A stretch of DNA of 64,000 nucleotides, taken from NCBI GenBank assembly GCA_023269435.1, contig JAHFTJ010000001.1, positions 45,329-109,328 on the forward strand, read 5' to 3'. A program made the translations under genes and the position numbers. The stretch is from Chlamydiota bacterium (GTDB lineage: Bacteria; Chlamydiota; Chlamydiia; Chlamydiales; 2-12-FULL-49-11). Shown piece by piece: positions 1 to 64,000 of this stretch (positions are counted from its first letter, which is position 1; every line of letters begins with the position of its first letter). Below the pieces are notes generated by a model. That model saw only the letters and a list, made by a program, of their open reading frames with translations. It searched no databases and was not told where the DNA came from.

Positions 1-1018
1 AATAATCTAATGCTTTTATGGAGCCAAAGGAAAAACATACCATTCTAAATGTTGGAAATATCAAAGAAAGTAATGAATTAATTCCTAAAACACACGGAAT
101 TAAAAAATGCGATGAATACAAACCAATTAATTGTAATAACAGAAAACTACCTAAGAATTGCAAAAAAATATTTATAATGTTTACAAAACCAAAAAAACGA
201 CCTAAAAATTGAGTCCTAATATCTTGATCAGAAAACACCTGTTCAACATACGAGCAAAATTGATAATCTAAAATAGTAGATGTAATTTGCATTCCAACAA
301 CTATTATTAAAATAAATAATAGAAATTTAGAATTGCGTATGAGGTTTATACCTTCAAATACACCTTTACTACCATTAATCATAGTAGATATGTTTTGTCT
401 ACTCTCTATTTTTTCTCGTACATGTAGAGATAAGCAATAACATATTGTTGTTATCAAATAAAAAGGTATTGTTGTTAATAATAATTTTTCTGAACCAATC
501 AAAATAGCTAAAAATCCAGGTATCATGCTCCCAGCTACAGATCCACAACCGCCTATTCCAAAAAATATTCCATAAAGATATTTTGCTCTAGATCTACTAA
601 TTGTCGCATTGATAACTGACCAAAGTTGCTGAAATAACAAAATAATAAATATGTCTTTCCAAATATATAATAAAAAAGGCAATATCTTGCTGCTTTCTAA
701 GTGAAATACTGAAAATGTATTTATTACAATTGCAGCTGTTATTATTGCACAAAATGTCTTTGCGCAACCAAACGATGACAAAAATTTGTTATAAATAACA
801 ACTATTACAAAATTAATAGGAACGCTCGCCAACCACACATGCGGAAATGATTTAGCAGTATATGCAGATAGAAACACCGAATTTGCTATCGCTCTAGTTA
901 TAGCAGCTTCAGATGAAATTGAAAAACAGCAAATAAAGATAAAAAATATAAAAAATTTTTCGTATTTAGAGTAACTCTTGTATTCCTTGATCAGTTTTTT
1001 GTAAAAATTTTTTAACAT
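1..1018 (-). CDS. NTT/TLC-like MFS-type transporter, N-terminal part (ORF runs off the left edge of the window)
   Basis: Absent from the ORF track because it has no stop in the window. My manual reverse-strand translation from the ATG at 1018-1016 stays open to position 1: MLKNFYKKLIKEYKSYSKYEKFFIFFIFICCFSISSEAAITRAIANSVFLSAYTAKSFPHVWLASVPINF...LYIWKDIFIILLFQQLWSVINATISRSRAKYLYGIFFGIGGCGSVAGS...FSFGSIKALDY. It is multi-TM and laid out like the N-terminal half of nucleotide-transporter-type proteins (compare 39338-40861). It overlaps the 3' end of the HD gene by about 50 nt. Confidence 0.5.
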   Translation of the reverse strand, partial: MLKNFYKKLIKEYKSYSKYEKFFIFFIFICCFSISSEAAITRAIANSVFLSAYTAKSFPHVWLASVPINFVIVVIYNKFLSSFGCAKTFCAIITAAIVINTFSVFHLESSKILPFLLYIWKDIFIILLFQQLWSVINATISRSRAKYLYGIFFGIGGCGSVAGSMIPGFLAILIGSEKLLLTTIPFYLITTICYCLSLHVREKIESRQNISTMINGSKGVFEGINLIRNSKFLLFILIIVVGMQITSTILDYQFCSYVEQVFSDQDIRTQFLGRFFGFVNIINIFLQFLGSFLLLQLIGLYSSHFLIPCVLGINSLLSLIFPTFRMVCFSFGSIKALDY

Positions 1019-2177
1019 ATATAGATGCATTAGGAGATATATATACACAATTTTTATAATTAACTGGTATCTTCACTTCTGCAATTTTTTCAGCCTGTTC
1101 GACTATACCACTTTTCAATAAAACAGGGAAAGATAATGTATTATTATTTTGTGAAGATTGACATTTTTCAAAAAATATTTCATTATTAAAATGTTTTAGC
1201 TCTCCTAAAAGAATGTCGCCCTCTTTTTGCGTAATAGTGTGAACAGAGTATCTTTTTTGTTGATCCATGAGCGACATAGCGTCGTCATGGCCTTTGTGAT
1301 TTTTATCAAAAAGAGCTTTGTTCATTTCAGATAACACATCGTAGTCGTTTACACTTATGTAATTATCAATTGAATCTAAATAATTTTTATTTTTAAAGAA
1401 AAATTTAATAAATCTGTTCAAATGAAACGAATACGATTTTACACTTGGATTTTGATATAATCTTTTGTGCATAAAATATCTAGCTAATAAAAGTGAATAG
1501 CAAGACTCAAGCCCATCTTCGGTGAGTCCTAGACAAATTGCATTTTGAAATGATATCAATCTCAAGCAGTCTATTAATTGACAGTAATCAAACGATCCAT
1601 ATGACAATCCAGTAAAATAAGAATCTCTAAGTAGATAATCAATTCTATCGGCACCAAAATAATCGCCAGTCAACATCTCTGTCACTATTTTTTCCCAATT
1701 TGTAAAAGTCGATCCGTATATCTCTTCTCCTACAGCTATCTTAACAATGTCTTCTACGTTTAATCTCTCTAATTTCCAAATATCAAACAAGTAATCACTT
1801 CGTATAATTCGCATAGTCCACTCTTCATGCCCATTCTTACCTAACACATCTTCCTCAGCAACATGAGAAAATGGCAAATGCCCTAAATCGTGACAAAGGG
1901 CAGCTACCCTTAAAACTTTTCTCCAATATGTTACTGCCTCTTTGTCCAATTGCAAATTTTTTTCAACCACTGCATCAAAAATTTGAGTCGCTATATGAAA
2001 TGTACCAAGTGAGTGATCAAACCTTTTGTGATTTCCACCTGTATAAACAAATGAAGCTGTACCTATTTGATGTATCGCTTGCAACCTTTTAAATGGCAAT
2101 TTCTTTATTAACTTAAACTCATACTCATTTAATGAAATAAAACCGTAAATAGGATCAAATATCTTTTTGTTATTCAT
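966..2177 (-). CDS. HD-domain phosphohydrolase (COG1078 / SAMHD1-like dNTP triphosphohydrolase family)
   Basis: 403 aa. Motifs: N-terminal IFDPIYGFI, RLQAIHQIG, NHKRFDHSLG (H..HD) and ALCHDLGHLPFSHVAEE, then DRIDYLLRDSYFTG. Confidence 0.8.
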   Translation of the reverse strand: MNNKKIFDPIYGFISLNEYEFKLIKKLPFKRLQAIHQIGTASFVYTGGNHKRFDHSLGTFHIATQIFDAVVEKNLQLDKEAVTYWRKVLRVAALCHDLGHLPFSHVAEEDVLGKNGHEEWTMRIIRSDYLFDIWKLERLNVEDIVKIAVGEEIYGSTFTNWEKIVTEMLTGDYFGADRIDYLLRDSYFTGLSYGSFDYCQLIDCLRLISFQNAICLGLTEDGLESCYSLLLARYFMHKRLYQNPSVKSYSFHLNRFIKFFFKNKNYLDSIDNYISVNDYDVLSEMNKALFDKNHKGHDDAMSLMDQQKRYSVHTITQKEGDILLGELKHFNNEIFFEKCQSSQNNNTLSFPVLLKSGIVEQAEKIAEVKIPVNYKNCVYISPNASIYVKKFLQKTDQGIQELL

Positions 2178-2180
2178 AGA

Positions 2181-2939
2181 TCATTTAATTTGAATAATAT
2201 TTTCATCAACACAAAAAACCTTCATAAACGCATCATTCTTAACTGTAATCTCCCATCCATGATAAGGATCCCGTAATCTAACTCCATTATTAATTACGGC
2301 ATCAACAATAATAACATGTCCACCTCTTGTATTTTTATTATCTCCAATCGTAACAATACATGAACCATTCTTATTAAGAAGAATTTCCAGCTCTTCTAAA
2401 TTTTTTACCTTATTAATGATTGGATGTAATCCAACTGACGTAAAATCCTTTATATGTCCATTTTCATCTGTTGGTCCTCTATGTCTTAATGTATTTATAT
2501 TAAATTCTTTTTTATGATCCGTTAAAATCATAGCTGAAGTAGCATACGTACATCCAAATTTGGATTGTTGAAGAATAATAGATCTATTGTGTACAGAAAA
2601 ATAAACATTAACACCTTCTATTTCATTTTTTCTAACATTTAATTTTTCAATAATATCACTATCTTCAAATATTACAAATCCTTTATTTTTGTAAGCTAAC
2701 TTGCCCATGTAAATTCTGTCGATAGGTGGGTTGTCCCTTTCTTGGACTATATCATATTTGTATTTATTATTAGATGATAAAAAAAAATTTAGTACAGTAG
2801 TAAAGAAAAATATAGATAAAACACCTAGCGCTACAAAGGTTATTAATTTTATTCTCTCAAAAGAATTACTTTCTCTAAATTTTTCTTTTACAAGATTAAA
2901 AGCTGTAAGAGGTTGTTTTATATTGCTAACTGTATTCAT
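2181..2939 (-). CDS. Membrane-anchored papain-like (C39-like fold) cysteine peptidase domain protein
   Basis: 252 aa. One N-terminal TM helix (ITFVALGVLSIFFFTTVLNFFL). The C-terminal domain has an ordered Gln/Cys...His...Asp pattern: QQSKFGCTYATSAMIL, GGHVIIVDAV, RDPYHGW. Its stop lies 3 nt upstream of the HD gene start. Confidence 0.5.
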   Translation of the reverse strand: MNTVSNIKQPLTAFNLVKEKFRESNSFERIKLITFVALGVLSIFFFTTVLNFFLSSNNKYKYDIVQERDNPPIDRIYMGKLAYKNKGFVIFEDSDIIEKLNVRKNEIEGVNVYFSVHNRSIILQQSKFGCTYATSAMILTDHKKEFNINTLRHRGPTDENGHIKDFTSVGLHPIINKVKNLEELEILLNKNGSCIVTIGDNKNTRGGHVIIVDAVINNGVRLRDPYHGWEITVKNDAFMKVFCVDENIIQIK

Positions 2940-3048
2940 TAATATAATTATACAAAAAACAACTTAATTAAACAATTAAATATGATTTTCATAATTATTT
3001 GATGAGATTGGTGGGATTCTGATAAATTTTATTTTTAAAGATAGATTG

Positions 3049-3121
3049 TAGCGGCTACCGGACTTGAACCAGTGACCTGTGGATTATGATTCCATTGCTC
3101 TGCCAACTGAGCTAAGCCGCC
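3049..3121 (-). tRNA. tRNA with CAU anticodon (elongator Met or lysidine-type Ile2)
   Basis: Reverse strand reads GGCGGCTTAGCTCAGTTGGCAGAGCAATGGAATCATAATCCACAGGTCACTGGTTCAAGTCCGGTAGCCGCTA. It folds as a cloverleaf by hand, with anticodon loop ATCATAA. No encoded CCA. Confidence 0.85.
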
Positions 3122-3144
3122 TATATGGTAGTCGTGTAAAAAAT

Positions 3145-3217
3145 TAGCGGGAGACGGACTCGAACCGCCGACCTTTGGGTTATGAGCCCAACGAGCTTCC
3201 AACTGCTCCACCCCGCG
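3145..3217 (-). tRNA. Initiator tRNA-fMet (CAU)
   Basis: Reverse strand reads CGCGGGGTGGAGCAGTTGGAAGCTCGTTGGGCTCATAACCCAAAGGTCGGCGGTTCGAGTCCGTCTCCCGCTA. It has an unpaired 1:72 position and three G-C pairs closing the anticodon stem (GGGCTCATAACCC), and closely resembles E. coli tRNA-fMet. Confidence 0.9.
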
Positions 3218-3249
3218 ATAAATTAATACTCGATATTATATAGAATGTT

Positions 3250-4488
3250 CTATTTTATTGCAAGGATAGTTTTTATTAAATTCCAAGATTTATTAGTTGC
3301 TCCTTGCGCGTTATTTTGTAATTTAAAAAAATCATAATCATCTTTGCAACATTTTAGATGTTTTAAGAGCGCTTTCTTTAAGTTTTTTAACTCTACTTGT
3401 TGCCCAACATTATAGTTTTGCATCAATTGCACAAGATCATCTTGTTTCTCCATATATGGGCCATAAAGAACTGGGATATTGTATGTTATTGGTTCGTAAA
3501 TGTTATGCCCACCAATATTTTTAACAAAACTTCCACCAACAATAGCAATGTGTGATAAACTGTAACATCTATTTAAAATTCCTATCTTATTAATCAGTAT
3601 CACTTGTTCAACTCCATCTATCTGTTGATCTATAGTTTTGAATTTTATATTTTTATTAATCAATAATTTTGCAACTTTAGAAAATCGTTCAGGGTGTCTT
3701 GGAGCTATAAGAAACAACATATTATCATCTACATTTATTAATTCTGACAATAATATATCTTCTTCTCCCTCATGCGTAGAAGCTATAGTAATAATAATTT
3801 TTTTTTCTGGAAAAGATAAGTTATCATTTAAAGTTACAATTGACCGTGAATCTAATTTAATATTTCCAGTTACTACAATTTTTTCTTTCGATATAGAGAG
3901 TTTCAGAAAACGATTTTTATACTCTTCACTTTGCAGACAAAATAGATCAATACAATTAAATAGCTTTGTAGAAAATCTAAAAAAATATAAGAATTTTTTT
4001 TGCGAAGATATTGATATTTTTCCATTTATCAAAACTATTTTTTTTCCATTTCGTTTAATTTCCTTCAATAAATTAAACCAAAAATCTGTCTCAACTAGTA
4101 TAAAAAGATCTGGAGAAATAATTTTTACCAATCTACGCATTGTAAATGCTAAATCAAATGGCAATATAAATGGGTGGTCTATCAGTGGATTTTTTTGAGA
4201 CTCCATATATCCAGTCTCTGTAACAGATGAAAGAAAAATTTCGGCATTCGGCAGATCTAACTTAATTTTTTTTATTAATTCAGTTACAGCCTTTGTTTCA
4301 CCAACAGAGACTGCGTGTATCCATATTTTAAACTTTTTCTCAATTTTATTTGAAAATTTAGGTGTCAATATGCCTAAGCGCAACAATATATTCCCTTTAT
4401 ATTTTTTTTTAAAAATACGATTATATATTGCAATAGGAGAAATTATAATAATCCATATTATTAATAATATGTTATATATAATGTTCAT
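3250..4488 (-). CDS. waaA: 3-deoxy-D-manno-octulosonic acid (Kdo) transferase
   Basis: 412 aa. N-terminal TM helix, WIHAVSVGETKAV motif and a GT-B C-terminal half (GGSFV..GGHNIYEP). Its start codon directly abuts the leuS stop, as in the Chlamydia gseA-leuS arrangement. Confidence 0.9.
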   Translation of the reverse strand: MNIIYNILLIIWIIIISPIAIYNRIFKKKYKGNILLRLGILTPKFSNKIEKKFKIWIHAVSVGETKAVTELIKKIKLDLPNAEIFLSSVTETGYMESQKNPLIDHPFILPFDLAFTMRRLVKIISPDLFILVETDFWFNLLKEIKRNGKKIVLINGKISISSQKKFLYFFRFSTKLFNCIDLFCLQSEEYKNRFLKLSISKEKIVVTGNIKLDSRSIVTLNDNLSFPEKKIIITIASTHEGEEDILLSELINVDDNMLFLIAPRHPERFSKVAKLLINKNIKFKTIDQQIDGVEQVILINKIGILNRCYSLSHIAIVGGSFVKNIGGHNIYEPITYNIPVLYGPYMEKQDDLVQLMQNYNVGQQVELKNLKKALLKHLKCCKDDYDFFKLQNNAQGATNKSWNLIKTILAIK

Positions 4489-6969
4489 TTATATTACTAA
4501 ATTAAGCAGCTTGTCTTGTACAAATATTATTTTTTTTATTCCGCCAGAAATATATTTTGTAATTTTTGGGTCTTTTTTTGCAAAATCCAAAACTTCTTGC
4601 TCAGTAGTTCCTTTCAAAAATTGACCTTTACTTCTTAATTTTCCCATAACTTGAAAAATAACAGTTACGCTATCTGTTGCAAAAGATTTATCATCATAGA
4701 TTGGAAACGGATAGTAAGCAATTGAACCTGTTCCACCAAGTAATTCCCAACACTCTTCTCCAAAATGCGGAGCAAATGGATAAATTAGTTGTATAAATTT
4801 TTTAAGAGATTCTATTGAGTAATTATCAATTAATGAAAAATCATTTAAAAATTCCATCATTTTGGCAATAGCGGTATTAAAAGATAAAGACTCTAAATCA
4901 CTTTCAACGTCTTTTATTAATTTATTAATTAAACTCCAACCATTGTCAGTATCTAATTCATTTATTTTATTTGAAATAACAAGTTCGTAGACTCTATTTA
5001 AAAATCTTTTACATCCACTTACAGACTCTGTTGACCAAATTTTTTCTTTGTCAAACGGCGCCATAAAAAGTACGTATAAACGTAATGAATCTGCTCCATA
5101 TTCTTCTATTATTTCATCTGGTGATACACCATTTAATTTAGATTTAGACATTTTCTCTATTAAAGAGATCACCTCAAGCCCCGTAGATTTTTGTATTAAT
5201 CTACCACCATCTTCTTCAATGTCATTTTCATGTACATACCCTCCCCCCTGAAGTTTATATGAACGGCTTGTTATCAATCCTTGGTTTCTCAATAACAAAA
5301 ATGGCTCTTTTGTTGATACATAACCAATATCGTATAAAACTTTATGCCAAAATCTAGCGTAGAGTAAATGGAGAACTGCATGCTCTACCCCACCTATATA
5401 TAGATCAACCGGCATCCAATACTTTTCGCTATTTGAACTCCAAGCATTATCTTCATTATGTGGATCACAAAAACGTAAATAATACCAACAAGATCCAGCC
5501 CACTGCGGCATTGTGTTAGTCTCTCTAAATGCTTTTTTACCTGTTTTTTGATCTATAATTTCAACCCAGTTATTAACTTTTTTTAACGGACTCTCTCCAT
5601 CTGGAGATGGTTTGTAATCTTCAATCATAGGAGGCGTTAATGGTAATTCATCAAGTTCCAACAATCTAATACTTCCATCTTCAAAACGTAATAATGGAAA
5701 TGGTTCACCCCAATAACGTTGACGAGAAAACAGCCAATCACGAAGCTTATAATTAGTTTTTTTCTCGCCACAACCTATTTTTTCCAAAAAAATTGCAACA
5801 TTCTCTTTAGCTTCATCAATTGTGCAATTACTTAAATCAACTTTGTCGTTTGTGCTATTAATGTAATTTCCTTGTTCATCTATAACAACCTTTATTGGAA
5901 TATTGTATATTTTACTAAATTCCAAATCTCGTTCGTCATGCGCTGGGACGGCCATTAACGCACCAGTTCCATATGTTGTTAATACATAATCTGCTACCCA
6001 AATTGGTAGTTTTTCATCATTTATTGGATTTATTAAATATGCCCCTGTAGCTACACCTGTTTTTATCTTACATAGGTCAGTCCGATCTAAATCGCTTTTA
6101 GAAATACATTGTCTTTGATAATTCTCTACTGCTTTTCGACACTGTTTCTTTGTAATTTTCATTAATAAATGATGTTCCGGAGATAATACTACATATGTAG
6201 CACCAAATAAAGTGTCAGGTCTTGTAGTATAACAAACTATCTCCTCGTCACTATCTTCTACTTTAAATTTAACATTAACACCTTGACTTTTTCCTATCCA
6301 ATTCCTTTGAAGTTTTTTTAAATGTTCTGGCCAATCTATTAAATCTAAATCGTCTAATAAATTTTGTGCATACTCCGTTATTTTTAGCATCCATTGACGG
6401 AGCGGCTTGCGTTCTATTGGAAATCCACCTTCAATTGATTTGCCATCCTCAACTTCTTCGTTAGCAAGTACAGTTCCAAGTTTTGGACAAAAATTCACAA
6501 CAACCTCTGCCTGATAAGCTAGTCCTTTTTCATACAGTTTTGTAAATATCCATTGCGTCCATTTATAATATTTTGCATCACTTGTTGCAAATTCACGAGA
6601 CCAATCGTAACTAAATCCTAATGATTTTAATTGTTCACGATAAGTGTTAATATTAATTTCTGTTGTTATTTGAGGGTGAGTTCCATTTCTTATAGCATAT
6701 TGCTCTGCAGGAAGACCAAAACTATCCCAACCCATTGGATGTAAAACATTAAATCCCTTCTGTCTTTTATAACGAGATATTACATCAGAGCCTGTGTAGC
6801 CAACAACATGACCAACATGTAACCCTGAGCCTGAAGGGTATGGAAACATATCTAATACATAATATTTTTGTTTATCAAAATCTATAGAACATTGAAATGT
6901 CTTATTATCTTCCCAAAATTTTTGCCATTTTTTTTCTATTTCAACATGATTATATTTTTTATATTTCAT
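4489..6969 (-). CDS. leuS: Leucyl-tRNA synthetase
   Basis: Class I HIGH (HVGHVVGY) and KMSKS (KMSKSKLNG) motifs with the full LeuS architecture. I prefer the ATG at 6969 (MKYKKYNHVEIEKKWQKFW) over the track's GTG at 6990. Confidence 0.97.
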   Translation of the reverse strand: MKYKKYNHVEIEKKWQKFWEDNKTFQCSIDFDKQKYYVLDMFPYPSGSGLHVGHVVGYTGSDVISRYKRQKGFNVLHPMGWDSFGLPAEQYAIRNGTHPQITTEININTYREQLKSLGFSYDWSREFATSDAKYYKWTQWIFTKLYEKGLAYQAEVVVNFCPKLGTVLANEEVEDGKSIEGGFPIERKPLRQWMLKITEYAQNLLDDLDLIDWPEHLKKLQRNWIGKSQGVNVKFKVEDSDEEIVCYTTRPDTLFGATYVVLSPEHHLLMKITKKQCRKAVENYQRQCISKSDLDRTDLCKIKTGVATGAYLINPINDEKLPIWVADYVLTTYGTGALMAVPAHDERDLEFSKIYNIPIKVVIDEQGNYINSTNDKVDLSNCTIDEAKENVAIFLEKIGCGEKKTNYKLRDWLFSRQRYWGEPFPLLRFEDGSIRLLELDELPLTPPMIEDYKPSPDGESPLKKVNNWVEIIDQKTGKKAFRETNTMPQWAGSCWYYLRFCDPHNEDNAWSSNSEKYWMPVDLYIGGVEHAVLHLLYARFWHKVLYDIGYVSTKEPFLLLRNQGLITSRSYKLQGGGYVHENDIEEDGGRLIQKSTGLEVISLIEKMSKSKLNGVSPDEIIEEYGADSLRLYVLFMAPFDKEKIWSTESVSGCKRFLNRVYELVISNKINELDTDNGWSLINKLIKDVESDLESLSFNTAIAKMMEFLNDFSLIDNYSIESLKKFIQLIYPFAPHFGEECWELLGGTGSIAYYPFPIYDDKSFATDSVTVIFQVMGKLRSKGQFLKGTTEQEVLDFAKKDPKITKYISGGIKKIIFVQDKLLNLVI

Positions 6970-7064
6970 TGTTCGCCTTGCTAAAAGCACATAAAAATTA
7001 ATCTTTACACAGTCTAAATACGTAAGTTATTTCTTTACGAGCTCTAATCTATAAAATTGTTGAA

Positions 7065-7238
7065 TATATACACAAAAAAACTCAAAAGTTGGCTTTTGAC
7101 TTCGCTGGCATCCTCATCTTTTAAGTCGTCTGCATCGCTCAACTTATTCAAGTTGAGCTGCTTCGACGTCGCTACGCTACTTCAAATATGTGGTGCCGGC
7201 TTTGTCAAATTCCCAACTTTGAATTCATTTGTGTATAT
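7065..7238 (+). repeat. GC-rich palindromic repeat element (MITE/RPE-like), copy A
   Basis: 174 bp. Termini are TATATACACAAA...TTTGTGTATAT, with subterminal CAAAAGTTGG / CCAACTTTG. A central perfect 9-bp hairpin, GCTCAACTT-ATTC-AAGTTGAGC, sits at 7137-7158. The two halves are imperfect inverted repeats of each other. By manual alignment, copy A matches the reverse complement of 27798-27972 with 3 substitutions and 1 single-base indel. Confidence 0.9.
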
Positions 7239-7315
7239 TATATTCCATTTATCCAACAAATTGCAATGAATAAAACCTTGTGTATAAAAATACTATTTAG
7301 TTATAATATTGAATT

Positions 7316-8770
7316 ATGACTAAAAATACATCTTGTGAATTATTTAATCTCTCATTGAGAAAAAATCATATAAATTTATCTGATTATGATTATGAAGCAG
7401 ATATAGTAAATAGATGTCTCCTAAGAGAGATAAATTCAACTGAATTAGCAGTATTAGAAGAAATATTATATAGTTCAATCAAGATTAGCATTAAAGAATT
7501 ATCTTCAAACTTGGATATCTCAATTGATTTATTATCTAATATTTTAGAAAAATTTTTACCAACATCTCTTTTTACATTAAATGATTATATTTTACATATA
7601 AACAAAGATAAACGTAAATATTTTGAAACTCAACTATCAAAATTTAAAGATGATTTCATCCCTGGAATGGATTTTTTGCAAAGTTTATTGAAGCATGTAA
7701 ATATACAACACCTCCCTTTTTGGTATCAAATACCACGTTCGTCAAACAATATTTTCAATTCATTAATAGAAAAATACTTACAAACTCCACAAATATATCA
7801 AAGATATTTTATAGAATTTACATCTGAAAATGATATAATAACTGAAATTGTCAAAGAAATTTACAAGACAAATGAGTTGTGCATCTCAGCAAAAGAGATT
7901 CAAGATAAATTTTCTTTAAGTAAAGAATCGTTTGAAGAAATCGCTATTTATCTCGAATATAGCTTAATAGCCGTTGTGTATTATAAATACATTGACGGTT
8001 CTTTTGAGGAAATGATATCCCCATTCCAAGAATGGCGTGATTATTTAATGTTAATAAGTGAAACAATAGCTACACCTTCTATACAACAACAAAATGAAGT
8101 TGTCGCCTACAGTAGTAAAGAGTATGCATTTATAGATGGCATGACATGTATATTAAATTTATGCGAGCAAGAAAATATATCAGTTACATTTGATTTACAT
8201 TCCGATGGATGGATCGCTGACGAACAATCACTAAATATTATAACAAAATCAATACAAACATCAAAAGATAGTGTAGTTTATATAAATAAAATGATTAATA
8301 AACTTATAACAATTGGTATTGTAGTAATAGAAGAAGCGTCGCTGAAAGCTACGCAAATATCTATTGAATGGTTGAACAAGTCTATAGAAAATAGGGCTCA
8401 CATCATATTTAGACATCAACATAATTTCTTATCGATAGAAAAACATTATCCATTAAGTACAAAAAGAACTGTAATGGAAATAGAAAAAAGCATGCATAGT
8501 GTAGTTGGTTTAGAATGGGTCTACTTCGATGATTTTATTAAAAATTCTTCAATAATACTGAATGATTCAGACAAAATATCGCTAAGGCGTTGTGGTAAAT
8601 TATTTGCATATATGGCGCCACAGCATGACGATTTACAAAAACAATTCATAAAATACACCGTTCTTGAGTGGTTTTTCGAATCTGGGATAGTACAAATAGG
8701 GACTCATAATGATAAACAATGTTTTAAATTAACGTCGTTAGGATCTAATTTATTTAAATCTACTAAATAA
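7316..8770 (+). CDS. Hypothetical protein (484 aa, no motif recognised)
   Basis: Long uninterrupted ORF on the expected strand. Soluble and predicted helical, with no recognisable catalytic motif. Its 3' end overlaps the convergent SET gene by 8 nt. Confidence 0.6.
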   Translation: MTKNTSCELFNLSLRKNHINLSDYDYEADIVNRCLLREINSTELAVLEEILYSSIKISIKELSSNLDISIDLLSNILEKFLPTSLFTLNDYILHINKDKRKYFETQLSKFKDDFIPGMDFLQSLLKHVNIQHLPFWYQIPRSSNNIFNSLIEKYLQTPQIYQRYFIEFTSENDIITEIVKEIYKTNELCISAKEIQDKFSLSKESFEEIAIYLEYSLIAVVYYKYIDGSFEEMISPFQEWRDYLMLISETIATPSIQQQNEVVAYSSKEYAFIDGMTCILNLCEQENISVTFDLHSDGWIADEQSLNIITKSIQTSKDSVVYINKMINKLITIGIVVIEEASLKATQISIEWLNKSIENRAHIIFRHQHNFLSIEKHYPLSTKRTVMEIEKSMHSVVGLEWVYFDDFIKNSSIILNDSDKISLRRCGKLFAYMAPQHDDLQKQFIKYTVLEWFFESGIVQIGTHNDKQCFKLTSLGSNLFKSTK

Positions 8771-9341
8771 ATTGCGGAAATGGACGCTTACGCCAGTAGT
8801 AAGGGCCATAATCGTATGTTAATTGCTCGCCACTACATATAAATTTATTTGAAAAAAATATTACATGACACACATCATCTGCAATAATCCAACGTGATGT
8901 AACATTTGGCTCGTAACTGTGGTTAATAAAACGTGTAAAATTTCCTTTTTTTTCAGCATCTATAACGTATGGTGTATCATTTTGACATACAACATAGCCA
9001 AACACAAAATCATTTAAATTATCTGTTTTTTTATCTCTTTTTCTAACTACACCGGTATACTCACCTACAAAAGTTAGTTGAGGAATATTATCACATGAAA
9101 ATGCTCCGTATCCAACTAACGGATTTACTTTTTTAATTTCAAATGAAATAGTGTGCGCTCGCGTGAAATCATCTTTAAATAGGCTAGACGTCCATTTATT
9201 AAAATTATTATATTTTTTTTGTTTTAATTTACTAATGCACTTACATTTAAGTTTTTCCAAAGATACATCTTTAAAAAATTCAAGATGAGGTAAGTATGAT
9301 ATTCCAAATTTTTTTTCAATTTCTTCTGGCGTCTTACACAT
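8763..9341 (-). CDS. SET-domain protein-lysine methyltransferase (chlamydial NUE/cpnSET-like)
   Basis: 192 aa. SET signatures: GYGAFS, NFTRFINHSYEPNV and GEQLTYDYG. Confidence 0.85.
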   Translation of the reverse strand: MCKTPEEIEKKFGISYLPHLEFFKDVSLEKLKCKCISKLKQKKYNNFNKWTSSLFKDDFTRAHTISFEIKKVNPLVGYGAFSCDNIPQLTFVGEYTGVVRKRDKKTDNLNDFVFGYVVCQNDTPYVIDAEKKGNFTRFINHSYEPNVTSRWIIADDVCHVIFFSNKFICSGEQLTYDYGPYYWRKRPFPQFI

Positions 9342-9353
9342 AGAAAATATTTG

Positions 9354-10775
9354 CTATAAAATTCCAATAATATACCACCAAAGCCCGCCTATTCCTACCC
9401 ATATTATTATATTTACAAGACTAATTATAAATCCAATTCTCCACCAATCTTTAGGCAGAATATATCCAGATCCAAAATAAATTGGAGCTGGACCAGATCC
9501 ATATGGTGTCAATGAACCAAATAGACTGCTAAAAAATCCCAAAGTGAGAGCTGCTAATGTTGGAGGCGTACCAATTGCAATTGATAAGATTAAAAATGGG
9601 GCATACAACGATGTTATATGCGCTATGTTGCTAGCAAAAAAATAATGTAGATAATAATAAAGTATTCCTATTATTGTAAAACCTAATTGCCAGCTCATCC
9701 CCTTCACATGTGTTTCTATATGACCACTAAACCAAGCCATCAATCCAAATTTATTCATAGTAAAGGCGATTGTTATCAATGCAGCAAACCAAATTAAAGT
9801 ATCCCATGCGCCGCTTTCTTTTAAAACATCATCAAACGACAATACATTAGTAAACAATAAAATACACAAACCAAGCAGCGCTGTAATAGTTGCATCTATT
9901 TTAACATATGGAGCTAGTATCCATAACAGTATCATCAAAACAAACGTAAATATCATTATCAATTCTTTAGTAGAAATTTTACCCATTTCTTTCAGTTTGG
10001 ATATAGCAAATTTTTTAGCTTCTGGCGTATGCTTTATCTCTGGCGGATAAATTTTATAAATAATATATGGAATCAGTATAAGAGAGGATAAACCTGGTAC
10101 GATAGCTGCCAAAGCCCATAAGCTCCACGTAATATTTACCGAGCTATTTTTAGCTAAACTCTGCACTATTGGATTGCCTGCCATCGCCGTTAAAAACATT
10201 GCACTAGTAACAGCCGAACATTGAAAAATAGTTTTAATTAAATATGAACCTATTTTTCTTGGATTGTTTTCTGGAGTACTGTCAAACGCTTTTGATAAGG
10301 CGACTATAATTGGATATATTATTCCACCTGATCTTGCTGCCACACTAGGAATCGAACTCGCCAATATAAAATCTGTGAATACAATTCCATATGCAATTCC
10401 TAACGTATTTTTTCCAATAACAATCATTAAATTATATGCAATTCTTAAACCAAGACCTGTCTTTATAAAACCCCTTGCTATAAAAAATGCAAAAACAATC
10501 AACCAAATAGTAGGATTGGAAAATCCTGCAAAAGCCTCTCCAAACGACAATATATCTGTGAGCACCAAAATCATCAAGCTTGATAAAGTAATAACCCCAA
10601 TTGATATCGGTTTTAATATCATTCCAATAAGAACATATAAAAATATAGCAAAAGTTTTCCACGCATCTGATTCAACGCCGCGTGGCGCTGGCATCATCCA
10701 CACAAATATAGCCATAACTACACATGCAGCCAATTTTTTATATTTACTTGGTATACGCATATATAATTTTAACAT
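9354..10775 (-). CDS. DASS-family anion/dicarboxylate transporter (SodiT1/YbhI-like)
   Basis: 473 aa polytopic membrane protein with duplicated hairpin-type motifs (SSIPSVAARSGGIIYPI and SLTPYGSGPAPIYFGSGY) typical of DASS/2-oxoglutarate-malate translocator homologues. Confidence 0.85.
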   Translation of the reverse strand: MLKLYMRIPSKYKKLAACVVMAIFVWMMPAPRGVESDAWKTFAIFLYVLIGMILKPISIGVITLSSLMILVLTDILSFGEAFAGFSNPTIWLIVFAFFIARGFIKTGLGLRIAYNLMIVIGKNTLGIAYGIVFTDFILASSIPSVAARSGGIIYPIIVALSKAFDSTPENNPRKIGSYLIKTIFQCSAVTSAMFLTAMAGNPIVQSLAKNSSVNITWSLWALAAIVPGLSSLILIPYIIYKIYPPEIKHTPEAKKFAISKLKEMGKISTKELIMIFTFVLMILLWILAPYVKIDATITALLGLCILLFTNVLSFDDVLKESGAWDTLIWFAALITIAFTMNKFGLMAWFSGHIETHVKGMSWQLGFTIIGILYYYLHYFFASNIAHITSLYAPFLILSIAIGTPPTLAALTLGFFSSLFGSLTPYGSGPAPIYFGSGYILPKDWWRIGFIISLVNIIIWVGIGGLWWYIIGIL

Positions 10776-10834
10776 AAATCACACATTTAATCTATTCAAA
10801 CAAAGTACACTATATTTATTGTATTTTTACAATG

Positions 10835-12619
10835 CTAAACTTCATCGTACAACTCTATCTCATTTTTTTTAATTTTATAGCTGTCATCACTACTCTCTAC
10901 TGAATCAAAATTAACTACTATTAAATTAACTACAGGTTTTTTGTCTTGTTGTTTATTTTCATCACTCTTTTGCATGCCACCACTTGCAAGGCTATTATTT
11001 GATTCATTTTTTTGCAAGACACGAATGCCAGTTCTTTTAAATGTTGTTTTACTATTCAAATGATCGCTATTATTTTTTTGTTCGCTACTAGAACTATTAC
11101 TAATAAAATTAACATTATTCCAGTGTTCGCCAGCTTGCTTAGTTGTAAGCATATTTTTTCGATATTTTTTTTTCCTTCTATCTATTGGCATTTCATATCC
11201 TTTAATATATGCAATAGTTGTGTAAAGATTATTAGCAGAAACAAACGGTTGAGGTTTATCACGCAGTTGTTCAAATAGCCTATTTCTTTCATTAATCTCT
11301 TTTTTAATCGCTTGAAATGTTACTATTAAAGAATGTACATGTATTAAAATCTTACGTTGTTCATACAATCCTTTTGCTTGACTAATTAATTTTTCTTCTT
11401 TTGTGGCTTGATTTGCTAAAAAATCATTTAATTTTGAAAAGATCATTGAAACACAAAAAATTGCAGCACTGCCTATTTTAGCATTTGCGTTTAATGTTCC
11501 GTCATTTACATTTAAACGTTCGAATAATTTTGAAATTATTGCTGCAGATTCCATTAAACACTGAATGCCAGACCTAATATAGATTTGGTCATTGCGAGAT
11601 CTTTTCCCGGCAGACTTTCTTTCTAATGCTAATACTTTTTTGACAATTTTAAACTTATTTTCAAGTGTGTTATATGAAATTATTAAGGAAGCTATTGTGC
11701 TTTCTAAATCAATGTCTTCTGGATTACACTCTTCCAATACATCACCTAAAGATTTCATGCGTTGCATAATTATACTATATTCTGAAGTTATAGAATCTCC
11801 CAAAAAATTTATATCTATTGTAAAATTTTTCCACCACCATCCACACAATTTAGAATGTTTGTAAAATTTTATACCGTTTTCATTTGAATTATTTATTTGA
11901 AGTTCAATATCTTGATCTTGTAACATTTCATTTTCATCATATCCACATTCTTTAATTGAGTCCATTTTTACGAATTTAACTATGTTTGAAAATCTCGTAG
12001 ACGATATTTTTTGAGACTGTTCCATCATAATTTCTTTGTTATCATCATTATGCATGTATTTATTTTCTAATTTTAATTGTTGATAAGCTTTTAAAGCTTG
12101 TAGAGACGAATTGATATGTTCTATCAATAATCCGTTTCCTGCGATTCTTTCGAATCGTTCCGTTTCTTTAATCTGTTTTACTCTTCTATGCCAAATAATA
12201 TCTCTAATTTTTCCAAAAACAAAACTCCCAACCAAACAACCAAGTCCAATCCAATTATTATTAGCATTTTCAGTTGTATTTTCAGTTGTATTTTTAGTAG
12301 CTTCAATAGTATTTATAACTAATGCAGTTACACCTATTATTGTATCTAATATTGTAGACCCCCACAATAGAATAACTTGTTGTTTACAATATTTATTCGC
12401 ATCTTTATCAATAATATCCAATGCAACTTTATAAAGTTTTTGCATATCATCTAAATTTCTTTCGACCGTCTTTATTGGTATTTGAACATCTGCTCCACTA
12501 GCTAATGCTTTTCCAGCGTCATTAATAGCTATTAATGCTGAATCCAATGACGATTCAAATTGTTTATAAATATTACTGTTACCAGACGGTTTTAAGCTTG
12601 ATTGTATTAACGGAAACAT
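10835..12619 (-). CDS. Large hypothetical membrane/coiled-coil protein, candidate Inc-like protein
   Basis: 594 aa. Paired hydrophobic segments (ILLWGSTILDTIIGVTALVINTI ... WIGLGCLVGSFVFGKI) are separated by a short TENTTENTTEN loop. A second hydrophobic patch is AKIGSAAIFCVSMIF. Long helical regions and a low-complexity Ser/Asn/Lys tail. Confidence 0.5.
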   Translation of the reverse strand: MFPLIQSSLKPSGNSNIYKQFESSLDSALIAINDAGKALASGADVQIPIKTVERNLDDMQKLYKVALDIIDKDANKYCKQQVILLWGSTILDTIIGVTALVINTIEATKNTTENTTENANNNWIGLGCLVGSFVFGKIRDIIWHRRVKQIKETERFERIAGNGLLIEHINSSLQALKAYQQLKLENKYMHNDDNKEIMMEQSQKISSTRFSNIVKFVKMDSIKECGYDENEMLQDQDIELQINNSNENGIKFYKHSKLCGWWWKNFTIDINFLGDSITSEYSIIMQRMKSLGDVLEECNPEDIDLESTIASLIISYNTLENKFKIVKKVLALERKSAGKRSRNDQIYIRSGIQCLMESAAIISKLFERLNVNDGTLNANAKIGSAAIFCVSMIFSKLNDFLANQATKEEKLISQAKGLYEQRKILIHVHSLIVTFQAIKKEINERNRLFEQLRDKPQPFVSANNLYTTIAYIKGYEMPIDRRKKKYRKNMLTTKQAGEHWNNVNFISNSSSSEQKNNSDHLNSKTTFKRTGIRVLQKNESNNSLASGGMQKSDENKQQDKKPVVNLIVVNFDSVESSDDSYKIKKNEIELYDEV

Positions 12620-12708
12620 TTTTTACCCTATATTTAAAAATATAAATTTAAGTGAAACAAAATTTTAAATAAAGATTTTTTTTAGATTTTGTTAAAAAAA
12701 TATTAAAT

Positions 12709-13665
12709 TTATTTTTGTGGATTATATTTCAATAATTTATTTAGGTCGGCTTCTTTAGAAATTATTTGATTGTCTATCATCCATTCGTGAAATGTATCCC
12801 ATGTCTCTCTCTGAAAATTTTGGTTAAGAGAGAAAAGATTAATAGTTTTTTTCCAAGATAACCGCTCCCACTCTATGTCTTTTAATGATTTATAAGAATT
12901 TAAAGCGATGTAATAATCAAAAGACAAGTCTGGGTTTTCTTTGGAAAAATATATACATTCATTTATAGCTCGTTGAAAATTTTTTACAAATGTTTTATCA
13001 TTTTTAAGGAAGTCTTTTGTAGAAATAAAAATTAATTCATGGTAATCTGGAACATTAAATATACTATATGGAAGATAACTTATCTTTGCTCCAGTAGAAG
13101 ATAATTGTTCACCTTCTATATTCCAGAATACGCCTGTTAATACATCTACCGTCTTATTTAATAATGACTCAATAAAATTGCAATCAAGATTAGTGCTATT
13201 AGTAAATTTAATGCCACTATTAGTTAGTGCAGACTTAATGTATTTTTCCAATAAACCTTGTGTTGGCCCATAAAATGTTTTCATGTGAAAATCCAATAAA
13301 TCGTAGATTTTACTACTTTCTAAAAATAAAAAACCGTTTAATGGGCATTGAACAAACGTCCCAACAACCTTCAATTTATCAGTGAGCGTAGCGGCTCTTA
13401 TTGTGTGCGGCATGTAATAAATTGCAATATCATTCTCTTTCGACAAAAGACTATTTATTGTATCTGGCATTAACTTACCGTGCGTAATAACAATATTTAT
13501 CCCATATTTTTTAAATATACCCGAATATTTACCTGCAAATATTGGTACATGCAATGGATTGGGCTGCCAATCAAGAAGAAGCTTAACTTTTTTAGGAGAC
13601 TGCTTAGAGCAACACGTTATTAACAACATCAAGCAAAGCAATGCTAAGCAAAAAAATCTCTTCAT
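12709..13665 (-). CDS. Lipoprotein, NMT1/THI5-like (COG0715) substrate-binding protein
   Basis: 318 aa. Lipobox signal peptide (LLITCCSK). LLLDWQPNPLHVPIFAGKYSGIFKKYGINI resembles SsuA/ThiY-type binding proteins. No permease or ATPase gene is adjacent. Confidence 0.65.
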   Translation of the reverse strand: MKRFFCLALLCLMLLITCCSKQSPKKVKLLLDWQPNPLHVPIFAGKYSGIFKKYGINIVITHGKLMPDTINSLLSKENDIAIYYMPHTIRAATLTDKLKVVGTFVQCPLNGFLFLESSKIYDLLDFHMKTFYGPTQGLLEKYIKSALTNSGIKFTNSTNLDCNFIESLLNKTVDVLTGVFWNIEGEQLSSTGAKISYLPYSIFNVPDYHELIFISTKDFLKNDKTFVKNFQRAINECIYFSKENPDLSFDYYIALNSYKSLKDIEWERLSWKKTINLFSLNQNFQRETWDTFHEWMIDNQIISKEADLNKLLKYNPQK

Positions 13666-13770
13666 ATAAAGTTATTTATATACAAATTTATCAAAATAAT
13701 AATTTTATAATACTTTATCATAAAATTACAATGAAAAAATAAACACTTTTAACAAAATCTTTAAAACGTT

Positions 13771-14598
13771 ATGATATTAATCATGAAAAAATACTCGATA
13801 ATTCTTATTGCTTTTTTATTGTTAGTTTTTACTTCGATTATAACTTATAATTATCATCATCAAGAAGATGCAATTTTTCGTGGCATACCACTAACACGTA
13901 ATTATGAATACAAATTAAAAGCTCCATTTAAAGAAATATTCCTCAACACAAGCGATGGATCAGAACTTAATGGATTATATTTTTGTAATGATAGTCATAA
14001 AGGTGTTGTATTATTTCTGCATGGGAGAGGGGGGAATTTATCTAGTTGGGGATCACGTGCAAATATATTTTTAAAAAATGGATACGATATACTTATTATA
14101 GATTATAGAGGATTCGGTAAAAGTTCAAGTGGCTTTAAAGAAGAGTGGTTTTTAGAAGATGCTCAAATAGCATATAAATATTTACAAAGCATCTATGACG
14201 AAAAAAAAATTATTATTTATGGACAGTCTTTAGGTTCATCAACTGCTACGCATCTGGCTTCTAAAAACTCACCAAAAATGCTAATACTTGAATCGCCTTT
14301 TTACAGCATGACCGCTGCAGCGTCGCACACTAAACCATTCTTACCGGAAATTATCGTTTCTTTTATTTTAAAATACAAACTACCCACATTTGAATGGATT
14401 AAAGACGTTAAATCGCCAATCTACATTTTTCACGGATCAAACGACACAACAATTCCATTAGAACAAGCTCAACAATTATATGTTGAAATAAATAACAATA
14501 CACACTCTGAAATAATTGTTTTACAAGGTTTAAACCATAATGATGTGTATAAAAATAAAATTTATCGAGTGAAACTACAAGAAATATTAAATAACTAA
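13771..14598 (+). CDS. Alpha/beta-fold hydrolase with N-terminal membrane anchor
   Basis: 275 aa. HGRGGN oxyanion region, GQSLGS nucleophile elbow, FHGSNDTTIP and LNHND (Asp/His). Confidence 0.75.
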   Translation: MILIMKKYSIILIAFLLLVFTSIITYNYHHQEDAIFRGIPLTRNYEYKLKAPFKEIFLNTSDGSELNGLYFCNDSHKGVVLFLHGRGGNLSSWGSRANIFLKNGYDILIIDYRGFGKSSSGFKEEWFLEDAQIAYKYLQSIYDEKKIIIYGQSLGSSTATHLASKNSPKMLILESPFYSMTAAASHTKPFLPEIIVSFILKYKLPTFEWIKDVKSPIYIFHGSNDTTIPLEQAQQLYVEINNNTHSEIIVLQGLNHNDVYKNKIYRVKLQEILNN

Positions 14599-14599
14599 T

Positions 14600-15646
14600 T
14601 TGAAATATAAAATAGCAGTAGCAATGTCTGGTGGCGTTGACTCATCGGTTGCTGCTTTTCTACTTAAAAATCAAGGGCATGAAGTTATAGGTATCTTCAT
14701 GAAAAATTGGGAAGATACCGATAACAAGGCATGTAGCGCATATGAAGATTATGAAGATGTGTTAAGTGTTGGTTCGCAATTAAACATACCTATTTATTCT
14801 TTTAATTTTTCAACCAATTACTTTGATAGCGTCTTTACAAATTTTATTGATGAATTAAAAAACGGCTACACGCCAAACCCAGACATACTGTGCAATCGTG
14901 AAATTAAATTTAAAGTACTTTTAAAAAACGCACTTGAATTAGGCGTCGACTATTTAGCTACTGGTCATTACGCAAGAATAAGCCACGACTATAATTTACT
15001 AAAGAGCGTTGATGGCAATAAAGATCAAACTTATTTTCTTTATACTCTTAAGCAAGATATTTTACGTAAAATACTTTTTCCAATAGGTGAGTATATCAAA
15101 TCTGATATTAGAAAAATTGCAAAAGATGCAAATTTAATAAATCACAACAAAAAAGACAGTACAGGCATCTGTTTTATTGGAAAACGTAAGTTTCCTGATT
15201 TTATAAAAAAATACATATCACCGCAAAAAGGCTTATTTAAAACACCATGCGGCAAAATAGTTGGAGAACACGATGGAGTTTGGAATTACACTATAGGACA
15301 ACGTAAAGGTATGTGTATAGGTGGCAATGGAGATGCATGGTTCGTTGTATCTAAAGATGTTAAAACATCTGACATAATAGTTGTTCAAGGTGAAAACCAC
15401 CCATTGCTGTTTTCCAACTCTCTAACAGCTTCAGATCTTAGTTGGGTTGAATCTCCTCCAACTCTCCCATTTAATTGTTTAGCTAAAATACGATATCGTC
15501 AAACAGAACAAAACTGCACTATAAAAAAAAGTGAAAATGGAATAGCTCAAGTTATATTCGAAAACCCGCAAAGGGCAATTACATCTAGACAGTCTATCGT
15601 TTTTTATAATGATAATATTTGCATTGGCGGTGGTTTAATTTGTTAA
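14600..15646 (+). CDS. mnmA: tRNA-specific 2-thiouridylase
   Basis: 348 aa. PP-loop AVAMSGGVDSSVAA, CNREIKF and GICFIG motifs. Apparent TTG start 1 nt after the upstream stop. Confidence 0.93.
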   Translation: MKYKIAVAMSGGVDSSVAAFLLKNQGHEVIGIFMKNWEDTDNKACSAYEDYEDVLSVGSQLNIPIYSFNFSTNYFDSVFTNFIDELKNGYTPNPDILCNREIKFKVLLKNALELGVDYLATGHYARISHDYNLLKSVDGNKDQTYFLYTLKQDILRKILFPIGEYIKSDIRKIAKDANLINHNKKDSTGICFIGKRKFPDFIKKYISPQKGLFKTPCGKIVGEHDGVWNYTIGQRKGMCIGGNGDAWFVVSKDVKTSDIIVVQGENHPLLFSNSLTASDLSWVESPPTLPFNCLAKIRYRQTEQNCTIKKSENGIAQVIFENPQRAITSRQSIVFYNDNICIGGGLIC

Positions 15647-15722
15647 TTAAATTTTTATCTACAAAATTGTTAATAATTACTATGTATTGATTATTAAATA
15701 GTGATGCTCCATAATATAAATT

Positions 15723-16301
15723 ATGAAGCTAAAAAAAATTATTAGTTGCTTGTTTGCAGCTATATCAATAGTATGTGTATCGTATTTTTTCATTGAGAAA
15801 TTTACAAAAATAAATTATGAAAAAAACCAACATATAGATGATTTTGTTCATAAAAATTGGATAAAAATTGATAACGACAATTTAAACTATTACATTTACT
15901 TTCCAAAAAAACCATTATACAAGCAATCTATATTAGATATACCTAATAGCACAAAAAAATTAATATGTGATGAGTATTCATATGAAGACGATATTAATTA
16001 TTCAATAAGCAGTATAGATTTACCTAAAAAATGGACAAAATGGGGTCATAGTTTAGTTTTTAAAGTTGCATTAAAACAAATAGCTAGTCGAGGAATTGTC
16101 AATCATAGGAAAAAAACATCTCATCTCCAATATCCATCTATGGAATATGAAATTGTTGATGAACTGCAACATACAATTATAGGTAAGTTAGTTCTTATCG
16201 ATAGCACTATATATAAAATTGAAGTAAACCACAACCAAACACCAACAGAAGATGTTAGATTAGTTTCAAAGCAGTTTTTAGACTGTTTTCATCCAAATTA
16301 A
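15723..16301 (+). CDS. Hypothetical exported/membrane-anchored protein
   Basis: 192 aa with an N-terminal hydrophobic signal/anchor (IISCLFAAISIVCVSYFFI). No motif recognised. Confidence 0.5.
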   Translation: MKLKKIISCLFAAISIVCVSYFFIEKFTKINYEKNQHIDDFVHKNWIKIDNDNLNYYIYFPKKPLYKQSILDIPNSTKKLICDEYSYEDDINYSISSIDLPKKWTKWGHSLVFKVALKQIASRGIVNHRKKTSHLQYPSMEYEIVDELQHTIIGKLVLIDSTIYKIEVNHNQTPTEDVRLVSKQFLDCFHPN

Positions 16302-16469
16302 CAAATGCAACTCTTTTATTTTCAATTAATCGTAAAAATCATTTTAATTAAAATAAAATGCTTGATATTACTTAATTATATATCATTCCCACGTCCCGCC
16401 TTAGAGTTAGCGTTTGCTGGCATCAAGCGTGTTGAGTAAAAAGTAACATATAGATATCATATCCAACTT

Positions 16470-16877
16470 ATGAAACGAATATATAAAGATAGATTTGATA
16501 AGAAAATAGGCGGCGTGTGTGGTGGATTGGCGCAATATTTTCAATTCGATTCATCAATAATTAGATTAATATGCATATTGCTAATTTTTTTCACATGGGG
16601 AATTTTTATAATCATATATTTATTAATGTTGATGATTTTCCCGCTAGGCCCACGTTCTTATGTTGAAGCCAATTATAAAAGATTGTATAGATCTATAAAA
16701 AATCGAAAAATTTCCGGAGTGTGCGGTGGTTTAGCAACTTATTTAACTATAGACCCTAATATTGTAAGAATTGTAGTAGTTTTATTAACTATAGTAACAG
16801 GATTTTTTCCAATTATTATCGTCTATTGCGTAGGTTCAGTAATAATTCCAAATGAAATTAATCTAAAAAAAAGGTAA
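16470..16877 (+). CDS. PspC-domain membrane protein (two PspC modules)
   Basis: 135 aa. Two copies of the PspC signature, each followed by a TM helix: KIGGVCGGLAQYFQFDSSIIRLICILL and KISGVCGGLATYLTIDPNIVRIVVVLL. Confidence 0.8.
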   Translation: MKRIYKDRFDKKIGGVCGGLAQYFQFDSSIIRLICILLIFFTWGIFIIIYLLMLMIFPLGPRSYVEANYKRLYRSIKNRKISGVCGGLATYLTIDPNIVRIVVVLLTIVTGFFPIIIVYCVGSVIIPNEINLKKR

Positions 16878-16947
16878 CTACTCACCTACCCATCATTAAG
16901 AAGGTAGGTGAGTAGTTACCGTGATCAAAAAAAATTTAATTGATCAC
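16873..16947 (+). terminator. Two tandem hairpins after the pspC-like gene
   Basis: A perfect 18-bp stem, GGTAACTACTCACCTACC / GGTAGGTGAGTAGTTACC, spans 16873-16920 with a 12-nt loop, and the stop codon lies in its left arm. It is followed by GTGATCAA...TTGATCAC at 16921-16947. Confidence 0.6.
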
Positions 16948-17065
16948 CGTTAAATTTTTAACAGATTGATACGGAAGCAATTACAAAAATTAATTTAAAA
17001 AGTTATCTTTATATATGTATTTATATATATTTGAAATTACAAGAAGATAATTTATTAGGTTAATA

Positions 17066-17467
17066 ATGAATCAAGCACAAATTAATTTAAAAACTACCAT
17101 AGAAAAATTTATAAAAGAAAGTTTTAAAACAATAACTCATATAAAACAAAGTTCATTGTCTGAATGCGAATTAAAAGATATTGCTCAATCTATTATTGAT
17201 ATGAAAAAATATGTTATAGAGTTATTGGAAACAAACCCAAATGAATCTACATGGTATAACTGTTCAATAATTAAAGGTTTACTAGAAGAGTCTATTCAGG
17301 TTAATAAAGCGATCACAACTTCTTTGGTGAAAGCTGCCACTGAATTTAAAATTCAAGATAAACAATCCAATCTATTGTCAATTTTGCAGACAATTTCACG
17401 TGAAAAAGCTTTGAGTGAGGTTTTTTTTGACGATCTTTTTCAAATATCAGAAGAACTTACAGGGTAA
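17066..17467 (+). CDS. Hypothetical small acidic helical protein
   Basis: 133 aa ORF in an otherwise empty intergenic gap. No motif recognised. Confidence 0.45.
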   Translation: MNQAQINLKTTIEKFIKESFKTITHIKQSSLSECELKDIAQSIIDMKKYVIELLETNPNESTWYNCSIIKGLLEESIQVNKAITTSLVKAATEFKIQDKQSNLLSILQTISREKALSEVFFDDLFQISEELTG

Positions 17468-17588
17468 CCACATTTTTCCTAATAAAATTTGAAGTGCAAG
17501 AGAAGTCTTTAGGAAAACAATAGAAAGTTCATTTGAGTGTAAATCTAATCTACTATATAATTTATCGATATTGAAAGAACAAAGGTGA

Positions 17589-18218
17589 ATGATTTTGCAC
17601 ATAATTATGTTAGGTCCGCCTGGTAGCGGAAAAGGAACTCAAGCTTATAAGCTATCTAAATTGTATAATATTCCACACATATCATCTGGAAATTTACTAA
17701 GAAATAATCCAAATCTACCTGATGACGTAAAAAAGATATTAAATTCTGGTGGATTGCTATCAGATGAGATGATGGTAAGTATAGTTAAAAATAAATTAAA
17801 AGAAGAATGTTGCGCGAATGGATGGATTTTAGACGGTTTTCCACGCACTATTATACAAGGAAAAGAACTAGAAAAAATAATCAACGGCAACTTAATAGTT
17901 ATTTATCTAAAAGTAGACGACGATGAGATCAAAAGACGCATTAGCTTAAGGCAAGTCTGCAAAAATTGCCAAGCAGTCTTTCACGTTATCTCACGGCCAT
18001 CTTTAATTAAAAATAAGTGTGATTTTTGTGACGATGAACTAATACAAAGGGACGATGATTCTACTGAAATTATCGAAAAAAGACTGCACATTTACAAAGA
18101 GAATACAACGCCGCTCATAAATTTTTATGAATCGAGAGGAGAGCTTTTAACAATAGATGCTGCATCAAATGCAAATGCAGAAGATATTTTCAATATAATT
18201 AAATCTTTAATAAACTAA
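17589..18218 (+). CDS. adk: Adenylate kinase (Zn-lid type)
   Basis: P-loop MLGPPGSGKGTQA, a GFPRT motif and a four-Cys lid (CKNC...CDFC). Confidence 0.93.
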   Translation: MILHIIMLGPPGSGKGTQAYKLSKLYNIPHISSGNLLRNNPNLPDDVKKILNSGGLLSDEMMVSIVKNKLKEECCANGWILDGFPRTIIQGKELEKIINGNLIVIYLKVDDDEIKRRISLRQVCKNCQAVFHVISRPSLIKNKCDFCDDELIQRDDDSTEIIEKRLHIYKENTTPLINFYESRGELLTIDAASNANAEDIFNIIKSLIN

Positions 18219-18266
18219 TTTATTATTTAACCTATACTAATTTAGTAATTATGTTATAATTTATGT

Positions 18267-27797: not shown

Positions 27798-27972
27798 ATA
27801 TACACAAATGAATTCAAAAGTTGGGAATTTGGCAAAGCCGGCACCACATATTTGAAGTAGCGTAGCGACGTCGAAGCAGCTCAACTTGAGTAAGTTGAGC
27901 GATGCAGACGACTTAAAAGATGATGATGCCAGCGAAGTCAAAAGCCAACTTTTGAGTTTTTTTGTGTATATA
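27798..27972 (-). repeat. GC-rich palindromic repeat element (MITE/RPE-like), copy B, inverted relative to copy A
   Basis: 175 bp. Its reverse complement aligns end to end with 7065-7238. It lies between the convergent 3' ends of the S12 hydrolase and M16 peptidase genes. Confidence 0.9.
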
Positions 27973-28002
27973 ACTAGCTGACTTTGATAAGTCAGCTAGT
28001 TA
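27971..28002. terminator. Perfect hairpin abutting repeat copy B (candidate bidirectional terminator)
   Basis: TAACTAGCTGACTT-tgat-AAGTCAGCTAGTTA is a 14-bp perfect stem between convergent genes. Confidence 0.55.
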
Positions 28003-28048
28003 GAATGTAAAGCTCCATACAAAAAGATGAGAATTAATTATATATTTT

Positions 28049-30865
28049 TTAATTAACTAATGCTTCTTCCGGCAATAGGGTAGCTGTTACTAAATTTTTA
28101 TTTTTAAATAAATGATTACACAATTTCATAACATTCTCACATGTTATTTCATTATTAATAAATTCTGCATATTCTGCTAAACTTTTAATTGTATATTTAT
28201 AAAATATATTAAGCTCATGCATTCTAATTACAGTATTGTTTTCATGTAAAATATCTTTTAAAGATTGCATCTTAATTTCTTTAGTTGTGCTTATTTCTTG
28301 TTTAGTTGGCCCTAATTCTAACAAATTTTTTATTTCATTTTGAATTGCCAATTTTAACACATTAATTTTTTGAGGTTCACTTGAAAATGTTATATATATT
28401 TCAATTTCACTTAAATTTGGTGCAAATGGATAAGAGATATCTACATTAACGTTGTAAGTATCACCTAAATTTTGTCTCAATTTTTCCAACAGCCTTGTTT
28501 GCAGAATATTAGCTAAAGCTTCTGATGCAAATAAATAATTTATATCTTTATCGTTAGAATTAAATTGTTTATTATAACACAGAACACCAATAGGATGAGT
28601 ATCTATACCTTTGTAAAATACACCATCATAATTCGTTTTTATAAATGAACCTAATGGAGAAAAATAATCATCATCAATTTTATCATTTAATTTCCTTGCG
28701 TTTGATATATTAAAATTTAAATGTGTACGTATAATTTCCTTTACATCTTGTTTATTCACATCTCCAACTATTATCATTGTAAACTGTGATGGATCAGAAA
28801 AACACATTTCCATAACATCTTTAGCGATTTCCTTTGATGCATTCTTTACGCTAACATCTTTAAACAAAAGATGATCTGGATGTAATGCTGCATTTAATTT
28901 TTTAAAAAAATAAGAATAAGGATCATTGTTTAAATTTTTTCCAAATTCTTTATGTTTAATTAAAATATTCTCCCAAACACTTACGTCAAAACGTTTTAAT
29001 GTAAATATAGATCTTATTAAATCGCATAACGATTCCATATTGTCATTTTTTCCGCAAATATTTATTAATCGCAAATTGCTTCCAATAGATAAAAAGCAAT
29101 CAATATTATGTTCTGACAACCATTCTGACAAGTTAAGACCATCTAAGTTTGCCAATCCAGACTCAAAAACATATTCGACTGCCATTTTGATAGAATTAGT
29201 GTAATTTTTCGGAAGAGACGTCAACCCTCCATTTGCAACTAAGCATATCGTTACATTATTTTTTTCAAAATCTGTAGGATGAACTAACACTTTCAAGCCA
29301 TTTTCAAGTGAAAACGTTTCATAATCTACACTTCCACTTTCGGTAATTAATGGCATAGGACAATCTTCTATTTTTTCTACCTCCATTTGCTGTAACTCGT
29401 GTTGTTTATTTACACGATTTTCTATGTCGCAAGAGTGCAAATCTTCCAATAATTTTTCTATTTCTTCATTGTTTATTAAATTTTTTTTAGCAACAAAATA
29501 AAATACATTGTATTTGTTAATATCAACATGTTTTACACTCCAATTTATTATTGCATCTACATCAATTATTGGTAACAAACTACGTTGAATATTTAAAAAT
29601 ACTTCTCTATCTATATAATCTAACCCATACATAAAATGATCAATTAAATGTGATGCATGACTTGAATGAGAAATATTGTGTAAATTTTCCAATTTATCTA
29701 CAAAAATTTCTTCCAATTCTTTTTTAGCTCTAATTAATTCCTCGTTAGTTGGGCCGAACTTATTAAACATTTTCAATTCTTCATATGCAGCTTTCAATCC
29801 ATCAAGAGGTCTATCTTCAAAAAACAAAAATTCTATTTGATCAAAAATAATATTTGCAAATAATTCATCGCTACACATTGAACAACTAATAAATGGAGGG
29901 TTGTTAATCTTGCTGATGTTGTTTAATCGTCTATTCATAATAGAATTATAAAGATTAGATATTATACAATTAATTGCAGAGCTATTTGTGTAATGTTTTG
30001 CATAAAATATTTGTTCTAAAAAACAAAGACCTCCTTGATTTACAGTTAACTCACTTTCGTTAACTATTAAATTGTCAAGTTTGCCTTGTATATCTAGTGT
30101 TGTAGATGGATATTCAACTTCTGATTCATTTTTTGGAATACATTCAAAATATTTTTTTATTAAAAACTCTACCTCTTCTGCATTAAAGTTTCCAACCGCT
30201 ACAACAGCCATTCTATCTGGCCTATACCATTTTTTATAAAAATTTCTAATTATTTTAGGATCACAATTTAATATAACTTCCTTATTGCCAATTGGATGTC
30301 TTTTTTGATAAGAGGATCCTTTCAAAAAATGATCTATAAATTTAGCATTTATACGTCCATTAAAATTTTTTTTCGTTAAATTGTATTCATCAATTATTAC
30401 TGAGCGTTCATTGTTAATGAGATCGTCTTTCAATGTCGCTCTATCTGCAAAATCACTCAATATTAATATTCCATTATCTAGCGAGTCACATTTATCTAAC
30501 GGTATATTAAGAATATAATTAGTAACATCGAATGATGTATAGGCATTTATATCTGGGCCAAACTGAGATCCTATAGATTCTAAATATTTAATAATTTCCC
30601 AATCTTCAAAGTGTTTTGTCCCTCTAAATAACATATGTTCAAGAAAATGCGCTACTCCACTTTCGTTATCTTCTTCATATAAAGATCCCACTTTTACAAC
30701 CAATTGAAGATAAGCTTTATTTTTTGGGTAGCTATTTTCTTTTATATAATAAGTTAATCCATTTGTTAGACTACCAACCATAACATTTCTATCTAAAGGG
30801 ATGTAATTTTCATCTGCAAATAAAAAAAGAGCAGAAACAAGTAAATAAATAAAACGTTTAATAAT
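28049..30865 (-). CDS. M16-family (insulinase/pitrilysin-like) zinc peptidase, probably secreted
   Basis: HxxEH motif (GVAHFLEHMLFRGT) and a two-lobed ~900-aa architecture. The track ORF starts at the ATG at 30781. An in-frame signal-peptide-like extension, (I)IKRFIYLLVSALFLFADENYIPLDRNV, lies upstream with GGAGAG (30876-30871) and ATT codons at 30865/30862, so the 5' end is uncertain. Confidence 0.85.
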   Translation of the reverse strand: MIKRFIYLLVSALFLFADENYIPLDRNVMVGSLTNGLTYYIKENSYPKNKAYLQLVVKVGSLYEEDNESGVAHFLEHMLFRGTKHFEDWEIIKYLESIGSQFGPDINAYTSFDVTNYILNIPLDKCDSLDNGILILSDFADRATLKDDLINNERSVIIDEYNLTKKNFNGRINAKFIDHFLKGSSYQKRHPIGNKEVILNCDPKIIRNFYKKWYRPDRMAVVAVGNFNAEEVEFLIKKYFECIPKNESEVEYPSTTLDIQGKLDNLIVNESELTVNQGGLCFLEQIFYAKHYTNSSAINCIISNLYNSIMNRRLNNISKINNPPFISCSMCSDELFANIIFDQIEFLFFEDRPLDGLKAAYEELKMFNKFGPTNEELIRAKKELEEIFVDKLENLHNISHSSHASHLIDHFMYGLDYIDREVFLNIQRSLLPIIDVDAIINWSVKHVDINKYNVFYFVAKKNLINNEEIEKLLEDLHSCDIENRVNKQHELQQMEVEKIEDCPMPLITESGSVDYETFSLENGLKVLVHPTDFEKNNVTICLVANGGLTSLPKNYTNSIKMAVEYVFESGLANLDGLNLSEWLSEHNIDCFLSIGSNLRLINICGKNDNMESLCDLIRSIFTLKRFDVSVWENILIKHKEFGKNLNNDPYSYFFKKLNAALHPDHLLFKDVSVKNASKEIAKDVMEMCFSDPSQFTMIIVGDVNKQDVKEIIRTHLNFNISNARKLNDKIDDDYFSPLGSFIKTNYDGVFYKGIDTHPIGVLCYNKQFNSNDKDINYLFASEALANILQTRLLEKLRQNLGDTYNVNVDISYPFAPNLSEIEIYITFSSEPQKINVLKLAIQNEIKNLLELGPTKQEISTTKEIKMQSLKDILHENNTVIRMHELNIFYKYTIKSLAEYAEFINNEITCENVMKLCNHLFKNKNLVTATLLPEEALVN

Positions 30866-30891
30866 ATTATCTCTCCAATTAAGAAAAAAAA

Positions 30892-31386
30892 TTAATCTCT
30901 TTTTACAGCTTTAAATCCACACCCAGGTAAAATTTTTGGATATCCAAAATATTCAATTCTTGGCCACATACGACAAATAGCTGGACGCATATGATAGCAA
31001 CAGCATTTTCCATCTTTTGTAAAATACCTGCACCCCATAAGATAGACGTTAATGTTATTGTATTTGTAAACATTCTTATCTCTTCGATAAAACCCATTTA
31101 TCTCAGTATGCCAGAATTTGTCTAATATAGAAAATGGCCACTTCAATTTTCTAATTAAAATATAGTGACAGCAATTTCCCCTCTTTTTACATTTGCCAAT
31201 TTGTTTGTATGGCGGCTTAATTATAAATTTGGCAATTTTTTGTGCGAAAATGTCTAAAATTACAAATGGCACGACAAGAGCTCTGATTGGCCAACGAATA
31301 AAATTAGGGAGAAATTGCCTAGGTATTCCACCGTCTGGTTCAATTAGATGATTTCTATTTGAATTATGTAAAATTTTATCAATCAT
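30892..31386 (-). CDS. YkgJ/UPF0153-type Cys-cluster (zinc/iron-chelating) protein
   Basis: 164 aa with Cys clusters CKKRGNCCHY and GCRYFTKDGKCCCYHMRPAICRMWP. Confidence 0.6.
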   Translation of the reverse strand: MIDKILHNSNRNHLIEPDGGIPRQFLPNFIRWPIRALVVPFVILDIFAQKIAKFIIKPPYKQIGKCKKRGNCCHYILIRKLKWPFSILDKFWHTEINGFYRRDKNVYKYNNINVYLMGCRYFTKDGKCCCYHMRPAICRMWPRIEYFGYPKILPGCGFKAVKRD

Positions 31387-31446
31387 ATAGCTTGAAAAAG
31401 ATTATGCCAAGTTGTATATATATAATGTATAAAAATGAGGTAAAAA

Positions 31447-31881
31447 ATGTCACATAAGTATTTAACAAAACAAAACGAAACTCCTTTGCACAAAATTGTT
31501 CGTTCATTTTGGAGTGAAGATGGTTTAAATTTTTTTAATGATGTAAATTTTTCTTGCAACCAAAATCATCCAAACATCTCACTTTCTGAAGACAATAACA
31601 ATATTTACGTAGATGCTGGAGTCCCTGGATTAGACGACGAAGATATAGAAATCACAATGGAAAACAAAACTCTATGGATTCATGGTCAAAAATCAGAAAA
31701 GGAAGATGAAAAAAAATATCACTACAGAGCTAAAAGTTCATACTCTTACCAAATAGCACTTCCTGAAAATGTAGATGAATCGTCAGATCCTGAAGCAAGC
31801 TACGATAAGGGAATGTTGCATATTGTTTTTAAGAAAAAAAAGAATGAAGATCCAAAAAAAATAAACATAAAAAGAAAATAA
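31447..31881 (+). CDS. Small heat-shock protein (Hsp20/alpha-crystallin family)
   Basis: 144 aa with an alpha-crystallin domain pattern (VDAGVPGLDDEDIEITMENKTLWIHGQK...YSYQIALPENVD...ASYDKGMLHIVF). Confidence 0.85.
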   Translation: MSHKYLTKQNETPLHKIVRSFWSEDGLNFFNDVNFSCNQNHPNISLSEDNNNIYVDAGVPGLDDEDIEITMENKTLWIHGQKSEKEDEKKYHYRAKSSYSYQIALPENVDESSDPEASYDKGMLHIVFKKKKNEDPKKINIKRK

Positions 31882-31891
31882 CTTTTTTACA

Positions 31892-31932
31892 ATGTATTCC
31901 ACATTCCGCTATCTGTGGGATGTGGAATACAT
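31892..31932. terminator. Hairpin between convergent hsp20 and tyrS
   Basis: ATGTATTCCACAT (31892-31904) pairs with ATGTGGAATACAT (31920-31932), with a 15-nt loop. Confidence 0.55.
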
Positions 31933-31937
31933 GCTTC

Positions 31938-33206
31938 TTAGTGGTTTTTTACAATAATTTGATAGTAAAGTCTTTTTCCCAAAGATAACTTAAAATCATT
32001 TTTAGTTAATGATTCTATTAATAAATTAAAATCTATAACTTTATCAGAATTTATTGTAACCCCCCCGCCCTGAATTAATCGTCGCAATTCGCTTTTGCTT
32101 TTATTTTTTTGAAGAACAGAGCATAGGGAAATTAAAGTCAATCCATGAAAATCCAGGCCAAGCTCTTTTAAAGAAATTGACTCAAATTCTATTAAGTTAT
32201 CATTTCGAGACTGAACCTGTTTATAAAAATACTCAGCACTACTCTCAGCCAATTCAACTCCATAAAATTGCTTAACAATATCATAAGCTAGTTCTTTCTT
32301 TACATTCATAGGGTTAACAAAACCATCAGAGATCTCTTTAAGGCGAGTTTGCAATAAGTCTTCATGGAAATCGCATACAAGTCGAGCATACTCTTCAATT
32401 AAATTGTCTGGAATAGACATTACTTTTCCGTAAATATTATTAGGCTCTTCCGCAATGCCAATATAGTTATTAAGCGATTTTCCCATTTTTTGATGACCAT
32501 CTGTTCCTCTTAATATTGGAACGCAGATTACAATTTGAGGTCTCTTTCCAAAGGCGTTTTGAATATCTCTACCAACTAAACAATTAAAAAGTTGATCGGT
32601 TCCGCCAATTTCAATATCTGCTTCTACCATTAATGAATCATATCCTTGAATAATTGGATAGATGAGTTCGTGAAAATAAATTGGTATATTGGACTTATAA
32701 CGATTATTAAAATCATCGCGTTGCAGAATTTGAGACAAAGTAACCTTAGAGAGAATTCCAACTAAATCTGTCATTTGTAATTTATTAAACCATTTAGAGT
32801 TAAAGTGAACTTCTGCCTTAGAGAGGTCTATAATTTTAGACAGTTGCCCTAAATATGTTTCAGCATTTATGGCAATTTGCTCTTTCGTAAGTGGCGGACG
32901 CGTTTTGTTGCGTCCGGTAGGATCGCCAATACCAGCAGTAAAATCTCCAATAATAATTATTATTTTATGCCCATAGTTCTGAAACTCTTTAAGCTTTTTT
33001 AGGACAACAACATGTCCTAAGTGCAAATCTGGAGCTGTTGGATCAAACCCAAGTTTTACCCTCAGAGGAACATTACTTTGACTGCTCCACTTAAGCTTTT
33101 CTTCTAAACCGTTTGATGGAATGATAATTTCTAAATTTTTCTTTAATTTTTCCACTTTCACATCAAAACTCTCTATAGAATGCTCATTGCTGTTCATATA
33201 ATTCAA
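31938..33206 (-). CDS. tyrS: Tyrosyl-tRNA synthetase
   Basis: HIGH-type motif (PDLHLGHVV), KMSKS-type motif (KMGKSLNN) and a C-terminal S4-like domain. Confidence 0.95.
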   Translation of the reverse strand: MNYMNSNEHSIESFDVKVEKLKKNLEIIIPSNGLEEKLKWSSQSNVPLRVKLGFDPTAPDLHLGHVVVLKKLKEFQNYGHKIIIIIGDFTAGIGDPTGRNKTRPPLTKEQIAINAETYLGQLSKIIDLSKAEVHFNSKWFNKLQMTDLVGILSKVTLSQILQRDDFNNRYKSNIPIYFHELIYPIIQGYDSLMVEADIEIGGTDQLFNCLVGRDIQNAFGKRPQIVICVPILRGTDGHQKMGKSLNNYIGIAEEPNNIYGKVMSIPDNLIEEYARLVCDFHEDLLQTRLKEISDGFVNPMNVKKELAYDIVKQFYGVELAESSAEYFYKQVQSRNDNLIEFESISLKELGLDFHGLTLISLCSVLQKNKSKSELRRLIQGGGVTINSDKVIDFNLLIESLTKNDFKLSLGKRLYYQIIVKNH

Positions 33207-33329
33207 TAAATTACCAATATGATTTTTAAAAAAATAAATTCGACAAGTTTTAAAACTAAATTGTCATACAAAAATGAAAAAAACACAACTACAAAAAAAT
33301 CTAAAAATTCGAAATAAGGAAAAACTCTA

Positions 33330-33359
33330 TTGACAACTTTCTCTCTTGCTTGGTAAAAT
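33330..33359 (+). promoter_or_regulatory. Candidate sigma-70-type promoter upstream of dnaN
   Basis: TTGACA (33330-33335), an 18-nt spacer and TAAAAT (33354-33359), 32 nt upstream of the dnaN ATG. Confidence 0.4.
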
Positions 33360-33390
33360 ATGTTGTTATGTTAGATATAGTTTATAATAT

Positions 33391-34509
33391 ATGAAATTTG
33401 TTGTTCAAAGAGAATCCTTACTCTCTCTTATCGGTAAAATACAAGGTATTGTTCCAACGAAAGCAATTATACCTATACTTTCTAACGTATTAATAGAAGC
33501 TTTTGACAGACAAATCGTGATTACTGCTACAGATATAACTGTTACAATGCGCTCAAAAATAGACGCTCAAATCGAAGAATGCGGCACGATAACCGTTCCA
33601 GCTAGGAGATTTTTTCAATTAATAAGAGAGTTAACAGCTCCAGATATTTATTTAGAAACTGATACCAACGGCATCGCACGTGTAACATCTGGAACATCTC
33701 ATTTCATGCTTCATGGTATGGATAGTAGTGAATTCCCATCTTTTCAAAGTGTAAATGATGGCATATCATTTAATATAGAATCTTCAGTTTTAAAAGAAAT
33801 GTTATCTAATACTGCATTTGCAGTAGCAAAAGAACACGACAATCAAGCTCTTACTGGACTTTTACTAGAGCTTATTGATGGAAAAGCTACCGCTGTTGGA
33901 ACAAATGGCAAACGATTGGCAAAAATGGATAAATCAATAAATTTTAACAACGCAAATAAAAGTACAAGTGTTATTCCAATAAAGACGGTTGAAGAAATAA
34001 TAAAACTTTTAAACAATGATTCTCAAAATATCACAATAAACATCGTCGACGATAAAATTTCTTTAGAATGTGACCAATGGTGCATAGTATCAAAACTTAT
34101 ATCAGACAAATACCCAGACTATAATAGGATTATACCAAGTAAAGAAGAAATCAAGGAGATCACTATACACAAAGATGAATTGATGACTCTATTAAAACAA
34201 TTATCACTTTTTACTTCTGAAGCGAATAATTCTGTAAAATTTACATTTGTTGATGGGGAGCTGCAATTACAAACTATAAATAGAGATATTGGCGAGGGTA
34301 AAGTGAAAATGCCTGTAGATTACAGTGGCAGTCAATTGGAAATCGCATTTAATCCAAATTATTTTTTAGACATCCTAAAGCATTGTAAAAAAGAAACAAT
34401 AAATTTTGGAGTTAGCAATTCAGTAAATCCTGGTTTGATAGTTGATTCGTCCGATAGTCAAAGTTCACCAAATGTTGTATTTGCATTAATGCCATTGCGC
34501 ATTTTATAA
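33391..34509 (+). CDS. dnaN: DNA polymerase III beta sliding clamp
   Basis: 372 aa with three-domain clamp length and characteristic N-terminus (MKFVVQRESLLSLIGKIQGIVPTKAIIPILSNVLIEA) and C-terminus (ALMPLRI). Confidence 0.93.
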   Translation: MKFVVQRESLLSLIGKIQGIVPTKAIIPILSNVLIEAFDRQIVITATDITVTMRSKIDAQIEECGTITVPARRFFQLIRELTAPDIYLETDTNGIARVTSGTSHFMLHGMDSSEFPSFQSVNDGISFNIESSVLKEMLSNTAFAVAKEHDNQALTGLLLELIDGKATAVGTNGKRLAKMDKSINFNNANKSTSVIPIKTVEEIIKLLNNDSQNITINIVDDKISLECDQWCIVSKLISDKYPDYNRIIPSKEEIKEITIHKDELMTLLKQLSLFTSEANNSVKFTFVDGELQLQTINRDIGEGKVKMPVDYSGSQLEIAFNPNYFLDILKHCKKETINFGVSNSVNPGLIVDSSDSQSSPNVVFALMPLRIL

Positions 34510-36066
34510 TTCATGTAATAAAGTTGCGATTATTTCATCGCTCGATATTATTTTTCCGTTACAAATATTCAACATATCATTTGCTAATGCTTTCCCCAAT
34601 TCGACCCCCTCTTGATCAAATGAATTGATCCCCCAAATCCATCCCTGATATACAGCGTAATGTTCGTGATATGCTAGTAAATTTCCTATAGAATAAGCAT
34701 CTAACTTATCAGATATTAAAATATGAGATGGACGATTACCTGAAAAATATTTATTATTATTTGCATTGTATTTACCGCGTGCTAACGCTAAACTCTGAGC
34801 AAACATATTAACTGTAAGTTTTTTTTGGTTTGTTGTGCCATCTATTATATCGTCACACTCTAGCTGACTCTCTCTAAACCCTATAAACTCTATTGGAATT
34901 ATTTCTGTTCCTTGATGAACGGCTTGAAAATAAGAATGCTGACATTGAGTACCTACAGTTCCAAATACAATTGGAGATGTACTCCATGTTATCAAAGAGC
35001 TATCATTTTGTAAGGTGGATTTACCATTTGATTCCATAAATAGTTGTTGTAAATGCAAAGAGTATTGATGCATACACTGCGAATATGGAATGACTGCATA
35101 GCTTGAGTAATTTAAAAAATTTCTATTCCAAATTCCCAATAATGCTCCAAAAAGAGGGAGATTTTTAGTTGGATCTTTTTCTGTTAAAGCATGTACATCC
35201 ATATCATGCATACCATCTAAAAAACTCATCCACATATCAATGCCAAAAACAAATGCCAACGGTAATGCACCAACCATGCTTGATAACGAATATCTTCCAC
35301 CTATAAAATCCCACACATAAAAAACTTCGCAATAATTCGATCTATTGTCTATTTCACTTCCAGGGCTAGTTATTGCAACAAAATGTTTTTTAGAATTAAA
35401 CCCTTTAGCTTCAAATTTCTTGCGAAATAGTTCTTGTTGAGATTTTATCTCAATTGTTGTGCCGGATTTAGAAATCACAGCCACGATAGTCGATTTCATA
35501 TCTATCTCCTTCAGTAGACTTAGAGCATCATCTGAATCGACACTAGAAATAAACATCAACCTTCTGTTGTTTTTCGAATGTACTTTATAAGCGTTGTAAA
35601 TAGCATTAATACCTAAATAAGAGCCGCCTATTCCAACTACCACAATAGTAGAAATTTGGTTTAATTTAGATAAAAAAATTTTTAATTTTTCAAGCTCGTT
35701 TCTGTACAATTTAGAAACATTAATTATAGCCTCACTAGAAAAGTCATTAATCGAATTTAGACTACGAATTGCAGTATGACCTACCGCTCTCTCTTCACTT
35801 TTTACTCCGTTTACAAAATTCATCACCTTCATGTTTTGCATATTGTACATTTTTTCATAAACATTAGCCTCTAAAGCTAATTGACAAAGATAATTTTTAA
35901 TATCTTCGTTCACCCTCTCTGTGCTATACAACAATTTCCAAGAACATGCAGATAAACTCATATTTACAATACGATTTGTATTGAAAACTACATGTTGCGT
36001 CAAGTCCGGAGGCGTTTTTGCTAATTTTTTAAGTTTTTGGTAAGCGCTATAATCTACAAATTTCAT
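34504..36066 (-). CDS. pgi: Glucose-6-phosphate isomerase
   Basis: 520 aa. SIS-domain motifs GIGGSYLG and SKSGTT.E, and the C-terminal catalytic region (GGRYSLSS...ESNGK...QHSYFQ). Confidence 0.93.
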   Translation of the reverse strand: MKFVDYSAYQKLKKLAKTPPDLTQHVVFNTNRIVNMSLSACSWKLLYSTERVNEDIKNYLCQLALEANVYEKMYNMQNMKVMNFVNGVKSEERAVGHTAIRSLNSINDFSSEAIINVSKLYRNELEKLKIFLSKLNQISTIVVVGIGGSYLGINAIYNAYKVHSKNNRRLMFISSVDSDDALSLLKEIDMKSTIVAVISKSGTTIEIKSQQELFRKKFEAKGFNSKKHFVAITSPGSEIDNRSNYCEVFYVWDFIGGRYSLSSMVGALPLAFVFGIDMWMSFLDGMHDMDVHALTEKDPTKNLPLFGALLGIWNRNFLNYSSYAVIPYSQCMHQYSLHLQQLFMESNGKSTLQNDSSLITWSTSPIVFGTVGTQCQHSYFQAVHQGTEIIPIEFIGFRESQLECDDIIDGTTNQKKLTVNMFAQSLALARGKYNANNNKYFSGNRPSHILISDKLDAYSIGNLLAYHEHYAVYQGWIWGINSFDQEGVELGKALANDMLNICNGKIISSDEIIATLLHEL

Positions 36067-36136
36067 AATTTTTTACCTCAATTCAGAATATCTCATAGAC
36101 AACAATTGAATGAAAATATATAATTATACAAAAATA

Positions 36137-36889
36137 TTACGGAGCATAGCGCAGTTTGGCTAGCGCATCTGGTTTGGGACCAGAGGGTCGGGGGTTCGAA
36201 TCCCTCTGCTCCGATTTTCTTCTAAACTTCATATAATGAATATCTCTACCCAAACTGATCCATAATTTATGAAAAAAGGATGATCCGTAATTTTCATATT
36301 CCTTTTTATAAAAAGGATCATCAAATACATTTTCCCAACTGTTGTGCAATCTCATTTCGTCTATAATTTGATCTCTGTATGGTGAATTGTCAGTAACAAT
36401 TAAGATGCAGCCACCTGGATTGCAAATTGTCGCAAGTTGCTCAACAAACGATTGTTGAATTAATCTATGTTTTGCGTGTTTTTTTTTAAACCACGGATCT
36501 GGAAAATTTATAAATAGATTTTCGATAGATTGTTTTGAAGTATAATATTTACAAAATTCTTCGGCCTTCCCATAAACAATAAATAAATTGTCTAATCCAT
36601 TATTTTTCATTTTAGACCAAATTTTACTTACCCTTTTAAATTTACACTCTACAGCTATCCAATTTATAGATGGGTTACTCTTTGCCATTTCTATAACCCA
36701 TTCGCCATTTCCACTACAAAACTCTATATAAACAGGATTGTCATTTCCAAAAATTTCATTTGAGTGTAAATGTGGCATATCAAATTTATCATGCAAACTA
36801 TAATGATGAGGTATCATCAATACGTTATCTTGAATAAAAGGCCTTCTATCATCCCACAAGTATTTATTTTTTAAATCATTTAATTTCAT
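36137..36889 (-). CDS. trmB: tRNA (guanine46-N7)-methyltransferase
   Basis: IEFCSGNGEW SAM-binding region, FPDPWFKKKHAKHR motif and a C-terminus (FHKLWISLGRDIHYMKFRRK) matching TrmB ends. The last ~25 codons are the antisense of tRNA-Pro. I prefer the ATG at 36889; the track's TTG is at 36913. Confidence 0.85.
   Translation of the reverse strand: MKLNDLKNKYLWDDRRPFIQDNVLMIPHHYSLHDKFDMPHLHSNEIFGNDNPVYIEFCSGNGEWVIEMAKSNPSINWIAVECKFKRVSKIWSKMKNNGLDNLFIVYGKAEEFCKYYTSKQSIENLFINFPDPWFKKKHAKHRLIQQSFVEQLATICNPGGCILIVTDNSPYRDQIIDEMRLHNSWENVFDDPFYKKEYENYGSSFFHKLWISLGRDIHYMKFRRKSEQRDSNPRPSGPKPDALAKLRYAP
36140..36214 (+). tRNA. tRNA-Pro (UGG)
   Basis: CGGAGCATAGCGCAGTTTGGCTAGCGCATCTGGTTTGGGACCAGAGGGTCGGGGGTTCGAATCCCTCTGCTCCGA folds as a cloverleaf by hand, with anticodon loop TTTGGGA. 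Confidence 0.9.
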
Positions 36890-36977
36890 AAGAATTACAT
36901 GATAAAAGAACAAATATTTATAAACAACAACACCTTGACTTTAATGTGTTTTTAAAGCAGTATTTTACATATTAAAA

Positions 36978-37058
36978 GCCCGGGTGGTGGAATGGTAGAC
37001 ACACCAGATTTAGGTTCTGGTGCCGTAAGGCATGGAGGTTCGAATCCTCTCTCGGGCA
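36978..37058 (+). tRNA. tRNA-Leu (UAG), long variable arm
   Basis: GCCCGGGTGGTGGAATGGTAGACACACCAGATTTAGGTTCTGGTGCCGTAAGGCATGGAGGTTCGAATCCTCTCTCGGGCA. Anticodon loop TTTAGGT, with a class II variable arm. Confidence 0.9.
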
Positions 37059-37088
37059 AAAAATTTTTCAATGGCCACAATCATATAA

Positions 37089-38483
37089 ATGGTAGATGCA
37101 AAAAAACATCAAGTGTTAAATTTGTTTCATATTGTTATGATCAATGTGATTGCGGTAGACAGCATACGAACTTTACCATTTTCTGCAGAATATGGCTTAT
37201 CATTAATTTTTTATTACGTAATTGCTATAATTATGTTTTTCATACCAAGCGCCCTTGTCTCTGCTGAACTTGGAACTGGATGGCCGCATACTGGTGGTCT
37301 TTACATATGGATTCGTGAAGCCTTTGGGCATAAAGTTGGCTTAATTATCATATGGTTAAACTGGATTTATAATTTAGCGTGGTACCCAACTATTATGACA
37401 TTAATCGCTGGGGTCTGCGCATACATATTTAATCCTGAATTAGCCGAAAATAAATTATATATAACAACCGTTATTCTTATTTTGTTTTGGTCTAGTACGT
37501 ATCTGAGTTGTCACGGAATGAAAGTCTCAAGTCTAATAAGTTCTATTGGAGCTACTATCGGCACATTAATTCCAATGGCAAGTATTATTTTGTTGTGCGC
37601 AACATATTTACTTTTTGGTCATCAATCACAAACTCCACTATCTTGGAAAGAACTCCTTCCAAGCATAGATGCACTAGATAAACTTGCTTATTTCAGTAAC
37701 GTGTTATTTGGATTAATAGGACTGGAAATGGTTGCAACTCATGCTCAAGAAATGAAACACCCACAAAAAGACTATCCGAAGGCTTTATGCCTATCGGTAT
37801 TCATTATAACAATTTCAATTATTTTGTCTTCACTTGCAATAGCAGTTATAGTCCCTCACAATAAACTCAATTTAGTCACTGGTATTTTACAAGCCTTTTC
37901 CATTATATTAAAAACTTTTAATATGCCATTTTTAATTCCATTAGTAGCTATTTGTATAATTTTAGGAAGCTTAAGTTGTGTGTCAGCATGGATTATAGGT
38001 CCAACAAAAGGAATTATGGTGGCAAGTAAAGATGGTTGCTTACCTAAGTTTTTCACAAAAACTAATAAACACAATGTTCCTACTGGAGCGCTCTTTTTGC
38101 AGGCTATAATAGTAACATTTCTTTGTCTCGTTTTTACATTGATGCCAACTGTAAATGCTTCGTTTTGGATGTTATCAATCATTACAGCTCAATTGGCAAT
38201 GATTGTTTATATAGTATTATTTGCTGCATCAATCAAATTACATTATCACAAAAAAGAAGTTAGTCGTAGTTTCAAAATACCTGGCGGCTCCATTGGCATA
38301 TGGGTAACTGCCTTACTAGGAATAAGCATAAGCCTATTTTCAATTATCGCAGGTTTTATGCCACCAAAAAACATACAAATAGACAATATATTATTTTATG
38401 AATTTTTCTTAATATTTGGAATGTTAATATTAATTTCAATTCCAATGATTCTATATAAAATTAATGCAAAATGCAAAAAATAA
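37089..38483 (+). CDS. APC-superfamily amino-acid permease/antiporter (GadC-like), paralogue 2
   Basis: 464 aa, co-linear with 20537-21946 (SAELGTGWPHTGGLYIWIREAFG...). Starts 31 nt after tRNA-Leu. Confidence 0.85.
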   Translation: MVDAKKHQVLNLFHIVMINVIAVDSIRTLPFSAEYGLSLIFYYVIAIIMFFIPSALVSAELGTGWPHTGGLYIWIREAFGHKVGLIIIWLNWIYNLAWYPTIMTLIAGVCAYIFNPELAENKLYITTVILILFWSSTYLSCHGMKVSSLISSIGATIGTLIPMASIILLCATYLLFGHQSQTPLSWKELLPSIDALDKLAYFSNVLFGLIGLEMVATHAQEMKHPQKDYPKALCLSVFIITISIILSSLAIAVIVPHNKLNLVTGILQAFSIILKTFNMPFLIPLVAICIILGSLSCVSAWIIGPTKGIMVASKDGCLPKFFTKTNKHNVPTGALFLQAIIVTFLCLVFTLMPTVNASFWMLSIITAQLAMIVYIVLFAASIKLHYHKKEVSRSFKIPGGSIGIWVTALLGISISLFSIIAGFMPPKNIQIDNILFYEFFLIFGMLILISIPMILYKINAKCKK

Positions 38484-38536
38484 TTTTATTGAAAAAGAAA
38501 TATTAATATGTAGATTAATAGTTGGAGGTATTAGTT

Positions 38537-38848
38537 ATGATACAAAAAAGCAAATACTTAGAGATTTCTACTTTCTATGTGGAAGTTGGAAGAGAGAAAG
38601 AATTTTTATCACTTTGGCAAGACGGCATATGTAAATTAACAGAAAAGATGGGTGGACACAATGTTTCTATCTATTTTAGACAAGAGACTAACGATTATCT
38701 ATTTACATCTCATTGGCCAAGTCTTGATGTCTATTTAAAATATTTTAATTCTCCTGCATTGAAAGAATGGATAGAAAAAATAAATGACATTTGTATGAAA
38801 CCAACTACTTATGAGTCATATAAAATAATAGAAGAGAGAGTAGCTTGA
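38537..38848 (+). CDS. Small ABM-like (dimeric alpha+beta barrel) protein, paralogue 1
   Basis: I prefer the ATG at 38537 with GGAGG 8 nt upstream (103 aa). The pattern LEISTFYVEVGREKEFLSLW...TSHWPSLDVYLKYFNSPALKEW fits the antibiotic-biosynthesis-monooxygenase/Dabb fold. Confidence 0.55.
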   Translation: MIQKSKYLEISTFYVEVGREKEFLSLWQDGICKLTEKMGGHNVSIYFRQETNDYLFTSHWPSLDVYLKYFNSPALKEWIEKINDICMKPTTYESYKIIEERVA

Positions 38849-38850
38849 AC

Positions 38851-39162
38851 ATGAAACACAAAGATAGCGTGCTTGTTACAACATCTTATCACCCTAAGCC
38901 TGGACTCGAAAAACAATTTGTAAGGCTTTGGAATAAAAAGCTTTGCAAATTGTCATATGAAAGCGGCGTTACTGTAGCTGGAATATACCACAACGAAGAT
39001 ACAGATGAATTTATAGCTTCTAGCCTCTGGCCAAATAAAGAACTGGTTGAGAAATTTTTAAATTCTTTAAAATGCCAACAGGCTATTGATGAAGTTAACA
39101 AGTTATGCCTAATACCAGCTTCTAGAGGGGTGTTTGAGATTCTAAAAGAAGCTGCAGCATAA
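38851..39162 (+). CDS. Small ABM-like (dimeric alpha+beta barrel) protein, paralogue 2
   Basis: 103 aa from the ATG at 38851. Co-linear with the preceding ORF (VLVTTSYHPKPGLEKQFVRLW...SSLWPNKELVEKFLNSLKCQQA). Starts 2 nt after the upstream stop. Confidence 0.55.
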   Translation: MKHKDSVLVTTSYHPKPGLEKQFVRLWNKKLCKLSYESGVTVAGIYHNEDTDEFIASSLWPNKELVEKFLNSLKCQQAIDEVNKLCLIPASRGVFEILKEAAA

Positions 39163-39337
39163 ACATTGTATACTCATGATATTTTTAATTTGAAATATGG
39201 TGAGTATATTTTTTTTATTCTTCTTATTAATTTATTTAATTTTAATTAAATTACCTATCTTATATTTCAATAGACAAGAAATAACAACACCATTACAATC
39301 TGAAGAATTTTATCTACATTATAAGGTTAAATACATT

Positions 39338-40861
39338 ATGATAAATAATTCTGATACTATTAAATTTAGTAAATGGAGAAGACGTATATGGCCATTCAAT
39401 CGTTGCGATTTAAACAAATTACTTCCTTTAATTTTAATTAAATTTTTTATTTCAATAAACTACGGCATATTCGCTTGCATGAAAGACACAATTGTTGTAA
39501 CGTCAAAAAATTCAGGAGCAGAAGTTATATCGGTCCTTAAAGGGTGGGTCGTTTTACCAGTAGCAATAATAGTAGCTATAATTTATTCAAAATTAAGTAA
39601 TATTTTAAGTAAAAAAACCCTCTTCTACACAATAATATGCGGATTTTTGTTAGTAGTTTTTATTTGCGGGTTTATTTTATATCCAAATATCGACACTTTA
39701 TCGCCAAACGACTCCGCAGATTGGTTAGTCTCTAAATTTGGCACAAAATCTGAACACTGGGTTGCTGTATATCGCAATTGGATACAGACTATCTTGTTTG
39801 TAACAGCAGAATTATGGGGAAGTGTAGTCATATTGGTTATGTTTTGGGGTTTTGCTAATGACGTAACAACAATAGATGAAGCGAAAAAATCTTATAATAT
39901 TTACATTGCAGCTGGCGATTTAGCAGCATTTTGCGTTGGTCCTATAGTCTATTTTTTTACAAAAAAACTATCTAAATTTGAATTTATTTATACATTACAA
40001 AGTTTAATTGGCGTTTCAATTATTATTGGTTTTTGCGTAATGATTGTTTATTGGTTTGCAAATAAATATTTGTTAACTGAAAAAAATTTTTTAAATCCAA
40101 ACGAATACACTCAGTCACCTCGTAAAAATAAAGAAAAACTTTCACTAAGACAAGGTTTTTCTCATTTAATGAAATCAAGATACCTTTTAGGGATAGCGAT
40201 CTTAGTGGTAGGATATGGATTAACAATAAACTTGATAGAAGTTACGTGGAAAGCTTCAGTAAAACTTATTTACTCATCACCAGCTGAATATCAAATGTTT
40301 ATAGGCAAAACAACGTCATGTGTAGGATTTTTTGCATTTATAACATCTATTTTTTTAGGTGGCAACATAATTAGACGATTTGGATGGCACGTTAGCGCGC
40401 AATTAACCCCAATTATTGTAGGAATTACAGGGGTATGTTTTTTTACACTTATATTATGCAAAAATTCATTTGAGAATTTTACTCAAAGTTTTGGATGCTC
40501 ACCCCTTTTATTTATAGTTATATTTGGAGCATTTCAAAACGTAATTAGTAAAGTAATAAAATATTCATTTTTTGACCCAACTAAAGAAATGGCATACATA
40601 CCATTAGATAAAGAAGCCAAGGTTAAAGGCAAAGCTGCGATAGACGTTGTTGGGTCAAGACTTGGTAAATCTGGAGCATCATTTATACAAATAGCCTTAA
40701 TCGATTTGATAGGCACTGGGTCTATTTTTTCAGTAACACATATTTTATTGCCAATAATAGTTGTTGTAACATTTTCTTGGATTCTATCGGTAAGATCATT
40801 AAGTAAAAAATTTGCAGAAAAACACATAGAACACAAATTATTTTTACAAAAATCTAACTAA
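39338..40861 (+). CDS. Nucleotide transporter (ATP/ADP translocase, TLC/NTT family)
   Basis: About 12 TM helices. FSKWRRRIWPF...LLPLILIKFFISINYGIF..KDTIVVT, FWGFANDVTTIDEAKKSYNIY and KYSFFDPTKEMAYIPLD...KGKAAIDVVGSRLGKSG are characteristic of PF03219 transporters. I prefer the ATG at 39338; the track starts at 39197. Confidence 0.9.
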   Translation: MINNSDTIKFSKWRRRIWPFNRCDLNKLLPLILIKFFISINYGIFACMKDTIVVTSKNSGAEVISVLKGWVVLPVAIIVAIIYSKLSNILSKKTLFYTIICGFLLVVFICGFILYPNIDTLSPNDSADWLVSKFGTKSEHWVAVYRNWIQTILFVTAELWGSVVILVMFWGFANDVTTIDEAKKSYNIYIAAGDLAAFCVGPIVYFFTKKLSKFEFIYTLQSLIGVSIIIGFCVMIVYWFANKYLLTEKNFLNPNEYTQSPRKNKEKLSLRQGFSHLMKSRYLLGIAILVVGYGLTINLIEVTWKASVKLIYSSPAEYQMFIGKTTSCVGFFAFITSIFLGGNIIRRFGWHVSAQLTPIIVGITGVCFFTLILCKNSFENFTQSFGCSPLLFIVIFGAFQNVISKVIKYSFFDPTKEMAYIPLDKEAKVKGKAAIDVVGSRLGKSGASFIQIALIDLIGTGSIFSVTHILLPIIVVVTFSWILSVRSLSKKFAEKHIEHKLFLQKSN

Positions 40862-40920
40862 TCTAAAAAAAATTTTTACTTTAAAATTTAAATATTATAT
40901 AGTATCATTTAGGGGGTACT

Positions 40921-41898
40921 ATGTATAAATTATTATTTAGTTCATTTTTCTGTTTTTCTCTTTTAAACGCTAACTCTTCAAAAGATGTTGATAAATATTC
41001 ATCTATTAGCCCAATGTTTACCGGTCCAATATTAGCGCCATCTGTAGCGACAGTAGGTCCAGGTCAGTTTTTTATAGAACCGTACTTATGGTTTAATGAT
41101 AGTATAGGCTACTACAACAATCACTGGCATCTTCATAGATCAAAAGAGGTTAGCGCCAGTATACAACAAATTATTTATACTTATTTTGGAATAAATTCGT
41201 ACATGGATTTGATATTAACACCACAGTTTACATTTAATTACGATAAATATGAGCATGAGGGGTATGCAGATTCTTGGAGAGTTAGTGATTTTCAGATTTG
41301 TTTGGATTTTCAAATTTTAAAACAGAAAAAAGATCTATTCACTCCTAATATTAAATTTAATATTACAGAGACACTTCCAATTGGAAGTTACCAACATTTG
41401 AACCCTGCAAAATTAACTAGTGACATTAGTGGCGGTGGCAGTTTTGCAACCAACATTGGTTTAGTAGTAGGCAAAAAATGGCATATATATAGAGATAGTT
41501 TTCTATCGGCAAGAACGAACGCATCGTGCTCTCTATTTACACCAGTAAGAGTTCATGGTTTAAATGCATACGGTGGCGACTCAACAACTTCCGGAACGGT
41601 TCATCCAGGAACAACCTTTAATTTCTTATTATCCGGAGAATATAATTTTTTAAAAAATTGGGCATTAGCATTGGATATATCAAATACTTGGGCGTTAAAA
41701 ACAAAATTCAATGGAATAACAGCTGATTCAATGACAAACACAGGTTCTTATATACTCAGTTTAGCTCCAGGTATTGAATATAATTACAGTGAAAATATTG
41801 GTATTCTTGGTGGTGTATGGTTTTCTGTTATTGGAAAAAATACACCTGAATTCATGAACGGAGTAATTATACTAACTTGGGGTGGATCGTTTGAATAA
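40921..41898 (+). CDS. Putative outer-membrane beta-barrel protein/porin, paralogue 1
   Basis: 325 aa with signal peptide MYKLLFSSFFCFSLLNA. Alternating amphipathic beta-strand pattern, a Gly-rich loop (SGGGSF) and an aromatic-rich C-terminal strand. Confidence 0.6.
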   Translation: MYKLLFSSFFCFSLLNANSSKDVDKYSSISPMFTGPILAPSVATVGPGQFFIEPYLWFNDSIGYYNNHWHLHRSKEVSASIQQIIYTYFGINSYMDLILTPQFTFNYDKYEHEGYADSWRVSDFQICLDFQILKQKKDLFTPNIKFNITETLPIGSYQHLNPAKLTSDISGGGSFATNIGLVVGKKWHIYRDSFLSARTNASCSLFTPVRVHGLNAYGGDSTTSGTVHPGTTFNFLLSGEYNFLKNWALALDISNTWALKTKFNGITADSMTNTGSYILSLAPGIEYNYSENIGILGGVWFSVIGKNTPEFMNGVIILTWGGSFE

Positions 41899-41949
41899 AA
41901 TTAAACGTCTATTTTTCTTTAAAAAATTAACACGATTTGATAACATGTT

Positions 41950-42939
41950 TTGTTATTAAATGGTGTTAATTTGCATAAATCTATATTTATATTTTTTTTC
42001 TGCATTGTTTATTTAAATGGTAAAAATACAGATAAAATAACTTTACATCATCCATGGTTTACTGGTTCTATATTAACTCCAAGCGCAAACATTGTAGCTA
42101 AAAATCAATTTAAAATTAAACCACACATATACAACAACAGCAGTATATGTTACTTAAACAATTATTGGCATATCAACAGATATGCAGACGCAAAAAGCAA
42201 TGTAAATTTACAATTATTAACACACATCTCTATGTCTGATTATATGGACATGATTATAACACCACAATTTTTTTTCAATCATGAAGGCAGCGTTAACAGT
42301 TTGAGAGTTGGCGATTTTACTATTGGTCTTGAGTTTCAATTATTAAAAGAAAAAATAAACACATTAACTTCTGCAATTAAATTTAACATTAGTGAAACGT
42401 TACCAATTGGAAGTTATCAATATTTAAGTGTAAAAAACATAGGAACTGATGCTAGCGGCGGCGGTAGTTTTAGCACTAATTTTGGAATAACACTAAATAA
42501 AATATGGAATATTAATAATATTAATTACTTGTCATTGACAACTAACCTAAATTGTAATCTATTCACACCTGTTAATGTCCATTATATTAACGTATATGGA
42601 GGAGATTTTACAACTAAAGGTATAGTCTATCCTGGATCAGTATTTAATATACTTGCCTCAGTTGAGTACAATCTTACTAAAAATTGGGCGATAGCGCTCG
42701 ATGGTGTAAATACAATTGCATTAAAAACTAAATTTATCGGGACTACTATAGCTCCAGTAGGGAATAAAAATCTCTCTTACATACTAAGCTTCGCACCAGC
42801 CATTGAATACAACTACAGTGCAAATATCGGAATAATTGGCGGAATTTGGTTTTATGCTACAGGTATAAATGCGTTCGATTTTTTAAACGCTGTAATAGCT
42901 GTTAATTGGTCTATTCCACATTCTGCACATGCGCATTAA
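41950..42939 (+). CDS. Putative outer-membrane beta-barrel protein/porin, paralogue 2
   Basis: 329 aa, co-linear with 40921-41898 (WFTGSILTPSA..., ETLPIGSYQYL, SGGGSFSTNFG, NWAIALDGVNT). Apparent TTG start. Confidence 0.6.
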   Translation: MLLNGVNLHKSIFIFFFCIVYLNGKNTDKITLHHPWFTGSILTPSANIVAKNQFKIKPHIYNNSSICYLNNYWHINRYADAKSNVNLQLLTHISMSDYMDMIITPQFFFNHEGSVNSLRVGDFTIGLEFQLLKEKINTLTSAIKFNISETLPIGSYQYLSVKNIGTDASGGGSFSTNFGITLNKIWNINNINYLSLTTNLNCNLFTPVNVHYINVYGGDFTTKGIVYPGSVFNILASVEYNLTKNWAIALDGVNTIALKTKFIGTTIAPVGNKNLSYILSFAPAIEYNYSANIGIIGGIWFYATGINAFDFLNAVIAVNWSIPHSAHAH

Positions 42940-43897
42940 TAAAGGACTCAATCCATGATAATATTATATTATCCATCCACCTAAATTCTTTAAAAACATT
43001 GAAACCAATGAACCCCAAATGTCCTCCATACTCTGTTTTAAAAACATCTATATTATTTGGAAGATCGATGTTATCTAGAGATGTTGATTCAATAATCGGA
43101 TCGTCTTTTGAAAATAAAATTTTAGTTGGAATGTCTATATTGCATATAACGCGCTTTGAACTGCAATGATTATAGTACTCAAATACATTACTAAAATTAG
43201 ATCTTGGAGCTATATAAAGTTCATCAAAATCATCAAGTGTTATATTTGATGGTAAATTATGATGTGGAATATCTTTAAAACGCTGGTGTAAGTAATTTAC
43301 ATGATTCATTAAAAGTCTCAAAAAATATTTAGAATAAATTTTATTGCAAGGGCGACTTATGAGTCTAGCGCTAGATAAGAGGTCTACTGGAGGACTAACC
43401 GCAATAATCCCACTTAAATATTCACTGCCAAATTTATCCAATTCGCCTGAAAGCTTTAAAGAAATGTTGGCGCCCAACGAAAATCCAACTAATACAATTG
43501 AAGAAAATGGAAAGCTACGTTTAAAATTTTTTATAACTTCCAAGACATCATCGCTGCTTCCACTGTGGTAAATGCCTTTAGCTAGCCCTTTTCCAGATCC
43601 ACATCCTTTTAAATTTATTCTCCCTACATACATTCCACTATCATAGCAACGACGCGCTATTCGCCTCATATACTGAGATTTATGAGAACCACATAGACCA
43701 TGCACTAAAAAAACTGCACCACTATGTTCACACCATCCATTTGGAATAGAAAGTTCTACGGTGATTATATCGCCATCTTTTAAATGAACATAATGTGTTT
43801 TAGACCCTATGTCCATCTCCAAATCAATAGCTGTGCCAAATATTGTTTGACAATATGAACTCTTAATTAACGGATTAAATTTTAAATAATGTTCCAT
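42911..43897 (-). CDS. Alpha/beta-fold hydrolase (YheT-like)
   Basis: 328 aa. LVHGLCGSHKSQY, the nucleophile elbow GFSLGAN, and C-terminal D/H residues (SKDDPII, GGHLGF). Its 3' end overlaps the convergent OMP gene by 29 nt. Confidence 0.75.
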   Translation of the reverse strand: MEHYLKFNPLIKSSYCQTIFGTAIDLEMDIGSKTHYVHLKDGDIITVELSIPNGWCEHSGAVFLVHGLCGSHKSQYMRRIARRCYDSGMYVGRINLKGCGSGKGLAKGIYHSGSSDDVLEVIKNFKRSFPFSSIVLVGFSLGANISLKLSGELDKFGSEYLSGIIAVSPPVDLLSSARLISRPCNKIYSKYFLRLLMNHVNYLHQRFKDIPHHNLPSNITLDDFDELYIAPRSNFSNVFEYYNHCSSKRVICNIDIPTKILFSKDDPIIESTSLDNIDLPNNIDVFKTEYGGHLGFIGFNVFKEFRWMDNIILSWIESFINAHVQNVE

Positions 43898-43987
43898 TTG
43901 TAAACTTAATTAATAACCAAATTATCATTTTTATTCATCATTAATTTAATTAAAAATAACATGTTTTGCGTTAATTACTTATAATCT

Positions 43988-44030
43988 TTTTTGAAGTAGC
44001 GTAGCGACGTCAAAAACCAACCTTCGCTAA
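43988..44030 (+). repeat. Degenerate, internally deleted remnant of the palindromic repeat element
   Basis: TTTGAAGTAGCGTAGCGACGTC is identical to 27851-27872 of copy B. It then jumps to AAAAACCAACCTTCGC, which resembles AAAAGCCAACTTTTGAG near the copy B terminus. Same orientation as copy B. Confidence 0.6.
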
Positions 44031-44090
44031 AGAGAATTTCTTTTTTGTTGTAAAATTAATCATTTTTAATTTAAAATTTTTAAAATTACT

Positions 44091-44729
44091 ATGGAGATTT
44101 ACATGAAATTTAAATCAAATCTTTGCATTTCGCTATTGTCTATTTTTATTTCAACTGCGTTGCACGCAGAAAAAAATTTTATTTTTAGTGAAGATGCTAA
44201 TAAACAATCAGCAACAATCAATACAATATCACAACACGTTCCATACCGGATCTTATCGAATAAAGACCCACAAGGAAAATCTGTAGAGATGGACGATGGT
44301 AGCATATGGGTAATATATGGATCAGATAGTTCACTAAATGTAATGAATTGGCGAATTAATGATCCAATAGTTATACATCCGACGCTGTGGCCTAAATGGG
44401 CTGGGGCTCGTTTTTTTATATATAATGAAAGGGTTAGATCTTCAGCATATGCTGAACTTTCTTTAGGGCCATTCAAAAATCGATCATCACATATACAAAT
44501 ATCAGGGATAGATTACTTCTATGGACAGATTTCAGTAATCGATGGCGTTGGAAGATCAACAAATTGGAGTATATACATGGAAGACATCAAAAAGTTGCAA
44601 TCTTGGCAATGTGGGCAAACAGTTATAATTGGATTTAATGAAAATTGTTATGCTGGTTGGTTCTCAGCTTACTCATATATTTTAATAAATACAGAAAAAA
44701 ACGATTTTATAAGGGCATCATTACTATAA
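44091..44729 (+). CDS. Hypothetical secreted protein
   Basis: 212 aa with a signal peptide (KFKSNLCISLLSIFISTALHA). No motif recognised. The start may be the ATG at 44103. Confidence 0.5.
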   Translation: MEIYMKFKSNLCISLLSIFISTALHAEKNFIFSEDANKQSATINTISQHVPYRILSNKDPQGKSVEMDDGSIWVIYGSDSSLNVMNWRINDPIVIHPTLWPKWAGARFFIYNERVRSSAYAELSLGPFKNRSSHIQISGIDYFYGQISVIDGVGRSTNWSIYMEDIKKLQSWQCGQTVIIGFNENCYAGWFSAYSYILINTEKNDFIRASLL

Positions 44730-44748
44730 AATTAAAAAGGAAATTATT

Positions 44749-45471
44749 ATGCATCAAATAAGAGAAAATCAACAAATTGGAAATGGAAATATACGTTGGT
44801 CGATAAATGAAAATACATCAAAAATTACAATTGTCGCGCTTTATATTATATCTGTAATAGGACTCTCTATGACGTGCTCACTGAGCATGGCGATTATAAT
44901 ACCATTAATAATAGGTGTGTCATTGTATGAAATATTTTTCCGTTCAACAGGAGATCGACCACAACACAATCGCAATCATTATAATATGCAATCACCAAGA
45001 AGACGTATGAGCGATCCAATTATATATTTAAATACACATGTTTCTAGAAATTACAATTATCCAATAATTCCTGACGTTCTTGATGGCATTAACCGAAATC
45101 TTAGGTTTTACCATCACCGTCAACATCAACAAACAATCGTTGCAGATCAACAACGAGCTCGCGTTGGAAATGTTGAGAACGACAGACAATTTAGTGGGGC
45201 TCCAAGCACTCTTGGTGGTATTCAAGACCAAAATCTTATATTTTATCCTCAACTTCAACAACCAGTTGAGAACGACAGACAATTTAGTGGGACTCCAAGC
45301 GCTCTTGGCGGTATTCGAGACCAAAATCTTATGTTTTCTCCTCAACTTCAACAAGCAACCGTTACAAATCAACAACGAGCTCGTGTTGGAGATGGTAATA
45401 GTTTTAGTGGTGATCCAGTTCAAAATGATGAACAAACAAACAAAAGGGCAACTGTTGGACAAAAGCAATAA
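44749..45471 (+). CDS. Inc-like membrane protein with Gln-rich tandem-repeat C-terminus
   Basis: 240 aa. Bilobed hydrophobic segment ITIVALYIISVIGLSMTCSLSMAIIIPLIIGVSLY. The C-terminus has two 31-aa repeats (VENDRQFSG.PS.LGGI.DQNL.F.PQLQQ) bracketed by QQRARVG motifs. Confidence 0.55.
   Translation: MHQIRENQQIGNGNIRWSINENTSKITIVALYIISVIGLSMTCSLSMAIIIPLIIGVSLYEIFFRSTGDRPQHNRNHYNMQSPRRRMSDPIIYLNTHVSRNYNYPIIPDVLDGINRNLRFYHHRQHQQTIVADQQRARVGNVENDRQFSGAPSTLGGIQDQNLIFYPQLQQPVENDRQFSGTPSALGGIRDQNLMFSPQLQQATVTNQQRARVGDGNSFSGDPVQNDEQTNKRATVGQKQ
45172..45357 (+). repeat. 93-bp tandem repeat x2 within 44749-45471
   Basis: 45172-45264 and 45265-45357 align with only a few substitutions. A flanking direct repeat, atcaacaacgagctcg.gttgga, occurs at about 45146 and about 45368. 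Confidence 0.9.
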
Positions 45472-45474
45472 CAA

Positions 45475-46584
45475 TTAATTATTGCCTAAAAAATACAATT
45501 TTAGATCGTGCATTATGTAAGATGATCCAGTTATTATTACAATGTCTCTATTGCGTTTGGCTATTTCTACAAAAATAGAAAGTTGTATTAGTTGTGATAC
45601 GTTTGCAATAGTTTTAACTTCATCTTGCTTAAGCAGATTCGATTTGCCACTTTCGTATGCGAATATGCTTTGTGTATAATTTTGTATAATTGTTAATGAT
45701 TTTTTAATTTCTTTTTTTCCACTCATAGCAAATATTACAGAAAAAGTACGATCTTTAAACATTGTTTTTAATTTTGTAAATAATTTTTCAATCGCATCTA
45801 CATTATGGGCTATGTCAAATACTAATGTAAGATTTTTAATATCAATCACTTCTAATCTACATGGTTGACATAAATGAAACGTCTCCCCTATTTCCTCGGG
45901 TGTTATTAATGATAATGCTTTTCTAGCGATTGCGTCATTTTCTTTCCACCAATCTGGTTCTTGACAAAGAATGTAGAGTGGAGCTTTGCATTCAAATGCT
46001 GATCTAAAAATTGGCTGTAATGCAGCTCTATAACCAACAACAACCGGGGTTTCATATTTTATGATTCCAGCCTTATGCTCCCCTATTTCATATATGTTAT
46101 CTCCAAGGATCTCTACATGATCAATTGTAACATTAGTTATCACTGATAGTTCAGGATTTACTATATTAGTAGAATCAAGCTTACCACCGACTCCAACTTC
46201 TATAATAGCAAATTTAACACATTTACTTCTAAAATAGATAAATGCCGTCATTGTCAAAAGTTCAAAAAAATTAATATTAGGGACGATATCTAAAATTTTT
46301 TTTATGATATCTACCCCATCGCTATCTTCAATCATTTTAAAGTCTATTTGGATGCGCTCTCTGCACGTCTCTATGTGTGGTGATGTAAACAAACCAGTTT
46401 TATGCCCTTGCCTAGATAAAACTTTAGCTATTTTTGTCGATACAGACCCTTTCCCATTAGTTCCTGTTACGTGGATAGTTTTAAATGACTTTGATGGAAA
46501 ATCAAATAATTTATCCAACATTTTCATCGTATCGAAATTTGCCAAATTTTTTTTATCAACTATTTGTTTTATTATTAATTCCAT
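45475..46584 (-). CDS. folC: Folylpolyglutamate synthase/dihydrofolate synthase (Mur-ligase family)
   Basis: 369 aa. P-loop HVTGTNGKGS, then FTSPHIE and VITNVTIDH motifs. Confidence 0.8.
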   Translation of the reverse strand: MELIIKQIVDKKNLANFDTMKMLDKLFDFPSKSFKTIHVTGTNGKGSVSTKIAKVLSRQGHKTGLFTSPHIETCRERIQIDFKMIEDSDGVDIIKKILDIVPNINFFELLTMTAFIYFRSKCVKFAIIEVGVGGKLDSTNIVNPELSVITNVTIDHVEILGDNIYEIGEHKAGIIKYETPVVVGYRAALQPIFRSAFECKAPLYILCQEPDWWKENDAIARKALSLITPEEIGETFHLCQPCRLEVIDIKNLTLVFDIAHNVDAIEKLFTKLKTMFKDRTFSVIFAMSGKKEIKKSLTIIQNYTQSIFAYESGKSNLLKQDEVKTIANVSQLIQLSIFVEIAKRNRDIVIITGSSYIMHDLKLYFLGNN

Positions 46585-47384
46585 ATTTTATTTAAATTAT
46601 CTTCATCTGTATATGAATCGCCCATTTTTCTATACTCAACATTACTTCCATGATAATCTGAACCACCACTCATTATAAAATTATGTTTTTTTGCAATTTC
46701 TAATATACGTTTACTTGTAGAATGTGAAAATTTAGCGTAAAAACATTCTAAACCATCAAATGGAAAATTAACCAACTCTCTTAGCATGGAATGTTTTTTA
46801 ATTAAGATTGGATGCGCTAAAAACGCCTTCCCTTTTGCTTGATGGATAACGTCTATAGTTTTTGATACACTTATTTCATCTCCCTTAAAATAGCATGGTT
46901 TACCATCGCCTATCCATTTATCGAACGCCTCTTGCGTAGACTTAACGTATCCACTTTCAACCATTATTTTAGCTATATGTAGTCTTCCTATCGATTTTTC
47001 CAAATCTAAACATAATTTTTTTGAATCTATAGGCATGTTAGCTTTTTTTAATAATTCTAAAATATTAAGATTTCTGTTGATCCGTCTAAACTTGTGCATA
47101 AGACAAAAATCAATAAGAGATTTTGAATTCACATCGACCATATAACCTAAAATATGAAAGCTCTCGCCATTAAATGTAGATGAAAGCTCTACGCCTGCGA
47201 TCAATTTAATATCATTTTCATTCGCAAACGAAAATAATTTATCATTGTAACAATTAATTGTATCGTGATCTGTTATTGATATACCTGACAACCCTAACTC
47301 TTTAGCTTGTAAAATGAGACTCTCAGGGGTCTCTGTACCATCAGAATAAATTGAGTGCACATGTAAATCATATTTTTTAGTCAT
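46575..47384 (-). CDS. PHP-domain phosphoesterase (TrpH/YciV-like)
   Basis: 269 aa. YDLHVHSIYSDG, ISITDHDT, AHP and GGSDYHG metal-binding motifs. Confidence 0.8.
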   Translation of the reverse strand: MTKKYDLHVHSIYSDGTETPESLILQAKELGLSGISITDHDTINCYNDKLFSFANENDIKLIAGVELSSTFNGESFHILGYMVDVNSKSLIDFCLMHKFRRINRNLNILELLKKANMPIDSKKLCLDLEKSIGRLHIAKIMVESGYVKSTQEAFDKWIGDGKPCYFKGDEISVSKTIDVIHQAKGKAFLAHPILIKKHSMLRELVNFPFDGLECFYAKFSHSTSKRILEIAKKHNFIMSGGSDYHGSNVEYRKMGDSYTDEDNLNKIWN

Positions 47385-48243
47385 ATGAAATATACCTAAC
47401 TTCAGTTTGTAGCATTACATCACTTTTATCGCATACTTTAAATTGAATATATTTAATCAAATCTAAAACTTCTTTAGAGCTCGCATTACCTATATTAATT
47501 ATAAAATTACAATGAACCGTAGATACTTGTGCTCCACCTAATTTTAATCCTTTTAATCCACACTCTTCTATTAATTTTCCAGCGCTATACCCTTTTGGAT
47601 TATAAAACACACAACCGCAACTCTTTTCCCTGTATGGTTGCGTAGCTTTTCTATAATTTATCATCTCTATTTTACGTTTTTTAACACTATCATCATATTT
47701 TAATGAAAATTTTACAGACGCAATTGCGCCATCAATTTGTTGAAATACAGAGTGCCTATAACCAAATTGTCCATTTTCTTTAGAAAAATCATAGATAAAT
47801 CCATTTTTATGAATGTAGCAGATTGATTCAACTGCATCTTTAATTTCTAAACCATTAGCCCCTGCATTCATAAAAACAGCCCCTCCGACTGTGCCTGGAA
47901 TGCCAACACCAAATTCAAGACCTGATAACCCCTTCTTAGTTGCTTGAGATCCAAGTAAAGAAAAATTATACCCGCTTCCAACGTTTACAATATTTTCTCT
48001 CCATTCAATAAAGTTTATCTTATTCAAAACTACAACTCCATCAAATCCACGATCATCAAATAGTATATTCGATCCATTTCCAATTATAATAAACCTATCA
48101 CCTTCTTTATCAATTAGTTTCATCACTTCAACTAAAGATTCAATTCTGTTAACCTCTATAAATCTTTTAGCGTATCCACCTATTCCATAAGTAGTGTAGT
48201 TTTTCAATAAAATGTTTGATTTAAAATTTAAACTATTCATCAT
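47377..48243 (-). CDS. murB: UDP-N-acetylenolpyruvoylglucosamine reductase
   Basis: 288 aa with an FAD-binding domain (IIGNGSNILF, GIPGTVGGAVFMNAGA) and C-terminal GGAQVS..H.NFIIN. Confidence 0.92.
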   Translation of the reverse strand: MMNSLNFKSNILLKNYTTYGIGGYAKRFIEVNRIESLVEVMKLIDKEGDRFIIIGNGSNILFDDRGFDGVVVLNKINFIEWRENIVNVGSGYNFSLLGSQATKKGLSGLEFGVGIPGTVGGAVFMNAGANGLEIKDAVESICYIHKNGFIYDFSKENGQFGYRHSVFQQIDGAIASVKFSLKYDDSVKKRKIEMINYRKATQPYREKSCGCVFYNPKGYSAGKLIEECGLKGLKLGGAQVSTVHCNFIINIGNASSKEVLDLIKYIQFKVCDKSDVMLQTEVRYISYD

Positions 48244-48260
48244 TTAATGATTAGCTCGCC

Positions 48261-48701
48261 TTATACTATGGTGACTTGAAGGTTTATATCTTTATTTGCT
48301 TCATCAATAATAGCATGAACATATGTGCTACTACTTGTAGTAGAAAATTTTTTAGCAAGTCTAATAGCTTCTTGAATTACAATACCTACGTCAAACCCTT
48401 GTTCAAATCTCTCAAAAAAAGCAAGTCTTAAAATGCTAATATCAACTTTGGATATTCTCTCAATGTCGTACTCTTTAGAAACTTTTTTAATTTTATTGTC
48501 TATATCGCTAATTAATTCTATCACTTTTAAAGCTTTTTCCATAGCAAACATAAGATTCACCTTGGAAATCTCCAACTCTCTCATTATCAATTGATAACAC
48601 TCATCGCTAGATACGTCTCCACCCATTTCATGAAGGTAAACAAATAGTAAAATAGCTTCTCTCAATTTTTTTTGTGATATCATAACAAAATAAGATATCA
48701 T
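48261..48701 (-). CDS. nusB: Transcription antitermination factor NusB-like protein
   Basis: 146 aa, all-helical. REAILLFVY and ISILRLAFFE segments match the NusB pattern. Divergent. Confidence 0.6.
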   Translation of the reverse strand: MISYFVMISQKKLREAILLFVYLHEMGGDVSSDECYQLIMRELEISKVNLMFAMEKALKVIELISDIDNKIKKVSKEYDIERISKVDISILRLAFFERFEQGFDVGIVIQEAIRLAKKFSTTSSSTYVHAIIDEANKDINLQVTIV

Positions 48702-48852
48702 CTTTGCCTAACGAAATACAACTACAAAATACATAAAATCATGTTTACAATACATTCATAATATTTCAAAAAAAAATTGATAGATTAAAATTTAACCTGT
48801 AATTTACATAAAAATAAAAATAATGATATAATTTAATATAATTAATGGAGTA

Positions 48853-49134
48853 ATGATAATGACGCCTTTAACAACAGCTTTAGATAGTTATAAACATATA
48901 ATACCTTTTGGGAATCTTCAAATCTCAATATTAAAAAAAGTTGAATCAGCAGTATTTCTGATTCTAGAGACACTAATAAATGCAACTTATTATTTTTGTG
49001 AGCATATAACAAATGCAAATATTGGGGTACTTGAAAAAATAGTTATTTCTTTTTATGCATTTTTAATAACAATAACAACTATAATTTATTTTCCTATTAT
49101 TGTATTAGCTACTATAGTTGGCTTCAATTTATAA
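48853..49134 (+). CDS. Small hypothetical membrane protein
   Basis: 93 aa with a C-terminal ~28-aa hydrophobic stretch (ISFYAFLITITTIIYFPIIVLATIVGF). Weak call. Confidence 0.35.
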   Translation: MIMTPLTTALDSYKHIIPFGNLQISILKKVESAVFLILETLINATYYFCEHITNANIGVLEKIVISFYAFLITITTIIYFPIIVLATIVGFNL

Positions 49135-49189
49135 AAGTTAGAATTGTCCAACATTGACTCTTTCTGATAGCGATTTAAAATTTAATGCA

Positions 49190-49984
49190 TTATAAGAGTT
49201 GCTTCTGCGCTACCCCTAATTGTAAAAACAAATATTCAAGTAAATGCTTCATTGTTATATTACGTTCATTAGCTTCGTTAACTATGTTTATCAAATTCAA
49301 TAAACCATCTAAAGTTATTATATTTTTTTGCGCGCAAGCGATGAATGCATCTTTTTCTTGTTGAAAATTAAGATAATCGTGTGAGACAAGCTGTTTAATT
49401 AAATAAATGTCTCTATGAAAATTAAGAACGGTAGTTGTAATAGATATTAACGATATCCCACTTTTTTCTATTTCCTTTATTGTTTCGAATAATTGTCTGT
49501 AGTTTTGTAAGTAAACGTATTTTATTGCATTAACAATAAGAGTTGTATCAATTTCTTGTTCTTGAGTATGTATATAAATTTTTTGACAACGAGAAATTAC
49601 AGTTTGAGGTATAGAGTTAATATTTGTAGTTAAAAACAATATTATTACGAATGGTTTTTTTTCTTCAAGTGTTTTGAGAAGTTTATTAAAATGTATCATT
49701 AACATATGATCAACATGGTTGAATATATAAATTTTATATTTATTTTCTAATGGTGGTAAATTAAAATTTATTATAAATTCATTCAACGTGTTCATTTGAT
49801 ATAGATTGCTTTTGCTTTCTGGGTAAAAAACCTCTACATCTATCTCTCTTATCGGATTTATTTTTTTAGCAAAAATTTTTGCAGAAAGCTCTATTTGCAC
49901 ATAATTTTCTCCATACAAGATTAATGGCAAATAAAAATAACTTTTCTGTAGTATAGTCTTCAACTGATCATTTATAATAAACAT
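49190..49984 (-). CDS. holB: DNA polymerase III delta' subunit
   Basis: 264 aa. The ISRCQKIYI (SRC) motif, a degenerate P-loop region and a position downstream of and overlapping tmk are all typical. Confidence 0.7.
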   Translation of the reverse strand: MFIINDQLKTILQKSYFYLPLILYGENYVQIELSAKIFAKKINPIREIDVEVFYPESKSNLYQMNTLNEFIINFNLPPLENKYKIYIFNHVDHMLMIHFNKLLKTLEEKKPFVIILFLTTNINSIPQTVISRCQKIYIHTQEQEIDTTLIVNAIKYVYLQNYRQLFETIKEIEKSGISLISITTTVLNFHRDIYLIKQLVSHDYLNFQQEKDAFIACAQKNIITLDGLLNLINIVNEANERNITMKHLLEYLFLQLGVAQKQLL

Positions 49985-50613
49985 GATGCTAATTTGTTTT
50001 TTAGTACGCTTATAGCTTGCTCAAAAACAACCTCCGAATGAAACTGTGCGTCAATAATAAAAATCCTCTCTTTATTATTTTTAGCGATATTTAAATACCC
50101 ATCCCTAACTTTTTTATGAAATTCTATCCCTAAATTTTCTAAACGATCTTTCCCCCTTTTTAATCTTTTCAAGCCAACTTCTGGATCAAGATCTAAATAA
50201 AGAGTTAAATCTGGCGTTACATTATCAGCAGCAAAATTACATACCATCTCTACAAGATGAAGATTATCATTTACTCTAGCTACACCTTGATAAGCTAATG
50301 AAGAATCTGTAAATCTATCGCAAATAACTATTTTATTTTGTTGTAAAGCAGGTTTTATCACTGTATCTACATGATGCGCTCTATCAGCAAGAAACAATAG
50401 TAATTCTGCGCGCTTTGATATATCAACATCCCCTTGGTGTAAAAGAAGAGAACGTATGTGCGCACCAACGAGAGTAGCTCCAGGCTCATAAGTTTTAATT
50501 ACAGACCTAACGTCATGTTTTTGCAAATATTGATAAATTTTATCAACAAGGGTAGATTTTCCAGACCCCTCTCCACCCTCTACAGTTAAAAAAAATCCCA
50601 TTTTTTCGCTCAT
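49972..50613 (-). CDS. tmk: Thymidylate kinase
   Basis: P-loop FLTVEGGEGSGKST and DRFTDSSLAYQG. The start ATG overlaps the gyrA stop (TAATG). Confidence 0.93.
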   Translation of the reverse strand: MSEKMGFFLTVEGGEGSGKSTLVDKIYQYLQKHDVRSVIKTYEPGATLVGAHIRSLLLHQGDVDISKRAELLLFLADRAHHVDTVIKPALQQNKIVICDRFTDSSLAYQGVARVNDNLHLVEMVCNFAADNVTPDLTLYLDLDPEVGLKRLKRGKDRLENLGIEFHKKVRDGYLNIAKNNKERIFIIDAQFHSEVVFEQAISVLKNKLASCLL

Positions 50614-53099
50614 TACTCTATTTGTGGACTATCCACATCGCCATCGATATATTTGTGTTCTATTTTTTGTAAGGCAACTAAATTGTCGTCTGCTGGCATT
50701 TGCACCAATTTAACACCTTGTGTAGATCTCCCCATAACACGTATATCTTTCATTGATGTTCTAAGTGTTTGACCAGATTTAGACATCATCAAAATACTGT
50801 CGTTGTCAGTTACAGTTAACGCCCCTATAACAAAACCATTACGTTTATTTGTAATAATTGATCTAACACCCTTTCCACCTCTATTAGTTTGTCTAAAATC
50901 GATAACTTGAGATCGTTTCCCAAATCCATTTTCACATACAAGGAGTAATGTATCTTCTGACGTAACAACTTCGCAAGATACAACGCAATCGTCTTTATCT
51001 TTCATTGTTACACCTCTAACTCCCCTAGCAGTTCGTCCAATTGCTCTAGACAAAGCTTCATCAAACCTAACCGCCATCCCTTTTCTAGTAAAAAGCATTA
51101 TTTGTTGAGACGTTCTAACTAACTTGGCGGCTATTACCTCATCACCTTCATCTATGGTAATTGCATGAACGCCTTTTTTTCTAGGCGACGAATAACTGCT
51201 AAGTTGAGTCTTTTTAATTACCCCATTTTTTGTTGAAAACAATATACAAGCTTCATCTTCGAAATTTTCTATACGTAAAACTGCAGCTATTCTCTCTTCT
51301 TTTGCTATTCCATCAATTAAATTAACTAACGCTTTACCTTTCGACTTTCTTGTAGCCTCAGGAATTTGCCAAACCTTAAGCCAATAACACCTGCCAAAAT
51401 TAGTGAAGACTAGGAGATTGTCGTGCGTATTTGCTATATAGACGTCTTTTAACCCGTCTGCTTCTTTTTTTACATCTACACCTGTAACTCCGTGCCCACC
51501 TCGTTTTTGTTCTTTAAATGTACTCATAGGCATTCTTTTTACATAATCATCTAATGAGATAGTGATAATTATAGATTCATTTGGAATGAGATCTTCCATC
51601 TGAAACCCATCTTCAAAAGTATCTGTAATTTTAGTTAACCTCTTGCTCTTATCAAGTTTTTGAACTTCATTTAATTCTTTTTTAATTATATCAAAAACTT
51701 TTTGTTCTGAAGCAAGTATAGCTCTATACTCTCCTATTTTATCTATAAGCTCTTTGTGCTCATTTTCTATCTTTTCTCTCTCTAATCCTGTCAATTGGTA
51801 CAATCGTAATTCTAAAATTGCATCAGATTGCCTATCTGTAAATTCATAATTTTTTATCAAAGCAAATTTAGCATCAGATTTATCTTTGCTACTTCTGATA
51901 AGTCTAACTATCGCATCAAGATGATCTAGCGCTTTTAGATAACCTTCTAACACATGCGCTCTAGCTTCTGCTTTTTTTAATTCAAACCTTACGCGTCTAC
52001 ATATAACTTCTACCCTATGATCTAACCAAGACAATATTAACTGCTTAATATTCATAGTCTTAGGAAGACCATTGTCTAAAGCTAACATATTACAGCCAAA
52101 TGTAACTTGCATATCAGTGTGTTTAAATAATTGATTTAAAATAACATCTGATATTTCGTTACGTTTTAACTCTATAACTATACGCATCCCCTGCTTGTCA
52201 GATTCGTCTCGAATATCTGATATTCCAGTTATAGTCTTTGCGTTTACAAGATCAGCCACCTTAGCTATCAACATAGATTTATTGACATTGTAAGGGATCT
52301 CATCTATTACAATTTTTGTTTTATCAGATCCATCTTTTTCCTCAAGATGATAGACGCCTCGTAATATTAATTTTCCCCTTCCAGTATGAAAGGCCTCGTA
52401 AATACCCTTTCTACCACAAATAATTCCACCAGTTGGAAAATCTGGGCCAGGCATCACATCCATTATTTGATCTATTGTAACATCTCGATTATCTACTACT
52501 AAAATAGTTGCGTCTATCAATTCGTTTAAATTGTGAGGAGGAATTGTAGTTGCCATTCCAACAGCTATGCCAGAAGATCCGTTACAAAGCAAATTTGGAA
52601 ATTTTGATGGAAAAACAACAGGCTCATGTTTAGTCTCGTCATAGTTTGGTATATAATCTACTGTTTCTTTCTCTAAATCCTCCATCAGAGCCATTGCCAA
52701 TTGAGTAAGCTTGGCCTCTGTATATCTCATGGCGGCAGGTGGATCGCCATCAACAGAACCAAAGTTACCTTGACCATTTATAAGTGTATATCTCATTATC
52801 CATGGTTGAGCCATTCTAACAAGCGTAGGATATATAACAGTCTCGCCATGCGGATGGTAATCACCAGACGTGTCACCGGCAATTTTAGCGCATTTCCTAT
52901 GTTTACCGCCTGGAGCTAAGTTGAGCTGTCTCATTGCGTATAAAATACGTCTTTGTGACGGCTTAAGGCCATCTCTTGCATCTGGCAAAGCCCGTGAAAT
53001 AATTACAGACATTGAATAACGTAAATAACTTTGCTTTAATTCATCTTCTATATTTCGTACGATGATTATTTCATTTTTTTTATTATCTTTTTCGTTCAT
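50613..53099 (-). CDS. gyrA: DNA gyrase subunit A
   Basis: 828 aa. Active-site region AMRYTEAKL, the QRDR-type GDTSGDYHPHGETVIY segment and C-terminal beta-pinwheel repeats. Confidence 0.97.
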   Translation of the reverse strand: MNEKDNKKNEIIIVRNIEDELKQSYLRYSMSVIISRALPDARDGLKPSQRRILYAMRQLNLAPGGKHRKCAKIAGDTSGDYHPHGETVIYPTLVRMAQPWIMRYTLINGQGNFGSVDGDPPAAMRYTEAKLTQLAMALMEDLEKETVDYIPNYDETKHEPVVFPSKFPNLLCNGSSGIAVGMATTIPPHNLNELIDATILVVDNRDVTIDQIMDVMPGPDFPTGGIICGRKGIYEAFHTGRGKLILRGVYHLEEKDGSDKTKIVIDEIPYNVNKSMLIAKVADLVNAKTITGISDIRDESDKQGMRIVIELKRNEISDVILNQLFKHTDMQVTFGCNMLALDNGLPKTMNIKQLILSWLDHRVEVICRRVRFELKKAEARAHVLEGYLKALDHLDAIVRLIRSSKDKSDAKFALIKNYEFTDRQSDAILELRLYQLTGLEREKIENEHKELIDKIGEYRAILASEQKVFDIIKKELNEVQKLDKSKRLTKITDTFEDGFQMEDLIPNESIIITISLDDYVKRMPMSTFKEQKRGGHGVTGVDVKKEADGLKDVYIANTHDNLLVFTNFGRCYWLKVWQIPEATRKSKGKALVNLIDGIAKEERIAAVLRIENFEDEACILFSTKNGVIKKTQLSSYSSPRKKGVHAITIDEGDEVIAAKLVRTSQQIMLFTRKGMAVRFDEALSRAIGRTARGVRGVTMKDKDDCVVSCEVVTSEDTLLLVCENGFGKRSQVIDFRQTNRGGKGVRSIITNKRNGFVIGALTVTDNDSILMMSKSGQTLRTSMKDIRVMGRSTQGVKLVQMPADDNLVALQKIEHKYIDGDVDSPQIE

Positions 53100-53102
53100 A
53101 AT

Positions 53103-55945
<2,843 letters not shown>

Positions 55946-55996
55946 TTTAATAAAATTGTAGAAAAATAGAGCCTTAAATGCTATACTTTTTTCATT

Positions 55997-57817
55997 ATGT
56001 ATAACACAAAATCAATTCGCAACGTTGCTATAGTTGCACACATAGATCATGGAAAAACAACGCTCATCGATGGTCTGTTAAGACAGGCTGAGATTTACCG
56101 AGAAGATGAAGTTATCCCTACTCGTGTAATGGATATGTTTGATCTTGAAAAAGAACGTGGAATTACAATATTCGCTAAACACACTAGCCTTCCGTTCGAA
56201 GGTTATAAAATTAATTTGATAGACACCCCTGGCCACGCAGATTTTTCTGGCGAAGTGGAAAGAGTGTTAACGATGGTAAATGCAGTGCTATTATTAATAG
56301 ATGCACAAGACGGTCCTATGCCTCAAACTAGATTTGTTTTATCACAAGCGCTGAAACAAGGGATACAACCAATAGTTGTCTTAAACAAAATCGATAGAAT
56401 TCATGCTGACCCTGAACGCGCATTAAACCTAACATTCGATTTATTTACAGAGCTTGGAGCTACAGAAGAACAGTTAGATTTTGCTTACTGTTACGCTTCA
56501 GGGTTATCTGGATATGCTATATTAAAGTTAGACGATCCAAGAGTTGATATGAGACCGCTGTTTGAACTAATTATAGAAAAAGTTCCAGCTCCAACTGGAA
56601 GCATAGATGAACCATTCTTAATGCAGGCGTTAACACTGCAATACAGCGACTTTTTAGGTCGCCAAGCGACAGGACGAATTCTTCAGGGAAAAATAGAAAA
56701 AGGGGAGCAAGTTACCAGAATCGATAAAAATGGTCATCCAACAAATCATAAAATTACACTTATAGAAGGCTACCATGGATTGAAGCGCGTTGCATTAGAC
56801 GTGGCAGGTGTTGGTGACATTGTAAACATTTCTGGAATTGAAGAAATTATGATTGGCGATACATTGTGCAGCCCAGACCATATAGTTCAATTGCCTCCGC
56901 TTTCATTAGGAGAACCAACAATATCTGTAGATGTCTTGGTAAACAATAGCCCATTTGTAGGTCGTGACGGTAAGCATGTCACAATGAACAAGATAAAAGA
57001 ACGCTTAAATAAGGAAAAAAGATCAAACGTCTCTTTGCATATAGAAGAGATCCATGGTCGCGAAGATGCAATACGAATGTCTGGGAGAGGGGAACTTCAT
57101 CTGTCAATTGTGATAGAGACTATGAGGAGAGAAGGTTTTGAATTCAGCATAACTAAACCAAAAGTTATCATTAAGGATATCGATGGAGAGCAATGCGAGC
57201 CTTATGAAATTGCACATATTGAAGTTCCACAACAATATTCCGGTGCTATTATCGAAGAATTATCAAGGCGTAAAGGTGAATTGCGTTCATTAAGTACAAA
57301 CGAGCACAATGTTACAAAAATAGAATTCTATATTCCAACACGATCTTTGATGGGATACAGGAACGAATTTTTGACAGTAACAAAAGGCGAGGGCGTTCTT
57401 ACTTCAGCTTTTAGTGAATTCGCACCTAAAAAACAAGGTGTACCAGGCAAAAAAACAGGATCATTAATAGCCTCTACAACAGGCAGATGTACCCCTTATG
57501 CTATATTCAATCTTCAAGACAGAGGCGTATTCTTTATAAAAGAGGGCGACGAGGTCTATGAAGGGATGATATTAGGCGAACATAGCCGTGTAAATGATTT
57601 AATTGTTAACATCGTTAAAGAAAAACATCTAACAAACGTACGCGCTGCATGTAAGGATGAAAATATAATCATCTCTCCACCACGAATACTTAGCCTTGAA
57701 CAAGCAATAGATGTAATAAGCGATGATGAAATGATAGAAGTTACACCACATCACATACGTTTAAGAAAAATTTATCTAAAAGAAGCTGAAAGAAAGACAA
57801 CGACAAAATCTAAATAA
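55997..57817 (+). CDS. typA: Translational GTPase TypA/BipA
   Basis: 606 aa. G1 AHIDHGKTT, G3 DTPGHADF, G4 NKID and the BipA-specific C-terminal domain. Confidence 0.95.
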   Translation: MYNTKSIRNVAIVAHIDHGKTTLIDGLLRQAEIYREDEVIPTRVMDMFDLEKERGITIFAKHTSLPFEGYKINLIDTPGHADFSGEVERVLTMVNAVLLLIDAQDGPMPQTRFVLSQALKQGIQPIVVLNKIDRIHADPERALNLTFDLFTELGATEEQLDFAYCYASGLSGYAILKLDDPRVDMRPLFELIIEKVPAPTGSIDEPFLMQALTLQYSDFLGRQATGRILQGKIEKGEQVTRIDKNGHPTNHKITLIEGYHGLKRVALDVAGVGDIVNISGIEEIMIGDTLCSPDHIVQLPPLSLGEPTISVDVLVNNSPFVGRDGKHVTMNKIKERLNKEKRSNVSLHIEEIHGREDAIRMSGRGELHLSIVIETMRREGFEFSITKPKVIIKDIDGEQCEPYEIAHIEVPQQYSGAIIEELSRRKGELRSLSTNEHNVTKIEFYIPTRSLMGYRNEFLTVTKGEGVLTSAFSEFAPKKQGVPGKKTGSLIASTTGRCTPYAIFNLQDRGVFFIKEGDEVYEGMILGEHSRVNDLIVNIVKEKHLTNVRAACKDENIIISPPRILSLEQAIDVISDDEMIEVTPHHIRLRKIYLKEAERKTTTKSK

Positions 57818-57844
57818 AAGTTTAGCGATTACAATCTTTTTTAA

Positions 57845-58519
57845 ATGAATAATAAAAAAGCATCAAAAGACTCTATAATCGATGTATTTGATCGCATAGC
57901 GCAATCATATGATAAATTTGATGCGATTTTATCTTTTTGGTGTGGTTTGCATTGGCGTAAAAAACTTAAAAATTATTTGCCAAAAAAACCAAATCTTTTA
58001 CTTGTCGATTTGGCTACTGGAACATGTAATCAAATTTTAGCTCTTTCAGACAATAAGCACATCGATAAATTTATAGGATTTGATCTTTCAGAAAAAATGT
58101 TGACAATTGGATTAAAAAAAATTATAGCAGCTAAAATAACAAACAAGGTCGACTTAAGGTTAGGAAATATATTAAAAATACCATTTTCTGACAATAGAGC
58201 AGACTGTGTGACTATCTCGTTTGGAATTAGATATACAGACGATTATAAGAGATGTTTAATGGAGGCATTTCGTATATTAAAATGCAACGGCCGTATAATA
58301 ATTTTAGAATCTACCAAGCCTAAATTAGCCTTACAATTATGTAAATATATTTATAAAAATTTTGACGCTTATTATCATTTAAATAAAAACATTGATGAAT
58401 TTCAAAGTTGCGACAATTTCATTAAACTTATGCATGAGGTTGGCCTTCAAAAAGTTAAGCGCATATTAATTGGATTTGGAATTGGATCTATATATATTGG
58501 GGATAAAATTGCACAATAA
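57845..58519 (+). CDS. ubiE: UbiE/MenG-family (demethylmenaquinone) methyltransferase
   Basis: 224 aa. VFDRIAQSYDKFDAILSFWCGLHWRK and the SAM motif VDLATGT. Confidence 0.8.
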   Translation: MNNKKASKDSIIDVFDRIAQSYDKFDAILSFWCGLHWRKKLKNYLPKKPNLLLVDLATGTCNQILALSDNKHIDKFIGFDLSEKMLTIGLKKIIAAKITNKVDLRLGNILKIPFSDNRADCVTISFGIRYTDDYKRCLMEAFRILKCNGRIIILESTKPKLALQLCKYIYKNFDAYYHLNKNIDEFQSCDNFIKLMHEVGLQKVKRILIGFGIGSIYIGDKIAQ

Positions 58520-60182
58520 AATCATTGTATCAGAACTGATAAAATCAGGCGTAAGGCATTTTTTAATTAATACAAAATGCAGTTGCACGCCAATTGCATT
58601 GGCTATATCAAAAGAACCTCTAGCCGATATTACAACGCATTTCGACGAGAGAGGTTTAGCTTTTCACGGTATTGGCATAGCAAAAGCTACAAATCTTCCC
58701 TCTTGTTTAGTTTGCACATCAAATGCTTCTATTTTTAATTTATATCCTGCAATTGTAGAAGCGAAATTGTCTAACATTCCATTAATTATTTTACTCACAG
58801 AGTTGTTATTTGACACAACTGTATTCGGTAAACATTTAAAGTTTGAAACAAATATAGTAATTAAAAATTCACTTACACATTATGATGATATAGCTGCAAT
58901 TATAGATCATAGCGTCTATATGTCGCTAAATCCGCCAGCCGGACCAATTTTAATAAATTGCATAATTCAAGACTCTCTTTATCCATTGAATAAAAATGAA
59001 AATTATGACATTAAAAATGAAAATAAACCGCTCCCAAAAACAAAATATTATTTTTACGATAAAATTTTGCACGATGACGAAATAAATTATTTAGCAAATG
59101 AGCTATCTCTACATGAAAAAGGGATTATTATTGTTGGAGAACGCCAAATTTCACGTTTAGAAGAATCTATATTTTCATTAGCAATAAAGCTCCAATGGCC
59201 AATTTTTGCCGATATTCAATCCCAATTAAGACATGTTGGAAAAGATTCAACAATTATCAATTTCTATAATCAAATTATACAAACAACATCATTAGAAAAT
59301 AAGATAAATCCAGATATTATTTTACATTTAGGTGGAAATATTGTTTCAGAAACCCTACTTAAGTGGCTTAAACAATTAACACTAAAAAAATATTATCAAG
59401 TAACTAATTTTTCACACACTACAGATCTTTGTAACTTAGTTAGCGACAAAATAGAAATGAATCAAAATCTGTTTTGTTCAAAAATATCAAAAATTTTAAA
59501 ATGGAAAACTCCAAATTTATGGTTAAGCTTTTGGAAGGCAAAATCTCTGAATTTAGAAGAAATTATAGATACATCCTTAAATGAACAAGATACACTCTCT
59601 GAAATAAGTGTAATTCATGGTATATCAAGTCGAATTAATGAAGATATATCTATCTTTTTTGGAAACAATGCTCCAATAAAACATGCAAATAATTTCTTTT
59701 TCCCAAACGAAAAAATCGGTCAATTATTTGCAAATTGTGGTTCATGCGAAGTAGAAGGGTCGATAGCATTATCTATTGGAGTTGCAAAAGGGATAAAAAA
59801 CAAAGTAGTTGTAGTTGTAGACTATTTATCATTTTTACAAGACATAAACAGTTTAGCTATTTTACATAAAAACAAAACACCGATAACATTTATAGTATTA
59901 AATAATTTTACAGATGAATTGCCACAATTTCAACTTACATCTAAGTATTCAATTACTATAAAAAAAATTGCAGAAGGATTTAACATACAACATTTTTGTT
60001 CAAAATCTAAAAAAGATTTTTTAAATATTTTTGAAGAATGCATAAAAATAAATTATTCCAACATAATTGAAGTTATCTCATCAAATGAGGTAAATGTAAA
60101 ATTCAACAAAGAAATTGAAAATTATATAAAAAATCAATTAATCGACAACAAAAAAAATAAAATATTTTATGTAACCAGTTAA
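58470..60182 (+). CDS. menD: Divergent MenD-like (SEPHCHC synthase) thiamine-diphosphate enzyme
   Basis: 570 aa. It has an N-terminal HFDERGLAFHGIG segment (conserved Glu region) and a C-terminal ThDP-motif remnant VDYLSFLQDINSL...IVLNN. The start is ambiguous, with several in-frame TTG codons; the TTG at 58509 would overlap the ubiE stop by 11 nt. Confidence 0.65.
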   Translation: MDLELDLYILGIKLHNKIIVSELIKSGVRHFLINTKCSCTPIALAISKEPLADITTHFDERGLAFHGIGIAKATNLPSCLVCTSNASIFNLYPAIVEAKLSNIPLIILLTELLFDTTVFGKHLKFETNIVIKNSLTHYDDIAAIIDHSVYMSLNPPAGPILINCIIQDSLYPLNKNENYDIKNENKPLPKTKYYFYDKILHDDEINYLANELSLHEKGIIIVGERQISRLEESIFSLAIKLQWPIFADIQSQLRHVGKDSTIINFYNQIIQTTSLENKINPDIILHLGGNIVSETLLKWLKQLTLKKYYQVTNFSHTTDLCNLVSDKIEMNQNLFCSKISKILKWKTPNLWLSFWKAKSLNLEEIIDTSLNEQDTLSEISVIHGISSRINEDISIFFGNNAPIKHANNFFFPNEKIGQLFANCGSCEVEGSIALSIGVAKGIKNKVVVVVDYLSFLQDINSLAILHKNKTPITFIVLNNFTDELPQFQLTSKYSITIKKIAEGFNIQHFCSKSKKDFLNIFEECIKINYSNIIEVISSNEVNVKFNKEIENYIKNQLIDNKKNKIFYVTS

Positions 60183-60307
60183 TTTATTGGCTTAACTGCC
60201 TCCTAAAGAAGTGCAATTGCACCATTGCCGATCGTTTAATAACTTTGTTACATTGTAAAAAAACTACCGCTGACTTATAATCACATTACTGAAAAAACAT
60301 TAAATGT

Positions 60308-62308
60308 GTGCAACAAATGTCTGATATTAAAGATAAAAATAACACTTTAGATTTTAATCCTCTCATTTTTGAAACAACAAATTACAACCATAGCGAATTT
60401 TTACAAAAAAATGGGGAAAAACAATTGCTTCAAGACGATATAAAAGGCTTAAAGTTATTCGAGTTAGCATTAGAATTAGACAAAAACAACTATAAGTTGT
60501 TTTACAGACAAGGTTTAGCCCTATTAAAATATGGTGAAAAAAAGAACATCAAAAAATATCTTTTATTAGCTAATAAAAAATTTAAAAAATCTGTAAAATT
60601 AGTGCCTGAATTTTTCAATGGATGGAAATCTTGGGGTGACACGCTATTAATACTTGGTAATACGCTAAATCAACACCACTTTTTTTTAGAATCTAAAGAA
60701 AAATTTCAAACCGCTTTAAAATATATTGAGAATACTAACAATTTTGATATTGCAAATATATATTATATGTTAGGAAAAATTTTAGAGATAATTGCAAATA
60801 AATCTGGAGAGACTTCTGATTTAAGTTATGCATTTGAAGCGTATTCGAAAGCTGTCTCTTACAATGAAAATCTTTCATCAAAATTTTGGGGAGATTTTGG
60901 TAAAGCATCGTTAAAATTAGGAATTCAAATTAATGATATTCGATTGTACCTAAAATCAATAAATTGTCATAAAAATAGCGTTGCTAAATCTCCATCAGAC
61001 TATGAAAATTGGTATAATTTAGCAGATGTCATCTCGCATTTATATCAAATCACATATGATGAAGACCACTTTTATCAAGCAAACGAATGTTTTACACGAT
61101 CTGCCAAACTTAAAATTGACAATAAATTAATATGGCGTAGATGGGCTGAGTTGTTAACTAATTCTGGTAAGCACTTATTTGATGTAAAAAGAGTCTATGC
61201 GGCTGTAGAAAAATGCCAAACAGCCTCATCTTATGGTTGTAATGACGAAAAAATTATGATTATCTGGAGTGAAGCGTTAGCAGCTATTGGTATAATTTCA
61301 GACAAATTAGACCCAATTATCGAAGCTACAAATAAAATAGCAAAAACAAAAGAGGAATTTGGCGATACTGAAGATATTTGTCGTGCACATGGAATAATTC
61401 TTTACACACTTGGGCAATATTACAACGAAGTAGATTACTATTATCAAGCTGTAGAGAAGTTTCAAGAGGGACTTTCAATAAATAGAACTAATCATCAACT
61501 CTGGTATCACTTGGGTAATACATACGCTACAATAGCAGATATTGAATCTTATATTTCTATTTACGATAGGGTTTCTAAATTTTTTCTTAAAGCTATAGAA
61601 TTGCAAGGCGATAGCTTGTATCACTACAAATATGCGAGAGTTTTAACAAAAATAGCAGAATTCAACCAAGAAAACACCACTTTAGAAAATGCCATTTCAC
61701 ATTTTGAACAAGCATTAATGTTGCAAAAAAATGGAATCAATGCACACGCCGAGTTGCTATTCTACTATGCAACAGCCCTAGATTTAATGGGTGATTTTTT
61801 AGATAATGATAAATATTACATAAAGGCTATTGAAATACTTAAGCGAGTGTTGACAATAAACAATAACTTTGATGAAATTCACCACAAATTAGGAGTTGTT
61901 TATTCTCATCTTGGAGAATTGGTAAGCGAACCTGAGATATTTCAATTAGCAATTTCTCATTATAAAATTGCTTATACTGAAAATGAAGAAAACGAACAAC
62001 TTTTATTAGACTGGGCAATTTCATTAATTAATTTATCTGAAACTTCTAATGACAACGAATATAAAGAGCAAATATTAAAAGAAGCTGAATATAAACTTAT
62101 ACAATCATATAAATTAGGCAATGTAGATGTATATTACCATTTAAGTTGCATCTATTCGCTAACGCAACAGTACGAAAAAGCTATTTACTTCTTGGAAAAA
62201 TCAGAACAATTTGGATCGCTCCCACCTTATGATATAGTTTTAGAAGACTCTTGGCTTGAAAATTTACGTTACACAGAATTATTTAAATCTTTTATGAATT
62301 TATCATAA
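60308..62308 (+). CDS. Large TPR-repeat protein
   Basis: 666 aa, all-helical, with a recurrent 34-aa TPR-like periodicity (W..LG......Y..A...F..AL...P). The ATG at 60317 is an alternative to the GTG at 60308. Confidence 0.7.
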   Translation: MQQMSDIKDKNNTLDFNPLIFETTNYNHSEFLQKNGEKQLLQDDIKGLKLFELALELDKNNYKLFYRQGLALLKYGEKKNIKKYLLLANKKFKKSVKLVPEFFNGWKSWGDTLLILGNTLNQHHFFLESKEKFQTALKYIENTNNFDIANIYYMLGKILEIIANKSGETSDLSYAFEAYSKAVSYNENLSSKFWGDFGKASLKLGIQINDIRLYLKSINCHKNSVAKSPSDYENWYNLADVISHLYQITYDEDHFYQANECFTRSAKLKIDNKLIWRRWAELLTNSGKHLFDVKRVYAAVEKCQTASSYGCNDEKIMIIWSEALAAIGIISDKLDPIIEATNKIAKTKEEFGDTEDICRAHGIILYTLGQYYNEVDYYYQAVEKFQEGLSINRTNHQLWYHLGNTYATIADIESYISIYDRVSKFFLKAIELQGDSLYHYKYARVLTKIAEFNQENTTLENAISHFEQALMLQKNGINAHAELLFYYATALDLMGDFLDNDKYYIKAIEILKRVLTINNNFDEIHHKLGVVYSHLGELVSEPEIFQLAISHYKIAYTENEENEQLLLDWAISLINLSETSNDNEYKEQILKEAEYKLIQSYKLGNVDVYYHLSCIYSLTQQYEKAIYFLEKSEQFGSLPPYDIVLEDSWLENLRYTELFKSFMNLS

Positions 62309-62389
62309 CCTAAATTCATTATAAAGAATTCTATTTCTTTATTAGACGTTGTGATACAATTTGATAAAATTTAATTGGATTTTCAAAGT

Positions 62390-64000
62390 ATGAATAAGCG
62401 ATCACTTTTGTTTGTTTTATTGTTAATGGCATCATTTTTATTTATTAACATGTATTTATTTGATCAACCAATTGCAAATAAAGAAAAATCAGCAGTTAGT
62501 CAAGATTCAACACAATTAAATAAAGATGAAACACAAAATCAAACTAAAACAGATAAATCGTACAACGACTACAATAAATTAGAAGAATATTACGTTTTAG
62601 AAAATAAATATCAACAAATAGTTTTTTCTAATATAGGTGGTTCTATTGCAGAGATTAACTTACCATTTAAATCAAAAAATAACAACGAAAGCGTTGTGAG
62701 ACAAATTGCTTTCGACAGGCAAATAGAGATAAGCTCACCGAACAACGTAAATTTTCCGCTGAATTCGTACAAAAAAGCAACTATTACTGGTGTAATTGTA
62801 AAAAAGGATCCAACATTAGGTGGATATACGCCACTTATTCGAAGAAGTTTAAAAAGTAAAGATGGGGCAATCACCTTTAAAATGCCATATCGTCACTATG
62901 CTATGAATCTAGTTTCACATAAATCAAATTTAGATCAAATTGAATATAAAGTTGAAGAATTTACTAACGATGAAATTAAATTTACAGCAAATTCAAACAA
63001 TCAAAAAATAACTAAAACTTTTAAGTTAAACGAAAAAGCACCATACACAATGGAATTAAATATTCAAATAGATAACGATTCTTCAGATTTATATTTAACA
63101 TCAGGTATTCCAGAAGTAGAACTTATGTCGGGCGCTTATTCGCCAGTTTTAGAATACTACTACTCTATTGGAAATAAAAATAAAATAAATTCAATAAAAC
63201 TACCTAAAAATGAACCTAATTATATAAATATTCAACCAATTTGGATTTCTAATTCTAACGGATTTTTTGGTATTATTACAGACCCGATAGACAATACTAT
63301 ATCTTCTAAAATAGAAATAGGTAAAATACCAGGTAACGAAGCTCCAACAAGACTTACTTTAATAAATGGCAAAAGTAACACGTATCAAGAGAAAAATTAC
63401 CCTGGCTACGAAATACTCATACCATATAAACAATCTTCCGAAACATCAAATTTTCGCGTATATGCAGGTCCATATGACACTAATATTTTAAATACAGTAG
63501 ATGAAGTTTATCTAAATAAAGCTACAGGAGAATCGCCTAATTTTTCTAAAGCAATTGTATTGCAGGGATATCTAACATTTATATTAGAGCCTTTTTCAAA
63601 GTTTTTATATTTAATACTGAATCTGTTTTATAATATAACAAAATCGTGGGGTTTATCAATTATTTTATTAACTCTAATTCTTAGAGTGGTGTTGTTTCCA
63701 TTAAATAATTGGTCTTATAAATCTAACGCAAAGTTGCAAGCGATATCACCTAAATTAAAAGCTATTGAAGAAAAATTTAAAAAAGACCCTAGCAGACAAC
63801 GAATGGAAATGGCAATGTTGTATAAAAATGAAGGTGCAAACCCATTTTCTGGTTGTTTGCCTATGTTGATTCAAATTCCATTTCTAATGGGTATGTATGA
63901 TCTTTTAAAATCTACGTTTGCATTAAGGGGTGCATCATTTGTCCCTGGATGGATTGGCAACCTAACTAGCCCAGATATACTATTTTCATGGTCGTATAGT
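62390..64000 (+). CDS. yidC: Membrane protein insertase YidC (runs off the right edge of the window)
   Basis: Absent from the track because it has no stop in the window. My manual translation from the ATG at 62390 gives an N-terminal TM helix, a large periplasmic domain, then WGLSIILLTLILRVVLFPL, KLQAISPKLKAIEEKFKKDP and ANPFSGCLPMLIQIPFLMGMY. Confidence 0.9.
   Translation, partial: MNKRSLLFVLLLMASFLFINMYLFDQPIANKEKSAVSQDSTQLNKDETQNQTKTDKSYNDYNKLEEYYVLENKYQQIVFSNIGGSIAEINLPFKSKNNNESVVRQIAFDRQIEISSPNNVNFPLNSYKKATITGVIVKKDPTLGGYTPLIRRSLKSKDGAITFKMPYRHYAMNLVSHKSNLDQIEYKVEEFTNDEIKFTANSNNQKITKTFKLNEKAPYTMELNIQIDNDSSDLYLTSGIPEVELMSGAYSPVLEYYYSIGNKNKINSIKLPKNEPNYINIQPIWISNSNGFFGIITDPIDNTISSKIEIGKIPGNEAPTRLTLINGKSNTYQEKNYPGYEILIPYKQSSETSNFRVYAGPYDTNILNTVDEVYLNKATGESPNFSKAIVLQGYLTFILEPFSKFLYLILNLFYNITKSWGLSIILLTLILRVVLFPLNNWSYKSNAKLQAISPKLKAIEEKFKKDPSRQRMEMAMLYKNEGANPFSGCLPMLIQIPFLMGMYDLLKSTFALRGASFVPGWIGNLTSPDILFSWSYS

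Follow-up and report, generated by a model that had tools for sequence, protein, structure and literature searches.

A palindromic element of 174 bp upstream of leuS in a Chlamydiota genome is a member of a previously undescribed family that is present in several chlamydial genomes, and we read it, with a probability of about 0.8, as a MITE of the IS630 type, mobilised in trans and inserted at TA sites by cut-and-paste. By this route, a DDE transposase of the IS630/Tc1-mariner family, made elsewhere, would bind both terminal repeats through its N-terminal helix-turn-helix domains, excise the unit by double-strand cuts and insert it at a TA dinucleotide, with duplication of the TA. A matching transposase would then be expected somewhere in the genome from which the analysed DNA comes, or in its recent past, and the two 97.7%-identical copies of the element would be recent insertions, with the relic at 43990 an old one. 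A mobile or formerly mobile palindromic MITE, with the IS630/Tc1 type as a candidate, had been proposed in an earlier note, and this proposal is strengthened by the presence of the family elsewhere and by an end that the element shares with a transposase gene in a related genome. The window referred to below is the whole stretch of DNA that was analysed (64 kb), in which the element and its parts are located as follows.

7065-7238, plus strand: candidate MITE, copy 1, the block common to copy 2 (family covariance model 178 bits forward, 54 reverse)
7069-7235 (TACAC...GTGTA), plus strand: copy 1, element proper under the IS630 model, with TA at 7067-7068 and 7236-7237
7069-7092, plus strand: left terminal inverted repeat of copy 1, TACACAAAAAAACTCAAAAGTTGG; helix 1, homologous to the IS630-type end at locus L016
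7213-7235, plus strand: right terminal inverted repeat of copy 1, CCAACTTTGAATTCATTTGTGTA
7137-7158, plus strand: central perfect hairpin of copy 1, with a 9-bp stem and a 4-nt loop
27798-27972, minus strand: candidate MITE, copy 2, element proper 27801-27968, with TA at 27799-27800 and 27969-27970
43990-44024, plus strand: relic of a third copy, two arm segments joined, with the centre and both termini gone

Copy 1 and copy 2, which lie in opposite orientations, are 97.7% identical (174/175 nt) and differ by three substitutions and one 1-nt indel, and their similarity breaks off abruptly at the inverted ends, beyond which the flanks are unrelated. Copy 1 begins TATATACACAAA and ends TTTGTGTATAT, and the perfect 11-bp end ATATACACAAA occurs at four places in the 64 kb (0.14 expected by chance), which are exactly the four element ends. 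The terminal inverted repeats are perfect over 11 bp and near-perfect over 24 bp, and the wider 45-nt arms of copy 1 are 73% complementary. In overall anatomy, the element is a unit of ~167-174 bp with terminal inverted repeats of ~24-29 bp (TACACAARTGAAYTCAAAAGTTGG) and an interior that is a near-complete palindrome; the copies, at 174 and 175 bp, fall within the MITE size range (less than about 300 bp) and have no transposase coding capacity. The whole length folds at -65/-67 kcal/mol on the two strands, with z about -10 and none of 200 dinucleotide shuffles folding as well, and the GC content of the element is 40%, compared with 21-25% in its immediate flanks and 30.6% across the 64-kb window. 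Thus, the GC-rich block, the inverted-repeat ends, the single long stem-loop, the central 9-bp hairpin and the near-identical recurrence at 27798-27972 that the earlier note had described were all recovered, and the remnant it had placed near 43988 corresponds to the relic at 43990-44024.

The relic combines a 24/25-nt match to one inner arm segment (43990-44014), including an exact 19-mer of which none would be expected by chance, with a 19/22-nt match to a segment of the other arm (44003-44024). Judged from this alignment, the 35-bp relic is an internally deleted fragment without ends, the centre of which is missing as if deleted at a GTC microhomology; attempts to extend the alignment beyond 35 nt were unconvincing. 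With the family covariance model, no additional full copy is detected in the 64-kb window, so the window contains two full copies and one relic, a dispersed set of the kind by which a MITE is recognised.

The observation of just two full copies, both within the window, could also be accommodated by a segmental duplication or an assembly artefact in which nothing has moved, and a larger segmental duplication had been named earlier as part of the case that would count against mobility. This explanation is refuted by the flanks, which show no relation to each other as far as the inverted ends; in addition, homologous elements occupy unrelated loci of other genomes, and the same junctions are present in two independent assemblies of the same organism, with Logan and ENA contigs that extend into the element from either side. 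The breaks of these two short-read assemblies in both copies indicate a repeat that is longer than k and present in at least two copies, not a high copy number; the idea that such breaks reveal many copies was considered and rejected, since two copies longer than k suffice.

The host is assigned to the Chlamydiota from its LeuS relatives and from hallmark genes, in agreement with the chlamydia-like genome that had been suspected. The best relatives of LeuS share 62-75% identity with it, and nearly all of those with a name are labelled Chlamydiae, Chlamydiia, Parachlamydiales, Simkaniaceae or Rhabdochlamydiaceae; among the typical genes encoded in the window are those for a Hc2-like histone, TLC ATP/ADP translocases and a SET-domain protein. 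Copy 1 fills half of a 346-bp gap between leuS (4489-6969, minus strand) and a lineage-specific gene for a 484-aa protein (7316-8770, plus strand). A GTG at 6990 was considered as the leuS start and rejected in favour of the ATG at 6969. Three related chlamydial contigs have an SLC12/AA_permease gene (720-729 aa) immediately upstream of leuS and next to a homologue of the 484-aa gene, at the following positions.

L008:2380-4542, L010:1618-3798 and L011:7803-9992: permease genes upstream of leuS in relatives

The corresponding interval of the window (6970-7315) has no permease gene, and the element occupies the 346-bp gap that remains. A comparison of empty and filled sites, of the kind proposed earlier, was made at leuS against these three relatives, and because a permease gene stands there in each of them, it offers no orthologous empty site. 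The loss of the permease gene also implies that leuS must have gained a new promoter here. No homologue of the element was found in the leuS loci of these relatives (46 kb).

Copy 2 begins 8 nt past the stop codon of a beta-lactamase-family gene (25904-27790) and lies between convergent genes, in the order beta-lactamase-family gene, copy 2, a 13-bp hairpin and an M16 peptidase gene. This perfect 13-bp hairpin (27972-28001, AACTAGCTGACTT tgat AAGTCAGCTAGTT), placed right after copy 2, is probably the original bidirectional terminator, and it was missed by the terminator scan because it has no T-run. Promoter and terminator scans otherwise gave matches at chance level. As had been stated earlier, the window has no transposase: Pfam scans of all ORFs of at least 90 aa revealed no transposase or integrase in the 64 kb, nor did a transposase emerge there from tblastn with that of L016.

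Relatives of the element in other genomes were reached through its one open frame, treated as a peptide. A word-index protein search with this peptide gave no match. Two small ORFs, P0127 and P0129, emerged from an exhaustive phmmer search (1.84 billion representatives); their ends (MNSKVGF... and ...FEFICV/SFVYM) are the translated terminal repeats of the element. A profile search then yielded ten small ORFs that are translated elements. These ten ORFs derive from MAGs labelled Verrucomicrobia/Verrucomicrobiota (NCBI), one Rhabdochlamydiaceae, and JGI and ENA metagenomes. The DNA of four of the ORFs holds full-length elements of 172-178 bp, at loci L013/L014, L017/L018, L016 and L015 (two copies), which are 62-88% identical among themselves and lie on host contigs of 47-56% GC. 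The window copies are 84-85.5% identical to the elements of L013 and L017, 80% identical to that of L016 and 64-68% identical to the two L015 copies. The stem of the central hairpin is identical in window copy 1, L013, L017 and one L015 copy (L015b), and the other L015 copy (L015a) has a different perfect hairpin instead. More than one copy within a genome is also seen elsewhere, with two copies in 15.5 kb of L015 and two copy-bearing contigs in GCA_018968815.1.

The gene orders at L016 (acpP-fabG-fabD-fabH / recR-bamA; ssb-pepA) and at L017 (nrdR-dksA-lspA) are ones that we take to be those of Chlamydia trachomatis. On this basis, the MAGs labelled Verrucomicrobia are treated here as chlamydial, an assignment that serves as a lead. 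A Pfam scan of hypothetical proteins from L013, L016 and L017 gave nothing that helped to place them. A search of related Chlamydiota had been suggested in the earlier note, and related elements do exist in other chlamydial MAGs. DNA scans of genome, metagenome and viral contig collections with the 19-mer GAAGTAGCGTAGCGACGTC gave only chance matches in GC-rich, unrelated contigs; this 19-mer is specific to the lineage of the window, and a central 34-mer is conserved across the family. The central 34-mer had no match in viral contigs, and blastn of the element gave nothing from plasmids and only 21-nt chance matches from phages. No earlier description of a MITE family in Chlamydiota was found in the literature searched, in agreement with the earlier note, which knew of no described family of this sort in the group.

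Two further features of the related loci concern the shape of the elements and their contact with genes. At L016:16006-16061 there is a short derivative of the family, of ~75 bp, in which a left end (TA followed by TACACAAGCGAACTC) leads into the left inner arm in reverse complement, and the right end is degenerate. At L013:9992-10004 and L015:6659-6671, a flanking gene ends 13 nt inside the element, with the TGA in the terminal repeat (ACAAATGAAC) as its stop, so the insertions have remodelled the C-termini of the encoded proteins.

The link to a transposase comes from L016, where an intact gene for a 347-aa transposase lies 220 bp downstream of the element (10040-10212). Its product has Pfam DDE_3 (3e-35) and HTH_33/23/29 domains, and matches the NCBIfam model for IS630 family transposases, NF033545, at 3.4e-61 and 207 bits (cutoff 100). 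The last codons and the stop of this gene lie inside a terminal repeat, CCAATTTTTGAGTTTACTTGTGTATACAT (11468-11496), whose complementarity to the element's left end is 90% over 29 nt and whose identity to the element's right end is 83%; judged by sequence comparison, a match of 26/29 nt within about 1.5 kb cannot be chance. A search for a transposase with matching termini had been advised earlier, and the terminal-repeat match to a predicted IS630-family IS is found in a related genome, that of L016, rather than in the window's own. The sequence that the element and the IS share is confined to the outer 27-29 bp.

Three full-length variants of the L016 transposase, nearly identical to one another, and one fragment are spread over at least five contigs, and the C-terminus, ...APNF, is conserved in all of the full-length variants, so the L016-type IS is multicopy and recently active. 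No separate left repeat was found for the L016 transposase gene, and in this one IS copy (L016:10040-11496) the sole available left end is the complete 173-bp palindromic element. Of the contigs with transposase entries P0138, P0139 and P0140, which measure 229 kb, 1,418 bp and 14 kb, that of P0139 is nearly as long as the span of 1,455 bp between the element's left end and the right repeat at L016, a hint that the IS has the palindromic module as its own left end.

The sequences around the ends are compatible with an IS630-type process. Elements of the IS630 family target TA almost exclusively, with duplication of the dinucleotide, as described for ISY100, the transposase of which is the sole protein required and binds the terminal repeats via two N-terminal HTH motifs (PMC2170065). 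All five intact copies of the family, and the right end of the IS, read TA-TACAC...GTGTA-TA, and the older L015 copies are ambiguous. The TA flanks of the intact copies are not separable, as a duplication, from a conserved TATACAC terminus, and the paired assemblies L013/L014 and L017/L018 are both filled. The statement in the earlier note that a TA duplication is possible and not resolvable therefore stands, since TA is present on both sides of the element and could equally belong to such a terminus.

The folding and covariation analyses that had been recommended earlier reveal a strict conservation of the palindrome. Seven copies were aligned without reference to structure, and RNAalifold predicts 63 pairs from this alignment, of which 31 have changed on both sides with pairing kept; 96.6% of the cells are paired. 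None of 500 column shuffles reached the observed pairing and covariation, and sliding the partners by 1-3 columns lowered pairing to 34-45%. The 439 cells comprise 422 Watson-Crick, 2 G-T, 7 A-C and 8 other combinations. The finding that G-T is no commoner than its mirror image, A-C, points to a constraint that acts on DNA, or on both strands equally, and not on an RNA made from one strand. Relative to L017, 20 of 23 substitutions in the window copy run from GC to AT, and at five places a G:C pair has been replaced by A:T through changes on both arms; the element has been adapting to an AT-rich genome while its palindrome was kept. The young copies of one genome differ mostly by changes that break pairs or lie at unpaired positions, a pattern that fits neutral decay after insertion and selection among the lineages that spread. 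The family also has invariant unpaired positions and a block of 10-14 nt found in the right arm only, and its covariance model scores 163-205 bits forward versus 48-80 bits in reverse; this polarity argues that simple homogenisation of one arm by the other is not the explanation for the palindrome.

Such conservation could in principle reflect a structured RNA (a small RNA, cis-regulatory hairpin, terminator or RNase III site) that is kept for a host function, with the repeats being copies of its gene, an alternative that had also been raised earlier. The fold is very stable, far beyond that of shuffles, covariation is strong (31/63 pairs, 0/500 shuffles), the conserved unpaired positions give the element a polarity, the two copies occupy a 3' untranslated position (copy 2) and a 5' region (copy 1), and the Correia and ERIC MITEs are known to act at the RNA level (PMC2229807). 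We nevertheless consider this explanation unlikely, since wobble pairs are not tolerated (2 G-T vs 7 A-C) and both strands are constrained alike, the copies occur in both orientations and in varied contexts that include overlaps with gene ends, the ends of the element match the end of an IS630-type transposase gene, and most differences between young copies of one genome break a pair or fall at unpaired positions. In addition, there is no Rfam match and promoter and terminator matches are at chance level: Rfam 15 identifies only tRNAs over the window, with the best local matches at 13.6-21 bits versus gathering thresholds of 50-144.

A different account of the hairpin is that the family moves by a single-strand, hairpin-dependent route (a REP/RAYT system, an IS200/IS605-like tyrosine transposase or another system), so that the association with an IS630-type gene at L016 is a coincidence of nested insertion. 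This would make use of the conserved, whole-length, DNA-type palindrome, which IS630 chemistry does not need, and would also suit an IS at L016 that has no separate left end. We regard it as very unlikely, because the 29-nt match between the element's end and the 3' end of the transposase gene includes the stop codon, coincides with the conserved ...APNF terminus and cannot, on the sequence comparison above, be chance; because no Y1 or HUH transposase is present in any locus examined, the Pfam lists of the window and the related loci containing no Y1_Tnp; and because a unit of 170 bp with 24-bp terminal repeats is unlike REPs of 20-40 bp (PMC3733652).

An IS630-type MITE moved in trans remains the preferred reading, with one feature that it leaves over: the chemistry of IS630 does not explain the conservation of the inner helices. 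Cleavage by Tc1/IS630 transposases uses no hairpin (PMC2170065). Since these helices are not shared with the IS, are not needed by Tc1/IS630 chemistry and yet are kept by strict Watson-Crick compensation across chlamydial genomes of 30-56% GC, a structure-dependent step is proposed, in which the family would be more than an IS630-type MITE and its spread would depend on a whole-length DNA hairpin or cruciform. This is a tentative extension, which we consider possible and rather doubtful. If it were true, the step might be cruciform extrusion that draws the ends of an element too short to bend close to each other, or it might involve a single-strand intermediate; alternatively, a hairpin that works in either orientation could be selected by the host. 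It would also imply horizontal spread of the element among obligate intracellular bacteria.

The open frame through which the relatives were found raises the further alternative that the element is a small protein gene or an in-frame coding module of the type seen in Rickettsia palindromic elements (RPE), with a frame of 54-58 codons that is translated. The earlier note had remarked on an open frame and on a length that is a multiple of three. One frame is indeed open through both window copies, and gene callers have called 54-aa ORFs across the element in several MAGs; the multiple-of-three length is not a family property, since copy 2 has 175 bp. The open frame differs between genomes, the MNSKVGF frame being interrupted by three stops in copy 1 and two in copy 2, and sequence differences are spread evenly over the codon positions (7/7/11, 6/6/6 and 17/14/17), from which it follows that the element is not coding and that its open frame is incidental. 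The element has no Pfam match, and no host protein among 15 billion contains the peptide as an internal, in-frame insert, so the RPE-like idea put forward earlier was not upheld. The matches from the peptide searches are stand-alone element ORFs, two unrelated, internally repetitive proteins (P0125 and P0126) and a weak, unrelated one (P0128); P0135 reads through one element into its flank. It is true that in L013 and L015 a neighbouring gene takes its final codons and its stop from the element, and these overlaps are limited to the last 13 nt of the two flanking genes. Taken with the codon-position data, these observations make a coding function highly improbable.

Among known systems, the closest precedent is RUP of Streptococcus pneumoniae, which like the present element is short and non-coding, has terminal inverted repeats and a terminal TA, and forms a long stem-loop (PMC2229807). 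RUP is often adjacent to IS elements, and its link to IS630-Spn1 was drawn from repeat similarity and TA targets, the same kind of evidence as that used here (PMC2229807). RUP differs in its length of 107 bp, its 9-bp perfect repeats and its Gram-positive host, compared with ~170 bp, repeats of ~24-29 bp and a host in the Chlamydiota; the two have no detectable sequence relation, and the interior palindrome of the chlamydial element is kept by compensatory change across 30-56% GC. The Correia/NEMIS elements of Neisseria are similar in having ~107-155 bp, repeats of ~24-26 bp, TA ends and positions near gene starts and ends, and they give rise to long hairpin transcripts (PMC2229807). They have no sequence similarity to the element and no identified transposase, whereas the element has a matching IS630-type gene end. 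The RNA-level roles of Correia elements include RNase III cleavage and IHF binding.

In eukaryotes, Stowaway-type MITEs have a TA target and the potential to form a whole-length hairpin, and are derived from or cross-mobilised by transposases of the Tc1/mariner/IS630 superfamily (PMC3814204). The present element differs in that its host is bacterial and the transposase is a bacterial one of the IS630 family, with HTH_23/29/33 and DDE_3 domains. The RPEs of Rickettsia, at 105-146 bp, resemble the element in being palindromic, in having one open frame and in residing in an obligate intracellular host (PMC2229807), and differ in being defined by in-frame insertion into protein genes, of which there is no internal case here, and in having no sequence similarity. 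REP/BIME sequences are likewise extragenic palindromes, and occur in many copies. REPs are 20-40 bp long, with GTAG/CGTC heads and a link to Y1 transposases (PMC3733652, PMC2817692), in contrast to a 174-bp element with TACAC ends.

The family would be of interest as a marker of recent transposition in a very AT-rich lineage with a small genome. Mobile DNA is usually considered scarce in the Chlamydiota, a phylum of obligate intracellular bacteria whose genomes are reduced. Expansions of IS elements are on record for a small number of chlamydial lineages, namely Rhabdochlamydia and a hydra symbiont (PMC9723776, PMC13229535). A family identity of 84-85% across genomes that are 20 GC points apart suggests either exchange of mobile DNA or long persistence under constraint within the Chlamydiota. 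The sites at which the element lies could alter gene ends and promoters, and short-read assemblies break at the element, which calls for its masking or annotation. Chlamydial genetics could make use of a native transposase of the IS630 type whose ends are defined, and the strict conservation of the palindrome provides a clean test case for why MITEs are hairpins.

Other repeats and a neighbouring island were observed in the same material. The gene for the Hc2-like, histone H1-like protein (19768-20253, minus strand) contains 15-bp tandem repeats at 19815-20175, and its Pfam HC2 match (1.2e-08) is below the gathering score. An ORF at 44749-45471, which encodes 240 aa and has no Pfam match, contains a 93-bp tandem duplication (92% identical) with a flanking 53-nt repeat at 45120-45394. 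Just downstream of a TLC ATP/ADP translocase gene are two adjacent paralogous genes (40921-41898 and 41950-42939) that encode proteins of 325 and 329 aa without a Pfam family and share a 126-nt stretch of 74% identity. Two tandem tRNA-Met (CAT) genes lie 23 nt apart at 3048-3218 on the minus strand. Finally, in one of the relatives used for the leuS comparison (chlamydial MAG GCA_964552055.1), the region directly downstream of leuS-waaA (L011:14046-21946) contains a phage-integrase gene, DUF927, a YhcG-like nuclease and an MmeI-type restriction-modification gene, and has the appearance of an integrated island, mobile or defensive, which the window lacks.
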